A stretch of 64,000 nucleotides of DNA from Escherichia coli (GCF_041886205.1 NZ_CP169029.1), one strand, 5' to 3'. Positions 1 through 64,000 are shown, counted from the first letter of the stretch. Numbers and translations: made by a program. The notes: a model not told the origin generated them from the sequence alone.

Positions 1-229
1 GTTGCGCGACATAAATGACCGAGAAATCGCTGATGAGAAAACAATACGTCAGTACGCCAAAGGCGAGCAGCAGGAGCGCGAACTGCGCCAGAATGCCGAT
101 GCAAGTGAGTCGCATCATGGCAGGCCAGCGCAACCGCACTCCCGCAAAGGCCGTCAACGGGGTCAACACGTTGACCCCGAGACTTAATAACAACGCCAGA
201 AAACCGACTTCAGGAAGGAATACGTCCAG
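1..229 (-). CDS. nrfE: NrfE/CcmF-type haem lyase, N-terminal fragment (gene runs off the left edge)
   Basis: The minus-strand frame is open from about 229 to base 1. It reads ...FLPEVGFLALLLSLGVNVLTPLTAFAGVRLRWPAMMRLTCIGILAQFALLLLAFGVLTYCFLISDFSVIYVAQ, a hydrophobic CcmF/NrfE-like N-terminus directly downstream of nrfD. No canonical in-frame ATG/GTG lies near the 5' end, so the start is unresolved. Confidence 0.6.
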   Translation of the reverse strand, partial: MDVFLPEVGFLALLLSLGVNVLTPLTAFAGVRLRWPAMMRLTCIGILAQFALLLLAFGVLTYCFLISDFSVIYVAQ

Positions 230-248
230 AAACCACCTCTTTTCTGGC

Positions 249-1205
249 TTACGCCACCGTCAACTGTCCGGCGTAGAGAATGAAAAAGCGCAGCATCAAC
301 ACGCCGACCAGACTGGCCCCACACGCCGCCAGCACGGCAGGAATGCCGGAACTGCGATTGACCCACGGTTTGAGCAACATTGGCACAATCAGCCCCAGCC
401 CGGCGACACCAAGCCAGAACCACCACGTCCAGAAACCGCCACCCAATGCCGCCACCAGCGCACGCACTTTACCGTCATCGCCCAGCGCCAGACCGACAAA
501 AAACGCCACCAGCAGGAAGATTTCACCCCATACCACAGGGATTTCCATACGGTGAATAAAGTGCGCTTCCGTGGAATATGGATTTTTGCGTTGGCGTATC
601 GCCATGGCGATCAGCGCCACCGCCGCACCGGACGAGATGCCGGAGAAGAGGAACAGCACCGGCAGGATCGGGTTATTGAGGAACGGATACGATTTCAGCG
701 CCGACAGCAGAAAGCCGGTATAAGCCCCCAACAACACCGCCAACACCAGCATCAATGTTTCCAGTCCGCGATGAACGGGCGTCAGCAGGCTCAGAACCTT
801 TTGCACGATCCCCAGCTTCGGCAACCAGCGTTGTTGCAGGGCAAGCAAATCATGTTCAAAGATTTTCGCCAGCCACAGCACCAGCACCACCATGTAGAGC
901 TGAAACAGCATCACCCCCATCGACATCACCGAGGTAAAACTGTAGTGGAACATCAGCTTCCAGAAGGTCCACGGTCTTGTCAGGTGGAAGACGAGGATCA
1001 ACAGACCGAGGATCACCGCGCCCGGCCCGACAATCAGCGTGGTGCGCAGCAACGTACTGTCTGCACCGCCCGCCTGCGGGTAGAAGCGACGTAACAGCAC
1101 GGCCAGCGTCACCAGACCGGCAGAAATACCAATCAAAAACAGGTAGATGGCAATCGGCCAGTCCCACACCAGCGATTCAAAATGAAATGCGGAAGTCTGC
1201 GTCAT
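249..1205 (-). CDS. nrfD: NrfD, polytopic membrane quinol-oxidising subunit of the formate-dependent nitrite reductase
   Basis: 318-aa multi-TM ORF. Its start overlaps the nrfC stop. Synteny is nrfA-B-C-D. Confidence 0.93.
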   Translation of the reverse strand: MTQTSAFHFESLVWDWPIAIYLFLIGISAGLVTLAVLLRRFYPQAGGADSTLLRTTLIVGPGAVILGLLILVFHLTRPWTFWKLMFHYSFTSVMSMGVMLFQLYMVVLVLWLAKIFEHDLLALQQRWLPKLGIVQKVLSLLTPVHRGLETLMLVLAVLLGAYTGFLLSALKSYPFLNNPILPVLFLFSGISSGAAVALIAMAIRQRKNPYSTEAHFIHRMEIPVVWGEIFLLVAFFVGLALGDDGKVRALVAALGGGFWTWWFWLGVAGLGLIVPMLLKPWVNRSSGIPAVLAACGASLVGVLMLRFFILYAGQLTVA

Positions 1206-1873
1206 TGGCTCACCTCCCCGTATTTAAACGGTACGCGGTACAGCTTCGGTTTGGTTCCCAGCGCCAGCTTGTAGCGGTAAGTAGGCTTCTGGCGCAGCAG
1301 TTGCGAAATCTCACTGTTAGGATCGTCCAGATTGCCAAACGTCAGCGCCTTCGTCGGGCAAGCCTCAACGCACGCGGGCAGCTTACCGGCCTGCAAATTG
1401 GTCTTACGGCAGAAATCGCATTTGTCCGCTGTCTTCGTGACCGGATGGATAAAACGCACGCGGTACGGACAGGCGGCGATGCAGTACTGACAACCGACGC
1501 AGAGATCCGGGTTAACATCGACAATCCCGCTAGCGGCATCACGAAAAGAGGCACCCGTTGGGCAGACGTCAACGCACGGCGCATGATCGCAGTGCTGGCA
1601 AGACTTACGGAAGAAGCGATATTTCACATCAGGAAATTCGCCCTGCGGCTCGCTACGAATAATCGTCAGGCGCGAGACGCCTTCCGGCACCTTGTTCACT
1701 TCCCGACAAGCATCCATACAGGCGGTACAGCCGATGCATAACGACTCGTCATGCACCATGCCGTAACGTACCCCATTGATATTCAACGTTTTCGCCACCA
1801 CGCGTCCTGCGGTGCCGCTGACGGCTGCCAGCACGCCGACGCCGGTGAGAAACTGGCGACGAGACCAGGTCAT
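1202..1873 (-). CDS. nrfC: NrfC, 4Fe-4S ferredoxin-type subunit (Tat-exported)
   Basis: 223 aa. Twin-arginine signal SRRQFLTG. Several CxxCxxCxxxCP clusters ([37 protein letters not shown]). Confidence 0.93.
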
Positions 1874-2436
1874 GGCTGCTCCTTAAGCAACGGAACAGAC
1901 GCCGGGTTAAAGTTCGGATTGGTGCGCTGATCGCTGTGGCAATCGACGCAAATCTTAATCCGTCCTTTGTCACTTAACGTCTGCATCGTATCTTGCTGTG
2001 GATGCAGGGAATGGCAGCTGGCGCACGCCACTTTGGTTACGTGGACATCGTGCGGCCAGAACGCTTTTTGCAACTGTTCCGGCAGATGGCAGGACATACA
2101 GACGCTGTTCTGCTCTCCAACCTTGTACATCGGCTCGTTAAAGCGCATCACATCTTTCACCCCTTCGCGGTGTTGCGGTGATGGCTGGCCGTGACAGTTG
2201 GTGCAGGTGACCGGCAGTTTGTTATTCGGGTTGATAACGGAAGCATGTTTGCCATGCATACCTTCGGTATCTGGCTTATGACAGTCCAGACAGGCGGCAT
2301 CCGGGTTACGCTGCTGGGTAACTTCGTAGCGATCATCAGATGCCTGCGCCGCAGGGGTAGCGGTAATTCCGTTCAGGCTCCACATCAGGCCCGACGCCAG
2401 CACCCCGGCAGTTAATAACGAACGTAATACGCTCAT
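1870..2436 (-). CDS. nrfB: NrfB, periplasmic pentahaem cytochrome c
   Basis: Signal peptide plus five CxxCH motifs (CLDCH, CTNCH, CMSCH, CASCH, CVDCH). Start placed at MSVLRS. Confidence 0.92.
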
Positions 2437-2480
2437 ATTCACTCCATTGTGTTTTCCGCCCCTTGCGAGGCGGAACGGGG

Positions 2481-3959
<1,479 letters not shown>

Positions 3960-4044
3960 TTATTGTTTTTCACGACAGTAACCGCACCTACACTGTCATG
4001 ACATTGCTCGCCCCTATGTGTAACAAATAACCACACTGTGAATG

Positions 4045-4058
4045 TTGTCTTTAATCAA
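4045..4058. promoter_or_regulatory. Putative FNR site of the nrfA promoter
   Basis: The reverse complement reads TTGATTAAAGACAA, close to TTGAT-N4-ATCAA. It lies about 130 bp upstream of the nrfA start in the AT-rich nrfA/acs divergent control region. Confidence 0.45.
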
Positions 4059-4309
4059 TTGTAAGTGCATGTAAAATACCACTTTAGAGTTAGTCAGTAT
4101 CTTCCTCTTTTTCAACAGCATGCATAACTGCATGTTCCTCAAAGAATTAATCAACTTTTGTTGCTGACCTTCAAAAATTACCCTGCCGTTTATTTGCACA
4201 ATTCTACTTTTGCGTGATCTGTCGCCCAAATACTAAACAAAACTGCCAATACCCCTACATTTAACGCTTATGCCACATATTATTAACATCCTACAAGGAG
4301 AACAAAAGC

Positions 4310-6268
4310 ATGAGTCAAATTCACAAACACACCATTCCTGCCAACATCGCAGACCGTTGCCTGATAAACCCTCAGCAGTACGAGGCGATGTATCAACAAT
4401 CTATTAACGCACCTGATACCTTCTGGGGCGAACAGGGAAAAATTCTCGACTGGATCAAACCGTACCAGAAGGTGAAAAACACCTCCTTTGCCCCCGGTAA
4501 TGTCTCCATTAAATGGTACGAGGACGGCACGCTGAATCTGGCGGCAAACTGCCTTGACCGCCATCTGCAAGAAAACGGCGATCGTACCGCCATCATCTGG
4601 GAAGGCGACGACGCCAGCCAGAGCAAACATATCAGCTATAAAGAGCTGCACCGCGACGTCTGCCGCTTCGCCAATACCCTGCTCGAGCTGGGCATTAAAA
4701 AAGGTGACGTGGTGGCGATTTATATGCCGATGGTGCCGGAAGCCGCGGTTGCGATGCTGGCCTGCGCCCGTATTGGCGCGGTGCATTCGGTAATTTTCGG
4801 TGGCTTCTCGCCGGAAGCCGTTGCCGGGCGCATTATCGATTCTAACTCACGGTTGGTGATCACTTCCGACGAAGGCGTGCGCGCCGGGCGTAGTATTCCG
4901 CTGAAGAAAAACGTTGATGACGCACTAAAAAACCCGAACGTCACCAGCGTAGAGCATGTGGTGGTACTGAAGCGTACTGGCGGGAAAATTGACTGGCAGG
5001 AAGGGCGCGACCTGTGGTGGCACGACCTGGTTGAGCAAGCCAGCGATCAGCACCAGGCGGAAGAGATGAACGCCGAAGATCCGCTGTTTATTCTCTACAC
5101 CTCAGGTTCTACCGGAAAACCGAAAGGCGTACTGCACACTACCGGCGGTTATCTGGTGTACGCGGCGCTGACCTTTAAATATGTCTTTGATTATCATCCG
5201 GGTGATATCTACTGGTGCACCGCCGATGTGGGCTGGGTGACCGGACACAGTTACTTGCTGTACGGCCCGCTGGCCTGCGGTGCGACCACGCTGATGTTTG
5301 AAGGCGTACCGAACTGGCCGACGCCTGCCCGTATGGCGCAGGTGGTGGACAAGCATCAGGTCAATATTCTCTATACCGCACCCACGGCGATCCGCGCGCT
5401 GATGGCGGAAGGCGATAAAGCGATCGAGGGTACCGACCGTTCGTCGCTGCGCATTCTCGGTTCCGTGGGCGAGCCAATTAACCCGGAAGCGTGGGAGTGG
5501 TACTGGAAAAAAATCGGCAACGAGAAATGTCCGGTGGTCGATACCTGGTGGCAGACCGAAACTGGCGGTTTCATGATCACGCCGCTGCCTGGCGCTACCG
5601 AGCTGAAAGCCGGTTCGGCAACACGTCCGTTCTTCGGCGTGCAACCGGCGCTGGTCGATAACGAAGGTAACCCGCTGGAAGGCGCTACCGAAGGCAGCCT
5701 GGTGATCACCGACTCCTGGCCGGGTCAGGCGCGTACGCTGTTTGGCGATCACGAACGTTTTGAACAGACCTACTTCTCCACCTTCAAAAATATGTATTTC
5801 AGCGGCGACGGCGCGCGTCGCGATGAAGATGGCTATTACTGGATAACCGGGCGTGTGGACGATGTGCTGAACGTCTCCGGTCACCGTCTGGGAACGGCGG
5901 AGATTGAGTCGGCGCTGGTGGCGCATCCGAAGATTGCCGAAGCCGCCGTAGTAGGTATTCCGCACAATATTAAAGGTCAGGCGATCTACGCCTACGTCAC
6001 GCTTAATCACGGGGAGGAACCGTCACCAGAACTGTACGCAGAAGTCCGCAACTGGGTGCGTAAAGAGATTGGCCCGCTGGCGACGCCAGACGTGCTGCAC
6101 TGGACCGACTCCCTGCCTAAAACCCGCTCCGGCAAAATTATGCGCCGTATTCTGCGCAAAATTGCGGCGGGCGATACCAGCAACCTGGGCGATACCTCGA
6201 CGCTTGCCGATCCTGGCGTAGTCGAGAAGCTGCTTGAAGAGAAGCAGGCTATCGCGATGCCATCGTAA
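4310..6268 (+). CDS. acs: Acetyl-CoA synthetase (AMP-forming)
   Basis: 652 aa. Adenylate-forming motifs [11 protein letters not shown] and TRSGKIMRR. Followed by yjcH-actP. Confidence 0.97.
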
Positions 6269-6277
6269 CCCACAATT

Positions 6278-6380
6278 GCCGGATGCGAGTCGGTAACGGT
6301 TTGTAGGCCTGATAAGACGCGACAGCGTCGCATCAGGCATTGATTGCCGGATGCGGCGTATAACGCCTTATCCGGCCTAC
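6278..6380. repeat. REP/BIME element cluster
   Basis: GCCGGATGCG...CGCATCAGGC...GCCGGATGCGGCGT...CGCCTTATCCGGCCTAC imperfect palindromes between acs and yjcH. Confidence 0.85.
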
Positions 6381-6468
6381 ATTCGGCAAGGGTTACCCGA
6401 GCGTTAACCTTCTCCCATAAGGGAGCGGGAATTAAAACAATCCCTACATTACCTCTGGAGAATCTGTG

Positions 6469-8429
<1,961 letters not shown>

Positions 8430-8605
8430 TCTCTCCCCTTCCCCGGTCGCCTGACCGGGGAATACTCTTCCTCTCCAACATGCATCACCTTTTCCCATAA
8501 TATTAAACAAATAAACTTATTAAAAATGAGCGATTTTTGACAGTCGTAGAAAATGATAATGCAGAGAATATGCCTTTTCTTTCTTGTTAATTATAAGGAT
8601 ATTTT

Positions 8606-9898
8606 ATGCGCTATAATGGTTTAAATAATATGTTTTTCCCTCTTTGCCTGATTAACGATAACCACTCTGTCACAAGTCCATCACATACAAAGAAAACAAA
8701 ATCAGATAATTACAGCAAACATCATAAAAACACGTTAATTGACAATAAAGCCCTCTCTCTTTTCAAAATGGATGATCATGAAAAAGTGATAGGCTTGATT
8801 CAGAAAATGAAAAGAATTTATGATAGTTTACCATCAGGAAAAATCACGAAAGAAACGGACAGGAAAATACATAAATATTTTATAGATATAGCTTCATATG
8901 CAAATAATAAATGTGACGATAGAATTACGAGAAGAGTTTACCTTAATAAAGATAAGGAAGTGTCAATTAAGGTGGTATATTTTATAAATAATGTCACCGT
9001 CCATAATAATACTATCGAAATCCCACAGACAGTAAATGGTGGTTACGATTTTTCACACCTTAGCCTGAAAGGTATCGTGATTAAAGATGAAGATTTATCC
9101 AATTCGAATTTTGCAGGTTGCAGACTACAAAACGCTATTTTTCAGGACTGTAATATGTATAAAACGAATTTTAATTTCGCCATAATGGAAAAAATACTTT
9201 TTGATAATTGTATTCTCGATGACTCAAATTTCGCTCAGATAAAAATGACTGACGGAACTCTAAATTCATGTTCCGCTATGCATGTTCAATTCTACAATGC
9301 AACAATGAATAGAGCCAATATTAAAAATACCTTCCTTGATTATTCAAATTTTTATATGGCATACATGGCTGAGGTAAATCTTTATAAAGTAATAGCGCCA
9401 TATGTTAATTTATTTAAAGCCGACCTTAGTTTCTCTAAACTCGATTTAATTAACTTTGAAAATGCTGATCTGTCTCGCGTCAACCTGAACAAATCAATCC
9501 TCCAGAATATAAACTTAATTGATAGTAAACTCTTTTTTACACGGCTGACAAATACGTTCCTCGAAATGGTTATATGCACCGATTCTAATATGGCTAATGT
9601 TAATTTTAATAATGCCAATTTAAGCAATTGCCATTTCAACTGTTCTGTTTTAACAAAAGCCTGGATGTTTAATACCCGTCTCTATCGGGTTAATTTCGAT
9701 GAGGCTAGCGTCCAGGGAATGGGCATTTCCATTCTCCGTGGGGAGGAGAATATTCCCATTAACAGTGATACCCTGGTAACACTACAGAAATTCTTTGAAG
9801 AAGATTGTGCCACTCATACTGGCATGTCACAAACTGAGGATAATCTTCATGCAGTCGCTATGAATATTACTGCAGATATTATGCAACACGCAGATTGA
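8606..9898 (+). CDS. yjcF: Pentapeptide-repeat protein
   Basis: 430 aa. The C-terminal two thirds consist of tandem pentapeptide repeats (e.g. ANLSNCHFNCSVLTKAWMFNTRLYRVNFDEASV). The gene is visibly AT-rich. Position and length match K-12 yjcF. Confidence 0.85.
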   Translation: MRYNGLNNMFFPLCLINDNHSVTSPSHTKKTKSDNYSKHHKNTLIDNKALSLFKMDDHEKVIGLIQKMKRIYDSLPSGKITKETDRKIHKYFIDIASYANNKCDDRITRRVYLNKDKEVSIKVVYFINNVTVHNNTIEIPQTVNGGYDFSHLSLKGIVIKDEDLSNSNFAGCRLQNAIFQDCNMYKTNFNFAIMEKILFDNCILDDSNFAQIKMTDGTLNSCSAMHVQFYNATMNRANIKNTFLDYSNFYMAYMAEVNLYKVIAPYVNLFKADLSFSKLDLINFENADLSRVNLNKSILQNINLIDSKLFFTRLTNTFLEMVICTDSNMANVNFNNANLSNCHFNCSVLTKAWMFNTRLYRVNFDEASVQGMGISILRGEENIPINSDTLVTLQKFFEEDCATHTGMSQTEDNLHAVAMNITADIMQHAD

Positions 9899-10051
9899 GA
9901 TTAAGTCGAAGAACAGCCAATGAAATGACTTTAAAAGAGAGATAACTTATTTGTTTTAGAATCATGAATGTTAGCCCGAGCTAACCTGTTAAAGGTGCAA
10001 AAGATTGCACCTTTTTCAGATTACCTCGGGCCTGGTTACGTCGCTTTCGGC

Positions 10052-11701
10052 TTACTGATTTTCTTCAATCAACAACGCTTCAAGCAAATCGAGATCGTGC
10101 AGTAATTTTTGCAGCGTTTCGTTGCTGATCTCCCGCGTGGCGCGCAGGTGGTACAGTTCAGCACGTTCAGAACGCAATGCCGCCAGACGGAAGCGACGCT
10201 CAAGGTTCTCTTCCTGCACGGAACTTTCAACGTCGTTACGTCCATCGGCGCGACGACGCAGGTTACCAATGACGCGAGAACTGACCTCCGTAAGCAGCTG
10301 GTTATCGATATTCTCTTCGGTATCCGCCGCCAGACGCTCCTCCATTTTCTGGATCGCCACAATCGCCACTTCTGCCGTTGCCGCTCGCGCAATACGTTCC
10401 TCTTTCAATTGTTGCGAATGATCCGCGACTTCAATGTGTTGTAGCAGAATAGGCAACATCACCACGCCGACAAACAGCGAGAAGAGAATGACGCCAGCCG
10501 CCAGGAACACCAGCTCATAGCGCGCCGGGAAGACGTTACCATCCGGCAAGAGCAGCGGGATAGAGAGCACACCGGCCAGAGTGATCGCCCCACGCACCCC
10601 GGCGAAAGACGCGATCAGGATTTCTCGTGTGGTCCACGAACCAAACTCCATCGGCTTCTTCTTCAGGAAGCGGTTGCTGAACTTTTTCATCGTCCACAGC
10701 CAGCCGAAACGGACCAGCATCAGCGCCGCATATATCAGAATAATATCGGTAAACAGCATCCAGATTTCGACGTTAGGGTCGATTTCTGCCGCCATCAGCG
10801 ACGTCTCCAGAATACCCGGCAGCTGCAGACCTAACAGCAGGAACACCATGCCGTTAAAGACAAATTCCAGCATCGCCCAGGTGCTGTTTGCGCGCAGGCG
10901 CATTGCCAGCGGCGCACGGCGCATCACACCGGAGCGGGTGATGGTCATCCCGGCGGCAACCGCAGCGAGGATGCCCGAAACGCCAATATGTTCGGCAATC
11001 AGATAAGAAGCGAATGGCAGCAAGAACAGCAGAACAATCTGCGTCGCGGGTTCATCACCGCCCCAGCGGCTGAGGAATCGCAGCGAGCGACCATACAGCC
11101 AGCTCACCACAAAACCGGCAAGAATACCGCCAATGGCTACTTTCATAAATTCGACCGTCGCACCGCCGACGGTGAAGATCATCGTCCCCATCGCCACTGC
11201 CACGGCAAACTTCAACGACACCAGGCCGGAAGCGTCATTCATCAACGCTTCGCCCTGCAAAATGCCCATGATTTTTTTCGGGATGCGCCCTTCGCCAACA
11301 ATCCCGGAGAGCGCCACAGCATCGGTCGGAGAAAGTACCGCCGCCAGCGCAAAGGCGGGGATCAGCGGAATGCCCGGCACCACCCAGTAAATAAGGAAGC
11401 CAATGCCGACCACGGTGACCACCACCAGCGCCAGCGCGAGGCCGAAAATCTCTCGACCATGTTCGAGAAATTCACGGGTCGGCGTTTTCCAGCCATCAGC
11501 GAACAGCAACGGCGGGATAAACAAGACTAAAAAGAGTTCAGGATCAAACTCCACATGCAAACCAAACGTCGGCCACGCCAGTAGCGCACCGATGGCGATT
11601 TGCATAAGCGGAAGCGGGATCTGAAAGGGCATGACACGAGTGACCACCCCGGACAGCGAGACCACGAGGGTCATTATCAGTATGGTGAAGAAGATTTCCA
11701 T
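10052..11701 (-). CDS. yjcE: CPA1-family Na+(K+)/H+ exchanger
   Basis: 549 aa with a polytopic N-terminal domain and a soluble C-terminal tail. Synteny supports the call. Confidence 0.9.
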   Translation of the reverse strand: MEIFFTILIMTLVVSLSGVVTRVMPFQIPLPLMQIAIGALLAWPTFGLHVEFDPELFLVLFIPPLLFADGWKTPTREFLEHGREIFGLALALVVVTVVGIGFLIYWVVPGIPLIPAFALAAVLSPTDAVALSGIVGEGRIPKKIMGILQGEALMNDASGLVSLKFAVAVAMGTMIFTVGGATVEFMKVAIGGILAGFVVSWLYGRSLRFLSRWGGDEPATQIVLLFLLPFASYLIAEHIGVSGILAAVAAGMTITRSGVMRRAPLAMRLRANSTWAMLEFVFNGMVFLLLGLQLPGILETSLMAAEIDPNVEIWMLFTDIILIYAALMLVRFGWLWTMKKFSNRFLKKKPMEFGSWTTREILIASFAGVRGAITLAGVLSIPLLLPDGNVFPARYELVFLAAGVILFSLFVGVVMLPILLQHIEVADHSQQLKEERIARAATAEVAIVAIQKMEERLAADTEENIDNQLLTEVSSRVIGNLRRRADGRNDVESSVQEENLERRFRLAALRSERAELYHLRATREISNETLQKLLHDLDLLEALLIEENQ

Positions 11702-11852
11702 GCGTTCCCTGTTTGCGATGTTTTTTTATGATCTGAGAAAGGCGTTATGCCTGAATTCTCATTTTTTCAGAATATCGCAAAAGCTCACACAATGTGCGGA
11801 GAAAATAAAAACGGGCAGCCATTGCCACCCGTTTTCAGAATCCGATGAAAGA

Positions 11853-13202
11853 TTAGATAGCCCAGCCACCCGCATAGAAGGTCACCAGCGCCACGGCGAT
11901 AACGACCGTACCGATGTTCAACTTGCGCCATTCGCCGGAAACCAGACGACCAATCACCAGAGTCGCGAAGCCGATCATGATGCCTGTTACGATGTTACAG
12001 GTCAGCACGATGAATACCGCCGTAACCAGACCCGCCATCGCATCAACAAAATCAGCAAAGTCGATTTTCGCCACGTTGCTCAGCATCAGCAGGCCAACGT
12101 ACATCAGCGCCGGAGCCGTTGCATACCCCGGAACGAGGTAAGAGAGCGGAGAGAGGAACAGAATCAGCAGGAACAGCACGCCAACGGTGATAGCCGTCAA
12201 ACCGGTTTTACCGCCCGCCGCCGTACCCGCCGCAGACTCGATGTATACCGCTGCCGGAGCTGCACCCACCAGGCCAGAGAAAACGCTGCTCATGGAGTCA
12301 GTGGTCAGTGCTTTCCCACCGTCGATAATTTGCCCATCTTTATCCAGCAGGTTCGCCTGGCCGGCGACGGCACGGATAGTTCCGGTGGCATCAAATACTG
12401 CCGTCATTACCAGCGCCAGAACGCTTGGCAGGACTACAGGATTCAGCGCGCCCATAATGTCCAGGCTGCCAATCAGTGAGTTGCCGTTTTCATCGCTCAA
12501 TGAAGGCATGGCGAAAACGCCGGAGAAATGGACGTTAGGATCGAAGATCAAACCGACAATTGAGATACCGATAATGGTCAGCAGAATGCCACCAGGGACT
12601 TTCAGTTTTTCCAGGCCGATGATCACCGCCAGACCTACCAGTGACATAATCACCGGGAAGGTCGCGAAATCACCCAGCGCAACGGGCAGACCATCAAGCG
12701 GGTTTTTAATCACCAGACCGACACCGTTAGCGGCAATGAGCAGCAGGAACAGACCGATACCAATCCCCGTGCCGTGCGCCACACCGTGAGGCAAGTTGCG
12801 CAAAATCCAGCTACGGATACCCGTGGCAGAAATTACCGTAAACAGCACACCCATCAGGAACACGGCACCCAGCGCGACAGGTACGCTAATATGTTGCCCC
12901 AGCACCAGGCTGAATGCGGTAAACGCCGTCAGGGAGATGGCGCAACCAATCGCCAACGGCAGATTAGCCCACAGACCCATCACGATAGAACCGAGTCCGG
13001 CAACCAGACAGGTTGCAACGAAAACTGCCGCAGGCGGGAAGCCTGCTTTACCCAACATACCTGGAACGACGATGACCGAGTAGACCATCGCCAGAAACGT
13101 TGTTAACCCGGCAACCACTTCCTGACGGACAGTGCTTCCACGTTGTGAAATTTTAAACCAGGCGTCGAGTGAACCGCCGGTACGCGCTGATGGCGTAGAC
13201 AT
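11853..13202 (-). CDS. ghxP: Guanine/hypoxanthine permease (NCS2/AzgA family)
   Basis: 449-aa polytopic permease located between yjcE and soxR. Confidence 0.9.
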
Positions 13203-13615
13203 AAGAAAACATCCCCTGAGAGTTTAATTTTCGTCAAGATGCGTGGCGGACAATCCCCTGCCAGCGAAACGTTATCTTCCTGCTCCAGGTTTGCGACAAT
13301 TTGCTGCGTCGCAAAAAAGCAAACGTTTAGCTCCGCGCATACAAAACGGGTGGTAAAAAAAGCAAACGATTATCCGGCGATCATAGCGGCTTTTTCAACC
13401 GAAGTTTGCTGCTTTTTTCTCTTTTATTGTCTTGACGATGAAAAACCAGGCAATTGATGCGCAAACGTTATCGTCGGTGCGCAAGATTGCAGCGTTATCG
13501 AGCCGTATACCGTTCAGGATTGCGATAAAAAATCGTCTGAGATGACAAAAATATTGCGGTTAAAAAGTATACTTTTACACTGGCGAAGAAACGTCGGTGA
13601 CATACAATTAAAGCA

Positions 13616-13757
13616 TCAACACCAACCGGAACCTCCACCACGTGCTCGAATGAGGTGTGTTGACGTCGGGGGAAACCCTCCTGTGTACCAGCGGGATAGA
13701 GAGAAAGACAAAGACCGGAAAACAAACTAAAGCGCCCTTGTGGCGCTTTAGTTTTGT
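13616..13757 (+). ncRNA. sraL: Probable SraL (RyjA) small RNA
   Basis: The ghxP-soxR spacer holds a -10-like TACAAT at 13603-13608. A perfect 13-bp-stem terminator (AAACTAAAGCGCC/GGCGCTTTAGTTT, 13724-13754) plus T-run lies about 140 nt downstream and overlaps the soxR stop on the opposite strand. The known K-12 sRNA sits at this locus. Ends are approximate. Confidence 0.5.
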
Positions 13758-14212
13758 TCATCTTCCAGCAAGCGTGCGCCGGTACCTTCTTCTCCTAAGC
13801 GGTCGCCCGGGTTACGCAACGGGCAATCACTGCGCGAAAGGCAGCCACAACCAATACATCCGTCCAGTTCGTCACGCAGCGCCACTAAGGTATGAATGCG
13901 CCGATCCAACTCTTCTCGCCATTGGGACGAAAGCTGTTTCCACTCTTTCGCACTTAACGTATGCCCTTCGGGCAACACGCCAAACGCTTCACCAATGGTC
14001 GCCAGCGGAATGCCAATACGCTGAGCAATTTTGATAATTGCAACATATCGCAACACATCACGTTTATATCGCCGCTGATTGCCGCTGTTACGGATACTGG
14101 TAATCAACCCTTTACTTTCATAGAAATGCAGCGCCGATACCGCCACACCGCTGCGTTTCGCCACTTCGCCGGGGGTTAGCAGCGCTTTAATGCGGGGTAA
14201 TTTCTTTTCCAT
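13748..14212 (-). CDS. soxR: Redox-sensing MerR-family activator SoxR
   Basis: 154 aa. N-terminal MerR HTH and C-terminal [12 protein letters not shown] [2Fe-2S] motif. Confidence 0.97.
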
Positions 14213-14223
14213 AAATCGCTTTA

Positions 14224-14241
14224 CCTCAAGTTAACTTGAGG
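14224..14241. promoter_or_regulatory. SoxR operator within the soxS promoter
   Basis: Perfect palindrome CCTCAAGTTAACTTGAGG in the soxR/soxS divergent spacer. Confidence 0.9.
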
Positions 14242-14297
14242 AATTATACTCCCCAACAGATGAATTAACGAACTGAACACTGAAAAGAGGCAGATTT

Positions 14298-14621
14298 ATG
14301 TCCCATCAGAAAATTATTCAGGATCTTATCGCATGGATTGACGAGCATATTGACCAGCCGCTTAACATTGATGTAGTCGCAAAAAAATCAGGCTATTCAA
14401 AGTGGTACTTGCAACGAGTGTTCCGCACGGTGACGCATCAGACGCTTGGCGATTACATTCGCCAACGTCGCCTGTTACTGGCCGCCGTTGAGTTGCGCAC
14501 CACCGAGCGTCCGATTTTTGATATCGCAATGGACCTGGGTTATGTCTCGCAGCAGACCTTCTCCCGCGTTTTCCGTCGGCAGTTTGATCGCACTCCCAGC
14601 GATTATCGCCACCGCCTGTAG
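14298..14621 (+). CDS. soxS: AraC-family superoxide-response activator SoxS
   Basis: 107 aa with two HTH units. Divergent from soxR. Confidence 0.97.
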   Translation: MSHQKIIQDLIAWIDEHIDQPLNIDVVAKKSGYSKWYLQRVFRTVTHQTLGDYIRQRRLLLAAVELRTTERPIFDIAMDLGYVSQQTFSRVFRRQFDRTPSDYRHRL

Positions 14622-14623
14622 TT

Positions 14624-16210
14624 TTATTGCCCGCGCGTTAACTCCCGCGCGGGTAATTGCTCCATCCATTGCATAAACACCTGCGGCGGCATCGCCTTCG
14701 CAAAGAACCATCCCTGGCAATAGCGCACGCCGCGTTTGCGCAGCCAGTTAACCTGCTCCTCAGTTTCGACGCCTTCAGCGATCGTTTTTAACCCCAGGCT
14801 GTGCGCCAGCTCGATGATGTGTTCCGCAATCAAATGACTGGTTTTGTGGGTGGTCAGCGTTTCAACAAACGATTTGTCGATTTTCAAAATATCGACATTC
14901 AATGATTTAAGGTTATGCAAGTTAGAGTAGCCAATACCAAAATCATCAATTGCCACTTCGTAACCGGCCTGGCGGAAAGCCAGAATAATCGGCGTCATTT
15001 TGTCAACATCAAGAAATGCATGTTCAGTCACTTCAAATTTAATTTGCTGCGGACGCACCGCGTATTGCTCTGTTTTCTGATTGATTCGCGCTATCAACCG
15101 TGACGTATGAAAATCGGAGGCCGACAGGTTAATAGAAACATAGCGATCTGCATGTGTTGCCAGGTAATCGCCCAGATCGCGGAAGACATTATCAATAACA
15201 TAATCAGTTATCTGTTCTATCATCCCCTCCTTTTCTGCCAGCGGAATAAACTCTGCCGGATTCATTATTTGCCCCTGCTCACCAGGCCAACGTAACAACG
15301 CTTCAGCGCCGATACATTTTTCTGTTTTGATATCGATTATTGGCTGGTAATAAAGACAAAGTTGATGTTTTTCGAGGGCGCGTTGCAATTTACGTTTGGG
15401 AGATAAATAGTTTTGTCGAATACGTAGCCAGAGTAATAGCAGAACAAGACTCCCCAAAATACCGGCAGGCAACGCAAAAATAAGATGATTATAAAAATGG
15501 GTTATAAGACGTTGATATGAAGTCGCAACAATGGCTGCAATTGGGCGTTTTGTCGAATAAACTGTCGCATATAAATAGCCATTTCTTTGTACGGTTAAAT
15601 CCTTCAAATGAATCAGCGGAGAAAACGTTGCTGCCGAGGCCTCTTTGCTTAACGAGAAAAAGGTTTTCGTCACCGTATCATACACACCCCATTGCAATGT
15701 CGGGTCATCAGACATCACTTCACTCCAGAAGAGAGGGTTGATAACCGCCACATAATTTCCCCGCTGCATATAGGTCATTTTATAGCCAGAGAAAAAAGGC
15801 GTATCGCGGTAATAATAGATAGAAACGTTAGGTTCACGCTTATAATCGGCCGGTGCAATCGTATAGCCGTTTACAGGCGCTATCAGCGATGAGCATAAAA
15901 AATGGTTATCACGGGCATAGATCAATTCATTAATATAAAGATAGCCACGAATAATATTCAACATTCGCTTTTGATGGGCTGGAGTGCAAACTTGCCCCTG
16001 ATAGCGTTCAGCTGCATCGCTCACTAAATCTGCCTGGCGAATGACCAGCTCGGATTTATCCAGTGCCAGTTGAGCAAAGGTTCGGAGCTGATTATTCACT
16101 TCTGATTTTGCCCAAAGGAAGGCAATCCATAGCGAAAGAATGATGGGAAAGAGAACTAAAAAGATAATGCCCGGCAACGCCAGTAATTGGTGTCGTGCAC
16201 GATGACTCAT
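14624..16210 (-). CDS. pdeC: CSS-motif c-di-GMP phosphodiesterase (EAL domain)
   Basis: N-terminal TM, periplasmic domain, second TM, then an EAL domain ([10 protein letters not shown]...). Start placed at MSHRARHQ, giving 528 aa. Confidence 0.9.
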
Positions 16211-16639
16211 TGCTATCAATTTCCTGCCTGTTTATACCCGGCCATTGCAAGGTGAAAACCCTGGGTACCGACGTCTTTAGATAAATCTTACGGTATAAAT
16301 AGCACTTTTGCCTGATTTGAAATTGATACCTTTCTAATCGTCACCTGGATGAAAATAATTCATTGATATTCAAAATTAATTTCCTACAGGAATGCAGAGG
16401 CGGCGGGAAGATATGCCCTTAATGCCACTGAAAAACCACATAATCTGTACAGCAATAAAAGTCACGGCCTAATATGGCTAACAAACAATCAATTGTGATA
16501 TAGTTCACAAAATTAATGAAACAAACAGAGTGTTTCATTTTTGTGTTCTGCAAGCCCCGCGATAGCCAGAGTGTACCACGCCTCCCGTGAACAACGCCGC
16601 GCTGTCCAGGGCATCGGCTCTTTTCAGAGGAATTGTTTG

Positions 16640-16921
16640 ATGGCTACCCTCACCACTGGCGTGGTTCTTCTTCGCTGGCAACTTCTTAGTGCCGTAATGA
16701 TGTTTCTGGCCAGCACACTCAACATCCGTTTTCGTCGGTCTGATTATGTCGGGCTTGCGGTGATCAGCAGCGGTCTGGGCGTTGTTTCCGCCTGTTGGTT
16801 CGCAATGGGGTTGCTTGGCATCACAATGGCGGACATCACCGCTATCTGGCACAACATCGAGTCGGTGATGATAGAAGAGATGAATCAGACACCGCCACAA
16901 TGGCCAATGATTTTGACCTGA
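16640..16921 (+). CDS. yjcB: Small membrane protein YjcB
   Basis: 93 aa from MATLTTGVVLLRW. Hydrophobic. Followed by hairpin GAAGCCTCC/GGAGGCTTC plus T-run at about 16928-16957. Confidence 0.75.
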   Translation: MATLTTGVVLLRWQLLSAVMMFLASTLNIRFRRSDYVGLAVISSGLGVVSACWFAMGLLGITMADITAIWHNIESVMIEEMNQTPPQWPMILT

Positions 16922-17019
16922 TACGTAGAAGCCTCCATAACGGAGGCTTCTTTTTTATGGCTGGCAGATGCTTTAATCATCCACCTTAAAACAATATAAC
17001 CTATTGTTTTAATGACAAA

Positions 17020-17556
17020 TCAGAACGGAATGTCATCATCAAAGTCCATCGGCGGCTCGTTAGACGGCGCTGCCGGAGCGGACTGCTGCGGGCGAGACTG
17101 CGCGCCGCCGCTGAACTGATTGCCACCCTGCGGCTGCTGAGGCTGACCCCAACCGCCCTGCGGCTGACCACCACCGATATTGCCACCTGCCGGAGCGCCA
17201 CCACCCTGACGACCACCCAGCATCTGCATGGTGCCGCCAACGTTCACCACGACTTCTGTGGTGTAGCGATCCTGACCGGATTGATCGGTCCATTTACGGG
17301 TACGCAGCTGACCTTCGATATAAACCTGAGAACCTTTACGCAGATATTCGCTCGCCACTTCTGCCAGTTTGCCGAACAGCACAACGCGGTGCCATTCAGT
17401 CTGTTCTTTCATCTCGCCGGTCGCTTTATCACGCCAGGATTCGGAAGTAGCCAGCGTAATGTTGGCAACTGCGCCACCATTTGGCATGTAGCGTACTTCC
17501 GGGTCCTGACCCAGATTACCAACGAGAATAACCTTGTTTACGCCTCTGCTGGCCAT
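17020..17556 (-). CDS. ssb: Single-stranded DNA-binding protein
   Basis: 178 aa from MASRGVNKV. Gly/Gln-rich linker and acidic tip DFDDDIPF. Confidence 0.97.
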
Positions 17557-17706
17557 GTTCGTGTCTCCTGAAAAAAATCGTTCTGAATAAGTGTAAACGC
17601 GCGATTGTACCATTACCAATAGCGCTTTTACTATGTTGTGACCTCGGTTCCGGGAAACAAACCTGGCCAGACATTGTTACACAACACTCCGGGTAATGCA
17701 TTCCAA

Positions 17707-17726
17707 TACTGTATATTCATTCAGGT
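17707..17726. promoter_or_regulatory. LexA (SOS) box shared by the divergent ssb/uvrA promoters
   Basis: TACTGTATATTCATTCAGGT matches CTG-N10-CAG. Confidence 0.85.
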
Positions 17727-17809
17727 CAATTTGTGTCATAATTAACCGTTTGTGATCGCCGGTAGCACCATGCCACCGGGCAAAAAAGCGTTTAATCCGG
17801 GAAAGGTGA

Positions 17810-20632
17810 ATGGATAAGATCGAAGTTCGGGGCGCCCGCACCCATAATCTCAAAAACATCAACCTCGTTATCCCCCGCGACAAGCTCATTGTCGTGACCG
17901 GGCTTTCGGGTTCTGGCAAATCCTCGCTCGCTTTCGACACCTTATATGCCGAAGGGCAGCGCCGTTACGTTGAATCCCTTTCCGCCTACGCGCGGCAGTT
18001 TCTGTCACTGATGGAAAAGCCGGACGTCGATCATATTGAGGGGCTTTCTCCTGCCATCTCAATTGAGCAGAAATCGACGTCTCATAACCCGCGTTCTACG
18101 GTGGGGACAATCACCGAAATCCACGACTATTTGCGTTTGTTGTTCGCCCGCGTCGGCGAACCGCGCTGTCCGGACCACGACGTCCCGCTGGCGGCGCAAA
18201 CCGTCAGCCAGATGGTGGATAACGTGCTGTCGCAGCCGGAAGGCAAGCGTCTGATGCTGCTCGCGCCAATCATTAAAGAGCGCAAAGGCGAACACACCAA
18301 AACGCTGGAGAACCTGGCAAGCCAGGGTTACATCCGTGCTCGTATTGATGGCGAAGTCTGCGATCTTTCCGATCCGCCGAAACTGGAACTGCAAAAGAAA
18401 CATACCATTGAAGTGGTGGTTGATCGCTTCAAGGTGCGTGACGATCTTACCCAACGTCTGGCCGAGTCGTTTGAAACCGCGCTAGAGCTTTCCGGTGGTA
18501 CCGCGGTAGTGGCGGATATGGACGACCCGAAAGCGGAAGAGCTGCTGTTCTCCGCCAACTTCGCCTGCCCAATTTGCGGTTACAGTATGCGCGAGCTGGA
18601 GCCGCGACTGTTTTCGTTTAACAACCCGGCGGGGGCCTGCCCGACCTGCGACGGCCTTGGCGTACAGCAATATTTCGATCCTGACCGCGTGATCCAGAAT
18701 CCGGAACTGTCGCTGGCAGGTGGTGCGATCCGTGGCTGGGATCGCCGCAACTTCTATTATTTCCAGATGCTGAAATCACTGGCAGATCACTATAAGTTCG
18801 ACGTCGAAGCGCCGTGGGGCAGCTTGAGCGCGAACGTGCATAAAGTGGTGTTGTACGGTTCTGGCAAAGAAAACATTGAATTCAAATACATGAACGATCG
18901 TGGCGATACCTCCATCCGTCGTCATCCGTTCGAAGGCGTGCTGCACAATATGGAGCGCCGTTATAAAGAGACAGAATCCAGTGCGGTACGTGAAGAATTA
19001 GCCAAGTTTATCAGCAATCGCCCATGCGCCAGCTGCGAAGGAACGCGTCTGCGTCGGGAAGCGCGCCACGTGTATGTCGAGAATACGCCGCTGCCCGCCA
19101 TCTCCGACATGAGCATCGGTCATGCGATGGAATTCTTCAACAATCTCAAACTCGCAGGTCAGCGGGCGAAGATTGCGGAAAAAATTCTTAAAGAGATCGG
19201 CGATCGTTTGAAATTCCTCGTTAACGTCGGCCTGAATTACCTGACGCTTTCCCGCTCGGCAGAAACGCTTTCCGGCGGTGAAGCCCAGCGTATCCGTCTG
19301 GCGAGCCAGATTGGTGCGGGCCTGGTTGGCGTTATGTACGTGCTGGACGAGCCATCTATCGGCCTGCACCAGCGCGATAACGAGCGCCTGTTGGGTACGC
19401 TTATCCATCTGCGCGATCTCGGTAATACCGTGATTGTGGTGGAGCACGACGAAGACGCGATTCGCGCCGCTGACCATGTGATCGACATTGGCCCGGGCGC
19501 AGGTGTTCACGGCGGTGAAGTGGTCGCGGAAGGTCCACTGGAAGCAATTATGGCGGTGCCGGAGTCGTTAACCGGACAGTACATGAGCGGTAAACGCAAG
19601 ATTGAAGTGCCGAAGAAACGCGTTCCGGCGAATCCGGAAAAAGTGCTGAAGCTGACAGGCGCACGCGGTAATAACCTGAAAGACGTGACGCTGACGCTGC
19701 CAGTCGGTCTGTTTACCTGCATCACAGGGGTTTCAGGTTCCGGTAAATCGACGCTGATTAACGACACACTGTTCCCGATTGCCCAACGCCAGTTGAATGG
19801 GGCGACCATCGCCGAACCGGCACCGTATCGCGATATTCAGGGACTGGAGCATTTCGACAAAGTGATCGATATCGACCAAAGCCCGATTGGTCGTACTCCG
19901 CGTTCTAACCCGGCGACCTATACCGGCGTGTTTACGCCTGTGCGCGAACTGTTTGCGGGCGTACCGGAATCCCGTGCGCGCGGCTATACGCCGGGACGTT
20001 TCAGCTTTAACGTTCGTGGCGGACGCTGCGAGGCCTGTCAGGGCGATGGCGTGATCAAAGTGGAGATGCACTTCCTGCCGGATATCTACGTGCCGTGCGA
20101 CCAGTGCAAAGGTAAACGCTATAACCGTGAAACGCTGGAGATTAAGTACAAAGGCAAAACCATCCACGAAGTGCTGGATATGACCATCGAAGAGGCGCGT
20201 GAGTTCTTTGATGCCGTACCTGCACTGGCGCGTAAGCTGCAAACGTTGATGGACGTTGGCCTGACGTACATTCGACTGGGGCAGTCCGCAACCACCCTTT
20301 CAGGCGGTGAAGCCCAGCGCGTGAAGCTGGCGCGTGAACTGTCAAAACGCGGCACCGGGCAGACGCTGTATATTCTCGACGAGCCGACCACCGGTCTGCA
20401 CTTCGCCGATATTCAGCAACTGCTCGACGTACTGCATAAACTGCGCGATCAGGGCAACACCATTGTGGTGATTGAGCACAATCTCGACGTGATCAAAACC
20501 GCTGACTGGATTGTCGACCTGGGACCAGAAGGCGGCAGTGGTGGCGGCGAGATCCTCGTCTCCGGTACGCCAGAAACCGTCGCGGAGTGCGAAGCATCAC
20601 ACACGGCACGCTTCCTTAAGCCGATGCTGTAA
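17810..20632 (+). CDS. uvrA: Excinuclease ABC subunit A
   Basis: 940 aa. Two ABC modules ([18 protein letters not shown]; two LSGGE signatures) and zinc-finger CxxC pairs. Confidence 0.98.
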
Positions 20633-20637
20633 TCGTT

Positions 20638-20667
20638 AAGGCCGCTTTCTGAGCGGCCTTTTCCTTT
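20638..20667. terminator. Bidirectional terminator between uvrA and yjbR
   Basis: AAGGCCGC-TTTCTGA-GCGGCCTT hairpin followed by a T-rich run. Confidence 0.7.
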
Positions 20668-21023
20668 CAGAGTTGCACCAGCAATTTACGTTTTTCTTCC
20701 GGCAGTAAATTCACCGCCTGCTGATAAGACGCATCCACCAGATAATAGATTTGCGAATCTGGCAGCGAACCGTCGAGATACACGGTGCTCCAGTGCGCTT
20801 TATTCAGATGGCGGCTTGGACGCACATCGCTGTGCTGCTGACGTAGCAGCTCCGCCAGCTCCGGGCTGGTTTTCAGCGAAACAGCTGGGCGATTTTCTAC
20901 TTCTTTCACCATCGCAAACAGTACATCTTCCACTTTGATCTGCGTCGCTTTCCAGTCGTTATGCACGCTCTGTTCTGCGCCTGGTTTTGCCATGCAATAT
21001 TGTAGCAACTCCGAAATGGTCAT
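20667..21023 (-). CDS. yjbR: MmcQ/YjbR-family protein
   Basis: 118 aa. Synteny downstream of uvrA. Confidence 0.85.
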   Translation of the reverse strand: MTISELLQYCMAKPGAEQSVHNDWKATQIKVEDVLFAMVKEVENRPAVSLKTSPELAELLRQQHSDVRPSRHLNKAHWSTVYLDGSLPDSQIYYLVDASYQQAVNLLPEEKRKLLVQL

Positions 21024-21026
21024 TTT

Positions 21027-21443
21027 TTACTCCCCTTGTAGTGTCGCGATGATGCGACGCGATCCGCCGTGGATGCGATGTTCCCCCAGCCAAATGCCTT
21101 GCCAGGTGCCGGTCTGAATACGCCCTTTATGCACCGGCAATACAAGCGATGTTCCCAGCATTGAGGATTTGATATGAGAAGGCATATCGTCTGCTCCCTC
21201 ATAGTCATGCTCATAATTTCCGTTGTCGGGAACGGTGCGGAGGAAAAAACGCTCCATGTCGTGGCGTACGGTGGGATCGCAGTTCTCATTAAGTGTCAGA
21301 GAGGCGGAGGTATGTTGCAGCAACAGATGCAGTAAGCCGATGTTAACGCGCGGCATATCAGCCAGCTGATTCAGAATTTCATCCGTTACCAGATGAAACC
21401 CACGAGATTTGGCGCTAAGCGTGAGCGTCTTTTGATACCACAT
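21027..21443 (-). CDS. yjbQ: UPF0047/YjbQ-family protein
   Basis: 138 aa. Synteny supports the call. Confidence 0.85.
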
Positions 21444-21553
21444 GTGCTGCTCCTTGATAAAACTCTCTTAATCAGTTTGCAGCAAGACAGCGAAAGGATA
21501 AAGGTGTGATTAAAAAAACAGCATTCGGGAGAGCATCACGCTCTCCCGCTCTG

Positions 21554-22546
<993 letters not shown>

Positions 22547-22668
22547 TTAATGAACTTAATGATACAGCATTACAAAAACAATCGAAGTTTATAAAGATGA
22601 TTTCTGATTGACCAGCCCCCTACCCTACAATGGTGATTAATTTTATTACTCGCGATGGAGATGATGAT

Positions 22669-22872
22669 ATGAATATATCATATGTGAATAGCAACAAAAC
22701 GACATCTTTACCTGTTGAGCTAGATGCACTAAATAATAAAGATATCTCTTATGCCAAAGATTTCTTTTTATACATAGAAACACAGTTAAAAATTGCAAAA
22801 GATTTTTTAGACCTGGAGAAGAAGTATCAAGTTCTATTGCAAGTAAAGTTTTTCACGCATTTATTGATTTAG
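22669..22872 (+). CDS. yjbS: Small uncharacterised protein in an AT-rich islet
   Basis: 67 aa from MNISYVNSNK. Position between aphA and tyrB matches K-12 yjbS. Very AT-rich. Confidence 0.55.
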   Translation: MNISYVNSNKTTSLPVELDALNNKDISYAKDFFLYIETQLKIAKDFLDLEKKYQVLLQVKFFTHLLI

Positions 22873-22901
22873 TTAACAAAATCAGGGGTAAGAAAGACTT
22901 T

Positions 22902-23152
22902 ATGTATATTTGCACGCTTTGCTGTTTTGCCGAGGAGGTTAAAGGTGATTATTCTCATTACAGGACCTTTTTATTTGATATTGGTAATCAATATAAGGTT
23001 AAACTTACACAAAGCGGAAAAAAGAGTTCTCTTTAACATTAGAATTTAACGATACTATAATTGAATCTCAGAAAGTCACAGGCAATAAGGCAAAGCATAT
23101 TCTTGAGGATATAGAAATATTCTATCGTAACAAACCCGATACTTATTATTAA
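22902..23152 (+). pseudogene. Frameshifted small ORF (decayed gene) in the aphA-tyrB AT-rich islet
   Basis: The ATG at 22902 gives MYICTLCCFAEEVKGDYSHYRTFLFDIGNQYKVKLTQSGKK, then a stop at 23034. Shifting frame at the A-run 23018-23023 continues EFSLTLEFNDTIIESQKVTGNKAKHILEDIEIFYRNKPDTYY to 23152. Confidence 0.4.
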
Positions 23153-23373
23153 ATTTAATAATGGTTAGATGTGCAGAAATTATTACTCCACCCAAAAAAA
23201 CAGGATAAGGAATTCCAGATAATTGGGATAAACTTAACAATAAAAGAACTAACAACGTTTATTATCTCTCACGTAGAACGATGGCATCAAAAAAATCATC
23301 TATAAAGAAAGAGTGAAAGCGACGACAGTTTAATTTCACTGCAGGCTGGGTAGCTCCAGCCTGCTTTCCTGCA

Positions 23374-24567
23374 TTACATCACCGCAGCAAACGCCTTTGC
23401 CACACGTTGTACATTTGCCGTATTTAACCCGGCGACACACATGCGACCGCTGGCGATGAGATAGACACCAAATTCTTCACGTAGTCGGTCAACCTGAGCG
23501 GCACTTAAACCGGTATAACTGAACATGCCGCGCTGATTAAGCAGATAATCGAAATTGCGTTCTGGCATCTCTGTGCTTAATACCTTCACCAATTCCTGAC
23601 GCATTGCCAGAATGCGAGTACGCATCTCTTCTACTTCCGCCAGCCAGCTGGCTTTCAATGCCTCGTCATTCAGCACTGCAGCCACCACCTGCGCACCAAA
23701 ATTCGGCGGGCTGGAGTAGTTGCGGCGAACTGTTGCTTTCAATTGCCCCAGTACGCGGCCAGCGGCTTCGGCATCTTCACACATAACAGAAAGTCCGCCG
23801 ACGCGCTCGCCGTAAAGGGAGAAAATTTTCGAGAACGAATTGCTCACCAGAGCGGGTAATCCAGCGCTGGCAATGGCGCGAATAGCGTAGGCATCCTCTT
23901 CCATACCGGCACCAAATCCTTGATAGGCAATATCGAGGAATGGAATAAGCTCGCGGGCTTTGAGAATTTCAATCACCGCATCCCACTGATCATTAGTGAG
24001 ATCGGCACCCGTTGGGTTGTGGCAACATGGATGCAGCAACACAATACTGCGGGCAGGTAATGTTTTCAGCGTCGCCAACAGGTCATTAAAGCGCACGCCG
24101 TTAGTCGCTTCGTCATACCAGGGGTAAGTACTCACTTCGAATCCAGCCCCGGCGAATATTGCTACGTGGTTTTCCCAGGTAGGATCGCTGACCCAGACGC
24201 CTGATTCCGGGAAGTAGCGTTTCAGGAAATCCGCGCCCACTTTCAATGCCCCGGAGCCGCCAAGGGTTTGAATGGTTGCTACGCGCTGTTGTTTCAGTAC
24301 CGGATGGTCCGCACCAAACAGCAGCGGCGCAATGGCATGGCGATAGCTGTTAAGCCCTTCCATCGGTAAATAAAGCGAAGCGCCATGAGGCTGCGCATTC
24401 AGGCGCGCTTCCGCCTCCGCCACGGCTTGCAGTTGTGGAATAATTCCGTCTTCGTTGTAGTACAGACCGATACTTAAATTCACTTTGTCGCTGCGAGGGT
24501 CTTCTTTAAAACGCTCCATAAGCGTAAGAATCGGGTCGCCAGCGTAGGCGTCAACTTTTTGAAACAC
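23374..24567 (-). CDS. tyrB: Aromatic-amino-acid aminotransferase
   Basis: 397 aa from a GTG start (V)[19 protein letters not shown]. Class I aminotransferase with [19 protein letters not shown]-lysine region. Confidence 0.96.
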
Positions 24568-24763
24568 GCGATGGTTCTCCAGGTTTACGGGCAGGTGGTT
24601 AAAACACAATAAACCGGAAGAAGGCGAAGATCGAGTGGATGTTCAGGAGCGAACGGCAATTAGCAACAGAGTGAGACTCATGACAAACGTACATCCGCCA
24701 GAGGCACGACCTTTATAAGAGCATGAAAGAACATCAACTTATTGAATTTTTAGGATTTTATTG

Positions 24764-24793
24764 GCCGGATAAGGCATTCACGCCGCATCCGGC
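24764..24793. repeat. REP element
   Basis: GCCGGATAAGGCATTCACGCCGCATCCGGC palindrome between tyrB and alr. Confidence 0.8.
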
Positions 24794-24819
24794 ACAGACA
24801 ATCAAATATTACAGAACGA

Positions 24820-25899
24820 TTAATCCACGTATTTCATCGCGACCCTTGAAGTCAGGCGCGTAATAAGTTCGTAAGCGCTTACTTTCGTCATTTCAGCGAT
24901 ACGTTCTACGGGCAAACCTTCGCCCCATAAAATGACCGGATCCCCGGCTTTGTCCTGCGCCTGTGGACCTAAGTCTACGCAGATCATATCCATCGCCACG
25001 CGCCCGACAATCGGTACTTCGCGACCGTTCACCAGCACTGGCGTACCGGACGGCGCGGCGCGCGGATAACCATCGCCATAGCCCATCGCGACTACGCCAA
25101 GACGGGTATCACGTTCGCTTACCCAGGTTCCACCATAACCAACAGGCTCTCCGGCTTTATGCTCACGCACGGCAATCAGGCTGGAGGTTAGTGACATCAC
25201 TGGCTGACAGCCAAAATCGGCACCGGTGGAGCGATCTTCCAGCGGCGAGACGCCATAAAGAATGATGCCCGGGCGCACCCAGTCAAAATGCGACTGTGGC
25301 CACAGCAGAATGCCACCCGACGCGGCAATGGAACGTTGACCAGGTTTGCCTTCGCAAAAGGTATTAAAGATAGCGAGTTGTTTCTCGGTTGCGCCACATT
25401 TTGGTTCATCCGCGCGCGCAAAATGGCTGACGATATTCACCGGCTGACGAACGTTTTTGCACTGGGTCAGGCGATGATAAAACGCCTCAGCCTGTTCCGG
25501 CCTTACGCCCAGACGGTGCATACCGGTATCGAGTTTCATCCAGACGGTAACCGGCTCGTCCAGGCTAGCCTCTTCCAGCGCAGCCAGCTGTTCTTCGTTA
25601 TGCACGGCGGTATGAAAATGTTGCGCAGAAATCGTCGGCAGATCTCTGGCATCAAAAAAGCCTTCGAGTAACAGTACAGGTTTGGTGATTCCCCCCGTAC
25701 GCAGTCGCAGAGCTTCTTCGAGACGGGCTACGCCAAAGGCGTCAGCATCGGGGAGCGTTCGCGCGGTCTCAAGAAGACCGTGACCATAAGCGTTCGCTTT
25801 CACCACCGCAACCATTTTACTGGCAGGGGCCAGTTCACGAAGACGTTGCAGGTTGTGTCGCAGAGCGCGGCGGTTAATCACAACAGTTGCCGCTTGCAT
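24820..25899 (-). CDS. alr: Alanine racemase (biosynthetic)
   Basis: 359 aa with PLP motif [10 protein letters not shown]. Confidence 0.96.
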
Positions 25900-25951
25900 T
25901 TGTGTTCCTTGATAAGTGTTTGCTTTAATTACCTAATTCATAAAATAATTA

Positions 25952-27367
25952 TTATTCGTCGTCGTACTGCGGCCCCGCATAGTTGTCGAAGCGCGACCAT
26001 TGACCGTTAAAGGTCAGGCGTACCGTCCCGATTGGGCCGTTACGTTGTTTACCGATAATAATTTCCGCGATGCCTTTTAAATCACTGTTTTCGTGATACA
26101 CCTCATCACGATAGATAAACATGATCAAGTCCGCATCCTGCTCGATAGAGCCAGATTCACGCAGGTCGGAGTTGACCGGGCGTTTGTCGGCACGTTGTTC
26201 CAGAGAACGGTTCAACTGGGACAGCGCCACCACCGGCACGTTCAGTTCTTTCGCCAGTGCTTTCAGCGAGCGAGAGATTTCTGCAATTTCCAGCGTACGG
26301 TTATCGGAAAGCGCCGGTACGCGCATCAGTTGCAGGTAGTCGATCATGATAAGCCCGATGCCGCCGTGTTCACGGGCAATACGGCGTGCGCGGGAACGCA
26401 CTTCCGTTGGCGTCAGGCCGGAGGAGTCATCGATATAGATATTGCGTTTTTCGAGCAAAATACCCATGGTGCCGGAAATGCGCGCCCAGTCTTCGTCATC
26501 GAGCTGCCCGGTACGGATTTTAGTCTGGTCAACGCGCGACAGCGACGCCAGAGAACGCATCATGATCTGTTCTGATGGCATCTCCAGCGAGAAGATAAGT
26601 ACCGGTTTATCCTGCAACATCGCCGCGTTTTCGACGAGGTTCATCGCAAATGTTGTTTTACCCATCGACGGACGCGCGGCGACGATGATCAAATCCGACG
26701 GCTGCAAGCCAGCGGTTTTTTTGTTGAGATCGTCATAACCGGTGTTTACCCCGGTAACGCCATCGTGTGGCTGCTGAAACAACTGCTCAATACGCGCCAC
26801 GGTTGCGTCGAGCACATCGGCGATGTTCTTCGGCCCTTCGTCTTTGTTCGCACGACTTTCGGCAATTTTAAAGACGCGGGATTCAGCCAGATCCAGCAGA
26901 TCTTCGCTGGTACGCCCCTGCGGATCAAAACCAGCTTCGGCAATCTCATTCGCAACCGAGATCATCTCACGGACAACGGCACGTTCACGCACGATGTCCG
27001 CATAGGCACTGATGTTAGCCGCACTTGGCGTATTTTTTGACAGCTCTGCCAGATAAGCAAAACCACCGACGCTATCGAGTTGCCCCTGGCGTTCCAGCGA
27101 TTCCGCAAGAGTAATCAGATCGATAGGGCTACCGCTTTCCTGCAAACGCGCCATTTCAGTAAAGATATGACGGTGTGGGCGGGTGTAAAAATCGTCTGCT
27201 ACCACACGCTCGGCTACATCATCCCAGCGTTCGTTATCTAGCATTAAACCGCCCAACACCGACTGCTCCGCTTCGATCGAGTGCGGAGGCACTTTCAGCC
27301 CGGCAACTTGTGGATCGCGTTCGCGGGGTTCAGCCTGCTGTTTGTTGAAGGGTTTATTTCCTGCCAT
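25952..27367 (-). CDS. dnaB: Replicative DNA helicase
   Basis: 471 aa with Walker A ARPSMGKTTFAMN. DnaB N- and C-terminal domains. Confidence 0.98.
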   Translation of the reverse strand: MAGNKPFNKQQAEPRERDPQVAGLKVPPHSIEAEQSVLGGLMLDNERWDDVAERVVADDFYTRPHRHIFTEMARLQESGSPIDLITLAESLERQGQLDSVGGFAYLAELSKNTPSAANISAYADIVRERAVVREMISVANEIAEAGFDPQGRTSEDLLDLAESRVFKIAESRANKDEGPKNIADVLDATVARIEQLFQQPHDGVTGVNTGYDDLNKKTAGLQPSDLIIVAARPSMGKTTFAMNLVENAAMLQDKPVLIFSLEMPSEQIMMRSLASLSRVDQTKIRTGQLDDEDWARISGTMGILLEKRNIYIDDSSGLTPTEVRSRARRIAREHGGIGLIMIDYLQLMRVPALSDNRTLEIAEISRSLKALAKELNVPVVALSQLNRSLEQRADKRPVNSDLRESGSIEQDADLIMFIYRDEVYHENSDLKGIAEIIIGKQRNGPIGTVRLTFNGQWSRFDNYAGPQYDDE

Positions 27368-27449
27368 AGTGAATGGAGTTACCGAGATAAAGAATGGGTC
27401 GAAACTTTACCATATGAAGCAGACCCTGACGATACGTTCTGGAGGACAC

Positions 27450-28433
27450 ATGGCAACACGAATTGAATTTCACAAGCACGGTGGCCCGGAAGTACTTCAA
27501 GCCGTAGAGTTCACTCCTGCCGATCCGGCGGAGAATGAAATCCAGGTCGAAAATAAAGCCATCGGCATCAATTTTATCGACACATATATCCGCAGCGGCC
27601 TTTACCCGCCGCCATCGCTACCCAGCGGATTAGGCACCGAAGCAGCAGGCATCGTGAGTAAAGTCGGCAGTGGTGTAAAGCATATTAAGGCAGGCGATCG
27701 TGTAGTCTATGCGCAGTCGGCGTTAGGCGCTTACAGCTCTGTGCATAACATTATTGCGGATAAAGCGGCGATTCTGCCTGCGGCAATTTCTTTTGAGCAA
27801 GCTGCGGCATCCTTCCTGAAAGGCTTAACGGTTTATTATCTGCTGCGCAAAACCTATGAAATTAAACCCGATGAGCAGTTCCTGTTCCACGCAGCAGCTG
27901 GCGGCGTTGGCTTGATTGCCTGCCAGTGGGCAAAAGCCCTGGGCGCGAAACTTATCGGCACCGTAGGAACCGCGCAAAAAGCGCAGAGCGCGCTAAAAGC
28001 GGGCGCGTGGCAGGTTATTAACTATCGTGAAGAGAATCTGGTCGAGCGGTTAAAAGAGATCACCGGCGGTAAGAAAGTGCGCGTGGTGTACGATTCCGTG
28101 GGCAGAGACACCTGGGAACGGTCGCTGGATTGCCTGCAACGCCGCGGCTTAATGGTGAGTTTTGGCAACTCATCAGGTGCGGTTACCGGTGTGAACTTAG
28201 GCATTCTCAATCAGAAAGGCTCGTTGTATGTGACACGCCCTTCCCTGCAAGGCTATATCACCACGCGGGAGGAATTAACCGAGGCCAGTAATGAACTGTT
28301 CTCTTTGATTGCCAGCGGTGTGATTAAGGTCGATGTCGCCGAGCAGCAGAAATATCCGCTGAAGGATGCGCAGCGTGCGCATGAAATTCTGGAAAGCCGG
28401 GCAACGCAAGGTTCCAGCCTGTTGATTCCATAA
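27450..28433 (+). CDS. qorA: NADPH:quinone oxidoreductase (zeta-crystallin family)
   Basis: 327 aa from MATRIEFHKHGGPEVL. MDR fold with AAAGGVG nucleotide motif. Terminator hairpin GGGCTTCC/GGAAGCCC plus T-run at 28442-28471. Confidence 0.93.
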   Translation: MATRIEFHKHGGPEVLQAVEFTPADPAENEIQVENKAIGINFIDTYIRSGLYPPPSLPSGLGTEAAGIVSKVGSGVKHIKAGDRVVYAQSALGAYSSVHNIIADKAAILPAAISFEQAAASFLKGLTVYYLLRKTYEIKPDEQFLFHAAAGGVGLIACQWAKALGAKLIGTVGTAQKAQSALKAGAWQVINYREENLVERLKEITGGKKVRVVYDSVGRDTWERSLDCLQRRGLMVSFGNSSGAVTGVNLGILNQKGSLYVTRPSLQGYITTREELTEASNELFSLIASGVIKVDVAEQQKYPLKDAQRAHEILESRATQGSSLLIP

Positions 28434-28598
28434 AAGAAATAGGGCTTCCACCTGGGAAGCCCTTTCTTTTTATAGTTCGGCTGTATGTAGGGTACAGCAC
28501 GATGAATCTGTTAGAGGCGCAATAGTGACAGATTTGATTATCAATTCCTATTTTGTTCTAAGGATAAAACCTTAGGTTGTGATCATCCGCACAATCCC

Positions 28599-28841
28599 TT
28601 AGTAACGCCAGCGGTCATAACGCTGATATTTCGGCACTTTTGGTGCTTTAATCGCCTTAATAACCCACACCACCGCAATCGCCAGTAGTAACCACGGCAG
28701 CAACTTAATCATCAATGCCAGCATACCGCCGAGGAACATAATGGCCGTCGCCACAACCAGCGCGGCGATAATGCCCAGCAACGAAACGCCGGTGACCATC
28801 AGCATGACAAAAAAGCCAATCACAAAAAGTAGTTCCAGCAT
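28599..28841 (-). CDS. pspG: Phage-shock protein G
   Basis: 80 aa from MLELLFVIGFFVML. Two hydrophobic helices and a basic C-terminus. Confidence 0.88.
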   Translation of the reverse strand: MLELLFVIGFFVMLMVTGVSLLGIIAALVVATAIMFLGGMLALMIKLLPWLLLAIAVVWVIKAIKAPKVPKYQRYDRWRY

Positions 28842-28877
28842 GATGCACTCCCAAATATGAAATCTCTTGCTGGCATT

Positions 28878-28892
28878 ACAAGAATCATGCCA
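28878..28892 (-). promoter_or_regulatory. Putative sigma54 promoter of pspG
   Basis: The minus strand reads TGGCATGATTCTTGT (GG-N10-G(C/T) spacing of TGGCAC-N5-TTGC), about 40 bp upstream of pspG. Confidence 0.5.
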
Positions 28893-28974
28893 AAAATAAT
28901 CTATTGATTTAACAGCAAAACGCCCCGCGACGGTGCGCAGGGCGTGGTGAATTTGACTATTTTTTGGTGAAAAG

Positions 28975-30012
28975 TTAACGCTTATCCGCCACCAGTTTGA
29001 GCGCGTGTTCCAGCACATTAATGTCTGCACCCGCTTTATGGGCATTTTCACTTAAATAACGCCGCCACTGCCGCGCGCCAGGAATACCCTGGAACAAGCC
29101 CAACATATGCCGGGTAATATGACCGAGATACGTCCCCTGGCTGAGTTCACGCTCAATGTACGGATACATGGCGCGCACTACCGCCACCGGATCGGCATCG
29201 ATATCCGAGGAACCAAAGATCTCCCGGTCTACCGCCGCCAGAATACCCGGATTCTGATACGCCTCGCGCCCGACCATCACGCCATCCATATGTTGCAGGT
29301 GTGCTTTGGCCTCTTCCAGCGACTTGATACCACCGTTAATCGACATTGTCAGATGCGGAAAGTCACGCTTCAGTTGATACACACGCGGATAATCGAGCGG
29401 CGGGATCTCACGGTTTTCTTTCGGACTTAACCCCGAAAGCCAGGCTTTACGTGCATGGATGATGAACATCTCACACTCGCCTTTGCCGGAAACGGTGTTG
29501 ATGAAATCGCAGAGAAATTCATAGCTGTCCTGGTCGTCGATGCCAATACGCGTTTTCACCGTCACCGGAATCGACACCACATCGCGCATCGCTTTCACGC
29601 AGTCGGCAACCAGCTGCGCATTACCCATCAGACACGCACCAAACATGCCGTTCTGCACCCGGTCAGACGGGCAGCCGACATTCAGGTTGATCTCATCATA
29701 TCCACGCGCTTCTGCCAGCTTCGCACACTGCGCCAGCGCCGCCGGATCGCTACCGCCGAGTTGCAACGCTACCGGATGTTCTTCTTCACTATACGCCAGG
29801 TAATCACCTTTACCGTGAATAATCGCCCCTGTAGTTACCATTTCAGTATACAGCAACGTATTGCGGGAAAGCAGACGCAAGAAATAGCGGCAATGTCTGT
29901 CCGTCCAGTCGAGCATAGGAGCAATGCTAAACCGAGAATTCCAGTAAACACCAGTTTTTTCAGGCATCACGCTGGTTTGATTAATTTTTTGTGTTTCATG
30001 ATTATCGTGCAT
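28975..30012 (-). CDS. dusA: tRNA-dihydrouridine synthase A; its 5' end is probably supplied by the adjacent prophage
   Basis: 345-aa ORF. Dus TIM-barrel motifs ([22 protein letters not shown]). The intact ORF directly abuts a divergent integrase. Confidence 0.93.
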
Positions 30013-30100
30013 TTTTGAACATTTCAGGCTATTTTTCTCGCGTTAGGTTCCCGCACAGGTTCCCACGTTTTATGGGAACCCGAAATAACGAGGTCGTGTA

Positions 30101-31198
30101 ATGGCGTACTATAACATAGAGAAACGACTAAAATCCGATGGCACACCACGCTATCGCTGTAATGTGATTATCAAAGAAAAAGGTGTTATCACTTACAGGG
30201 AAAGCAAAACATTCCCTAAACATGCTCATGCCAAAACATGGGGCACACAGAAAGTGATGGAATTAGATCTATATGGCATTCCATCATCAAATGCAGTTGA
30301 CGGACTTACAGTCCGTGACTTACTACACAAATATTTAAATGACCCAAATGCCGGAGGTAAAGCAGGCCGTACTAAAAGATATGTGCTAGAACTGCTTATG
30401 GATAGTGACATCTCCGCGATCAAACTATCTGAACTGACAGAAAATGACGTAATTGAACATTGCAGGCTAAGAAACAACGCTGGCGCAGGTCCAGCAACAG
30501 TCAGCCACGATGTTAGTTATCTTGGTAGTGTTCTGGATGCGGCCAAACCTGTATACGGAATTAATTACACATCAAACCCGGCGAAAAGTGCTCGTCCATA
30601 TCTACTTAAACTTGGTTTGATTGGTAAATCAAACCGTCGTAATCGTAGACCAGCATCTGATGAACTGGACATGCTCATTGAAGGCCTTCAACAACGATCT
30701 ACTCATAAATGCTCAAAAATTCCGTTCGTTGATATCCTCAAATTTTCTGTGTGGTCCTGTATGCGAATCGGAGAAGTATGCCGGTTACGATGGGAAGATC
30801 TCGACCAGGAACAAAAATCTATACTCGTAAGAGACAGGAAAGATCCACGCAAAAAGGAAGGCAACCACATGAAAGTAGCCTTGCTTGGGGAAGCCTGGGA
30901 TATCGTCCAACGACAGCCCCAAAAATCGGAATTCATTTTTCCATATAACAGCACTTCTGTTACTGCGGGATTTCAGAGAGTAAGAAGCAAATTAGGTATT
31001 AAGGATCTGCGATACCATGATTTGCGTAGAGAAGGGGCAAGTCGCTTATTTGAGGCTGGTTTTAGTATTGAGGAAGTCGCCCAGGTTACAGGGCATCGTT
31101 CATTAAACGTGCTATGGCAGGTATATACCGAACTGTATCCGAAATCTTTACATAATCGTTTTGAAGAGCTCCAAAGGAGCAGAAATAAGATCCCTTGA
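30101..31198 (+). CDS. int: Tyrosine integrase, dusA-associated type
   Basis: 365 aa. C-terminal catalytic region HDLRREGASRLF...VTGHRSLNVLWQVYTELY (R..HxxR..H..Y). Divergent from dusA and 88 bp away. Confidence 0.9.
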   Translation: MAYYNIEKRLKSDGTPRYRCNVIIKEKGVITYRESKTFPKHAHAKTWGTQKVMELDLYGIPSSNAVDGLTVRDLLHKYLNDPNAGGKAGRTKRYVLELLMDSDISAIKLSELTENDVIEHCRLRNNAGAGPATVSHDVSYLGSVLDAAKPVYGINYTSNPAKSARPYLLKLGLIGKSNRRNRRPASDELDMLIEGLQQRSTHKCSKIPFVDILKFSVWSCMRIGEVCRLRWEDLDQEQKSILVRDRKDPRKKEGNHMKVALLGEAWDIVQRQPQKSEFIFPYNSTSVTAGFQRVRSKLGIKDLRYHDLRREGASRLFEAGFSIEEVAQVTGHRSLNVLWQVYTELYPKSLHNRFEELQRSRNKIP

Positions 31199-31246
31199 CA
31201 CTGTTTATCCATACAGTTAAAAATAATACTGTATACAAACACAGTA
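31195..31246 (+). promoter_or_regulatory. Promoter with two tandem LexA boxes upstream of the DinI-like gene
   Basis: TTGACA at 31195-31200. CTGTTTATCCATACAG at 31201-31216 and TACTGTATACAAACACAGTA at 31227-31246 both fit CTGT-N8-ACAG exactly. Confidence 0.8.
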
Positions 31247-31259
31247 TAGAGGGACTTTT

Positions 31260-31508
31260 ATGCGTATTGAAATCTGCATAGCCAAAGAAAAAATGACTAA
31301 AATGCCAACCGGTGCTGTGGATGCGTTAAAGGAAGAATTAACCCGACGCATCAGTAAGCGTTATGACGATGTAGAGGTGATCGTAAAAGCCACCAGCAAC
31401 GATGGGCTTTCAGTTACACCTACTGCAGATAAAGATTCAGCTAAAACTTTTGTGCAGGAAACTCTGAAAGATACCTGGGAGTCTGCTGACGAGTGGTTTG
31501 TTCACTAA
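31260..31508 (+). CDS. DinI-family (DinI/MsgA-like) damage-inducible protein
   Basis: 82 aa. [10 protein letters not shown]...LKEELTRRI...[16 protein letters not shown] matches the DinI family pattern (MRIEVTIAK...ILQETWESADDWF). Confidence 0.85.
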
Positions 31509-31511
31509 TTA

Positions 31512-31575
31512 GCACTATCGGAAGTTCACCAGCCAACCGCAGCACGTTTTTGCATACAACGTGCCTGCGGTTTTT
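31512..31575 (+). terminator. DinI-gene terminator hairpin; copy 1 of a ~63-bp direct repeat
   Basis: GCACTATCGGAAGTTCACCAGCCAACCGCAGCACGTTTTTGCATACAACGTGCCTGCGGTTTTT: stem ACCGCAGCACGT/ACGTGCCTGCGGT followed by T5. Repeated at 34181-34243. Confidence 0.75.
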
Positions 31576-31731
31576 CGAGACTATTCTGACCGTCATACTT
31601 ACACATCAACTTAGCGCCCATCCAGAGAAATTATCTTTTTTGCATTCCGAAGATTCAAAGAGTTAGCCTAATTTTCCAGATAGTTTTCTCGACAAATCTG
31701 AGGTATTTTGGTTATCGATATAGTGCTTTGG

Positions 31732-32788
31732 GGCTTTGTTGAATAAATCAGATTTCGGGTAAGTCTCCCCCGTAGCGGGTTGTGTTTTCAGGCAATACGC
31801 ACGCTTTCAGGCATACCTGCTTTCGTCATTTTGTTCAGCGCTCGTACCAGGGCCATAGCCTCTGCAACCTGACCATCGTAGTCACGCAGCGTCAGTGAAC
31901 CCCCGAACAGCTGTTTTACCCGGTACATCGCCGTTTCCGCTATCGAGCGACGGTTGTAATCTGTTGTCCATTTCCACCGCGCATTACTCCCGGTCATTCG
32001 CTGATTAGCCACTGCACGGTTACGGTCTGCATATTCACCGGGCCAGTAACCCGCACCTTTTCGGGGAGGGATAAGCGCGCTGATTTTCTTACGCCGCAGT
32101 TCATCGTGACATAGCCGGGTATCGTAAGCGCCATCGGCGGCGGCTGACCTGATTTTCCGGTGGGTTTGCCGGATTAACCCGGGGAAGGCCTCTGAGTCCG
32201 TAACGTTGTTCAGCGACAGGTCAGCGCAGATGATTTCATGTGTTTTACTGTCAACGGCGAGATGCAGCTTACGCCAGATACGGCGGCGTTCCTGGCCATG
32301 CTTTTTGACTTTCCACTCGCCTTCACCGAAGACCTTCAGCCCGGTGGAATCAATTACCAGGTGTGCGATTTCACCCCGGGTGGGCGTTTTGAAACTGACA
32401 TTAACCGACTTTGCCCGCCTGCTGACACAGCTGTAATCCGGGCAGCGTAGCGGAACGTTCATCAGAGAAAAAATGGAATCAATAAAGCCCTGCGCAGCGC
32501 GCAGGGTCAGCCTGAATACGCGTTTAATGACCAGCACAGTCGTGATGGCAAGGTCAGAATAGCGCTGAGGTCTGCCTCGTGAAGAAGGTGTTGCTGACTC
32601 ATACCAGGCCTGAATAGCTTCATCATCCAGCCAGAAAGTTATGGAGCCACGGTTGATGAGGGCTTTATTGTAGGTGGGCCAGTTGGTGATTTTGAACTTT
32701 TGCTTTGCCACGGAACGGTCTGCGTTGTCGGGAAGATACGTGATCTGATCCTTCAACTCAGCAAAAGTTCGATTTATTCAACAAAGCC
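31732..32788 (-). mobile_element. IS903-group (IS5 family) insertion sequence, 1057 bp
   Basis: Perfect 18-bp terminal inverted repeats GGCTTTGTTGAATAAATC at both ends. 9-bp target-site duplication GTGCTTTGG at 31723-31731 and 32789-32797. A single transposase ORF lies inside. Confidence 0.95.
31788..32756 (-). CDS. IS903-type DDE transposase
   Basis: ...AKQKFKITNWPTYNKALINRGSITFWLDD...DSTGLKVFGEGEWKVKKHG...AETAMYRVKQLFGG matches the IS903/IS102 transposase as remembered. The family start (307 aa) would be the GTG at 32711. Confidence 0.93.
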   Translation of the reverse strand: MKDQITYLPDNADRSVAKQKFKITNWPTYNKALINRGSITFWLDDEAIQAWYESATPSSRGRPQRYSDLAITTVLVIKRVFRLTLRAAQGFIDSIFSLMNVPLRCPDYSCVSRRAKSVNVSFKTPTRGEIAHLVIDSTGLKVFGEGEWKVKKHGQERRRIWRKLHLAVDSKTHEIICADLSLNNVTDSEAFPGLIRQTHRKIRSAAADGAYDTRLCHDELRRKKISALIPPRKGAGYWPGEYADRNRAVANQRMTGSNARWKWTTDYNRRSIAETAMYRVKQLFGGSLTLRDYDGQVAEAMALVRALNKMTKAGMPESVRIA

Positions 32789-32843
32789 GTGCTTTGGCTG
32801 AGGAACAGCATTAAATTCAACCATTTTATTCATAGGGATTAAA

Positions 32844-33848
32844 ATGCAAGATACAGACGTTTACGTATACATAGGCGATGTTCACCGCTCTGGTCATCAC
32901 GACATCACCAAAGCGATTAAAGAAAGAAAAACTAACCATGGTTTACAAAAAAATGTTCTTTTTTGCGTCGCTACCTATGGCGGTGATCCCAGCGCAGGAT
33001 ATAGAATTGGCCGCGCTTTGCAACACAACTATGAACACATCACCGTTCTAGTTGTTGGCCCTTGCAAAAGTGCTGGAACCTTGATGGCTGTCGCCGCTCA
33101 TAAGCTCGTGATTGGTGATATGGGTGAGCTTGGTCCTCTAGACATCCAACTTAAGAAAAATGATGAGATCGGCGAATTGAGCTCGGGCCTTGTTATCGCA
33201 ACGGCGATTGATGAAATAAAAGAGTGCGCTATTTCGACCTTTAGATCATACGTACTTGATATAAAGTACAGAAACCAAATTAGCACGAAGATGTCTGCAG
33301 ATATTGCTGCTAAGCTTACTGAAGCAATCATATCGCCGATGGCCTCACAGATAGACCCCATCAAACTCGGGGAGCATCAACGAGCAATGAACATAGCGCT
33401 TTCCTATGGGGAGCGTTTGAATAGTCACTCGAAAAATCTTAAGGAAAGCTCCTTAGGCAAGTTGATCGCTGGATATCCAGCCCATGGTTTTGTGATAGAC
33501 CGTAAAGAGGCGAGGGAACTATTCAACCATGTTGAGAGTCCTACAGACTTTGCAGCCAACCTGTACGAAGTTCTTGGTGAGATGATTTCGTCAGGCGAAA
33601 TCTCTATCTTCGACAAACCGGTGATTAAAGATTTAACTCCTAAAAAACAATATGAAACAACTAACGCAGAGGAAGATTCCCATGACAACAGCAGAATTCA
33701 GGAAGGAGATGAAATCTCTGACCAAAATTCAGGAAGAGCAGAACCGCCAAGGGATGAACCTGTCCAGGGAAGCGATGGAAAACATGCGGAAATTGAAGAA
33801 GAGGCTGGAACCTTACCAGCAGAGCAACCAGATGAAGGCACTCAGTGA
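32844..33848 (+). CDS. Orphan ClpP/SppA/SDH-fold serine peptidase with an acidic low-complexity C-terminal tail
   Basis: 334 aa. Contains VVGPCKSAGTLMAVAAHKLVIGDMGELGPLDIQ (Ser nucleophile in a G-x-x-S-A-G context typical of Clp-fold peptidases) and later AHGFVIDRKEARELF. The last ~70 aa are D/E/Q/P/G-rich. It has its own RBS (AGGGA) and a downstream terminator. Confidence 0.65.
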   Translation: MQDTDVYVYIGDVHRSGHHDITKAIKERKTNHGLQKNVLFCVATYGGDPSAGYRIGRALQHNYEHITVLVVGPCKSAGTLMAVAAHKLVIGDMGELGPLDIQLKKNDEIGELSSGLVIATAIDEIKECAISTFRSYVLDIKYRNQISTKMSADIAAKLTEAIISPMASQIDPIKLGEHQRAMNIALSYGERLNSHSKNLKESSLGKLIAGYPAHGFVIDRKEARELFNHVESPTDFAANLYEVLGEMISSGEISIFDKPVIKDLTPKKQYETTNAEEDSHDNSRIQEGDEISDQNSGRAEPPRDEPVQGSDGKHAEIEEEAGTLPAEQPDEGTQ

Positions 33849-33864
33849 ATATTGTAGTTTCTGA
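33682..33864 (+). CDS. Possible overlapping (+1 frame) small helical protein; uncertain
   Basis: The alternative frame is open over the protease tail. MTTAEFRKEMKSLTKIQEEQNRQGMNLSREAMENMRKLKKRLEPYQQSNQMKALSEYCSF is preceded by AGGAAG 6 nt upstream of its ATG and ends 3 nt before the terminator. The GA-rich sequence could keep both frames open by chance. Confidence 0.25.
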   Translation: MTTAEFRKEMKSLTKIQEEQNRQGMNLSREAMENMRKLKKRLEPYQQSNQMKALSEYCSF

Positions 33865-33866
33865 TT

Positions 33867-33900
33867 GAGGACCTCGGCTACTACGCCGGGGTCTCTTTTT
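33867..33900 (+). terminator. Rho-independent terminator of the protease cassette
   Basis: GAGGACCTCGGC-TACTAC-GCCGGGGTCTC imperfect hairpin followed by TTTTT. Confidence 0.65.
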
Positions 33901-34180
33901 ACATCACTGGGCAGTCATCAAACTCCGCATTCCTAGCATCGTGATGATGTACGTGATTGCTCCGAATATTGAGTGTGAGTAATTGTAGCCACCACCATCA
34001 TCTGGCAGTGCTTCCGTTCTCCAGATTTATCAGGTGGGACTAAGGATGAGTACGATATCGCTTAATCCTGAAACTCCATTTCAGACAGGGACCCTATTAC
34101 AGACCGAAAGACCACAGATAAGTAGTTTGTTCATAAATTAATGCGTAGAATCAATAACGGCTGGAAATCATTCAATACTC

Positions 34181-34243
34181 GCACTATCGAAAGTTCGCCA
34201 GCCAGCCGCAGCACGTTCTTGCATACGACGTGGCTGCGGCTTC
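34181..34243 (+). repeat. Copy 2 of the DinI-terminator repeat (no T-run)
   Basis: GCACTATCGAAAGTTCGCCAGCCAGCCGCAGCACGTTCTTGCATACGACGTGGCTGCGGCTT differs from copy 1 (31512-31575) at 7 positions over the 62 bp compared. One pair of substitutions is compensatory in the stem (A..T to G..C). Confidence 0.8.
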
Positions 34244-34280
34244 CAACATTAGACAAATAACTCTTTAAATTGCTTTTAAA

Positions 34281-34844
34281 TTATTTCGTTTGAATGCCAG
34301 TAACAGGAAATCGTTTATATAGGGTTGATAGCCCAACGTTATAGATACGTGCAACATAACGCCGTGATTTCCCTGCCGCTATGAGCGCTCCCATCTGTTG
34401 CCACTGCTCGTCGCTAAACTTCGGTCTACGCCCACCAATCCGGCCTTTGGATCTGGCAATAGCCAAACCAGCTAAAGTTCGCTCGCTATTCAAATCAGAT
34501 TCATACTGCGCAGCAGAAAGAATATTACGGAAATTATAGCGACCACTTGCTGTTTTCAGGTCTACACCATCTGTAATACTCCGAAAATTAACGCCTTTTT
34601 CGTGCAGATTTTGAAACATCAATAGCGCATGTAGCACATTTCTCCCTATCCGATCTAGCTTCCAGACAATCAACTCATCTCCACTTTTCATCACCGAAAT
34701 TAATTCCTTTAACACAGGGCGATTAGCTGTTCTGCCACTGGCATATTCTTCATAAATTCGCTCACAGCCAGCTGACTCAAGTGCAAGACGTTGCAACTCT
34801 GTATCCTGATGATTTGTTGATACACGAACATACCCGTAAATCAT
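34281..34844 (-). CDS. Serine-recombinase DNA invertase (Gin/Pin/Hin family)
   Basis: 187 aa. MIYGYVRVSTNHQDTELQ (catalytic Ser), ...DRIGRN..., and a C-terminal HTH GKSRRYVARIYNVGLSTLYKR. Adjacent to the invertible tail-fibre segment. Confidence 0.92.
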   Translation of the reverse strand: MIYGYVRVSTNHQDTELQRLALESAGCERIYEEYASGRTANRPVLKELISVMKSGDELIVWKLDRIGRNVLHALLMFQNLHEKGVNFRSITDGVDLKTASGRYNFRNILSAAQYESDLNSERTLAGLAIARSKGRIGGRRPKFSDEQWQQMGALIAAGKSRRYVARIYNVGLSTLYKRFPVTGIQTK

Positions 34845-34903
34845 GAGTGCTTCTCCTGTTGTAAAAACAGGAGAAGAGGCGAAATATCACCTGATTCAGA
34901 AAA

Positions 34904-34929
34904 ATATTTGAAAGGTTGGTTTGGGAGAA
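34904..34929. promoter_or_regulatory. Left inversion crossover site (gix/hix-like)
   Basis: ATATTTGAAAGGTTGGTTTGGGAGAA. Its 15 bp TTGGTTTGGGAGAAG (34916-34930) are an exact inverted copy of 36813-36827. Confidence 0.75.
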
Positions 34930-35415
34930 GGCTCAGCGTTACCCGTTGGTGTGCCTGTTCCGTGGCCTTCAGCCACACCACCAACAGGCTGGCTGAAATG
35001 CAACGGTGCACCTTTTTCTGCCGAAGAGTACCCAAAACTGGCAAAGGCTTACCCAAAGTTAAAATTACCGGATTTGCGCGGTGAGTTTATTCGCGGGTGG
35101 GATGATGGGCGAGGTGTTGATTCCGCGAGACTGCTGCTTTCAAGTCAGGCAGCATCTATCCTTGAACATAACCATGAAATGCATGGATGGACAGGGAACC
35201 CACTCATGGCTAGAGATGTTGGTGAATTAGGTACATCATCCGTATTTGCGGTGCAGTTGAGCATTGGCGATGGCGGGTTATTGTATTCGTGGAAGGATGG
35301 GAGTGGAACAACAAATGACAGTAAACGAATGGATAGAACAAATCATGTCAGTTCCGGCGCCGGTGATGGTAGCCCGCGAAACATTGCATTTAACTACATT
35401 GTGAGGGCTGCATAA
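34921..35415 (+). CDS. Silent alternative tail-fibre C-terminal cassette (Sv'-like, promoterless in this orientation)
   Basis: Begins inside the crossover site with no independent ATG or RBS. LGEGSALPVGVPVPWPSATPPTGWLKCNGAPFSAEEYPKLAKAYP... is the classic phage tail-fibre receptor-binding C-terminus. It would be fused to the constant part after inversion. Confidence 0.8.
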   Translation: MGEGSALPVGVPVPWPSATPPTGWLKCNGAPFSAEEYPKLAKAYPKLKLPDLRGEFIRGWDDGRGVDSARLLLSSQAASILEHNHEMHGWTGNPLMARDVGELGTSSVFAVQLSIGDGGLLYSWKDGSGTTNDSKRMDRTNHVSSGAGDGSPRNIAFNYIVRAA

Positions 35416-36018
35416 ATGGAACAGGCTATTTTGGGAAAAGACGGTTACGCTTTAAATGATGGGGAAATCATCGTACATAACTATGATGGCGAAACGCGGG
35501 AATATATTTCTACATCAACTGAATATCTCGCTGTCGGAGTCGGTATCCCGGCATGTTCCTGTCTGGATGCACCAGGTACACATAAAGCTGGTTATGCAAT
35601 CTGTCGCTCTGTAGATTTAAATTCATGGGAATATGTGCCAGACCATCGCGGTGAAACGGTCTATAGCACCAAAACAGGAGAATCAAAAGAAATCACCGCT
35701 CCGGGTGATTACCCTGAAAATACAACCACTATCGCCCCATTAACGCCATACGATAAATGGGATGGTGAGAAATGGGTGACCGATACTGAGGCACAGCATA
35801 GCGCCGCAGTAGACGCGGCAGAAGCACAGCGCCAGTCACTGATTGATGCTGCAATGGCTTCCATTAGTCTGATTCAACTGAAATTGCAGGCCGGACGTAA
35901 ACTGACGCAGGCAGAAACAACCAGACTTAACGCTGTGCTGGATTACATTGACGCGGTGACGGCAACAGATACCAGCACCGCGCCGGATGTCATCTGGCCT
36001 GAACTGCCGGAGGCGTAG
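35416..36018 (+). CDS. Tail-fibre assembly chaperone (Tfa/U'-like) of the silent cassette
   Basis: 200 aa. The C-terminal ...LIQLKLQAGRKLTQAETTRLNAVLDYIDAVTATDTSTAPDVIWPELPE is typical of the Tfa family. Confidence 0.85.
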   Translation: MEQAILGKDGYALNDGEIIVHNYDGETREYISTSTEYLAVGVGIPACSCLDAPGTHKAGYAICRSVDLNSWEYVPDHRGETVYSTKTGESKEITAPGDYPENTTTIAPLTPYDKWDGEKWVTDTEAQHSAAVDAAEAQRQSLIDAAMASISLIQLKLQAGRKLTQAETTRLNAVLDYIDAVTATDTSTAPDVIWPELPEA

Positions 36019-36442
36019 GCCATTCAATATCTGGCGCACTGGAGGTATCAACCAGCTCCAGTGCATCCAGATAATCCAGCCACAAATTATATTGCGCCAG
36101 TTCCTCACCTTTCAGACGACCAATAGCGGCTTTACCGGGCCATTGCTTACTGTTCATGTATTCGTTGGCCTGGTTAATTAGTAGCTGTCTTTCTGATTCA
36201 GTAATTTCAATAAGCTCTTCATGCGTGGGTGGAGGAATATCTGCCCACGCAGGCAGCCCATCATCTCCGGCAATACGGATTTTTCCTTGTGGCGGTTCAG
36301 CCATAAACTCACTGATAATATTTTGATTTACTTCCTTAGCGTCTGATAAATCCCATCCCTCTGATTTATATTTATCAATCATATCCACAGGGAAAAAAGC
36401 ATTATGCCTTGCGCTATAAACATATTCGTTCATATAAATCAC
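35990..36442 (-). CDS. Tail-fibre assembly chaperone (Tfa/U-like) of the expressed cassette
   Basis: 150 aa. ...LKGEELAQYNLWLDYLDALELVDTSSAPDIEWPTPP is the Tfa C-terminal motif. Convergent 29-bp overlap with the other tfa gene. Confidence 0.85.
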   Translation of the reverse strand: MIYMNEYVYSARHNAFFPVDMIDKYKSEGWDLSDAKEVNQNIISEFMAEPPQGKIRIAGDDGLPAWADIPPPTHEELIEITESERQLLINQANEYMNSKQWPGKAAIGRLKGEELAQYNLWLDYLDALELVDTSSAPDIEWPTPPAVQAR

Positions 36443-36453
36443 CCTGAATAAAA

Positions 36454-37116
36454 TTACTCACCAACAGCCCACCAACTGTAATTCATCGATACCGTGTCGC
36501 TGGTTGATGACGTTCTGTAAGCAGAATTAAAGCCGGTTAACGTTGGGCCTTCTGCAGTCATCACGAACCCTCGCCCAGCGCCTAAAGGCGCACCGCCATC
36601 ACCAGAATGAGTAAGCATGGCGCAGTCCGCTTTTTTGGGGAAAGGGATGCTGAATGTAATTCTCATTGTTTGCGTCGATAATGTCGGCGTAACCGCACCA
36701 CGACCATATTGCAGGATTTTCCCGTTGGGTAATTTCATCCATCCATCACCACTGGCAAAAGAGGCCATGTCCGGTATCTGATTTTCCCCTGTCCCCACAT
36801 CCCGTTTTGCCGCTTCTCCCAAACCAAGGTTTTCGAGAGCCGTTTTCACCGTGCCATCCGATTTGATATCGCCAAACGGATTCTTGCGGCTTAACAGCAG
36901 CGCACGAAGCGCGGTAAGCAGCTGGTCATGCCGCCCCTTCTCCAGGCTGGCACCGGATGCCTCCACCACGCTGCAAAGTTCCTCCTGCAACATGTCAAAG
37001 TAGTCATCATCCAGATCGGTGGCAGGCGTGCCGGTCTGGGGGTTACCACGGGTAAAACCGTTCTTACCCGCGCCGAACTTATCCTTCTGCGCGGTTTTCG
37101 TGTCTATACGATGCAT
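36454..37116 (-). CDS. Tail-fibre protein: constant N-terminus plus the currently expressed variable C-terminus
   Basis: 220 aa. The crossover site lies at codons ...ALENLGLGE. Upstream is the conserved phage tail-fibre N-terminus [47 protein letters not shown]. Confidence 0.85.
36814..36839. promoter_or_regulatory. Right inversion crossover site (gix/hix-like) inside the tail-fibre gene
   Basis: TTCTCCCAAACCAAGGTTTTCGAGAG resembles remembered hixL TTCTTGAAAACCAAGGTTTTTGATAA (12+2+12 with central AA). Confidence 0.8.
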
Positions 37117-37119
37117 GAA

Positions 37120-37704
37120 TTACTCCGGATATTTAAAAATTACGTAGGTATGCGACGGGCAGAGTTTGTTAAGCACACACTCGACAACGGTGTCGCCCCA
37201 GATACGCAGTGCGGAATCACAGGGATCGCCACATGTCATCCAGGTGGTGTTGGTGGCGGCTGGCATGTTGACCTGCCAGTAATACCGCCATTCCGGCGCA
37301 TTCACAGCGTCAGTGCAGGCTGATGAGCAGGTGAACGTGCTTTTGTCGTATCGCGTGATGGTAGCGTCTGGTCTGCCCAGGGCAGCAAGCTGTGCAAGAT
37401 AAAAATCCTCGTTGATGCCGCCCGCCAGGTTAACCTTCGCATCCAGCCGTTGCTGACGCTGGCGAAGGGTCTGTGTCCCTGCGGGAATACATTCATCCGG
37501 CAGACCGCACAGACGCTCCCAGCGGTTTATCAGTTCAGTGGTGGTGCGCGGATCCAGCTCCCGCATCAGGGCATCCGCACGCTGATGAACGCGGGTTAAT
37601 GACGGTGCCGCACCGGCAATCGCCGGATCGCTGGCTGACCACGCCGGACCGGGGGGCAACAGTGCCGACAACAGACGGATGTAATCATCGTTTGTCACGT
37701 CCAT
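37120..37704 (-). CDS. Baseplate/tail-fibre attachment protein (YmfQ/DUF2313, Mu gp48-like)
   Basis: 194 aa. N-terminal [15 protein letters not shown] motif. Sits between the baseplate J gene and the tail fibre. Confidence 0.7.
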
Positions 37705-38753
37705 GAAATCGTCCCCAGTACCGCCAGTTCATTTTTTGCAATGGAGATATTGTCTGCCGGTGCAAGCAACTGATGGCTGTATTCCCCGTTCGCACCGGAA
37801 ATCGCTTCACTGATACGCGACACCTTCAGTTCTCCCTGCGGATAACCATCACGCAGCAGGAACGAACGCAACTCGGCGGTGATGGCAGCCCGTATTTCTG
37901 GTGTATCCGGCGTCACACGGATATGAAAATCCACCGTATGCGCCACCGGCCTGAACACATACAAATCAGAGCCTGCCACCGGGGCCAGTGGCTCGATATG
38001 CAGCCTTGCCGCCGTTTCCGTTGATTCTTCCGGAATGGGATTAATCAGGTCGCTGCTGGCAATCATCACACCGACAGTCCCCGTTCCCATCCAGTGTCGG
38101 TATGTCCATGCGCGGGTAATGCCGGGAACTTCTTTAGCCCAGACGACATAGTCCCCGTCAGCCCCGCCCTGAGGCGTCCAGTAATACCGCTCAATGACGC
38201 GGGCGCGCCACATTTCCAGCTCTTCAGTATCAAATCCACCTGTCAGTGTATCTGCCACGCCGGAAGACGGCAGACCATTCACCGGCGTGACCAGGATTAA
38301 TGACGTACCGTCGTCAGCGTTACCGACCGCGCCTGCACTTGAGCAGGCGATCGGCACGCGCAGGACACCACCGGAGCTGGTTGCATCGGCAGTTGCCGTG
38401 TACTGCACCAGGTCATCGCGCTGAATAACACTCCCGGCGGTCACCTTCAGGCCATCGCTGACACCTTCCCAGCGCATATACCCGCTGGCAGCCGTGGCCC
38501 CCTTGCGCGGACACCGTTTCATCGCAGCATGTCGCGCCAGCCAGGACTCATCGCACAAGTCAGGCAGCATGTTCATTGCCAGATAATCGATGTACCCGTA
38601 AACCGTATGCAGCGCCGCCGCATACACCTTTGCCCGCACGTCTTCATCCATGCGCCGGAGCGTGTCGCTGACGTCCAGCCTGGCGAATAAATCGTTACGG
38701 AGCATACTGATATTTTCTGCCAGCGTCGGGCGCTGAAATTCACTGTCCGCCAT
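37695..38753 (-). CDS. Baseplate J-like protein (Mu gp47-like)
   Basis: 352 aa. Position in a Mu-type baseplate cluster, with overlapping coupled starts and stops. Confidence 0.75.
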
Positions 38754-39168
38754 GCGTTATCGCACTCCACAGATCATCAAAAGAAATCATTACCGGTCCG
38801 TCACGACGCCAGAGAGTGATACTGTTACCCAGTTCATTAATCCCGGTGCGGCGGATATCCAGATCAATACGGGACACCACGCCATCATCAATCATCCATT
38901 GCAGGCATTCGCGGATATACCCCCTTACCGTCTGCACCAGCTGATTGGTCAGTTTGCTGCGCTGAAGCAGCCACAGTCGGGAGCCGTAACGGTCATTCTG
39001 TACCGCAGGCCAGGTATCCCCCCACCATCCCATCGGGACGCCGGCGTTGTCATCAGGCTCCGCCCGCCGCCAGGTAAACAGGGAAATCACCACGGCGCGG
39101 GTCAGCGGATCCAGCGGTGCGCTGGCGCAGGTGCGTTTACCGTTCACCGTCAGCCACAGTTCCATCAT
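38740..39168 (-). CDS. Baseplate protein (Mu gp46-like)
   Basis: 142 aa. Position between the V-like and J-like genes. Confidence 0.6.
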   Translation of the reverse strand: MMELWLTVNGKRTCASAPLDPLTRAVVISLFTWRRAEPDDNAGVPMGWWGDTWPAVQNDRYGSRLWLLQRSKLTNQLVQTVRGYIRECLQWMIDDGVVSRIDLDIRRTGINELGNSITLWRRDGPVMISFDDLWSAITHGGQ

Positions 39169-39713
39169 GCCTCCATCGCTTTATCAGGTTTGTCGGTGTT
39201 ACTGCCCTGACCGTTCTCTCTGTGACGATGCCCGTTATAGGCAAGCCGCATCGCTGACATGGTGGTGCCGCCGGAGTCGCACAGGTCTTTCACCTGTCCT
39301 GTCACTTCCAGGTCCATTTCAAAACGTGCCTTAGGCGCATTGCGAAACGTGATCGTTTTACCAGCACCGTCCACCACGATCCCCTCCCGGGTCAGCGTCA
39401 CGGACTGCCCCTGATCGTCATAGACAGCCACCTCCCCAGTCTGCAGCCCTTTCAGGCGGTAGCGACGGTCCGACACCGTAACAACCACCGCATGAGAACG
39501 GTCGCCATCCGGAAACAACACCACCGCTTCCGCACCGCTGTTTGCCCTTGCGGTAAAACCGTAGGGTTCAAGATGTTCAACCCCGGCTTTGGGTTCACCG
39601 GCAATCAGGGACACATCCACGGTCTGACATTTCGTGGCGGCACTGATGCTTTTCACCACGGCCCGCCCAATCAGGCCGAGGAGTTGTCGCTGCATGGCTT
39701 CAATCGTCCTCAT
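39165..39713 (-). CDS. Baseplate assembly protein V / spike (Mu gp45-like)
   Basis: 182 aa. Motif ...EHLEPYGFTARANSGAEAVVLFPDGDRSHAVVV... is typical of gpV-family spikes. Confidence 0.7.
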   Translation of the reverse strand: MRTIEAMQRQLLGLIGRAVVKSISAATKCQTVDVSLIAGEPKAGVEHLEPYGFTARANSGAEAVVLFPDGDRSHAVVVTVSDRRYRLKGLQTGEVAVYDDQGQSVTLTREGIVVDGAGKTITFRNAPKARFEMDLEVTGQVKDLCDSGGTTMSAMRLAYNGHRHRENGQGSNTDKPDKAMEA

Positions 39714-40792
39714 CAGAACGGGTCCTCCTGTACTCTGGCTTTTTTCTTTTTCCGCGCGCCGGGGTCTTCAGGTTCAGGCAGATAAGCATCAGGCGGGCCG
39801 ACACGGATTTCCGTCAGGGTGCCGTTCTGGTCCTGAGTAAACGTGACTTCCGAAACAAGCAGTTCGGTATTTTCGAAACCACAGACCGGATCAAAGACAA
39901 TCACCCGCTGGTTGGGCTGCCACAGCGTACCGTTACCCTGTCGCCAGCCCTGCACCACATAGGTGGTTTCATCCGTCCGCGCCGCCCGTTGTCGGGCTTC
40001 AAAGTCCGCACGGGCAATACAGCCTGCCCCCGTAGCCTGCCCTGTCTGCCTGATATACATCGGACGGTAACGGGCAATAAATGCGTCCTCTGTGCGGGCC
40101 CGCAGCGCGGTGGTGGTGGCCTCACCGAAATCATCGTCGTTTCCGGCACGCTGCCCCGCCACCTGGTAAACAGAAAACCGCTCCCGGATACTCTTCTCCG
40201 TATCGCAGGAAAGGATGTTTTCCCCAAGTACCAGCGCGGTATGTGCCCGCGTTGAGCCAATACCGCCAATCACCAGCCTGCCGTGCGGGTCGTCATAAGC
40301 CAGCGCCTGCTGCTGACCGAGTATTTTGTTAATCACCTCGATCACCGTTTCACCGTGATCAGGCTGGACATCAGGAATAACACCCGACGGCGCACCGCTG
40401 TTCACCACCTCAATACCGAAGGGCGCAGCAAGCGCCTGCGCAATCTGTACCAGTGATCGTCCGTTAAACTGTGTCGGTTCGGCTGCACAATCAATCAGGT
40501 CAGCGGTCAGACTGCGTCCGGCAATACCGGTGCTGACCGAACGGGCATCGTAACGAACGGGCGTCGCCTCCACCCAGCCGGTGATCACCAGCTCATCACC
40601 AATCAGCACCTCCACTTTTGAACCGTTTTTAATGCGCGGCTGAAGCATGGTGATACCCTCATCACCCGGCCACTGGCGAGTGATCTCCACACTGAAATCC
40701 CGCGCCAGCCGTTCAATACCGGCACCGATGCGCACCGATGTCCAGCCATTCCACTCCCGGCCATTTACCCGTAGCGTGACATTGTCGTTCAT
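39713..40792 (-). CDS. Baseplate hub protein (Mu gpP/gp44-like)
   Basis: 359 aa. Begins MNDNVTLRVNGREWNGWTSVRI, as in Mu P-like tail proteins. Synteny supports the call. Confidence 0.7.
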   Translation of the reverse strand: MNDNVTLRVNGREWNGWTSVRIGAGIERLARDFSVEITRQWPGDEGITMLQPRIKNGSKVEVLIGDELVITGWVEATPVRYDARSVSTGIAGRSLTADLIDCAAEPTQFNGRSLVQIAQALAAPFGIEVVNSGAPSGVIPDVQPDHGETVIEVINKILGQQQALAYDDPHGRLVIGGIGSTRAHTALVLGENILSCDTEKSIRERFSVYQVAGQRAGNDDDFGEATTTALRARTEDAFIARYRPMYIRQTGQATGAGCIARADFEARQRAARTDETTYVVQGWRQGNGTLWQPNQRVIVFDPVCGFENTELLVSEVTFTQDQNGTLTEIRVGPPDAYLPEPEDPGARKKKKARVQEDPF

Positions 40793-42162
40793 TGCACTGG
40801 CACCTTCAGAGGGATCACCGGCACAAAGCCGGGATGCGTAATGGCATTACGCCGGATAATGTCCGCGTCACGCGCCGCGTTATCAAACCAGGTCGCTGCC
40901 AGCACCAGCGCGGGTAAAACCTCATCCGGTGTGCGCTGAATGATCCGTGCAGACTGTTCAAGGCGCGTGTTGATATCCGCATTCAGATCTGCTTTCACCC
41001 GGCGCAGCGCCAGAAACAGCGCATCACTGGTTGTACGGGACAACTCCTTATCAATTGCCGTATTCAGTGTGTCGCGAATGTCAGTCAGTTCTTCCCACGT
41101 CGGCAGGTCAACCGTGTTTTTCACCGCCGGTGCATTGTTCAGTGCCGGATGCGTGACGGAAGGCCAGCCAGTGCTCTGCGCGGGTGTTGTTGCCTGCCCC
41201 ACTGCGGAATTCTGCATCACCGCGGAAGTTGTTGGCGCAGGCAATCGGGTGACGGCATACGCCGCTTCGCTGATTGCGGTCGTACGAAGGGTGCTGGCAA
41301 CCACGTTACGCTGCTGCGTAGCCGTGGCGGTGGTTTTACTGTCCGTTTTCCAGACGCCGCGCGGTTGCAGATCGCTGCCGAGGCTGACACCGGAAAGCGT
41401 TTTGATCATGGTGACCAGGTCGCTGGCGTTACCATAAAGGCGTTTCCCGGTACGCCACATTTTCTGCACCTGCTCAACGAAATTTTTGCCTGACGATGGC
41501 GGCGGCAGAAGTACCGAGATATCCCCCTGTAACAGCCTGGCGGCATCCGATACGGCAGAATCCACCACTTTCATCGCATCAGAAACATACCCCAGCATTA
41601 TGCTGGCATTACCGATAACGTCGTTCTGCACGAAATCCGCCACACCATCGATACTGAAACCGCTGAAGCTGTCACTGATGCAGTCATCCAGTGCAGAACA
41701 GGATGACATCAGCGTCTGCGCCGTCGCCGCACCTGATGTGGGGTAAGAGAGCTCTCCTGCTTCGACAAACTTCAGGTCAAAGCGGACAATACGTCCTTCA
41801 CTTTTCGATGTGCTGACCCGAACTTCCCCGTCAACACAGACTTTCAGCTCACCGTATGTCGGATGGACAAGCGTGCCGGGACCGGGTTTATTCAGCGCGT
41901 CAATCAGGCGATCGCGCTGGTCAAAACAGTCATCTCCCACCACATAAGCCGTGATGGACGGGCGGAAAGTGATTTTCCCCAGGTCTTCGGTATAGGGTTT
42001 GTCGCGGTTCGGGTATTCATGTGTTTCTACACGGCGACCGGTTCCCGCACTTTCTTCTTCAACCTTAAACGGCACACCTCGAAATGATGCTTCAAGTAGC
42101 TTTTCACGCCAGCCACTTCGAGAATCAGAGGATAGGTACGAAGAAATATGAGAAAAATCCAT
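40789..42162 (-). CDS. DNA-circulation protein (Mu gpN/gp43-like)
   Basis: 457 aa. N-terminal ...ASFRGVPFKVEEESAGTGRRVETHEYPNRDKPYTEDLG motif of the DNA-circulation family. Located downstream of the tape measure. Confidence 0.75.
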   Translation of the reverse strand: MDFSHISSYLSSDSRSGWREKLLEASFRGVPFKVEEESAGTGRRVETHEYPNRDKPYTEDLGKITFRPSITAYVVGDDCFDQRDRLIDALNKPGPGTLVHPTYGELKVCVDGEVRVSTSKSEGRIVRFDLKFVEAGELSYPTSGAATAQTLMSSCSALDDCISDSFSGFSIDGVADFVQNDVIGNASIMLGYVSDAMKVVDSAVSDAARLLQGDISVLLPPPSSGKNFVEQVQKMWRTGKRLYGNASDLVTMIKTLSGVSLGSDLQPRGVWKTDSKTTATATQQRNVVASTLRTTAISEAAYAVTRLPAPTTSAVMQNSAVGQATTPAQSTGWPSVTHPALNNAPAVKNTVDLPTWEELTDIRDTLNTAIDKELSRTTSDALFLALRRVKADLNADINTRLEQSARIIQRTPDEVLPALVLAATWFDNAARDADIIRRNAITHPGFVPVIPLKVPVQ

Positions 42163-42177
42163 GGCGTCACCTCAAAT

Positions 42178-42204
42178 AAAAACCGCGTGTAAACGCGGTT
42201 TTTT
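42178..42204. terminator. Bidirectional-looking rho-independent terminator immediately after the moron
   Basis: AAAAACCGCG-TGTAAA-CGCGGTTTTTT. On the minus strand the hairpin is followed by TTTTTATTT. It lies 15 bp upstream of the DNA-circulation gene start. Confidence 0.75.
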
Positions 42205-42218
42205 ATTAGGTAATAAAA

Positions 42219-42707
42219 TTAACGATCATAATCAACATTATGAGTATCTATTCTACATGATGAATAAGTAATTCCGCTTTCACCACTAATATTTACGCCA
42301 GCCTTTACCTTCCCTGTTTTCGTAACATCAACAAAGAATTGCCCTCTTGGCATTTTAAATGCAAAAGAGAAACCAATAATTTCCGAGTCAAAGTTATTTT
42401 CATCCTCACTAATTGGTACAATAAAAGTCAATGGTGCAGATTGTGAGTTATTTTCAAAATCAAAAGCACCAATGCTTTTATTAAACTCGTAGGATGCTTT
42501 TTTTATTAAAAGAGTTCCACTTGCCGACTTTGCTGGGCATATTACATACAGTCTATTTATTCCCTCTACATCTAGATCTATATTCTTATCCGCTGAAGTT
42601 TTAACGTTATCTATAAAGTATGTAGCAAGCTGCTTTTCCGTTACTGGCTTCGCAAAGGAGTTTAATGGCAGTCCTACAGCCAACAACAATATAAACATTT
42701 TCTTCAT
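42219..42707 (-). CDS. AT-rich moron encoding a Sec-exported protein of unknown function
   Basis: 162 aa from MKKMFILLLAVGLPLNSFA/KPVTEK (signal peptide, no lipobox Cys), with RBS AGGAGA. Two Cys residues. Composition is clearly more AT-rich than the flanking tail genes. Confidence 0.7.
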   Translation of the reverse strand: MKKMFILLLAVGLPLNSFAKPVTEKQLATYFIDNVKTSADKNIDLDVEGINRLYVICPAKSASGTLLIKKASYEFNKSIGAFDFENNSQSAPLTFIVPISEDENNFDSEIIGFSFAFKMPRGQFFVDVTKTGKVKAGVNISGESGITYSSCRIDTHNVDYDR

Positions 42708-42771
42708 ATTCTCTCCTACATTCAGCACAAACTTTACCACTCAATAACCCTACTTGATTAAAGTAGTTATA

Positions 42772-44673
42772 TTATCGTCTGAATGGAGAATACCCCACAT
42801 CGTGCGTGATTTTCATCAGGGGATCGGCTTTGCCCGGTACATCAATTATCTTCATACCTGGCGGAGCATTCTCGAACGTGACTTTCAGCTCGCTGTGCTG
42901 TGTCATGGAAGAAGATGGATTCAACAGCGGAACATTGGGTTTGTACTGACTCAGGCTGGCCTGATACTGCTCGTACTCTTTACGATCAAAAAAAGGCGTC
43001 CAGTCTGAAGCCAGAAACAGCCCTTTATTATCCAGCCAGTTAACCGTATCTTCAGGAACAACACTTTCCAGAGTATCTTTAACCGGCTCATACATCAGGG
43101 TTCCCAGAAAACCATATACCCCGGCCTTCCCGATAAAGCCGCGCCCTTTCCCCATCAATCCCGTTTCTGCCGATACCTTCCCCAGCGTACGCATCTCTCT
43201 GGTCACTGCGGTAATGGATTTGGTAACGTCAGCAACCCATTTGGTTGCCATAAACAGGGCAATCGCTTTCAGAACAGTTTCCCATCCCCCCATCGCCTGC
43301 GCCGTTTCATCCACCACGTGCCAGACTTTTTTTATGACAGGACCTACGGTTTCCCAATTATCAATAATGAGGTAAGCGCCACCAACCAGAAGAGCAATCA
43401 GCCCCTTAGCAGGCGTCATATTCATCACACCGCCGAGAACTTTCATGATTCTGGACAAAGAGCCTGCAGCGGCCCCCACTGTCAGTAAAGCCAGACCGAT
43501 TTTAGCAATGGTCTTAACGAGCTCCGGGTTTTCACGGACAAACGTTCTCACTTCCTCAAGGAGCGGTTTTACCGCTTCAAGACCATCATTAACCTCAGGA
43601 AGAAACGTTTCCCCCAGAGTGGAAGAAATGGCATCAAGTTGATTTTGCAGAAGTAAAAGCTGGTTTTCCGTCGTCGCTGCCCTCGAAGCATATTCCTTCT
43701 GCATCGAACTGCCATACTGCTGGGAATCCGCAACCCGCCTGAAGTTGGTACGCAACAAATCAAGGTTAGTCAGCAGAGGTGCTATCGCGCCCAGAGACTC
43801 TTTCCCGAACAGGGCATTCAGCACAGCTGCCTGTTTTTCTTTAGGCACTTTAGACATCGCATCCAGTACAGACAGCATGGTTCCCCGGGCATCTTTCTGC
43901 ATATCAGCAGCTAATTTCTTCGGATTGATCCGCAGAAAACGTAATGCCTGTTTCTGCGATTTTGTCGCGGAATTTCCCGCGGTCAGGGAAAGCATGAAGT
44001 TCTTGATCCCTGTGGCGGCAATTTCTGACTCCACGCCCATCCCGGCAATGGTTGCCCCCATTGCCGCGATTTCGCCGGAAGCCACACCTGCAACACCACC
44101 TAAAGGACCAATACGCGTAACAATATCGGAGATTTTCTTCGCATTCGCCGGACCGGTATTACCAAGGTAGTTGATTTTGTCAGCCAGCCCGGCCACTTCA
44201 TCCTGCGTCATATTAAACGCAGTACGCCACTGGGCCATCATCTGCCCGGACTCTTCAGCCGTGGTATCAAAGGCCACGCCCATCTTCACCGCATCAGTGG
44301 CAAACTGCATCAGTTCATCACGTGCAATCCCGGCCTGACCGCCAGCCGCCACAATTTCCGCGATCCCGTCTGCAGACATGGGAAGCTCAGTAGACAAAGC
44401 GCGTACCTGCTCCGTCATGGCCTTAAACGCATCCGGCGTATCCAGACCGTCCACCACTTTGCGGACATCAGCCATCTTCGATTCAAGGGTGATGGCTGAT
44501 TTTACAGGGAGTGCCAGTGCCCCCATTATTGCAGTACCCGCCCCGGCAGCGCCCAGAGCAAGGCTGGAGACTTCTTTCTGAAACCCCTTAAGCTGACGCT
44601 GCATACCTTTAAGCGGGCCGGATAGCCTGTCAACGGCGGTGATGATGGCTTTCAGCTGAAAATTATCAGCCAT
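42772..44673 (-). CDS. Tail tape-measure protein
   Basis: 633 aa. Ala/Gly-rich helical and hydrophobic segments. Preceded by the chaperone/frameshift gene pair. Confidence 0.88.
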   Translation of the reverse strand: MADNFQLKAIITAVDRLSGPLKGMQRQLKGFQKEVSSLALGAAGAGTAIMGALALPVKSAITLESKMADVRKVVDGLDTPDAFKAMTEQVRALSTELPMSADGIAEIVAAGGQAGIARDELMQFATDAVKMGVAFDTTAEESGQMMAQWRTAFNMTQDEVAGLADKINYLGNTGPANAKKISDIVTRIGPLGGVAGVASGEIAAMGATIAGMGVESEIAATGIKNFMLSLTAGNSATKSQKQALRFLRINPKKLAADMQKDARGTMLSVLDAMSKVPKEKQAAVLNALFGKESLGAIAPLLTNLDLLRTNFRRVADSQQYGSSMQKEYASRAATTENQLLLLQNQLDAISSTLGETFLPEVNDGLEAVKPLLEEVRTFVRENPELVKTIAKIGLALLTVGAAAGSLSRIMKVLGGVMNMTPAKGLIALLVGGAYLIIDNWETVGPVIKKVWHVVDETAQAMGGWETVLKAIALFMATKWVADVTKSITAVTREMRTLGKVSAETGLMGKGRGFIGKAGVYGFLGTLMYEPVKDTLESVVPEDTVNWLDNKGLFLASDWTPFFDRKEYEQYQASLSQYKPNVPLLNPSSSMTQHSELKVTFENAPPGMKIIDVPGKADPLMKITHDVGYSPFRR

Positions 44674-44688
44674 GCTTCATCTCCTCAT

Positions 44689-45081
44689 TTATACGGACGG
44701 CCTCTGCCTCCAGATCAGCAAAGTGGGAAATAGCCGTCCGGCGAAGTTCAAGGGGGTTTAATTTCCAGAACCACGCGACATTGTAGAATCGCTTCCGGAG
44801 GTCTCTTCCGTCTCCAAGCCGGTAAAAAAACGCATTACAATCATGCCTGCCTTGAAAATATCCAGCTTCGTCATCTGCGCTGCAGACGAGCGCGGGATCC
44901 CGGCCAGAAGCGGGATATATTTCAGCGCTACCTGACTGTCCATTTTCATACCACCATCAGGCGAAACAGAGAAAGGGAACCCCAGCGCCTCAATCTCGTC
45001 ATACGTAGGCTCACGTATTTCCAGCACATGCAGTGTTTCTTTGTGGGCGATGATCGGTTTTTTAAGTACAAGCTCAATCAC
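44689..45081 (-). CDS. Predicted -1 frameshift extension product of the tail chaperone (GT-like)
   Basis: Slippery heptamer T TTT TTT (minus strand; forward A-run 44824-44830) in X XXY YYZ phase. The -1 frame then stays open for 44 codons (YRLGDGRDLRKRFYNVAWFWKLNPLNFAGRLFPTLLIWRQRPSV) to a TAA at 44689-44691, 15 nt before the tape-measure ATG. Confidence 0.6.
44758..45081 (-). CDS. Tail assembly chaperone (G-like, Mu gp41-like)
   Basis: 107 aa between the tube and tape-measure genes. Contains a T7 slippery run near its 3' end. Confidence 0.75.
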   Translation of the reverse strand: MIELVLKKPIIAHKETLHVLEIREPTYDEIEALGFPFSVSPDGGMKMDSQVALKYIPLLAGIPRSSAAQMTKLDIFKAGMIVMRFFTGLETEETSGSDSTMSRGSGN

Positions 45082-45434
45082 TGGTAATCCCCTTCTTCAC
45101 CGTGGAACTCAAGATCAACCGTACCTTCTTCGGCATTATGGTTCGCTTCGCCGTGCAGCCAGGCTGACGACAATACATAGACCTGACCGTTCGCCAGCTC
45201 GGCAGTGATGGTCATCTCATCAGACGAGGTGATTTTGCTCACCGGAAAATTCTTCGGCACCTTGAAGGTCCCTTTGACATAAGGCGCACGGTGAGTTTCC
45301 TTGCGGTCCACTGAACCGTCCAGGCCGATGATGTCATCATTGACCGTCCTGTTCATGGGCACCTCAATGCCGCCGGTCAGCGATAGCTGCTGACCGTCAA
45401 TTTTGAAATAACAGGTTCCCCCGATACGGGCCAT
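45078..45434 (-). CDS. Tail tube protein (Mu gpM-like)
   Basis: 118 aa, immediately downstream of the sheath gene and start-stop coupled. Confidence 0.75.
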   Translation of the reverse strand: MARIGGTCYFKIDGQQLSLTGGIEVPMNRTVNDDIIGLDGSVDRKETHRAPYVKGTFKVPKNFPVSKITSSDEMTITAELANGQVYVLSSAWLHGEANHNAEEGTVDLEFHGEEGDYQ

Positions 45435-46930
45435 TATGCAGACTCCTCTGAATACTGAAGACGGAACTGGTTAACCACGGCAAAGACACGCAACTGGTTA
45501 ACATAGTCAGGCGGGAACAGCGTGTTCAGGCGGTTCGGATCGCTGGCATCACGCTCCACAACCAGGTACTGCTTAAACAGTTCGTAGTTTTCCACGATCC
45601 CCGCACGCTCAAGCTGACGGTAGGTTGCCAGCAGTTCCCCTTTGATTACCGCCGGAGTGACAATCGCCTGACCGGGACCAAAGCGGGTACCGTCGCTGGC
45701 AAGCTTGTGACGCCCGTACTTACTGGTAATGACGGATTTCAGTTTGCGCAGTACATACGCACTGGTATGCAGCGTCTCGCTGTCGAGGTAGCTGTTATCC
45801 GCAACCCCGTAAGCATTTTTCCTGTACGTGGTGACATCACGCTGAATGCGCAGCACCCCGCTTTCGACATACGCCGTTGCCACGCCATGAGACAGCAGGG
45901 TCTGTTGCTCGGTCATCGTGAACCGTTTCCCCTTCGGCGCAGGCAGCATCCCCACCAGCTCACCGGTCTGCGTGGGACGTGCCGGATCGTTGCGAATAAA
46001 CACAGCTGCGCGGGCGGTACGGCTTGCCGCCAGCTCGTCGGCTGGCGTCTGAGTGTCTTTTTCGTATCCCGCCAGGGTAATGTGCTGCTGGTTAAACTGG
46101 TCACCTGCGGTCACCAGTTCTGACAGCGTGCCGATCTTTGCCGTATACACATGACCATACAGCTGACGCGCATAGCTCCAGCGACCGCTGGTATCGTTCA
46201 TCTCGGTCACCAGCGTGTTAACGGAGGCCGTGTCGTTGAACGGCAGGCCGATATAATCAAACGGCTCATCCGCCATTGCAGCCACCGCGCCGGTGAGAAC
46301 AGGAGCGCCCGTTCCGGCGGTACCCGTCGCCACGGCAATCTGTACGCCCGCTGGCAGCACTTCGCCCCCACCAAAGCCGTAGTAATTGAGGCTGACAGGA
46401 ATTTCATTCCCGCAAAGCCCCTTATGACGCGCGGTCAGTGTGACCACGCCTGCCGAAGATGAGGCCGTAAACGGCAGGGCCGGAACGGCATTAATGGCAT
46501 CCTGGATACTGCTGGCAATCGTCGCGACGTTATCGCCGTTGGTCACCGGTGCCTGCACGCGGGTACGTCCCACATAAACATTCACCGTGCCAGTTTCGGT
46601 TGCCGCCCCGGTCACCGTCAGCGTAACCGTTGCCGCCGCGCCTGTGGCTTCCGGAACGGCAATCACATACAGCTCGCCAAACGGGTCGGTCTGGCGATAA
46701 GCCTCGACCATACGCGCCAGCTGACTTCCCGCACCACAAATCTGGCGTGCATAGTCTGCCGACGGCATCAGCACCAGACTGTTGGCAACAATCTCTGCAC
46801 CGTTATTGGCGTGACCAATCAGCAACGATGCCCCGCTGTCCTGTGCAGTATTCGCCGCCTGGTTATCCATTTCCGCATAAAACAGCGGAACCAGCGTATT
46901 CGACGGAATGGTGTTAAAGCTTATCGTCAT
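45434..46930 (-). CDS. Contractile tail sheath protein (Mu gpL-like)
   Basis: 498 aa. Its size and position upstream of tube, chaperone and tape measure fit the sheath. Confidence 0.8.
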   Translation of the reverse strand: MTISFNTIPSNTLVPLFYAEMDNQAANTAQDSGASLLIGHANNGAEIVANSLVLMPSADYARQICGAGSQLARMVEAYRQTDPFGELYVIAVPEATGAAATVTLTVTGAATETGTVNVYVGRTRVQAPVTNGDNVATIASSIQDAINAVPALPFTASSSAGVVTLTARHKGLCGNEIPVSLNYYGFGGGEVLPAGVQIAVATGTAGTGAPVLTGAVAAMADEPFDYIGLPFNDTASVNTLVTEMNDTSGRWSYARQLYGHVYTAKIGTLSELVTAGDQFNQQHITLAGYEKDTQTPADELAASRTARAAVFIRNDPARPTQTGELVGMLPAPKGKRFTMTEQQTLLSHGVATAYVESGVLRIQRDVTTYRKNAYGVADNSYLDSETLHTSAYVLRKLKSVITSKYGRHKLASDGTRFGPGQAIVTPAVIKGELLATYRQLERAGIVENYELFKQYLVVERDASDPNRLNTLFPPDYVNQLRVFAVVNQFRLQYSEESA

Positions 46931-47084
46931 CGGTGTTCACCTTTTTATTCACGCGCCGGATATCACCCGCTGCTTCACGGCGCAGCCAGTAGTTGTTCTC
47001 GTCAACATTTCGCCCTTCGGTGGGCAAAAGGTCACCGCGGGCAGGGTCAGGCACTGACCGCCCTTTAACAGGTTTCACAAACAT
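46914..47084 (-). CDS. Small protein missed by the 60-aa ORF cutoff (DUF2635/Mu gp38-like)
   Basis: 56 aa: MFVKPVKGRSVPDPARGDLLPTEGRNVDENNYWLRREAAGDIRRVNKKVNTDDDKL. It fills the gap between 47093 and the sheath gene and overlaps the sheath start by 17 nt. Confidence 0.55.
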   Translation of the reverse strand: MFVKPVKGRSVPDPARGDLLPTEGRNVDENNYWLRREAAGDIRRVNKKVNTDDDKL

Positions 47085-47092
47085 GAAGATTC

Positions 47093-47653
47093 TCAGGAAG
47101 GAAGGGTTATTTCGGTGTGATGTTCGATATCGCCGTCAGGCCCGTTACCGGGATCGAGATAATCAACATCAATCGCCAGCGTTCGCAGTTCATCCAGACT
47201 GTTCAGGTCATCCTGCTGGCGGGTATCGTCTTCGGTCAGCTCGCTGATGACCGAAAAATCGAACTGATAAATCAGCTCATGACGATTCAGATCCAGCAGC
47301 GTGCCGCCGTCATAGTTAATCGGGTTACCGCACGCTTCCGGGTTCCAGCCCAGCAGGGCCTTAAAGAGCATCTGCCGGACATCGTCCACCACATCATACG
47401 AGGCAAACTGACCGCGCTCATCACGCCCGTTACTCAGTATGACAACCACGGAGAAGCCCTCTTTCAGCTCCTGCCAGTAGTCGGTATGGCTTTTGTTTTC
47501 TCCCGGAGAATCATCCCCCGGTACCACATATGCCGCCGGGAGTTTCAGCTTTCCGACCTCCGGCAGATTTTTGAACTGGGCCGCGCCTGCCACCCGGTTT
47601 TCAAAATACGGGCAGCGGGCACGCAGCGCAGCAATAACAGGCGTCAGTTTCAT
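47093..47653 (-). CDS. Tail completion/terminator-type protein (Mu gp37-like)
   Basis: 186 aa. Position between the head-tail joining genes and the sheath. Confidence 0.55.
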   Translation of the reverse strand: MKLTPVIAALRARCPYFENRVAGAAQFKNLPEVGKLKLPAAYVVPGDDSPGENKSHTDYWQELKEGFSVVVILSNGRDERGQFASYDVVDDVRQMLFKALLGWNPEACGNPINYDGGTLLDLNRHELIYQFDFSVISELTEDDTRQQDDLNSLDELRTLAIDVDYLDPGNGPDGDIEHHTEITLPS

Positions 47654-48204
47654 GTTTTTTTCCTTCTTACAGGACGTAATGACCGCTGTAACTCACGGGA
47701 CAGTAACTTTTGTGTCCAGTAACGACGCTGGTCGATGACATCAGCCATAAAGTTATTACGTGGTGCCAGCCGCCAGCGGGATGAATGCTGCTTTTTCTGG
47801 CGCTTATCCTTTTTGCTCATCCCGTATGCGGCATGACGCACACCGTAATACAGAAACGCCGGATAATACGCAGAACCTTCAGGAAAACGCCGGTTACCCT
47901 GCCCGTTTTTCTGGTTAGGGGAAATCCTGACCATCAGGCCAGAACGACGGGAGCTTTTACGGGGGACGTAATAACCTATAGAACGCGCAAGTCGTCCGGT
48001 CTGATAGCCGGGGTTTTCACCTGGAGCAGACCGACCACGTCGCATCACCAGCCGCCGGGCATCACGCATATAGACACGCCCGATTTGAACAAATGCCCTT
48101 CGGAGCCTGGCACGATTAAACTCCATCTCCTCCGGTTGTTTGAAATCAACGTGTAAAAATGCTGTCTGCTCCACTGCGTCCTCCCATTTGTTCTTCGGCA
48201 CCAA
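47650..48204 (-). CDS. Head-tail joining protein (HK97 gp10-like)
   Basis: 184 aa. Position fits. The start is uncertain because it overlaps the upstream ORF by 59 nt. Confidence 0.55.
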   Translation of the reverse strand: MVPKNKWEDAVEQTAFLHVDFKQPEEMEFNRARLRRAFVQIGRVYMRDARRLVMRRGRSAPGENPGYQTGRLARSIGYYVPRKSSRRSGLMVRISPNQKNGQGNRRFPEGSAYYPAFLYYGVRHAAYGMSKKDKRQKKQHSSRWRLAPRNNFMADVIDQRRYWTQKLLSRELQRSLRPVRRKKT

Positions 48205-48556
48205 GTTCCGTACACTCCAGCAGCAGAAAGCGCCGCGCCCCGTTCAGATCACGCTGACGTTTCACCCGGTACACACTGTCATCACAGACCACCTCATAAT
48301 CAGCAGTGATCCCCCGGCGGTAGCGAATGGTGATGTAATGGGTGATGGCGTCTCCGATCTGCGCGGTTTCCTGCCAGGTGGTGGCACTGGTCTGGATAAC
48401 CTTCGCCCATGCCCGGAACGCAACCGGGTATTGAGGCTCCACGCCAAAGTTATCCGCGGGCATATCCACCCGCTGGCGGATCAGGACGCGTTTATTCAGC
48501 TCGCCTGGGTCAGGCAGAATGTAGGTTGCGCTGGTCTGCGCCTGACGAATTTTCAT
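48146..48556 (-). CDS. Head closure / head-tail adaptor protein
   Basis: 136 aa. Pattern ...RVLIRQRV......FRAWAKV......ITIRYRRGI...YRV is typical of SPP1 gp16/HK97 gp9-type adaptors. Confidence 0.6.
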   Translation of the reverse strand: MKIRQAQTSATYILPDPGELNKRVLIRQRVDMPADNFGVEPQYPVAFRAWAKVIQTSATTWQETAQIGDAITHYITIRYRRGITADYEVVCDDSVYRVKRQRDLNGARRFLLLECTELGAEEQMGGRSGADSIFTR

Positions 48557-48876
48557 AGTGGTATAAGGCGATAAGGAGCAACCAACCAGTTAAAGCTCAT
48601 TGGCAACTCCATTTTCTCAACGTCTGTAACCGTTGAGCGGTTTTCGTAGAAATGGCTGACAAGTAGCAGGAGCGCCAGCTTCACATCATCAGATATCACA
48701 AGCCCATCAGGATCATCCGCAGGCCTGTCATCTGCGGTTGCATACAACGTACGGTTAAGGAAGTTTTCCGTCCGACTCTGAGCGGCCTTCCCAAGTAGTT
48801 CAAGCAACTCATCTTCATCAGAGAAATCATCATCCAGACGAAGCTGAAGCTTAATCTCTTCCATTTTTAACAGCAT
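48553..48876 (-). CDS. Head-tail connector protein (gp6-like)
   Basis: Start placed at MLLKMEEIKLQLRLDDDFSDEDELL with AGGAGG 4 nt upstream. Acidic N-terminal helix family. Located downstream of the capsid gene. Confidence 0.65.
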   Translation of the reverse strand: MLLKMEEIKLQLRLDDDFSDEDELLELLGKAAQSRTENFLNRTLYATADDRPADDPDGLVISDDVKLALLLLVSHFYENRSTVTDVEKMELPMSFNWLVAPYRLIPL

Positions 48877-48954
48877 AAAACCTCCTGTGCCCGCCAGAAC
48901 GCGGGCACAAAAAAACCGCATTACGCGGCGTGCTGTATTACGTAAAAAGACTAA

Positions 48955-50184
48955 TCAACCACCAACGCTACCTTTCCCCACCAGCGCTTTAATGGCAGAG
49001 GTGTCTTCCAGGATACAGTCAAAACGATGGAAGGCCAGAAAACCGGTCTGATCATATTCCGCGTAACGCTCAACCAGACGTTTAAGAATCATGTATCGCA
49101 CACGACGGATAATGAAGCGATCAAAGTCACCACAGAACATGAATTTTTTACCCGCCCCGATATCATCAATTTCCTGATCAATGACATACGGTACATTCAA
49201 CACTGAAGCAGGGGCCACACCAACAATATCCGGCAACCATAAAGGGCGTCCCTGACCGTCTTCCATCTCACTGATCAGTTTCAGCGTATTATCGTTAAAC
49301 GCCAGGCGGAATTTCGGTCCGCGACGATATGCAGGATCAATGCTGTGTTTCAGAGCCAGAATTTCCTGCCACTTCACAGCATTTGCCGCGGCAGTCTGTG
49401 TTGTGCCGGTCACTGATGCTGCCAGCCCTTTGGGTTGTTTAGGCGTACCAGCACCCGTCCCCTGAATCAGATAACGGGCTTCACCACGACCAATACGTTC
49501 AGCAATGCGACGGGCAAGATAAGCTTCCATATCGATCGCGCTGTCCTGCAGCAACTCATTAGACACACGAATTATTTTCGATGTCATTTTGAGCGCCCCA
49601 AGGCTTCCCATACCGAAATCGGTGTCTTCTTCACCGGCTTCTTCATTTTCGCCCAGCAGAACACCAACTTCGGAAGTACCATCAGCTGTTGCCCACTCCA
49701 TAGTGCGACCGTCAGAAGTGGTAAGAATCTGCGCCACACTGGCGATGCCACCGTAGGATTTCATCTTCTCAACAACTTTCGCCAGGAATGTTTCTGGTAC
49801 GGTATATCCACCCTTTTCATCCTGAGCTACGCCCTGGGCACGAAGTTCACGCAACGCCTTTCGTTCTTCTGATGTCAGCTCACTGGCACCGTGACGCATC
49901 CACTTATCAAAAACCTGAGCTCGTTTCTCATCCTGTTGTGGATTGTTTTCCGGATCAAGATTCTGACGCTGCTCTTCCTCATTGCTTTCAATGTACGCCT
50001 GATCCTGACGACGTAGTTCTTCTTCGCGAGCAATTCGTTCATCAAGCGCTTCCAGTTCGGATTTTGCTTTGTTCCACTCAGTGCGCTGCTCTTCCGTCCA
50101 TGCGTTATCACCAATTTTTTCATTCAGGGCGCGCATGTCAGTTGCGATAGTATTACGTTTCTGTTTCAGTTCATGCAGTTTCAT
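48955..50184 (-). CDS. Major capsid protein, HK97 family
   Basis: 409 aa. Coiled-coil delta domain (MKLHELKQKRNTIATDMRALNEK...), then the HK97-fold body. Preceded by protease and portal. Confidence 0.88.
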   Translation of the reverse strand: MKLHELKQKRNTIATDMRALNEKIGDNAWTEEQRTEWNKAKSELEALDERIAREEELRRQDQAYIESNEEEQRQNLDPENNPQQDEKRAQVFDKWMRHGASELTSEERKALRELRAQGVAQDEKGGYTVPETFLAKVVEKMKSYGGIASVAQILTTSDGRTMEWATADGTSEVGVLLGENEEAGEEDTDFGMGSLGALKMTSKIIRVSNELLQDSAIDMEAYLARRIAERIGRGEARYLIQGTGAGTPKQPKGLAASVTGTTQTAAANAVKWQEILALKHSIDPAYRRGPKFRLAFNDNTLKLISEMEDGQGRPLWLPDIVGVAPASVLNVPYVIDQEIDDIGAGKKFMFCGDFDRFIIRRVRYMILKRLVERYAEYDQTGFLAFHRFDCILEDTSAIKALVGKGSVGG

Positions 50185-50194
50185 GATGTTTCCT

Positions 50195-50812
50195 TTACGC
50201 GTTAAGAAGGGTCAGGACGCGTTCACGCGCCATACGTTGATTAATGGCTTTCTGTAGCGCGCCGCTGTTGCGCGCCTCCTGCCATGCTTTCATGGAGCGA
50301 ACAGCCGAGTCAGCCTCCTGATAGGCAGGATATGTCACAGGACTGACATCCAGCAGACGGGAAAAGCGGGTTATCTCGCGAATAACAACCCCGTCCTCAT
50401 CCTGATACCACTCCTCGCCGTCACGGGCGACACGGAAAGCAAAAGATGACTGGTTAATATCTCCACGTTGCATCGGGGCCAGCACCAGATCACGAATGGT
50501 CTGTGTCTCCGGAGCCTGGATGTCATAGCGCAATCCGCGCTCATCAACTGAAAGATTCAGCGTGCCTGCTGCACTACGCCCAAGAATAAAATTAGGATCG
50601 TGGTTAAACAGTGCGCGTACATCATCACCAAGCACATCGTCAAAAGCGCCGGGCCGGATGATTTCGCGGAATGAACCGAATATCAGCTCAGAACGACAGT
50701 CAAACACCGATCCATAACCGATAATGTGCGCCGGGTTATCGTCATGCCGCTCAGCACGCACCTCACCGCTGTAACAACGGATTTCACGGTCATTCATTGG
50801 TTTTTCCCTCAT
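50195..50812 (-). CDS. Prohead maturation protease, HK97 family (S78)
   Basis: 205 aa. ...HIIGYGSVFDCRSELIFGSFREIIRPGAFDDVL... Located between the portal and capsid genes. Confidence 0.85.
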   Translation of the reverse strand: MREKPMNDREIRCYSGEVRAERHDDNPAHIIGYGSVFDCRSELIFGSFREIIRPGAFDDVLGDDVRALFNHDPNFILGRSAAGTLNLSVDERGLRYDIQAPETQTIRDLVLAPMQRGDINQSSFAFRVARDGEEWYQDEDGVVIREITRFSRLLDVSPVTYPAYQEADSAVRSMKAWQEARNSGALQKAINQRMARERVLTLLNA

Positions 50813-52016
50813 CGTTTTTTGGGGGCTTAAAATCTCCTGCCGGGTTAGCAGCGTTCACGCTTACCAGCATCTCATCCAGCCCTTCAACCGGATTCATATC
50901 CTCGAATGCGCGGGCCTCATTACGGCTCATCCATCCATCGGTAATAGCGAAGTGATAGAATTGCGCGCGCTCCTGCGGAGTTCCGCGTAAAAGCCCCGTC
51001 AGATTGAACCTGACGTAATACCCGGCGGCTAACTCAGCGCGGGTAAACAAGCGACGGTTAAGCTCCTGCTCCCAGTTCGTCACCCACGGCATCATCGTGT
51101 AGCGGACAAACTGAATCGCCTGCGCAGAAATATTGGAGAAGGTGGCTTTTTCGAGGTCATTAATCATGTGCGCAGGAATATTGAAAATACCGGCAATCAT
51201 TGAACGGTTCAGTTTCATCATGTCAATGATCTGAGCGTCAACTGGCGACACAGTCAGTGCCTTGTAATCCAGATCGGCTGGCAGCAGCATGGTTTTGTTT
51301 TCCTGGCGGCGTAACGCCTGCGATGCCTTCTGCCACTGATCTTTAAGCCAGCCCCAGCTTTCCTTATTGAGTCCGCTTTTAACGGATACTATCCCCGCCG
51401 GACGGGCATTACCGCTGAAGAAGCTTTCTGTGTACTTCTGACCGCTCATCCCCATGCCTATTGTTTCGGCATGTTGCATAATCGGACTCAGCCCCATCTT
51501 CTGATTATTACCCAGCGCACGGATGTGGATCATATCGTCCGGACTGATCGCAAACGCCCCATATTCGTTGTACAAACCGTAGGTATATCGGCCACCAGTA
51601 TTCATCAGCGTCGTTTCCCACGGCATACAGCAATCCAGGGATATGACTTCACCGCGACGATTACGTTTCACCCAGGTATACCCATTCCCCCAGCCAAGGA
51701 TGTGACGTTGCTTCAGTTCGCGCCATTTGTAGCTGGTTTGCCAGGTATTGGGCTCATCATGAACCAGATAAAACGCCGGATGATCGCGTGCGGGTTCAAC
51801 CTTCCCCTTGTGCCTGCGCATAACATGCAACGGCATCTGGGCAAGGCTGGAAGACAGGACATAGATACAGGAATACACCGCAGCCAGTTTCATCGCAGTC
51901 TCAGGACTGACATAAACGTCTGCCCGGAACAGCCCATCAGTATCAACGGCATCACCGGTTATCGGGGTGGAAGGATTCTCCAGTGATTTACTTCTGAACA
52001 GAGCATCAAGCAGCAC
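50790..52016 (-). CDS. Portal protein, HK97 family
   Basis: ...SPETAMKLAAVYSCIYVLSSSLAQMPLHV... portal motif. Start placed at the GTG (V)[10 protein letters not shown] that overlaps the stop of the upstream small ORF; the longer ORF-track start is probably spurious. Confidence 0.85.
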   Translation of the reverse strand: MLLDALFRSKSLENPSTPITGDAVDTDGLFRADVYVSPETAMKLAAVYSCIYVLSSSLAQMPLHVMRRHKGKVEPARDHPAFYLVHDEPNTWQTSYKWRELKQRHILGWGNGYTWVKRNRRGEVISLDCCMPWETTLMNTGGRYTYGLYNEYGAFAISPDDMIHIRALGNNQKMGLSPIMQHAETIGMGMSGQKYTESFFSGNARPAGIVSVKSGLNKESWGWLKDQWQKASQALRRQENKTMLLPADLDYKALTVSPVDAQIIDMMKLNRSMIAGIFNIPAHMINDLEKATFSNISAQAIQFVRYTMMPWVTNWEQELNRRLFTRAELAAGYYVRFNLTGLLRGTPQERAQFYHFAITDGWMSRNEARAFEDMNPVEGLDEMLVSVNAANPAGDFKPPKNDEGKTNE

Positions 52017-52167
52017 GCGTCCCCCTTCTGGCCATAGCCAGTGCGCCCACCAGCAGTAAAGCACCGGACAAAATCAGAGCCGGAGCCATACCAAACTGCA
52101 GGTAAACCCCGCACGTAAGCAGGCCAAAACCAGCCAGCCCGATAACATCAGCAATTAGTGATTTCAT
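52006..52167 (-). CDS. 53-aa two-helix membrane protein between terminase and portal (below ORF-track cutoff)
   Basis: [53 protein letters not shown]. Its ATG overlaps the terminase TGA (ATGA), and its stop overlaps the portal GTG. Confidence 0.5.
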
Positions 52168-53897
52168 AGAATTAAGAGATCATCGTCCGGATCAAGAGAT
52201 GAGAGGAAATCGTCAGGTTCTTTGAGCATTGCCCGACCGATCGTCATAATCAGTGCAACCGCACCATCGATTTTGTTTTCCGCCTGCTCCTTGACGGGCT
52301 TCACTAAATCATCGTTACCTGGCATGTTTTTGCCGACCACATTACCGATACACCAGGTCATGATGGGATTGCCGTCATGATGAAAGCGTCCCGATTCAAT
52401 CGCTGCTTCCAGCTCTTTCATCGGATCGGACATATTGGCGAAGTTCTGGACGATAGTGACGGGATTCAGATCTTCATCAGCAAGGTCATGTGACAGCCCG
52501 GTCGCCCCGAAGGGGTCGATGGGTGACTCACTGACCGGGCTGATTTTGTTCGCCGCTTTGGCCTCCTCGAGGATGTAGCGATAATCCACCTCTGCACCAT
52601 CGGTAACGGTCAGGACGCCCATTTCCACCCATTTCTGAAAGCGTTCGGCTGTCCGTCTATCTTCATTTTTCTCGACGCTGTACACCGTGTCATACGGTAC
52701 CCAGAAGCGCGGGGCCACACTGTAGTAATGCGTTTTACCGTCAATCTCGCGGGTATAAAGTCGCGCCATGCTGTTCATATCCAGCTTACGCGCCAGGTCA
52801 AAGGCCAGAATGCACGGCTGCCCCTCGAACTGCTCAAGGGTCAGTGATTTATCCTCGCAGCTCTGCCAGCTCACCAGGTTGAAATACGCCGAACGCGCCG
52901 ACACCCAGATATTGAGGTGTTTTGTTTTAAAGACGTTTGCCAGACGGGCGTTATTTTTCGCACGCTGCTGCTGACTTAACAAAAATTCGCGATAAACCGA
53001 CACGCCAATATTTGGATTGGCTTTTTCCAGCACCTGCGGGTCGGTCCAGTCGTCACCTTCATCAACGGTATAGATGATCCCGAACAGTTCATCGTTAGGC
53101 ACCGAGCCGTTGAGCATCTCGATGACTTCCCGCCGCTTGTCGTAGCACGGCCCCTCAATGTTGTACCCGGCGGTGGTGATGGCCCACATCAGTGGCTGAC
53201 GTCGCGCCCCCATCCCTGTAAGCATTGTGGTATAAAGCGCATCGGTGGCGTGCTCGTGATATTCATCAACCACGGCACAGTGGGGTGATGAACCATCACC
53301 GGGATTGCCGATCAGCGGTTCAAACCGCGCGCCATCCTCCGGACGGTTCATGTTTGAGGCGTTAACCTCAATCCCGAACGCTTCCGTCAGCATGGGTGTG
53401 CGTTTACACATCAGTCGCGCCGGGCGAAAGACTTCCCACGCCTGTTTCTCTGTCGTGGCACCGGAATACACTTCCGCGCCAAACTCGTTATCACAGGCAA
53501 AACAATACAGGGCAACACCGGCAGAGATTGCTGATTTGCCGTTCTTACGGGGGATTTCGGTGTACACCTCCCGGAAGCGGCGCAACCGGGTGCCTTTATT
53601 GACCCAGCCAAACGCACAGCAGATCACAAATAGCTGCCACGGCTCCAGCGTGATGGGCATCCGTTTGAATGCCCACTCCCCCTTGGTGTGCGGCAACAGC
53701 TGAATAAATTTCGCAGCCCGTTCAGCCAGGTCCTTATCGAAGCGGTAACGAAACGACTTACTTTTTTCCGCCATCAGGTCATCAAGATGGCGCTGGCAGG
53801 CCTGAATCACAAACTGGCAGGCAACAATCTTTCCGCGCACGACATCCCGGGCATACTGATTGGCAGCATTTACGTTGGGGTAAGATTTCCGGCTCAT
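52164..53897 (-). CDS. Terminase large subunit
   Basis: 577 aa. Its size, its position downstream of a small terminase subunit and HNH gene, and an ATPase region (...[13 protein letters not shown]...) all fit. Confidence 0.88.
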
Positions 53898-54388
53898 GAC
53901 TCGATGATTTTCAGAAACGGGTTAGTGGCTTTCTTCTGCCCCGCCAGGCCAATCAGACGCTGGCGGCTGCTGGGGTCGAGTCCGAGCATTGCCCCCGTGC
54001 TGCTCATCTCGGACTCCTGTTCTTTCTTGGCGGTCAGCTCCGGGTTTTTGACCCTGCCGCCCATTGCACCGGTAATGGTGTTGCCCTGGCTGGCAATATT
54101 TTTCACGGCACGTCGCCAGAACTCATAGGCCACGCACCACCGCTCAAGCACCGCGAGGTCAGTCACGCACAGCAGGCCCTGACCGCAGAGTTCTTTGGTT
54201 GTCAGTTGCCACATGATCGTGGCGAGAGGGAGATCTTCTTCAGCGAACCATTCCGGTGGCTCAACACCTTTGATGGGCGTAAAAACAGGTTCATCTTTAT
54301 TCAGGGCTCGCTTGCCGGGGTTTCCGGCCAGCGCCTTGCGCGCCGTTGGCTTGGGGCGACGCCCGGAACGCCCCGCCGTTCCAGCCAT
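53894..54388 (-). CDS. Terminase small subunit (P27 family)
   Basis: [34 protein letters not shown] is the typical P27-family N-terminus. AGGAG lies 8 nt upstream of this ATG. Confidence 0.8.
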
Positions 54389-54514
54389 ATGCGGCACTCC
54401 TGGTTAAATTTCATTTTTCGCGGGTATAAAAAAACGATGGGGCGGGCAGTCCGGAAGACGTCAGGTCACAGGGATTTGACCCGCCCCTCCCTCACAGACA
54501 GTTGAGAATTATTA

Positions 54515-54865
54515 TCACTTTAACCGTTCACGGGCCGTCTTCGCCTTATGGCAGGGCCAGCACAGACTCTGCAGATTACTGTCGGCATCAGTGCCGCCAT
54601 GCGCTTTAGGGATGATGTGGTCAACGGTTTTCGCCTCGCGCACCACACCAGCACGCAAACACAACTGACACAGGCCTTTGTCACGCTTCAGTACTCGCAC
54701 CCGGATACCGTCCCACTTCGAACCATAACCACGCTGATGGCGGGACTGGCCCGACTTGTATTGCTTCCAGCCCTCGCTTTTGTGGCTTTCGCAGTAGCCT
54801 GACGGGTCAGTCGTGGTATTGCGGCAGCCGCGAACACGGCAGGCTTTTGGGATTCGAGGAGGCAT
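54515..54865 (-). CDS. HNH endonuclease (packaging-associated)
   Basis: 116 aa. CQLC...VDHIIPKAHGGTDADSNLQSLCWPCHKAKT HNH motif. Immediately upstream of the terminase genes. Confidence 0.88.
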   Translation of the reverse strand: MPPRIPKACRVRGCRNTTTDPSGYCESHKSEGWKQYKSGQSRHQRGYGSKWDGIRVRVLKRDKGLCQLCLRAGVVREAKTVDHIIPKAHGGTDADSNLQSLCWPCHKAKTARERLK

Positions 54866-54891
54866 AAATATATTCCTGTTCTTTGTCCAGA

Positions 54892-55164
54892 CTATTTGCC
54901 TGCTGCCAGCAAAGCGTTACGGCGCATCTCGATACTTCGAATTCCCGCTTTGTCAATATTGCATTGTCCCAACGCTGACAACAGACTCACATTCAACTCC
55001 AGACTGGCACCATACGTCAGCGGATTGGGTATAAACGGTACAGGAGTATCAGAAGTCAGGCTGGCTGGCAGTGGTGCCACCGGAACGCTCACGTAAACCG
55101 TTCGCGAATTTCCGCAACCGGTCAGCAGCGGCAGCAGGCACAGGACGTGAAGCACAATCATCAT
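54892..55164 (-). CDS. o-spanin (Rz1-like outer-membrane lipoprotein), overlapping the i-spanin gene
   Basis: From MMIVLHVLCLLPLLTGC (lipobox LLTGC). Overlaps the 3' part of the i-spanin gene in another frame. Confidence 0.75.
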   Translation of the reverse strand: MMIVLHVLCLLPLLTGCGNSRTVYVSVPVAPLPASLTSDTPVPFIPNPLTYGASLELNVSLLSALGQCNIDKAGIRSIEMRRNALLAAGK

Positions 55165-55441
55165 CCGCAACAGCCACTTTGATATCTTCCTGGGTTCTCT
55201 GTGACTCCAGTGCGATCTGCTGTTTTGCATGTTGATTCGCCTCCTGAATGATGTTCGTTATTGCCATAGTACGCAGAACATTCGCGGTGATAGCCTCAGT
55301 AGAATCAGCTCGCTGTTCCGCAGCGTCAGCACGCTTCTGTTCCTTCAGAAACTTTCCGTGGTAGTGATTAGCTGACCAGACAAGACCACCAGCAATACAA
55401 GCAATAAACGTTAAAATGAGCGCCCAATAACTCATCTTCAT
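55049..55441 (-). CDS. i-spanin (Rz-like)
   Basis: 130 aa. N-terminal TM YWALILTFIACIAGGLVW followed by a coiled-coil periplasmic domain. Downstream of the endolysin. Confidence 0.78.
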   Translation of the reverse strand: MKMSYWALILTFIACIAGGLVWSANHYHGKFLKEQKRADAAEQRADSTEAITANVLRTMAITNIIQEANQHAKQQIALESQRTQEDIKVAVADDDCASRPVPAAAADRLRKFANGLRERSGGTTASQPDF

Positions 55442-56052
55442 ACCAGCAGCGCCGCCCGCGCCTTGTTGTATCGAACCTTACGATCCTCAATACCGTTCAG
55501 ACCGCCGTTAATGATGCGCGTAACACGATTAATATCAGCACCGTAGACCATGCAGCCTTTAGAGGTGTAGAACCATGCAGCTGAGCGCGCGGCCTGTAGC
55601 TCCTGCTCCAGTTGTTCAGGTGAGGTCACCAGATCTAACTTCAGCGCCGCGCCACAGATGCGATAATTATGAAGGCCAGTGATTTGAATTAATCCTCTAC
55701 CACGATATTTCCAGCCATCACCGGGTGCTTTGTTACCCAGTCGGTTGCTATACACCAGATTGGCAATAGCATCCTGACGAGCTGCATGTCCGGATGTTCT
55801 GCCAAGGGCATCAGCCTGCTGCTGTGTGATCCTCTTTCCGAACGTCGCCACCAGCGCAGATGGTGTGTAGTTAAAATTTTCAACTACGGCGCTAAACCCC
55901 ATCGACTCATGGCCTACCTGAGCGATAAACATTGCCTGATCCGCTGGTGCTGTAATGCCGAATTCCTTCATCGCCGCATCAATGTGCGGAAACCAGCGCG
56001 CAGCCAGCCCGGCGCTAATACCAGCCGCCTTTTGAAATAATTGTTGGTTCAT
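55438..56052 (-). CDS. Endolysin, glycoside hydrolase family 19 (chitinase-like)
   Basis: 204 aa. ...FIAQVGHESMGF...YRGRGLIQITGLHNYR... GH19 catalytic motifs. Confidence 0.85.
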   Translation of the reverse strand: MNQQLFQKAAGISAGLAARWFPHIDAAMKEFGITAPADQAMFIAQVGHESMGFSAVVENFNYTPSALVATFGKRITQQQADALGRTSGHAARQDAIANLVYSNRLGNKAPGDGWKYRGRGLIQITGLHNYRICGAALKLDLVTSPEQLEQELQAARSAAWFYTSKGCMVYGADINRVTRIINGGLNGIEDRKVRYNKARAALLV

Positions 56053-56333
56053 TAGTGCCTCAGATGATCAACCAGACGTGCAACGTTGCCTCTGACGGCC
56101 ACCAGCACGGAAAGAAAAATAGTGTTCGCCACGATAATGGGCCATGAGGAATGAGGATAAATCCCACAGAGATAGGCCAACGGAACAGCACTGTATGTAA
56201 CAGTAATCAGCCAGGCTAAACGTGAAACCCAAGGACGATGCCGCGAATCACCACGACGATAAAACATCAGAGTAATAACAACACAAGCACATAACAGCGC
56301 ATTTATAGTTGCTGTCGGGTCATTTAGCTCCAC
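56052..56333 (-). CDS. Holin-like membrane protein
   Basis: 93 aa with three hydrophobic segments, directly upstream of the endolysin. Confidence 0.65.
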   Translation of the reverse strand: MELNDPTATINALLCACVVITLMFYRRGDSRHRPWVSRLAWLITVTYSAVPLAYLCGIYPHSSWPIIVANTIFLSVLVAVRGNVARLVDHLRH

Positions 56334-56706
56334 CTGAACCTCCCCGGCGCGTTATGAGCGCCACCAGCGAGCCGATATCCTGATTATTCAGGAACGTCAG
56401 GATCTTAACGGCTAAAGCAGAGACGATTACGGCACCAATAGCATCCAGAGGTTTATCACTGTATCCGGTCAAGTTCGCCAGCTTGGAGCCAACCAACCCA
56501 GAGCAAAGAATCCCGGCAATATATGACACGATAAAATATGCCAGTCGGCGCGATGCACTCAGATCTGCTGCTGTTGCTATGTAGAATACAGCCCCTGCAA
56601 ATGCGCCAAATACAACGCCGTAATCAGTTCCGGTCAGCAGTCCATAAACACTGGCACCCGTCAGGGCACCACCAGCCAGCCCAGTACCGGAAATCGGATC
56701 GGACAT
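56320..56706 (-). CDS. Holin-like membrane protein
   Basis: 128 aa. Gly/Ala-rich TM helices. Second member of the holin/antiholin pair position. Confidence 0.6.
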   Translation of the reverse strand: MSDPISGTGLAGGALTGASVYGLLTGTDYGVVFGAFAGAVFYIATAADLSASRRLAYFIVSYIAGILCSGLVGSKLANLTGYSDKPLDAIGAVIVSALAVKILTFLNNQDIGSLVALITRRGGSGGAK

Positions 56707-56785
56707 TTAGCCCCCTCTTAATTGCTGTTGGTCCTCTCAGATATGAGGGGAAGGGATCTTAATGACAGTCTGTTTATTATTTCAG

Positions 56786-57043
56786 TCAAATACTACCCTG
56801 TTGATGATTTCTCAGAAGCGAACTTGACTCCCAGGGGAAACTCAACTTTCCGTTAAAACCACCAGCAGACATTCGTTCAATTTCCACAGAAATATCACTG
56901 AGCCGTTCTTCAAGCTCTGCTTTTTCTTTTACCAGACGGTTATAGCGGCTTAGATGAAGCTTTTGCTGCTCCAGCCAGTCTTCAAGCTGTTCAACAGTCA
57001 TACCAGGGTTAAAAAAATATGGCTGCTGCTTTTCGCCCTGCAT
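56786..57043 (-). CDS. Hypothetical coiled-coil protein, first gene of the late operon
   Basis: 85 aa from MQGEKQQPYFFNPGMTVEQLEDWLEQQK, with GGAGG 7 nt upstream. The longer ORF-track start would lie inside the terminator. Confidence 0.55.
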   Translation of the reverse strand: MQGEKQQPYFFNPGMTVEQLEDWLEQQKLHLSRYNRLVKEKAELEERLSDISVEIERMSAGGFNGKLSFPWESSSLLRNHQQGSI

Positions 57044-57060
57044 TATTGACCTCCAGAAAA

Positions 57061-57086
57061 GCAAAAACCCCGCCGAAGCGAGGTTT
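57061..57086 (-). terminator. tR'-like terminator between the late promoter and the late genes
   Basis: The minus strand reads AAACCTCGC-TTCG-GCGGGGTTTTTGCTTTT: a GC-rich hairpin with one G-U pair, followed by a T-run. Confidence 0.7.
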
Positions 57087-57125
57087 GTTATGATTTCGTT
57101 AACGGCAGACATACAAAGCCCATCG

Positions 57126-57162
57126 TTAGGAGAATCCTAACCATATTTTTTGAAAAATGCAA
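57126..57162 (-). promoter_or_regulatory. PR'-like late promoter with a promoter-proximal AACGAT pause-type element
   Basis: The minus strand reads TTGCAT-17 nt-TAGGAT-TCTCCTA-ACGATGGG. It has the same spacing and the same ACGATGGG start as the remembered lambda PR' (TAAATT-TGACTCA-ACGATGGG). It lies between the Q-like gene and the terminator. Confidence 0.55.
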
Positions 57163-57193
57163 GCATCATGTCGCCATCTTCGGCGAAAATCAT

Positions 57194-57946
57194 TTATCTT
57201 GTCACTTTTCTCAATTGTGTCTCTGCATATGCTTCTTCCTGCCAGCACTTTGTAACCAGTTTATCAATGACATCTGCATATCCTTTGTACCACTGATAAT
57301 CCGTCAGGTCTGGTACCAGCTTCTGGACATGATGCCGCGCCAGTGTGGTTGGTAAACGGCTAAACCGGTTTCCATTGCAACGCCCACAAATCTTATAAAC
57401 AGGCGTGCCATGAAGCCGGGTCCTTTTTTCATCCAGGACAATACCTTTACCCTTACACCCTCTGCACGCTGTGCTGACTTCTCCCTTACCATGACAATGC
57501 TGACATAGTTCCTTCACCCACTCTTCCTTGATAACAGATTCCCCGCTTCTGGAGTGTTTCACCACTTCGCGCAATACATTATGAAATCCAGTACCAGCAC
57601 AATGCTCACAGCGAGCCTTACTTGCCGCAGACCTGGAATAATCAGCAAAGGCAAAATTCACAAGGTAAGGAATAATCTGTAGCCGGGTTTCTTCACTCAA
57701 TTTATTCAATGTCGGGCTATCCAGTGCCATCGCGTAATTGAGCAGACCTTCAATCGCAAACTGAGGATCCTGAACACCAACTTTTGCCAGGAATAAGGCA
57801 AACCCAAGCGGTGCTTTCGACTGCACCATCCCCTGCGCAGCCATCACATCCGTAATTGTTAAACCACCAGAGCCTGTCGCCGGTGCGTCATCGCTCAATT
57901 TTGGAGATTTTGGGGAGTAATATTTCGGTAAGGCTTCAAGGTTCAT
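57194..57946 (-). CDS. Putative late-gene antiterminator (Q-like) with four CxxCxGxG zinc motifs
   Basis: 250 aa. CEHCAGTG, CQHCHGKG, CRGCKGKG, CGRCNGNR. Immediately upstream of the PR'-like promoter/terminator and the lysis genes. Confidence 0.6.
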   Translation of the reverse strand: MNLEALPKYYSPKSPKLSDDAPATGSGGLTITDVMAAQGMVQSKAPLGFALFLAKVGVQDPQFAIEGLLNYAMALDSPTLNKLSEETRLQIIPYLVNFAFADYSRSAASKARCEHCAGTGFHNVLREVVKHSRSGESVIKEEWVKELCQHCHGKGEVSTACRGCKGKGIVLDEKRTRLHGTPVYKICGRCNGNRFSRLPTTLARHHVQKLVPDLTDYQWYKGYADVIDKLVTKCWQEEAYAETQLRKVTR

Positions 57947-57959
57947 GCTCGTTCTCCAC

Positions 57960-58955
57960 TTACGCCAGTACGCCTATTGCCAGCGCACGATCGATAAAAC
58001 GAAATATCAGCTCCAGCTGGGAGCCATACTTCTCTTCAAATGCCACGGTATCCGCATGCAGCTCGTCGTGATGCTTTCTGCACAAAGGCAACACAAAGAG
58101 GTCATGCGCTTTTGTTCCCATTCCACCCTGACCGTGACCTATCAGGTGGTGGGGATCATCAGCAGGCTTTCCACAACATGCACACGGCTGTGTCTTAACC
58201 CAGCGCGTGTACTTTTCATTAACCCAGCGGCGACGTTTTGGGCGTAACATAAAAGACTCCGGCGACTCCGGATCCACTTTCAGCGCCAGCACCTTTTTCG
58301 CTTTATCCTGGATAATGCTGGTGGCAGGAACCGAAGGCACAAGGTCACTTTCCCGGGTGACAGACGGCACAACAGGTTTCGGTAATCTCAGTGCCTTACG
58401 GGCTGCGCTTTCAGGTAAGGCATCCGCCAGGTCATTACGAATCAGCCACCAGCACAGTTCCGGCATTGTCACGGCATGGTTATCATCAAAACCGAGATCC
58501 CGACGGACTACAGACAACACCCAACGGGCACAGTTATCCGTTGCCATTGATTCCAGCCGCTCCGTGAACTGATCACGTAACTGATTATCGCAGTGCCAGC
58601 ACAAACGGATTGCTCCCGGCGCGTGACGCATTGTGGTCATGTTCTCGCTGTGCCAGTCGGAATGAGGCCACTGGCAGCCTTTTTCACGAAGTAACCAGCT
58701 TTCAAGACATTCCACGCCACCAGCACGACGGATCACTGCCTCATTGCGGAACACGGCCCGAACGGCAGGATCATCCGCCAGCGGTTGTGATGCCGCCGGA
58801 ACGGCACCACTGGCGAAAGATGAATAACGCTCCGGCTCAGGCTCCAGCAGGACACGCCCCTGCATAAACAGGGGCATCAGCTCTGAACCTGGCCTGAACA
58901 ATACGATCCCCATACGCGGGGCAATTTCAGGGGTCAGTAGTGCTCTCACGGTCAC
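57960..58955 (-). CDS. DUF968-family protein (YdfU-like, nin-region)
   Basis: 331 aa. C-terminal CCGKPADDPHHLIGHGQGGMGTKAHDLFVLPLCRKHHDELH motif of DUF968. Confidence 0.75.
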   Translation of the reverse strand: MTVRALLTPEIAPRMGIVLFRPGSELMPLFMQGRVLLEPEPERYSSFASGAVPAASQPLADDPAVRAVFRNEAVIRRAGGVECLESWLLREKGCQWPHSDWHSENMTTMRHAPGAIRLCWHCDNQLRDQFTERLESMATDNCARWVLSVVRRDLGFDDNHAVTMPELCWWLIRNDLADALPESAARKALRLPKPVVPSVTRESDLVPSVPATSIIQDKAKKVLALKVDPESPESFMLRPKRRRWVNEKYTRWVKTQPCACCGKPADDPHHLIGHGQGGMGTKAHDLFVLPLCRKHHDELHADTVAFEEKYGSQLELIFRFIDRALAIGVLA

Positions 58956-58956
58956 C

Positions 58957-59766
58957 TCAATGAACGGTATCGAGCAGCTTTAACAGCTCAGGGAATCGGG
59001 ATTCGAAGAAATGCGGCTGCGTCTCGCGCGGATTTGCGGGACTGGTGATGTTCTTGCCGAACATGCAACCTTTCGCTGTCAGCGACCAGAATTTTTTGAT
59101 GTTGTTAATCGCGGTACGGCTGTATCGTTCGCGCTGCTCGACGATCCCCAGCTTCACCATCTGGTGATATGCCTGATTAGCCGTCAGGCGGATACCATAC
59201 TGTTTCAGCAGTGCACTCAGTGACAGTGTCGGGCGACTTGAGCCATCAGGCGCGTCAGCAGGAGCATCAATGGCATAGCGCGGTGCCAGATTCGGTAAGC
59301 CAACAGCCTCCTGGAGTTTCTGACAGGCCCCAAGCACAGATGAGTTAGACAGGTTTAACTCCCGACGCATAAAGTCCAGCAGAATCACACCAGCCTGCAT
59401 CTTGTCAGCAGCCTGTCCGGATAATTTTTCCGGTGCACTGGTTACCATATCGAAAGTACGGATCACCTTCAGATGGAATGACGGGCTGATCCACATTGCA
59501 TAGGCATACACCAGTTCTTTGCAGACATACGTCCCCTGGTTATTTCCGCCATTAATGACGCTAACTGGTTGATTTTGTTCCAGAGGCGTAATTCCACCCT
59601 CGGTGAAAAGTTGTTCAATCAATTCACAGGTTTGCTTATTGGAGAGCCAGTATTTCGGGCGGTTTTTTTGTTCTCCCCCGGCTGCCCTGTGCAGATCGTT
59701 CAGGCTGTAACGCCCATAAGCATCACGACGAACTTCAATACCATCAATGACCATCAGATTATTCAT
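58957..59766 (-). CDS. KilA-N domain protein / antirepressor-like
   Basis: 269 aa. N-terminal ...IDGIEVRRDAYGRYSLNDLHRAAGGEQKNRPKYWLSNKQT... KilA-N pattern. Confidence 0.7.
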   Translation of the reverse strand: MNNLMVIDGIEVRRDAYGRYSLNDLHRAAGGEQKNRPKYWLSNKQTCELIEQLFTEGGITPLEQNQPVSVINGGNNQGTYVCKELVYAYAMWISPSFHLKVIRTFDMVTSAPEKLSGQAADKMQAGVILLDFMRRELNLSNSSVLGACQKLQEAVGLPNLAPRYAIDAPADAPDGSSRPTLSLSALLKQYGIRLTANQAYHQMVKLGIVEQRERYSRTAINNIKKFWSLTAKGCMFGKNITSPANPRETQPHFFESRFPELLKLLDTVH

Positions 59767-59785
59767 ACTTCGTTTCTCCTCTTAA

Positions 59786-60175
59786 TCAGGCGGCTGCACC
59801 CGCCGTTTTCTCGTACTTACTGATAGTGATCTCGACCTTCCCTTCCGGGATAACCGGTCCCCACTCCACCAGCATTCTTTTCACCTGGCTGTCGTCTTCC
59901 CACACACCCGCGTGGGTCAGGGCGTCAAACAGCGCCTTGTTATAGTTGTCCAGATCGCGGATCCGGTTATCCGGAGGAAACAACACGATCTCCACTGAAG
60001 CAAGTACCGACGTTGGTTTTGGCAGACGACGTAACTGCTCAACTATTGCTGCGCACGCCGCGCTCTGGAATTTTCGCCCCGCCGCGCTTATCAGGCTCTT
60101 ACCAGCAAACGCCCCTTTGTTGGGGTGTCGCCAGTACGTGTTCACGCTGGGCGGAAAAGGCAGGATCAGCTTCAT
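59786..60175 (-). CDS. rusA: Holliday-junction resolvase RusA
   Basis: 129 aa. MKLILPFPPSVNTYWR...IRDLDNYNKALFDALTHAGVWEDDSQV RusA motifs. Confidence 0.9.
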   Translation of the reverse strand: MKLILPFPPSVNTYWRHPNKGAFAGKSLISAAGRKFQSAACAAIVEQLRRLPKPTSVLASVEIVLFPPDNRIRDLDNYNKALFDALTHAGVWEDDSQVKRMLVEWGPVIPEGKVEITISKYEKTAGAAA

Positions 60176-60498
60176 ACTTTCAGGCCCCTCTCATGTAACC
60201 AGTGGGTTGCACGCAGCCTTGCGTTTTCCTCACCGGCAAGCAGTGCGCGGATAATCCCGACCGCCTCGCTGTCGTCGTCCTTCACCGCGGTATGAAGCGT
60301 TATCCCCCGGGCCACGCCACGCTTTATCGTGATGACGCCTTTTTTCTCCAGTGCGCGAAGATGCTCTACCGCTGCATTCACTGAACGGTATCCCAGCATG
60401 GTTGCCACCTCCTGATTGGTTGGCGGAAAGCCACGCTCTTTCTGATAAGAAATCAGCATATCCAGCACCTGCTGCTGGCATTGAGTTAACGTCGTCAT
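60172..60498 (-). CDS. LexA N-terminal DNA-binding-domain-only protein (no S24 peptidase domain)
   Basis: 108 aa from MTTLTQCQQQVLDMLISYQKERGFPPTNQEVATMLGYRSVNAAVEHLRALEKKGVITIKRGVARGITL. It aligns along its length with E. coli LexA residues 1-70 ([68 protein letters not shown]). It ends after a short helical tail. Confidence 0.75.
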   Translation of the reverse strand: MTTLTQCQQQVLDMLISYQKERGFPPTNQEVATMLGYRSVNAAVEHLRALEKKGVITIKRGVARGITLHTAVKDDDSEAVGIIRALLAGEENARLRATHWLHERGLKV

Positions 60499-60992
60499 TA
60501 CGCCCCCACGTAATTCCCTGACAGATACCACTCATCACTCGATACAGCGCGCTTGCTGCTTTTCCGTAAACACTGCTCACGACGCGCCAGAAAATTGTTT
60601 CGTTCTGGCTGGGAGTGGCTTTCACGGAATGCCGCCATCCACACCGTTGCAGCACGACGGTATAAGCCCCTGGACTCCAGTTCTTCAGCCTGGCGGGTCA
60701 GGCACAAAATCTCCCGCGGGTCGTTAGTGCCGACATAGAAATTGCGCACAGGTCTGGTTTCACGAACTGGTTGCGGTTCTGCCTCCTGCGCTCTCTCAGT
60801 CAGGCGCGGGAAATGTCTGCGTGTATCCCCTTCACAACGGTGAGCCACACGACCACTCTGACGTAACTTGCTTGCTGACTGCAGAACGCGCTGCCGTGAG
60901 TAACCTGCAAAAGCATCCGCAATGTCTCTGGAAGTACACCCCGGATGGGCTTCAATGTATTTCTGAACTTCATTCAAAAGACTCATGATCAC
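60498..60992 (-). CDS. Hypothetical regulator with a C-terminal PerC-like motif
   Basis: 164 aa. ...RQAEELESRGLYRRAATVWMAAF... resembles the PerC/Pch family core. The N-terminus looks like a winged helix. Confidence 0.4.
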   Translation of the reverse strand: MIMSLLNEVQKYIEAHPGCTSRDIADAFAGYSRQRVLQSASKLRQSGRVAHRCEGDTRRHFPRLTERAQEAEPQPVRETRPVRNFYVGTNDPREILCLTRQAEELESRGLYRRAATVWMAAFRESHSQPERNNFLARREQCLRKSSKRAVSSDEWYLSGNYVGA

Positions 60993-61990
60993 CCCCTGAA
61001 TCCTGCTGGGATCTGGCTGTAGTCCACGTTGTCGTAACTGGCTTTGAAGTACGGGTCTTCGCGTTTTTCTGTGTACGTGCTGACGGACGGCGATAAGCGC
61101 AGGGAAAGCTCATCCCATTTTTCCCGCAGCTTCGACGGGCTGAGCACGTTACGGCACCAGAACGGATCGCGGCTGACGCGGCTGTACATCTCGCAGATTT
61201 GTTTGTGAGTACGACCATCCTGCACACACATCAGGCGAATTTCGTTTGCCCAGGCTGTCCAGTTCGGTTCTTTGGGACGAACCACCTCGCCGTCACATTC
61301 GGCAGCCTGCTCGTACAGGGCGATGATTTTTTTCCAGAGCCACTGTGCGCAGGTCAAATCATCCTGCGTCCCCCACTGGCGCTTTTTAGGGCTGAATACA
61401 ACCGCATCAGGATGGCGAGTTAAAAAATCCTGTTCAGCCGTCTGCGTGTCCGGTTGCGAAGAGTCCGGACGAGAAGGTTTTTTATCTGACGGATCATGTT
61501 TTGATTTTACTGACGGATCCCCGCCAGATTCTGACGGGTGAAAACCCGCTTTTTTGCCAGATTTCGACGCATCAAATTTTGACGGGTCAGATTTTGATGC
61601 GTCAGATTTTGACGGGTCAGATTTTGATGCGTCAGATTTTGACGGGTCAGATTTTGATGCGTCAGATTTTGACGGGTCAGAATCTGACAGTTGAGAAAAT
61701 GCCGCTGCCTGAAGCTTCGCAACGTTAAGCTGATAAACATTCGACGCATTGCGGTTACCCTGGCGACGCGCCTTACGCGTTAACCAGCCTTCTGCTTCCA
61801 GCCGTGCGATAGCCGTTCTGACGGTACTCATCCCCGCGCCAATCTGGCGTGCAATGGTTTCAATTGATGGCCAACACACACCTTCGTCATTACTGAAATC
61901 AGCCAGGCGGGCCATAATTGCCACGCTGGATAGCTTCATGCCTGACGCAGCGCAACCATCCCATACATAGCCGGTTAATTTAGTGCTCAT
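60989..61990 (-). CDS. Replication initiator (O-like: N-terminal wHTH, internal iteron-encoded repeat, C-terminal domain)
   Basis: 333 aa. N-terminal HTH ...CWPSIETIARQIGAGMSTVRTAIARLEAEGWL. Central (SDPSK/SDASK)n stretch encoded by the tandem DNA repeats. Position is downstream of cro/ymfL/ymfM. Confidence 0.75.
   Translation of the reverse strand: MSTKLTGYVWDGCAASGMKLSSVAIMARLADFSNDEGVCWPSIETIARQIGAGMSTVRTAIARLEAEGWLTRKARRQGNRNASNVYQLNVAKLQAAAFSQLSDSDPSKSDASKSDPSKSDASKSDPSKSDASKSDPSKFDASKSGKKAGFHPSESGGDPSVKSKHDPSDKKPSRPDSSQPDTQTAEQDFLTRHPDAVVFSPKKRQWGTQDDLTCAQWLWKKIIALYEQAAECDGEVVRPKEPNWTAWANEIRLMCVQDGRTHKQICEMYSRVSRDPFWCRNVLSPSKLREKWDELSLRLSPSVSTYTEKREDPYFKASYDNVDYSQIPAGFRG
61556..61690. 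repeat. Tandem 15-bp iterons (probable phage replication origin) inside the initiator gene
   Basis: Nine contiguous 15-bp units of type GTCAGATTTTGA(C/T)G(G/C). Units at 61586-61675 form three exact 30-bp repeats. Degenerate extra copies lie at about 61501-61537. Confidence 0.8.
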
Positions 61991-61999
61991 GACCGACCT

Positions 62000-62338
62000 C
62001 TATTTCCCTGAATTTACGACGAAACTGTTCGAGCGGGCTGAAGCACTCATGCTCATAGCCTTCGCGGAGGTAGATAACCCGTTGTGTTTCCGGTTCCCAA
62101 CGAATGACTCTGACGGGCACTCCGTAGTGATCTTTGAACCAGCGGTTAACTTGTTGCAAAGGACTGTCTCCTTCTGCCGGTTGAAATCACCCACAGCCCA
62201 CTCTGCAAAGCTGTGGGTTACAATTTCCCTGTCACCTGGTACATTCACTGCATAGCAATACTCCACCTTCGCTTTTCCACCCGGTACAGGAAGCGCAATC
62301 AGTTGCGAGCGACGGTAGTGTGTTGTTAAACTGTTCAT
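62000..62338 (-). CDS. Hypothetical early protein (e14 YmfM-like by size and position)
   Basis: 112 aa, coupled to the upstream YmfL-like gene. The assignment rests on synteny with e14 cro-ymfL-ymfM. Confidence 0.45.
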
Positions 62339-62919
62339 GCGTTAGTTTCTCCACAACCAGAAGCAATCGACGCCACGACGCCCGGAGCTGCACACTCGCG
62401 GGCGTTACTCTTTTCCGGCGCACAAAAAACACGAAATAACAGTGTTAAATGCTCCTGCCACTTCGCCATTACTTGGTAGCTGTTCTCTTCGATTTGCTCA
62501 CGCTCAGCCTGGTCAATAACTCCATCAGCAGTTGCCTTGCGTAAGTACTGGGAATGCTTGCCAATCCATTCTATTGACTCCATCAGCCGCTGATTAATGT
62601 CACCATTGTCAATGTCATCAATGACCACCAGCGGCACAAACACCCCATTACTACGACGGGCTATTGCATCTGTTACATGCCTGGTACCACTGGCATCCTG
62701 TAAAACCATGGCCCACTCAAGTGGAAAAATTTGATCCCCACCGCTACGCAGTCTGTTATGCAATTGATCTTTTGCTGGGGTGATATCATCAGATTTATAC
62801 AAACCAAGAATTTCTGCTGCTTCCTCATAGCCATGAGGTAAATCAGCAATCGTTCTTCGTATTGCTGCCACCAGCCATGCTGGTTGTTTATCAACTTTCC
62901 ATTCAGGTTCTTTACCCAC
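62335..62919 (-). CDS. Hypothetical early regulator (e14 YmfL-like by size and position)
   Basis: 194 aa, second gene of the rightward-equivalent early operon after cro. Confidence 0.45.
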
Positions 62920-62946
62920 GGTTAATTCCTCATTTCTGTGGTGTTT

Positions 62947-63144
62947 TTATGCCGCAGCACTGTTAGTCTTTTGATATAAAGACACGTCAACTTTCAGTTT
63001 CCCGTTAGTAATTTTTTCTAACTGGTACGCTCGGCCTTCAGGAATAATCTCAGGCCACTCTGAAACAGACGGATGCTTAATACCTAGGGCTTCGGCGGTT
63101 TTACAAACTCCGCCGAAATAATTAATCACGTCGGATTTCCGCAT
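62947..63144 (-). CDS. Cro-like HTH repressor (YdaS/DUF1019 type)
   Basis: 65 aa. ...VINYFGGVCKTAEALGIKHPSVSEW... Divergent from the cI-like repressor across the operator region. Confidence 0.75.
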   Translation of the reverse strand: MRKSDVINYFGGVCKTAEALGIKHPSVSEWPEIIPEGRAYQLEKITNGKLKVDVSLYQKTNSAAA

Positions 63145-63177
63145 TTCTGTCTCCCGTTAAATTACGTTAAGCAGAAA

Positions 63178-63240
63178 TGTAGGATATCCAACATGCAAAT
63201 GTCAAGAATCCTACATGGGCATGTGGTAGGATTGCCTACA
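63178..63240. promoter_or_regulatory. Tripartite operator region with divergent early (PR-like) and maintenance (PRM-like) promoters
   Basis: Three 16-bp sites of type TGTAGGAT-ATCCTACA: 63178-63193 TGTAGGATATCCAACA, 63200-63215 TGTCAAGAATCCTACA, 63225-63240 GGTAGGATTGCCTACA. On the minus strand, TTGACA (63200-63205) and TACATT (63176-63181) with an 18-nt spacer face cro. Confidence 0.7.
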
Positions 63241-63893
63241 TGATGAACATGAGTGATCGTATTCGCCAAAGGCGAAAAGAACTGAACCTGACACAACAAG
63301 CACTGGCTGATTTGACTGGTGTGAACCGTGTCACGGTTACTGGATGGGAAAAGGACGACTACCAACCAAATGGAGCCAACCTTCAAGCCCTAGCCAACGC
63401 ACTTAAATGCGATCCTCTGTGGCTTGTTAGCGGAAAAGGCTCGCCTGAACCAAAGATAAATCTAAAACCTGAAATATTCGCAGTTAAAAAAGTCCCCCTA
63501 ATCTCGTGGGTTCAGGCGGGTTCATGGACAATGACGGAGCCTGGTGTCAGGAAAGAAGATGCTGAAGAGTGGGTTTATACTACCGCCCTTGTATCAGAAA
63601 TGGCATTTGCACTACGGGTCCGTGGTGATTCAATGACCAATCCCCTCGGCTCACCATCGATACCAGAAGGTTCTATCGTTATCGTAGAGCCAGATATTAT
63701 TGATACAGAGTGTATTAACGGAAAAATCGTTGTTGCCCATATCAATGGTGGGCAAGAAGCGACACTCAAAAAATTTGTTGAGGACTGGCCGAACAGGTAT
63801 CTCGTCCCACTAAATCCTAACTATAAAACTATTGAATGCGGTGAGAACTGCAGAATAGTTGGTCTTGTCAAACAAGTAATAATGGATTTTTGA
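63240..63893 (+). CDS. CI-like prophage repressor (HTH_XRE plus S24 LexA-type autopeptidase)
   Basis: 217 aa. N-terminal IRQRRKELNLTQQALADLTGVNRVTVTGWE. C-terminal ...FALRVRGDSMTNP... (S24 Ser) and a later Lys region. Confidence 0.88.
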   Translation: MMNMSDRIRQRRKELNLTQQALADLTGVNRVTVTGWEKDDYQPNGANLQALANALKCDPLWLVSGKGSPEPKINLKPEIFAVKKVPLISWVQAGSWTMTEPGVRKEDAEEWVYTTALVSEMAFALRVRGDSMTNPLGSPSIPEGSIVIVEPDIIDTECINGKIVVAHINGGQEATLKKFVEDWPNRYLVPLNPNYKTIECGENCRIVGLVKQVIMDF

Positions 63894-63913
63894 CACATCT
63901 TCCTCACTATCGC

Positions 63914-63939
63914 AAAACCGGGGTATCCCCGGTTTTTTT
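63914..63939 (+). terminator. Terminator of the repressor gene
   Basis: AAAACCGGGG-TAT-CCCCGGTTTTTTT. Confidence 0.8.
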
Positions 63940-63956
63940 ATGAGCCTATCTTTTTA

Positions 63957-64000
63957 TGTAGGATAACCAACATAAACTCTTGACACTCACATGTTGGATA
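63957..64000 (+). promoter_or_regulatory. Second operator cluster with an outward TTGACA -35 (OL/PL-like), truncated by the window edge
   Basis: TGTAGGATAACCAACA at 63957-63972 (same operator family), TTGACA at 63980-63985, and the start of another site TGTTGGATA at 63992-64000. Confidence 0.6.

Follow-up and report, generated by a model that had tools for sequence, protein, structure and literature searches.

The tandem repeats in the replication initiator gene of this Escherichia coli prophage are probably the initiator-binding iterons of a lambdoid replication origin of the SfII/SfIV/SKA5 type, located inside the initiator's own gene. The interpretation as an in-gene origin, which rests on sequence comparisons within a 64-kb window (the whole stretch of DNA analysed, 64,000 nucleotides) and with related loci, had been proposed in the initial annotation. 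It was supported by constraint at the DNA level, by the inheritance of the repeats together with the N-terminal domain of the initiator, by variation in copy number and by a lambda-like layout. Most likely, this is an ordinary lambda-style arrangement, in an initiator family that is common but whose origin is undescribed in the literature searched; we found no description of it in publications on SfV, SfIV, yfdO and lambdoid replication modules, our coverage of which was incomplete.

The initiator gene occupies 60989..61990 on the minus strand and encodes a protein of 333 amino acids, in which the repeat linker connects an N-terminal winged helix with a helical C-terminal domain. On the plus strand, nine units of 15 bp could be read head to tail from 61556 to 61690. 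This count takes in three degenerate units (U1, U2 and U9), the exact 12-bp core being common to six only. The first two units in window order, U1 (GCCAGATTTCGACGC, 61556-61570) and U2 (ATCAAATTTTGACGG, 61571-61585), read TCAAAATTTGATGCG and TCGAAATCTGGCAAA on the coding strand, and this degenerate tandem pair (61556..61585) is also found in SfII and phiNP. They are followed by U3-U8 (61586-61675), in which GTCAGATTTTGATGC and GTCAGATTTTGACGG are repeated three times without a change, so that the 30-mer GTCAGATTTTGATGCGTCAGATTTTGACGG occurs three times in identical form; each of these units reads, on the coding strand, as the core TCAAAATCTGAC plus CCG or GCA. U9 (GTCAGAATCTGACAG, 61676-61690), the first unit in the gene sense, comprises a perfect 13-bp palindrome, GTCAGAATCTGAC, at 61676-61688, which matches both strands, and its codons (CTG TCA GAW TCT GAC) are conserved across genera. 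The consensus of the unit core, TCA(A/G)A(A/T)TCTGA, is itself a near-palindrome.

Tandem Repeats Finder detected the array at 61558-61681, with a period of 30 (4.1 copies, 95% matches, score 220) and with a period of 15 (8.3 copies, score 178), the second-ranked tandem array of the 64-kb window reaching a score of only 59. When up to two mismatches were allowed, the core TCAAAATCTGAC had 15 matches in the window, 12 of which lay within 61523-61688; shuffled controls gave 5.15 matches on average, and none of 100 reached 15. A stricter pattern, TCA[AG]A[AT]TCTGA, was confined to 61587-61687 within the window, and looser copies of the unit were present at 61501-61516 and 61523-61537. The array is in frame with the open reading frame of the initiator (codons ~101-147) and is translated as LSDSDPSKSDASKSDPSKSDASKSDPSKSDASKSDPSKFDASKSG, that is (SDPSK/SDASK)n or, more generally, (SD-x-SK)n. 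The nine tandem units, the three exact 30-bp repeats, the degenerate copies within 61501-61537 and the encoded linker were thus all as the initial annotation had described them.

Searches of word-indexed protein databases mostly yielded truncated or partial initiator proteins. The usable set of full-length sequences was therefore obtained by scanning contigs of one genome per species, which provided 80 loci sharing the same N-terminal domain (56-100% amino-acid identity), ranging from Escherichia to Providencia, Yersinia, Erwinia and Gilliamella. In every complete locus, codon 100 was followed by 3 to 9 in-frame pentapeptide units and then by a block of the type ...GF(H/D)P(S/P)ESGGDPSV(K/N)S..DPS...

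As the units are in frame, vary in number and encode a disordered peptide rich in Ser, Asp, Lys and Pro, the array could be a slippage-prone protein linker of low complexity, devoid of any function as DNA. The codons found in 339 units from 73 loci contradicted this possibility. The first Ser of the unit was encoded by TCT (242) or TCC (21), AGY, TCA and TCG being absent, and the second one by TCA (293), TCG (34) or TCC (2), TCT and AGY being absent. Similarly, Lys was always AAA (235, versus 0 for AAG), Glu always GAA (46, versus 0 for GAG) and Asn always AAT (40, versus 0 for AAC), none of these codons ending in G or C. Codon bias does not explain such mutually exclusive codon choices at the two Ser positions. 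In the same loci, the conserved Ser columns of the N-terminal domain used 2-6 codons, mostly 5-6, and the most frequent codon of conserved columns of this domain accounted on average for a fraction of only ~0.53, indicating that its synonymous sites drift normally. The codons of the block after the array were 0.9-1.0 invariant. A comparison of 1,953 pairs of loci led to the same result: where residues were identical, the codon was also the same in a fraction of 0.86-0.95 in the block 61475-61543 versus 0.37-0.56 in the N-terminal domain, and this contrast was present in all four divergence bins. The wobble bases of the units were as conserved as the other bases among genera whose N-terminal domains are 56-90% identical. 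Furthermore, the DNA motif was kept where the amino acid changed, as when Ser is replaced by Pro through a change of TCA to CCA in CCA GAA TCT GG, and the repeats of a sister type, described below, occur in all three frames. We rejected the pure linker, which these synonymous-site data make highly improbable.

Frozen synonymous sites therefore imply a constraint on the nucleic acid across ~61475-61699. As judged from these comparisons, this element is selected as nucleic acid and not as protein only, and the frozen sites point to a function at the nucleic-acid level without specifying which one. Synonymous sites might also be frozen by an overlapping gene, in a different frame or on the opposite strand (61501-61728 or 61554-61694 on the plus strand, 61507-61749 on the minus strand), and four of the six frames are indeed open through the array. 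This openness results, however, from the repeat being stop-free. Within the unit, 7-12 adjacent bases are conserved (T C A A A A T, including the wobble positions), and the constraint is relaxed across one entire codon, the spacer, with no periodicity of three and no wobble pattern in any frame. Frameshifted versions in the databases (P0035, P0110) look like errors. This possibility, which we also rejected, is hardly credible.

The constraint might also bear on RNA: the translation or stability of the initiator message could be controlled by a fold of the mRNA, by a small RNA or by an antisense RNA. The array strand, as single-stranded DNA, is predicted to fold strongly (-41 kcal/mol, z -7.2), and Rfam returned sub-threshold matches of the hairpin type. 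The folding is a trivial consequence of the tandem palindromes, and the Rfam matches were all to eukaryotic miRNA families, with scores far below the gathering thresholds, and thus spurious. What is conserved is a fixed motif, and no compensatory changes were seen. An RNA element was accordingly discarded as very unlikely.

The whole cis-acting element, our proposed origin, extends over 61475..61699, as set by the frozen synonymous sites. The codon freeze starts at codons 98-99 (61699 in the window) and runs through the array and a block of 23 codons (69 bp) beyond it. The earlier assignment of an origin-like element to 61501-61690 was thus right as to its location, but the range was too small. 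Besides the array, the conserved element contains two GATC sites, an A/T-rich tract and a distal site. The distal site, TCAGAATCTGGC (TCAGAATCTGG), is near-palindromic; it lies at 61523..61534, with a spacer of ~20 bp between it and the array, and across 58 loci its codons (CCG YCA GAA TCT GGS) hardly vary, including where Ser changes to Pro. Two GATCCGTCAG boxes (CTGACGGATC), at 61486-61495 and 61510-61519, are 24 bp apart and contain a Dam GATC site each. No other GATC was found within 61300-61900. The Asp codon of the boxes is GAT in 58 of 58 and 49 of 49 loci, while GAC dominates within the units.

The A/T-rich tract (61476..61510) is, by its base composition, a candidate unwinding region. 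The GC fraction of 0.35 over 61480-61519 is the lowest of the gene, though the tract is modest (~65-73% AT over 30-40 bp); the Gilliamella homologue has a much stronger run, long and purely A/T, at the equivalent position. No DnaA box (TTWTNCACA, up to one mismatch) was found in 61475-61699, the nearest ones being at 61330, 62273 and 62347, and a scan of the element for IHF sites gave one site with one mismatch. In the gene sense, the order is binding domain, repeats, GATC sites with the A/T-rich tract, and C-terminal domain, as described for lambda and the Stx phages (PMC7466680).

The repeats were found to travel with the N-terminal domain. In the Citrobacter phage phiNP, as in the majority of the 80 loci, the same N-terminal domain and repeats precede another type of C-terminus (Phg_2220_C). 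Conversely, the C-terminal half of the mEp460_4F5 gene is 96% identical to that of the window at the DNA level, but its N-terminal domain is unrelated, and its linker contains five copies of another repeat, GGT(T)CAAA(A/G)(T/C)G, spaced by 23-45 bp. These copies lie at coding positions 315, 338, 361, 406 and 431, in frames 2, 1, 0, 0 and 1; as they ignore the reading frame, they must be DNA elements. The strict core GGTCAAA(A/G)TG is present in four of the five copies and nowhere outside the gene in the 6.5-kb locus. The presence of sister-type repeats at the same place suggests that the linker is where these initiators keep their predicted binding sites. By these comparisons, the N-terminal domain and the repeats are inherited together while the C-terminal domain is exchanged. 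Separately, a divergent clade (L073-L077) was seen to carry an R58 to I replacement in the presumed recognition helix together with units of the form TCA GA(T/A) TCT GAA. This apparent co-variation is a single event and counts as a lead only.

The N-terminal domain (codons 1-97, 61700..61990) is a winged helix-turn-helix DNA-binding domain (Pfam HTH_36, aa 23-70), which we presume to read the iterons. The Pfam scan (E <= 0.01) also returned GntR, HTH_29, PaaX, DnaD_N, RP-C and MarR, the matches to DnaD_N and RP-C being weak, and in the PDB this domain had only weak, MarR-type sequence matches. The C-terminal domain (~aa 185-333, 60989..61440), which ends in a conserved tail, IPAGFRG, had no match in the PDB search and belongs to no Pfam family. 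It is presumed to recruit the host replisome; because it lacks a Pfam family, recruitment of the helicase is something that we only infer. NCBIfam provided nothing useful for the initiator. The protein matched PHROG 391 ('replication initiation O-like') over its full length (residues 1-333, E 9.5e-134). The designation as an O-like initiator was thus partly justified: the architecture and the PHROG agree with it, whereas the domain family is HTH_36 and not Phage_rep_O (PF04492, the lambda O family, with no match in the Pfam scan at E <= 0.01), and a P-like loader does not accompany the gene.

The surroundings of the gene are those of a lambdoid early region. The prophage is SKA5/SfV/SfII/SfIV-like, 85% of the segment from 39.5 to 64 kb matching phage SKA5 at 97.7% identity, and the initiator gene is ~98% identical to the replication genes of SfII, SfIV, Kati, SKA5 and PhiR29. 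Upstream, on the same strand, are genes for a P22-Cro-like and a YmfL/CII-like protein, a small gene of PHROG 1170 (function unknown) and a DUF4222 gene; divergent from these is the gene of an S24 repressor of the cI type. The location of the initiator gene within this cI/cro/cII-like region supports the reading as an origin. The downstream genes encode PerC-like, LexA-DBD, RusA and KilA-N proteins, in the same order as in SfII, which has dam in addition. No gene for a P, DnaC-like or DnaB-like loader was found downstream of the initiator in the window.

We considered the possibility that the repeats bind the initiator or a regulator without firing an origin, the true origin being elsewhere. 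Such an array might let the initiator transcript be autoregulated, keep replication in check by titration or handcuffing, or exclude related phages. The data indeed concern constraint on DNA and a link to a DNA-binding domain rather than replication, the A/T-rich tract is weak, and the element contains no DnaA box. Plasmid iterons, moreover, serve control as well as initiation. Yet the layout fits the paradigm of in-gene origins represented by lambda, P22 and phage L. The window contains no second repeat cluster of similar quality, and in the sister type mEp460 different repeats are arranged in the same way. On balance, we regard an array without origin firing as unlikely.

If the repeats are the iterons of an in-gene origin, induction would lead to an early, rightward-type transcript of the minus strand (cro, the ymfL/cII-like gene, two small genes and the initiator gene) and hence to the initiator protein. 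Its N-terminal winged helix would then bind, probably as dimers, the near-palindromic cores, which recur at 15-bp intervals within 61556-61690 and have a further copy at 61523-61534. The resulting nucleoprotein complex may destabilise the adjoining GATC-containing, A/T-rich stretch (~61476-61519), after which the C-terminal domain would bring in the host helicase. Because no phage loader gene is present, the initiator would act alone. The same DNA, once translated, would provide a flexible linker between the two domains of the protein, and the number of units would shift by slippage or unequal exchange in steps of 15 or 30 bp. In this scheme, we infer the binding of the repeats, the unwinding of the A/T-rich tract, the recruitment of the helicase and any influence that the number of units may have on the working of the origin.

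Copy number was expected to vary among relatives, and the alleles indeed differ in 15-bp steps. The gene spans 942 bp in all 14 full-length phage records, versus 1002 bp in the window, and each of these isolated phages has four units. The common allele of E. coli, Shigella and isolated phages, 60 bp shorter than that of the window, has four units, two of them with the exact core, so that the window copy contains about twice the usual number. An even sample of complete E. coli genomes gave 32 full-length matches, of which 31 were shorter by 60 bp and one by 15 bp. Altogether, E. coli alleles differed from the window by -15, -30 (at least four records), -45, -60 (the modal value) and -75 bp. After a search of 5,426 E. 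coli genomes, no allele as long as that of the window was present among the sampled or top-ranked matches listed. By comparison with the common allele, the window copy has recently gained two 30-bp double units (+60 bp) in its lineage, which accounts for the high regularity of its array. Since all 14 isolated phages have four units, this number suffices for viable phages and the extra units are not needed; they could be neutral or harmful. An intact copy of the initiator gene is present in ~1,576 of the 5,426 complete E. coli genomes. The family is also carried by the Shigella serotype-converting phages SfII and SfIV and, as remnants, by e14 and CPS-53 of K-12, and extends to some 30 named genera, nearly all of them Enterobacterales, plus Gilliamella.

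Outside the conserved element, at codons 78/79 (61751..61759, coding strand CAGGGT/AACCGC), we observed a recurrent rearrangement breakpoint, located 67 bp upstream of the first iteron and fixed to within a few bases. Among 120 listed database proteins with this N-terminus, ...KARRQG (codon 78) is the exact point of divergence for 74, with at least ~58 different continuations among the matches listed. Twenty-four of the partners map to the window, all but one on the same strand, 0.6-24 kb downstream, and at the junctions the partners share a microhomology of 2-6 nt with GGTAAC. In K-12, ymfN of e14 and yfdO of CPS-53 represent the two sides of this same break, to within a base or two. At least five classes of junctions are present in complete genomes, which makes an assembly artefact inadequate as a cause. 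No synonymous freeze across genera was observed at the codon-78 site; a conserved functional DNA site is therefore also inadequate, and the breakpoint is not part of the conserved origin. Neither a BstEII-type site (GGTNACC), of which there are 27 in the window, nor insertion of an IS explains the hot spot, as the one IS3 junction (in what we take to be OrfA) lies inside the IS. Deletions with one fixed end classically point to strand breaks at rolling-circle origins, as Michel and Ehrlich are said to have reported in 1986. We tentatively suggest, as a possibility with rather poor odds, that firing of the origin in situ leaves a site-specific strand end or an arrested fork at the breakpoint, resulting in deletions that make prophages cryptic. 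If so, the origin would drive prophage decay, and the expanded array of the window might alter the deletion frequency. The hot spot is more surprising than the repeat array.

Placing the proposed origin at ~61475-61699 defines a testable minimal replicon. The repeat element may also explain why short-read assemblies frequently break inside the initiator gene, generating many 'partial' proteins. One DNA stretch is read here under two codes, as a protein linker and as a predicted binding array, which makes it a clean natural example. The general picture of lambdoid phage replication is unchanged.

Two relatives of this initiator gene in K-12 are truncated remnants: yfdO (CPS-53) corresponds to codons 79 to the end, with a four-unit array, and ymfN/oweE (e14) to codons 1-78 fused to a terminase, so that neither has the DNA-binding domain and the origin together. 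In Bacillus phage SPP1, the initiator G38P binds repeats inside its own gene (oriL). The likeness of the present initiator to SPP1 and DnaD-like proteins is limited to a weak, DnaD_N-type match of the N-terminal domain (E 1.5e-3) and to a weak similarity of the C-terminal model to SPP1 G39P and DnaD-like domains, all below the family thresholds, and in SPP1 the loader (G39P) and the helicase (G40P) are separate proteins. The gamma origin of R6K contains seven contiguous 22-bp iterons recognized by a winged-helix Rep protein, and this initiator acts alone with the host DnaB and DnaC. Contiguous head-to-tail iterons, a winged-helix reader (predicted here) and an initiator acting alone would be shared with this type. 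In iteron plasmids, however, the iterons are intergenic and DnaA boxes are present, whereas the array of the window lies within a coding sequence and the scan of the element revealed no DnaA box.

A close parallel is found in lambda, where in-gene iterons, four in lambda and six in Stx phages, are followed by an AT-rich region (PMC7466680). Lambda ori in gene O, Stx phage 933W and P27 have the origin in the middle of the initiator gene, where it is translated as an inter-domain linker. They also share with the window dyad-symmetric repeated sites followed by an AT-rich tract, an iteron number that differs among relatives, and an N-terminal domain that forms a specificity unit with the origin while the C-terminal domain is exchangeable. 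The differences noted in the initial annotation, a shorter unit, contiguous copies and a greater regularity, are fair (15-bp contiguous versus ~19-bp spaced units), the extra regularity being peculiar to the window copy. In addition, the N-terminal domain is HTH_36 instead of Phage_rep_O, no P-type loader gene follows, and the AT-rich tract is weaker. Short units also occur elsewhere, as in gene 18 of phage L, which contains six imprecise copies of an 11-bp repeat (PMC8022706). P22 and phage L gene 18 likewise have distinct repeat families inside the coding region of an O-type initiator, but their repeats and initiator domains are unrelated to those of the window and a separate DnaB-type helicase gene (gene 12) is present. 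In-gene origins with family-specific repeats are textbook knowledge in lambda and P22; in phage L, such an origin has been proposed.

The tandem array inside the initiator gene (61556-61690) is variable in nature. One initiator variant, P0005, found on a single 13.7-kb Logan contig, is devoid of the entire array, the sequence …QLLDSDPS being directly joined to ESGGDPSV…. Judging from this junction, the array looks as if it had been lost by recombination between the first palindromic site and the distal site (61523-61534); if so, the minimal origin that remains would consist of one hybrid site and the GATC boxes. Linker expansion has arisen independently in other lineages. The initiator homologue of Tatumella saanichensis (L077) contains, at codons ~105-205, four to five 60-bp (20-aa) repeats, GLKTGPSEPQGPKSGLSESE, which are composed of variants of the motif of the window array, and a Providencia homologue (L061) contains a SKSVPSKPDVSESVA block in duplicate at codons ~100-150. 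A large share of the database entries for the initiator gene consists of 'partial' proteins truncated within the repeat or close to it, suggesting a frequent interruption of short-read assemblies, either at the array itself or at this gene, which is present in multiple copies.

The two GATC sites of the proposed origin (61486-61519) are invariant, which suggests a methylation-sensitive control. In SfII and in phage mEp460_4F5, the replication module includes a Dam methylase gene, located between its PerC-like and LexA-DBD genes (1859-2512 in SfII, versus 60498-60531 in the window), whereas the module of the window is devoid of it, as is that of SfIV (PMC3851460). In the window, the initiator gene is followed by two genes (60172-60531 and 60498-60992), for a PerC-family regulator and for a protein comprising the LexA DNA-binding domain alone, without the S24 protease. 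The latter protein is possibly a non-cleavable LexA mimic.

Phage mEp460_4F5 (region ~3541-3667, minus strand) encodes a sister type of initiator, which shares its C-terminal domain with that of the window but differs from it in the N-terminal domain and carries iterons of its own. The latter (GGT(T)CAAA(A/G)(T/C)G) are present in five copies, spaced by 23-45 bp and spread over three reading frames. They are followed by two GATC sites and by three copies of ACAGAGA(A/T)TA in an A-rich tract.

The initiator gene also displays a hot spot for deletion or rearrangement at codon 78/79 (61751-61759; between CAGGGT and AACCGC on the coding strand), the position of which is constant within a few bases. 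Among the matches listed, 74 of 120 N-terminal homologues were interrupted there, with ~58 different continuations, including RusA, KilA-N, PerC, DUF968, terminase, capsid, tail fibre, the interior of IS3 and others. The partners that could be mapped were located downstream, at distances of 0.6-24 kb and almost without exception on the same strand, and displayed a microhomology of 2-6 nt. In K-12, ymfN of prophage e14 corresponds to codons 1-78 and yfdO of prophage CPS-53 to codons 79 to the end. The GGTNACC sequence at the breakpoint was considered as a cause of the hot spot and found inadequate, 27 such sites being present in the window. Comparison across genera revealed no conservation of synonymous positions at this breakpoint.

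The initiator ends with the seven codons IPAGFRG (60989-61012), a pattern common to the C-termini of most of the compared loci L004-L082. This peptide, (I/V/L/C)P-x(1,3)-GFR(G/S/T), is retained even across C-terminal domain families (yfdO-type or Phg_2220_C), and could be a docking site for a host replication protein. With its acidic residues followed by IP-x-GF, the tail loosely resembles the C-terminal tail of SSB.
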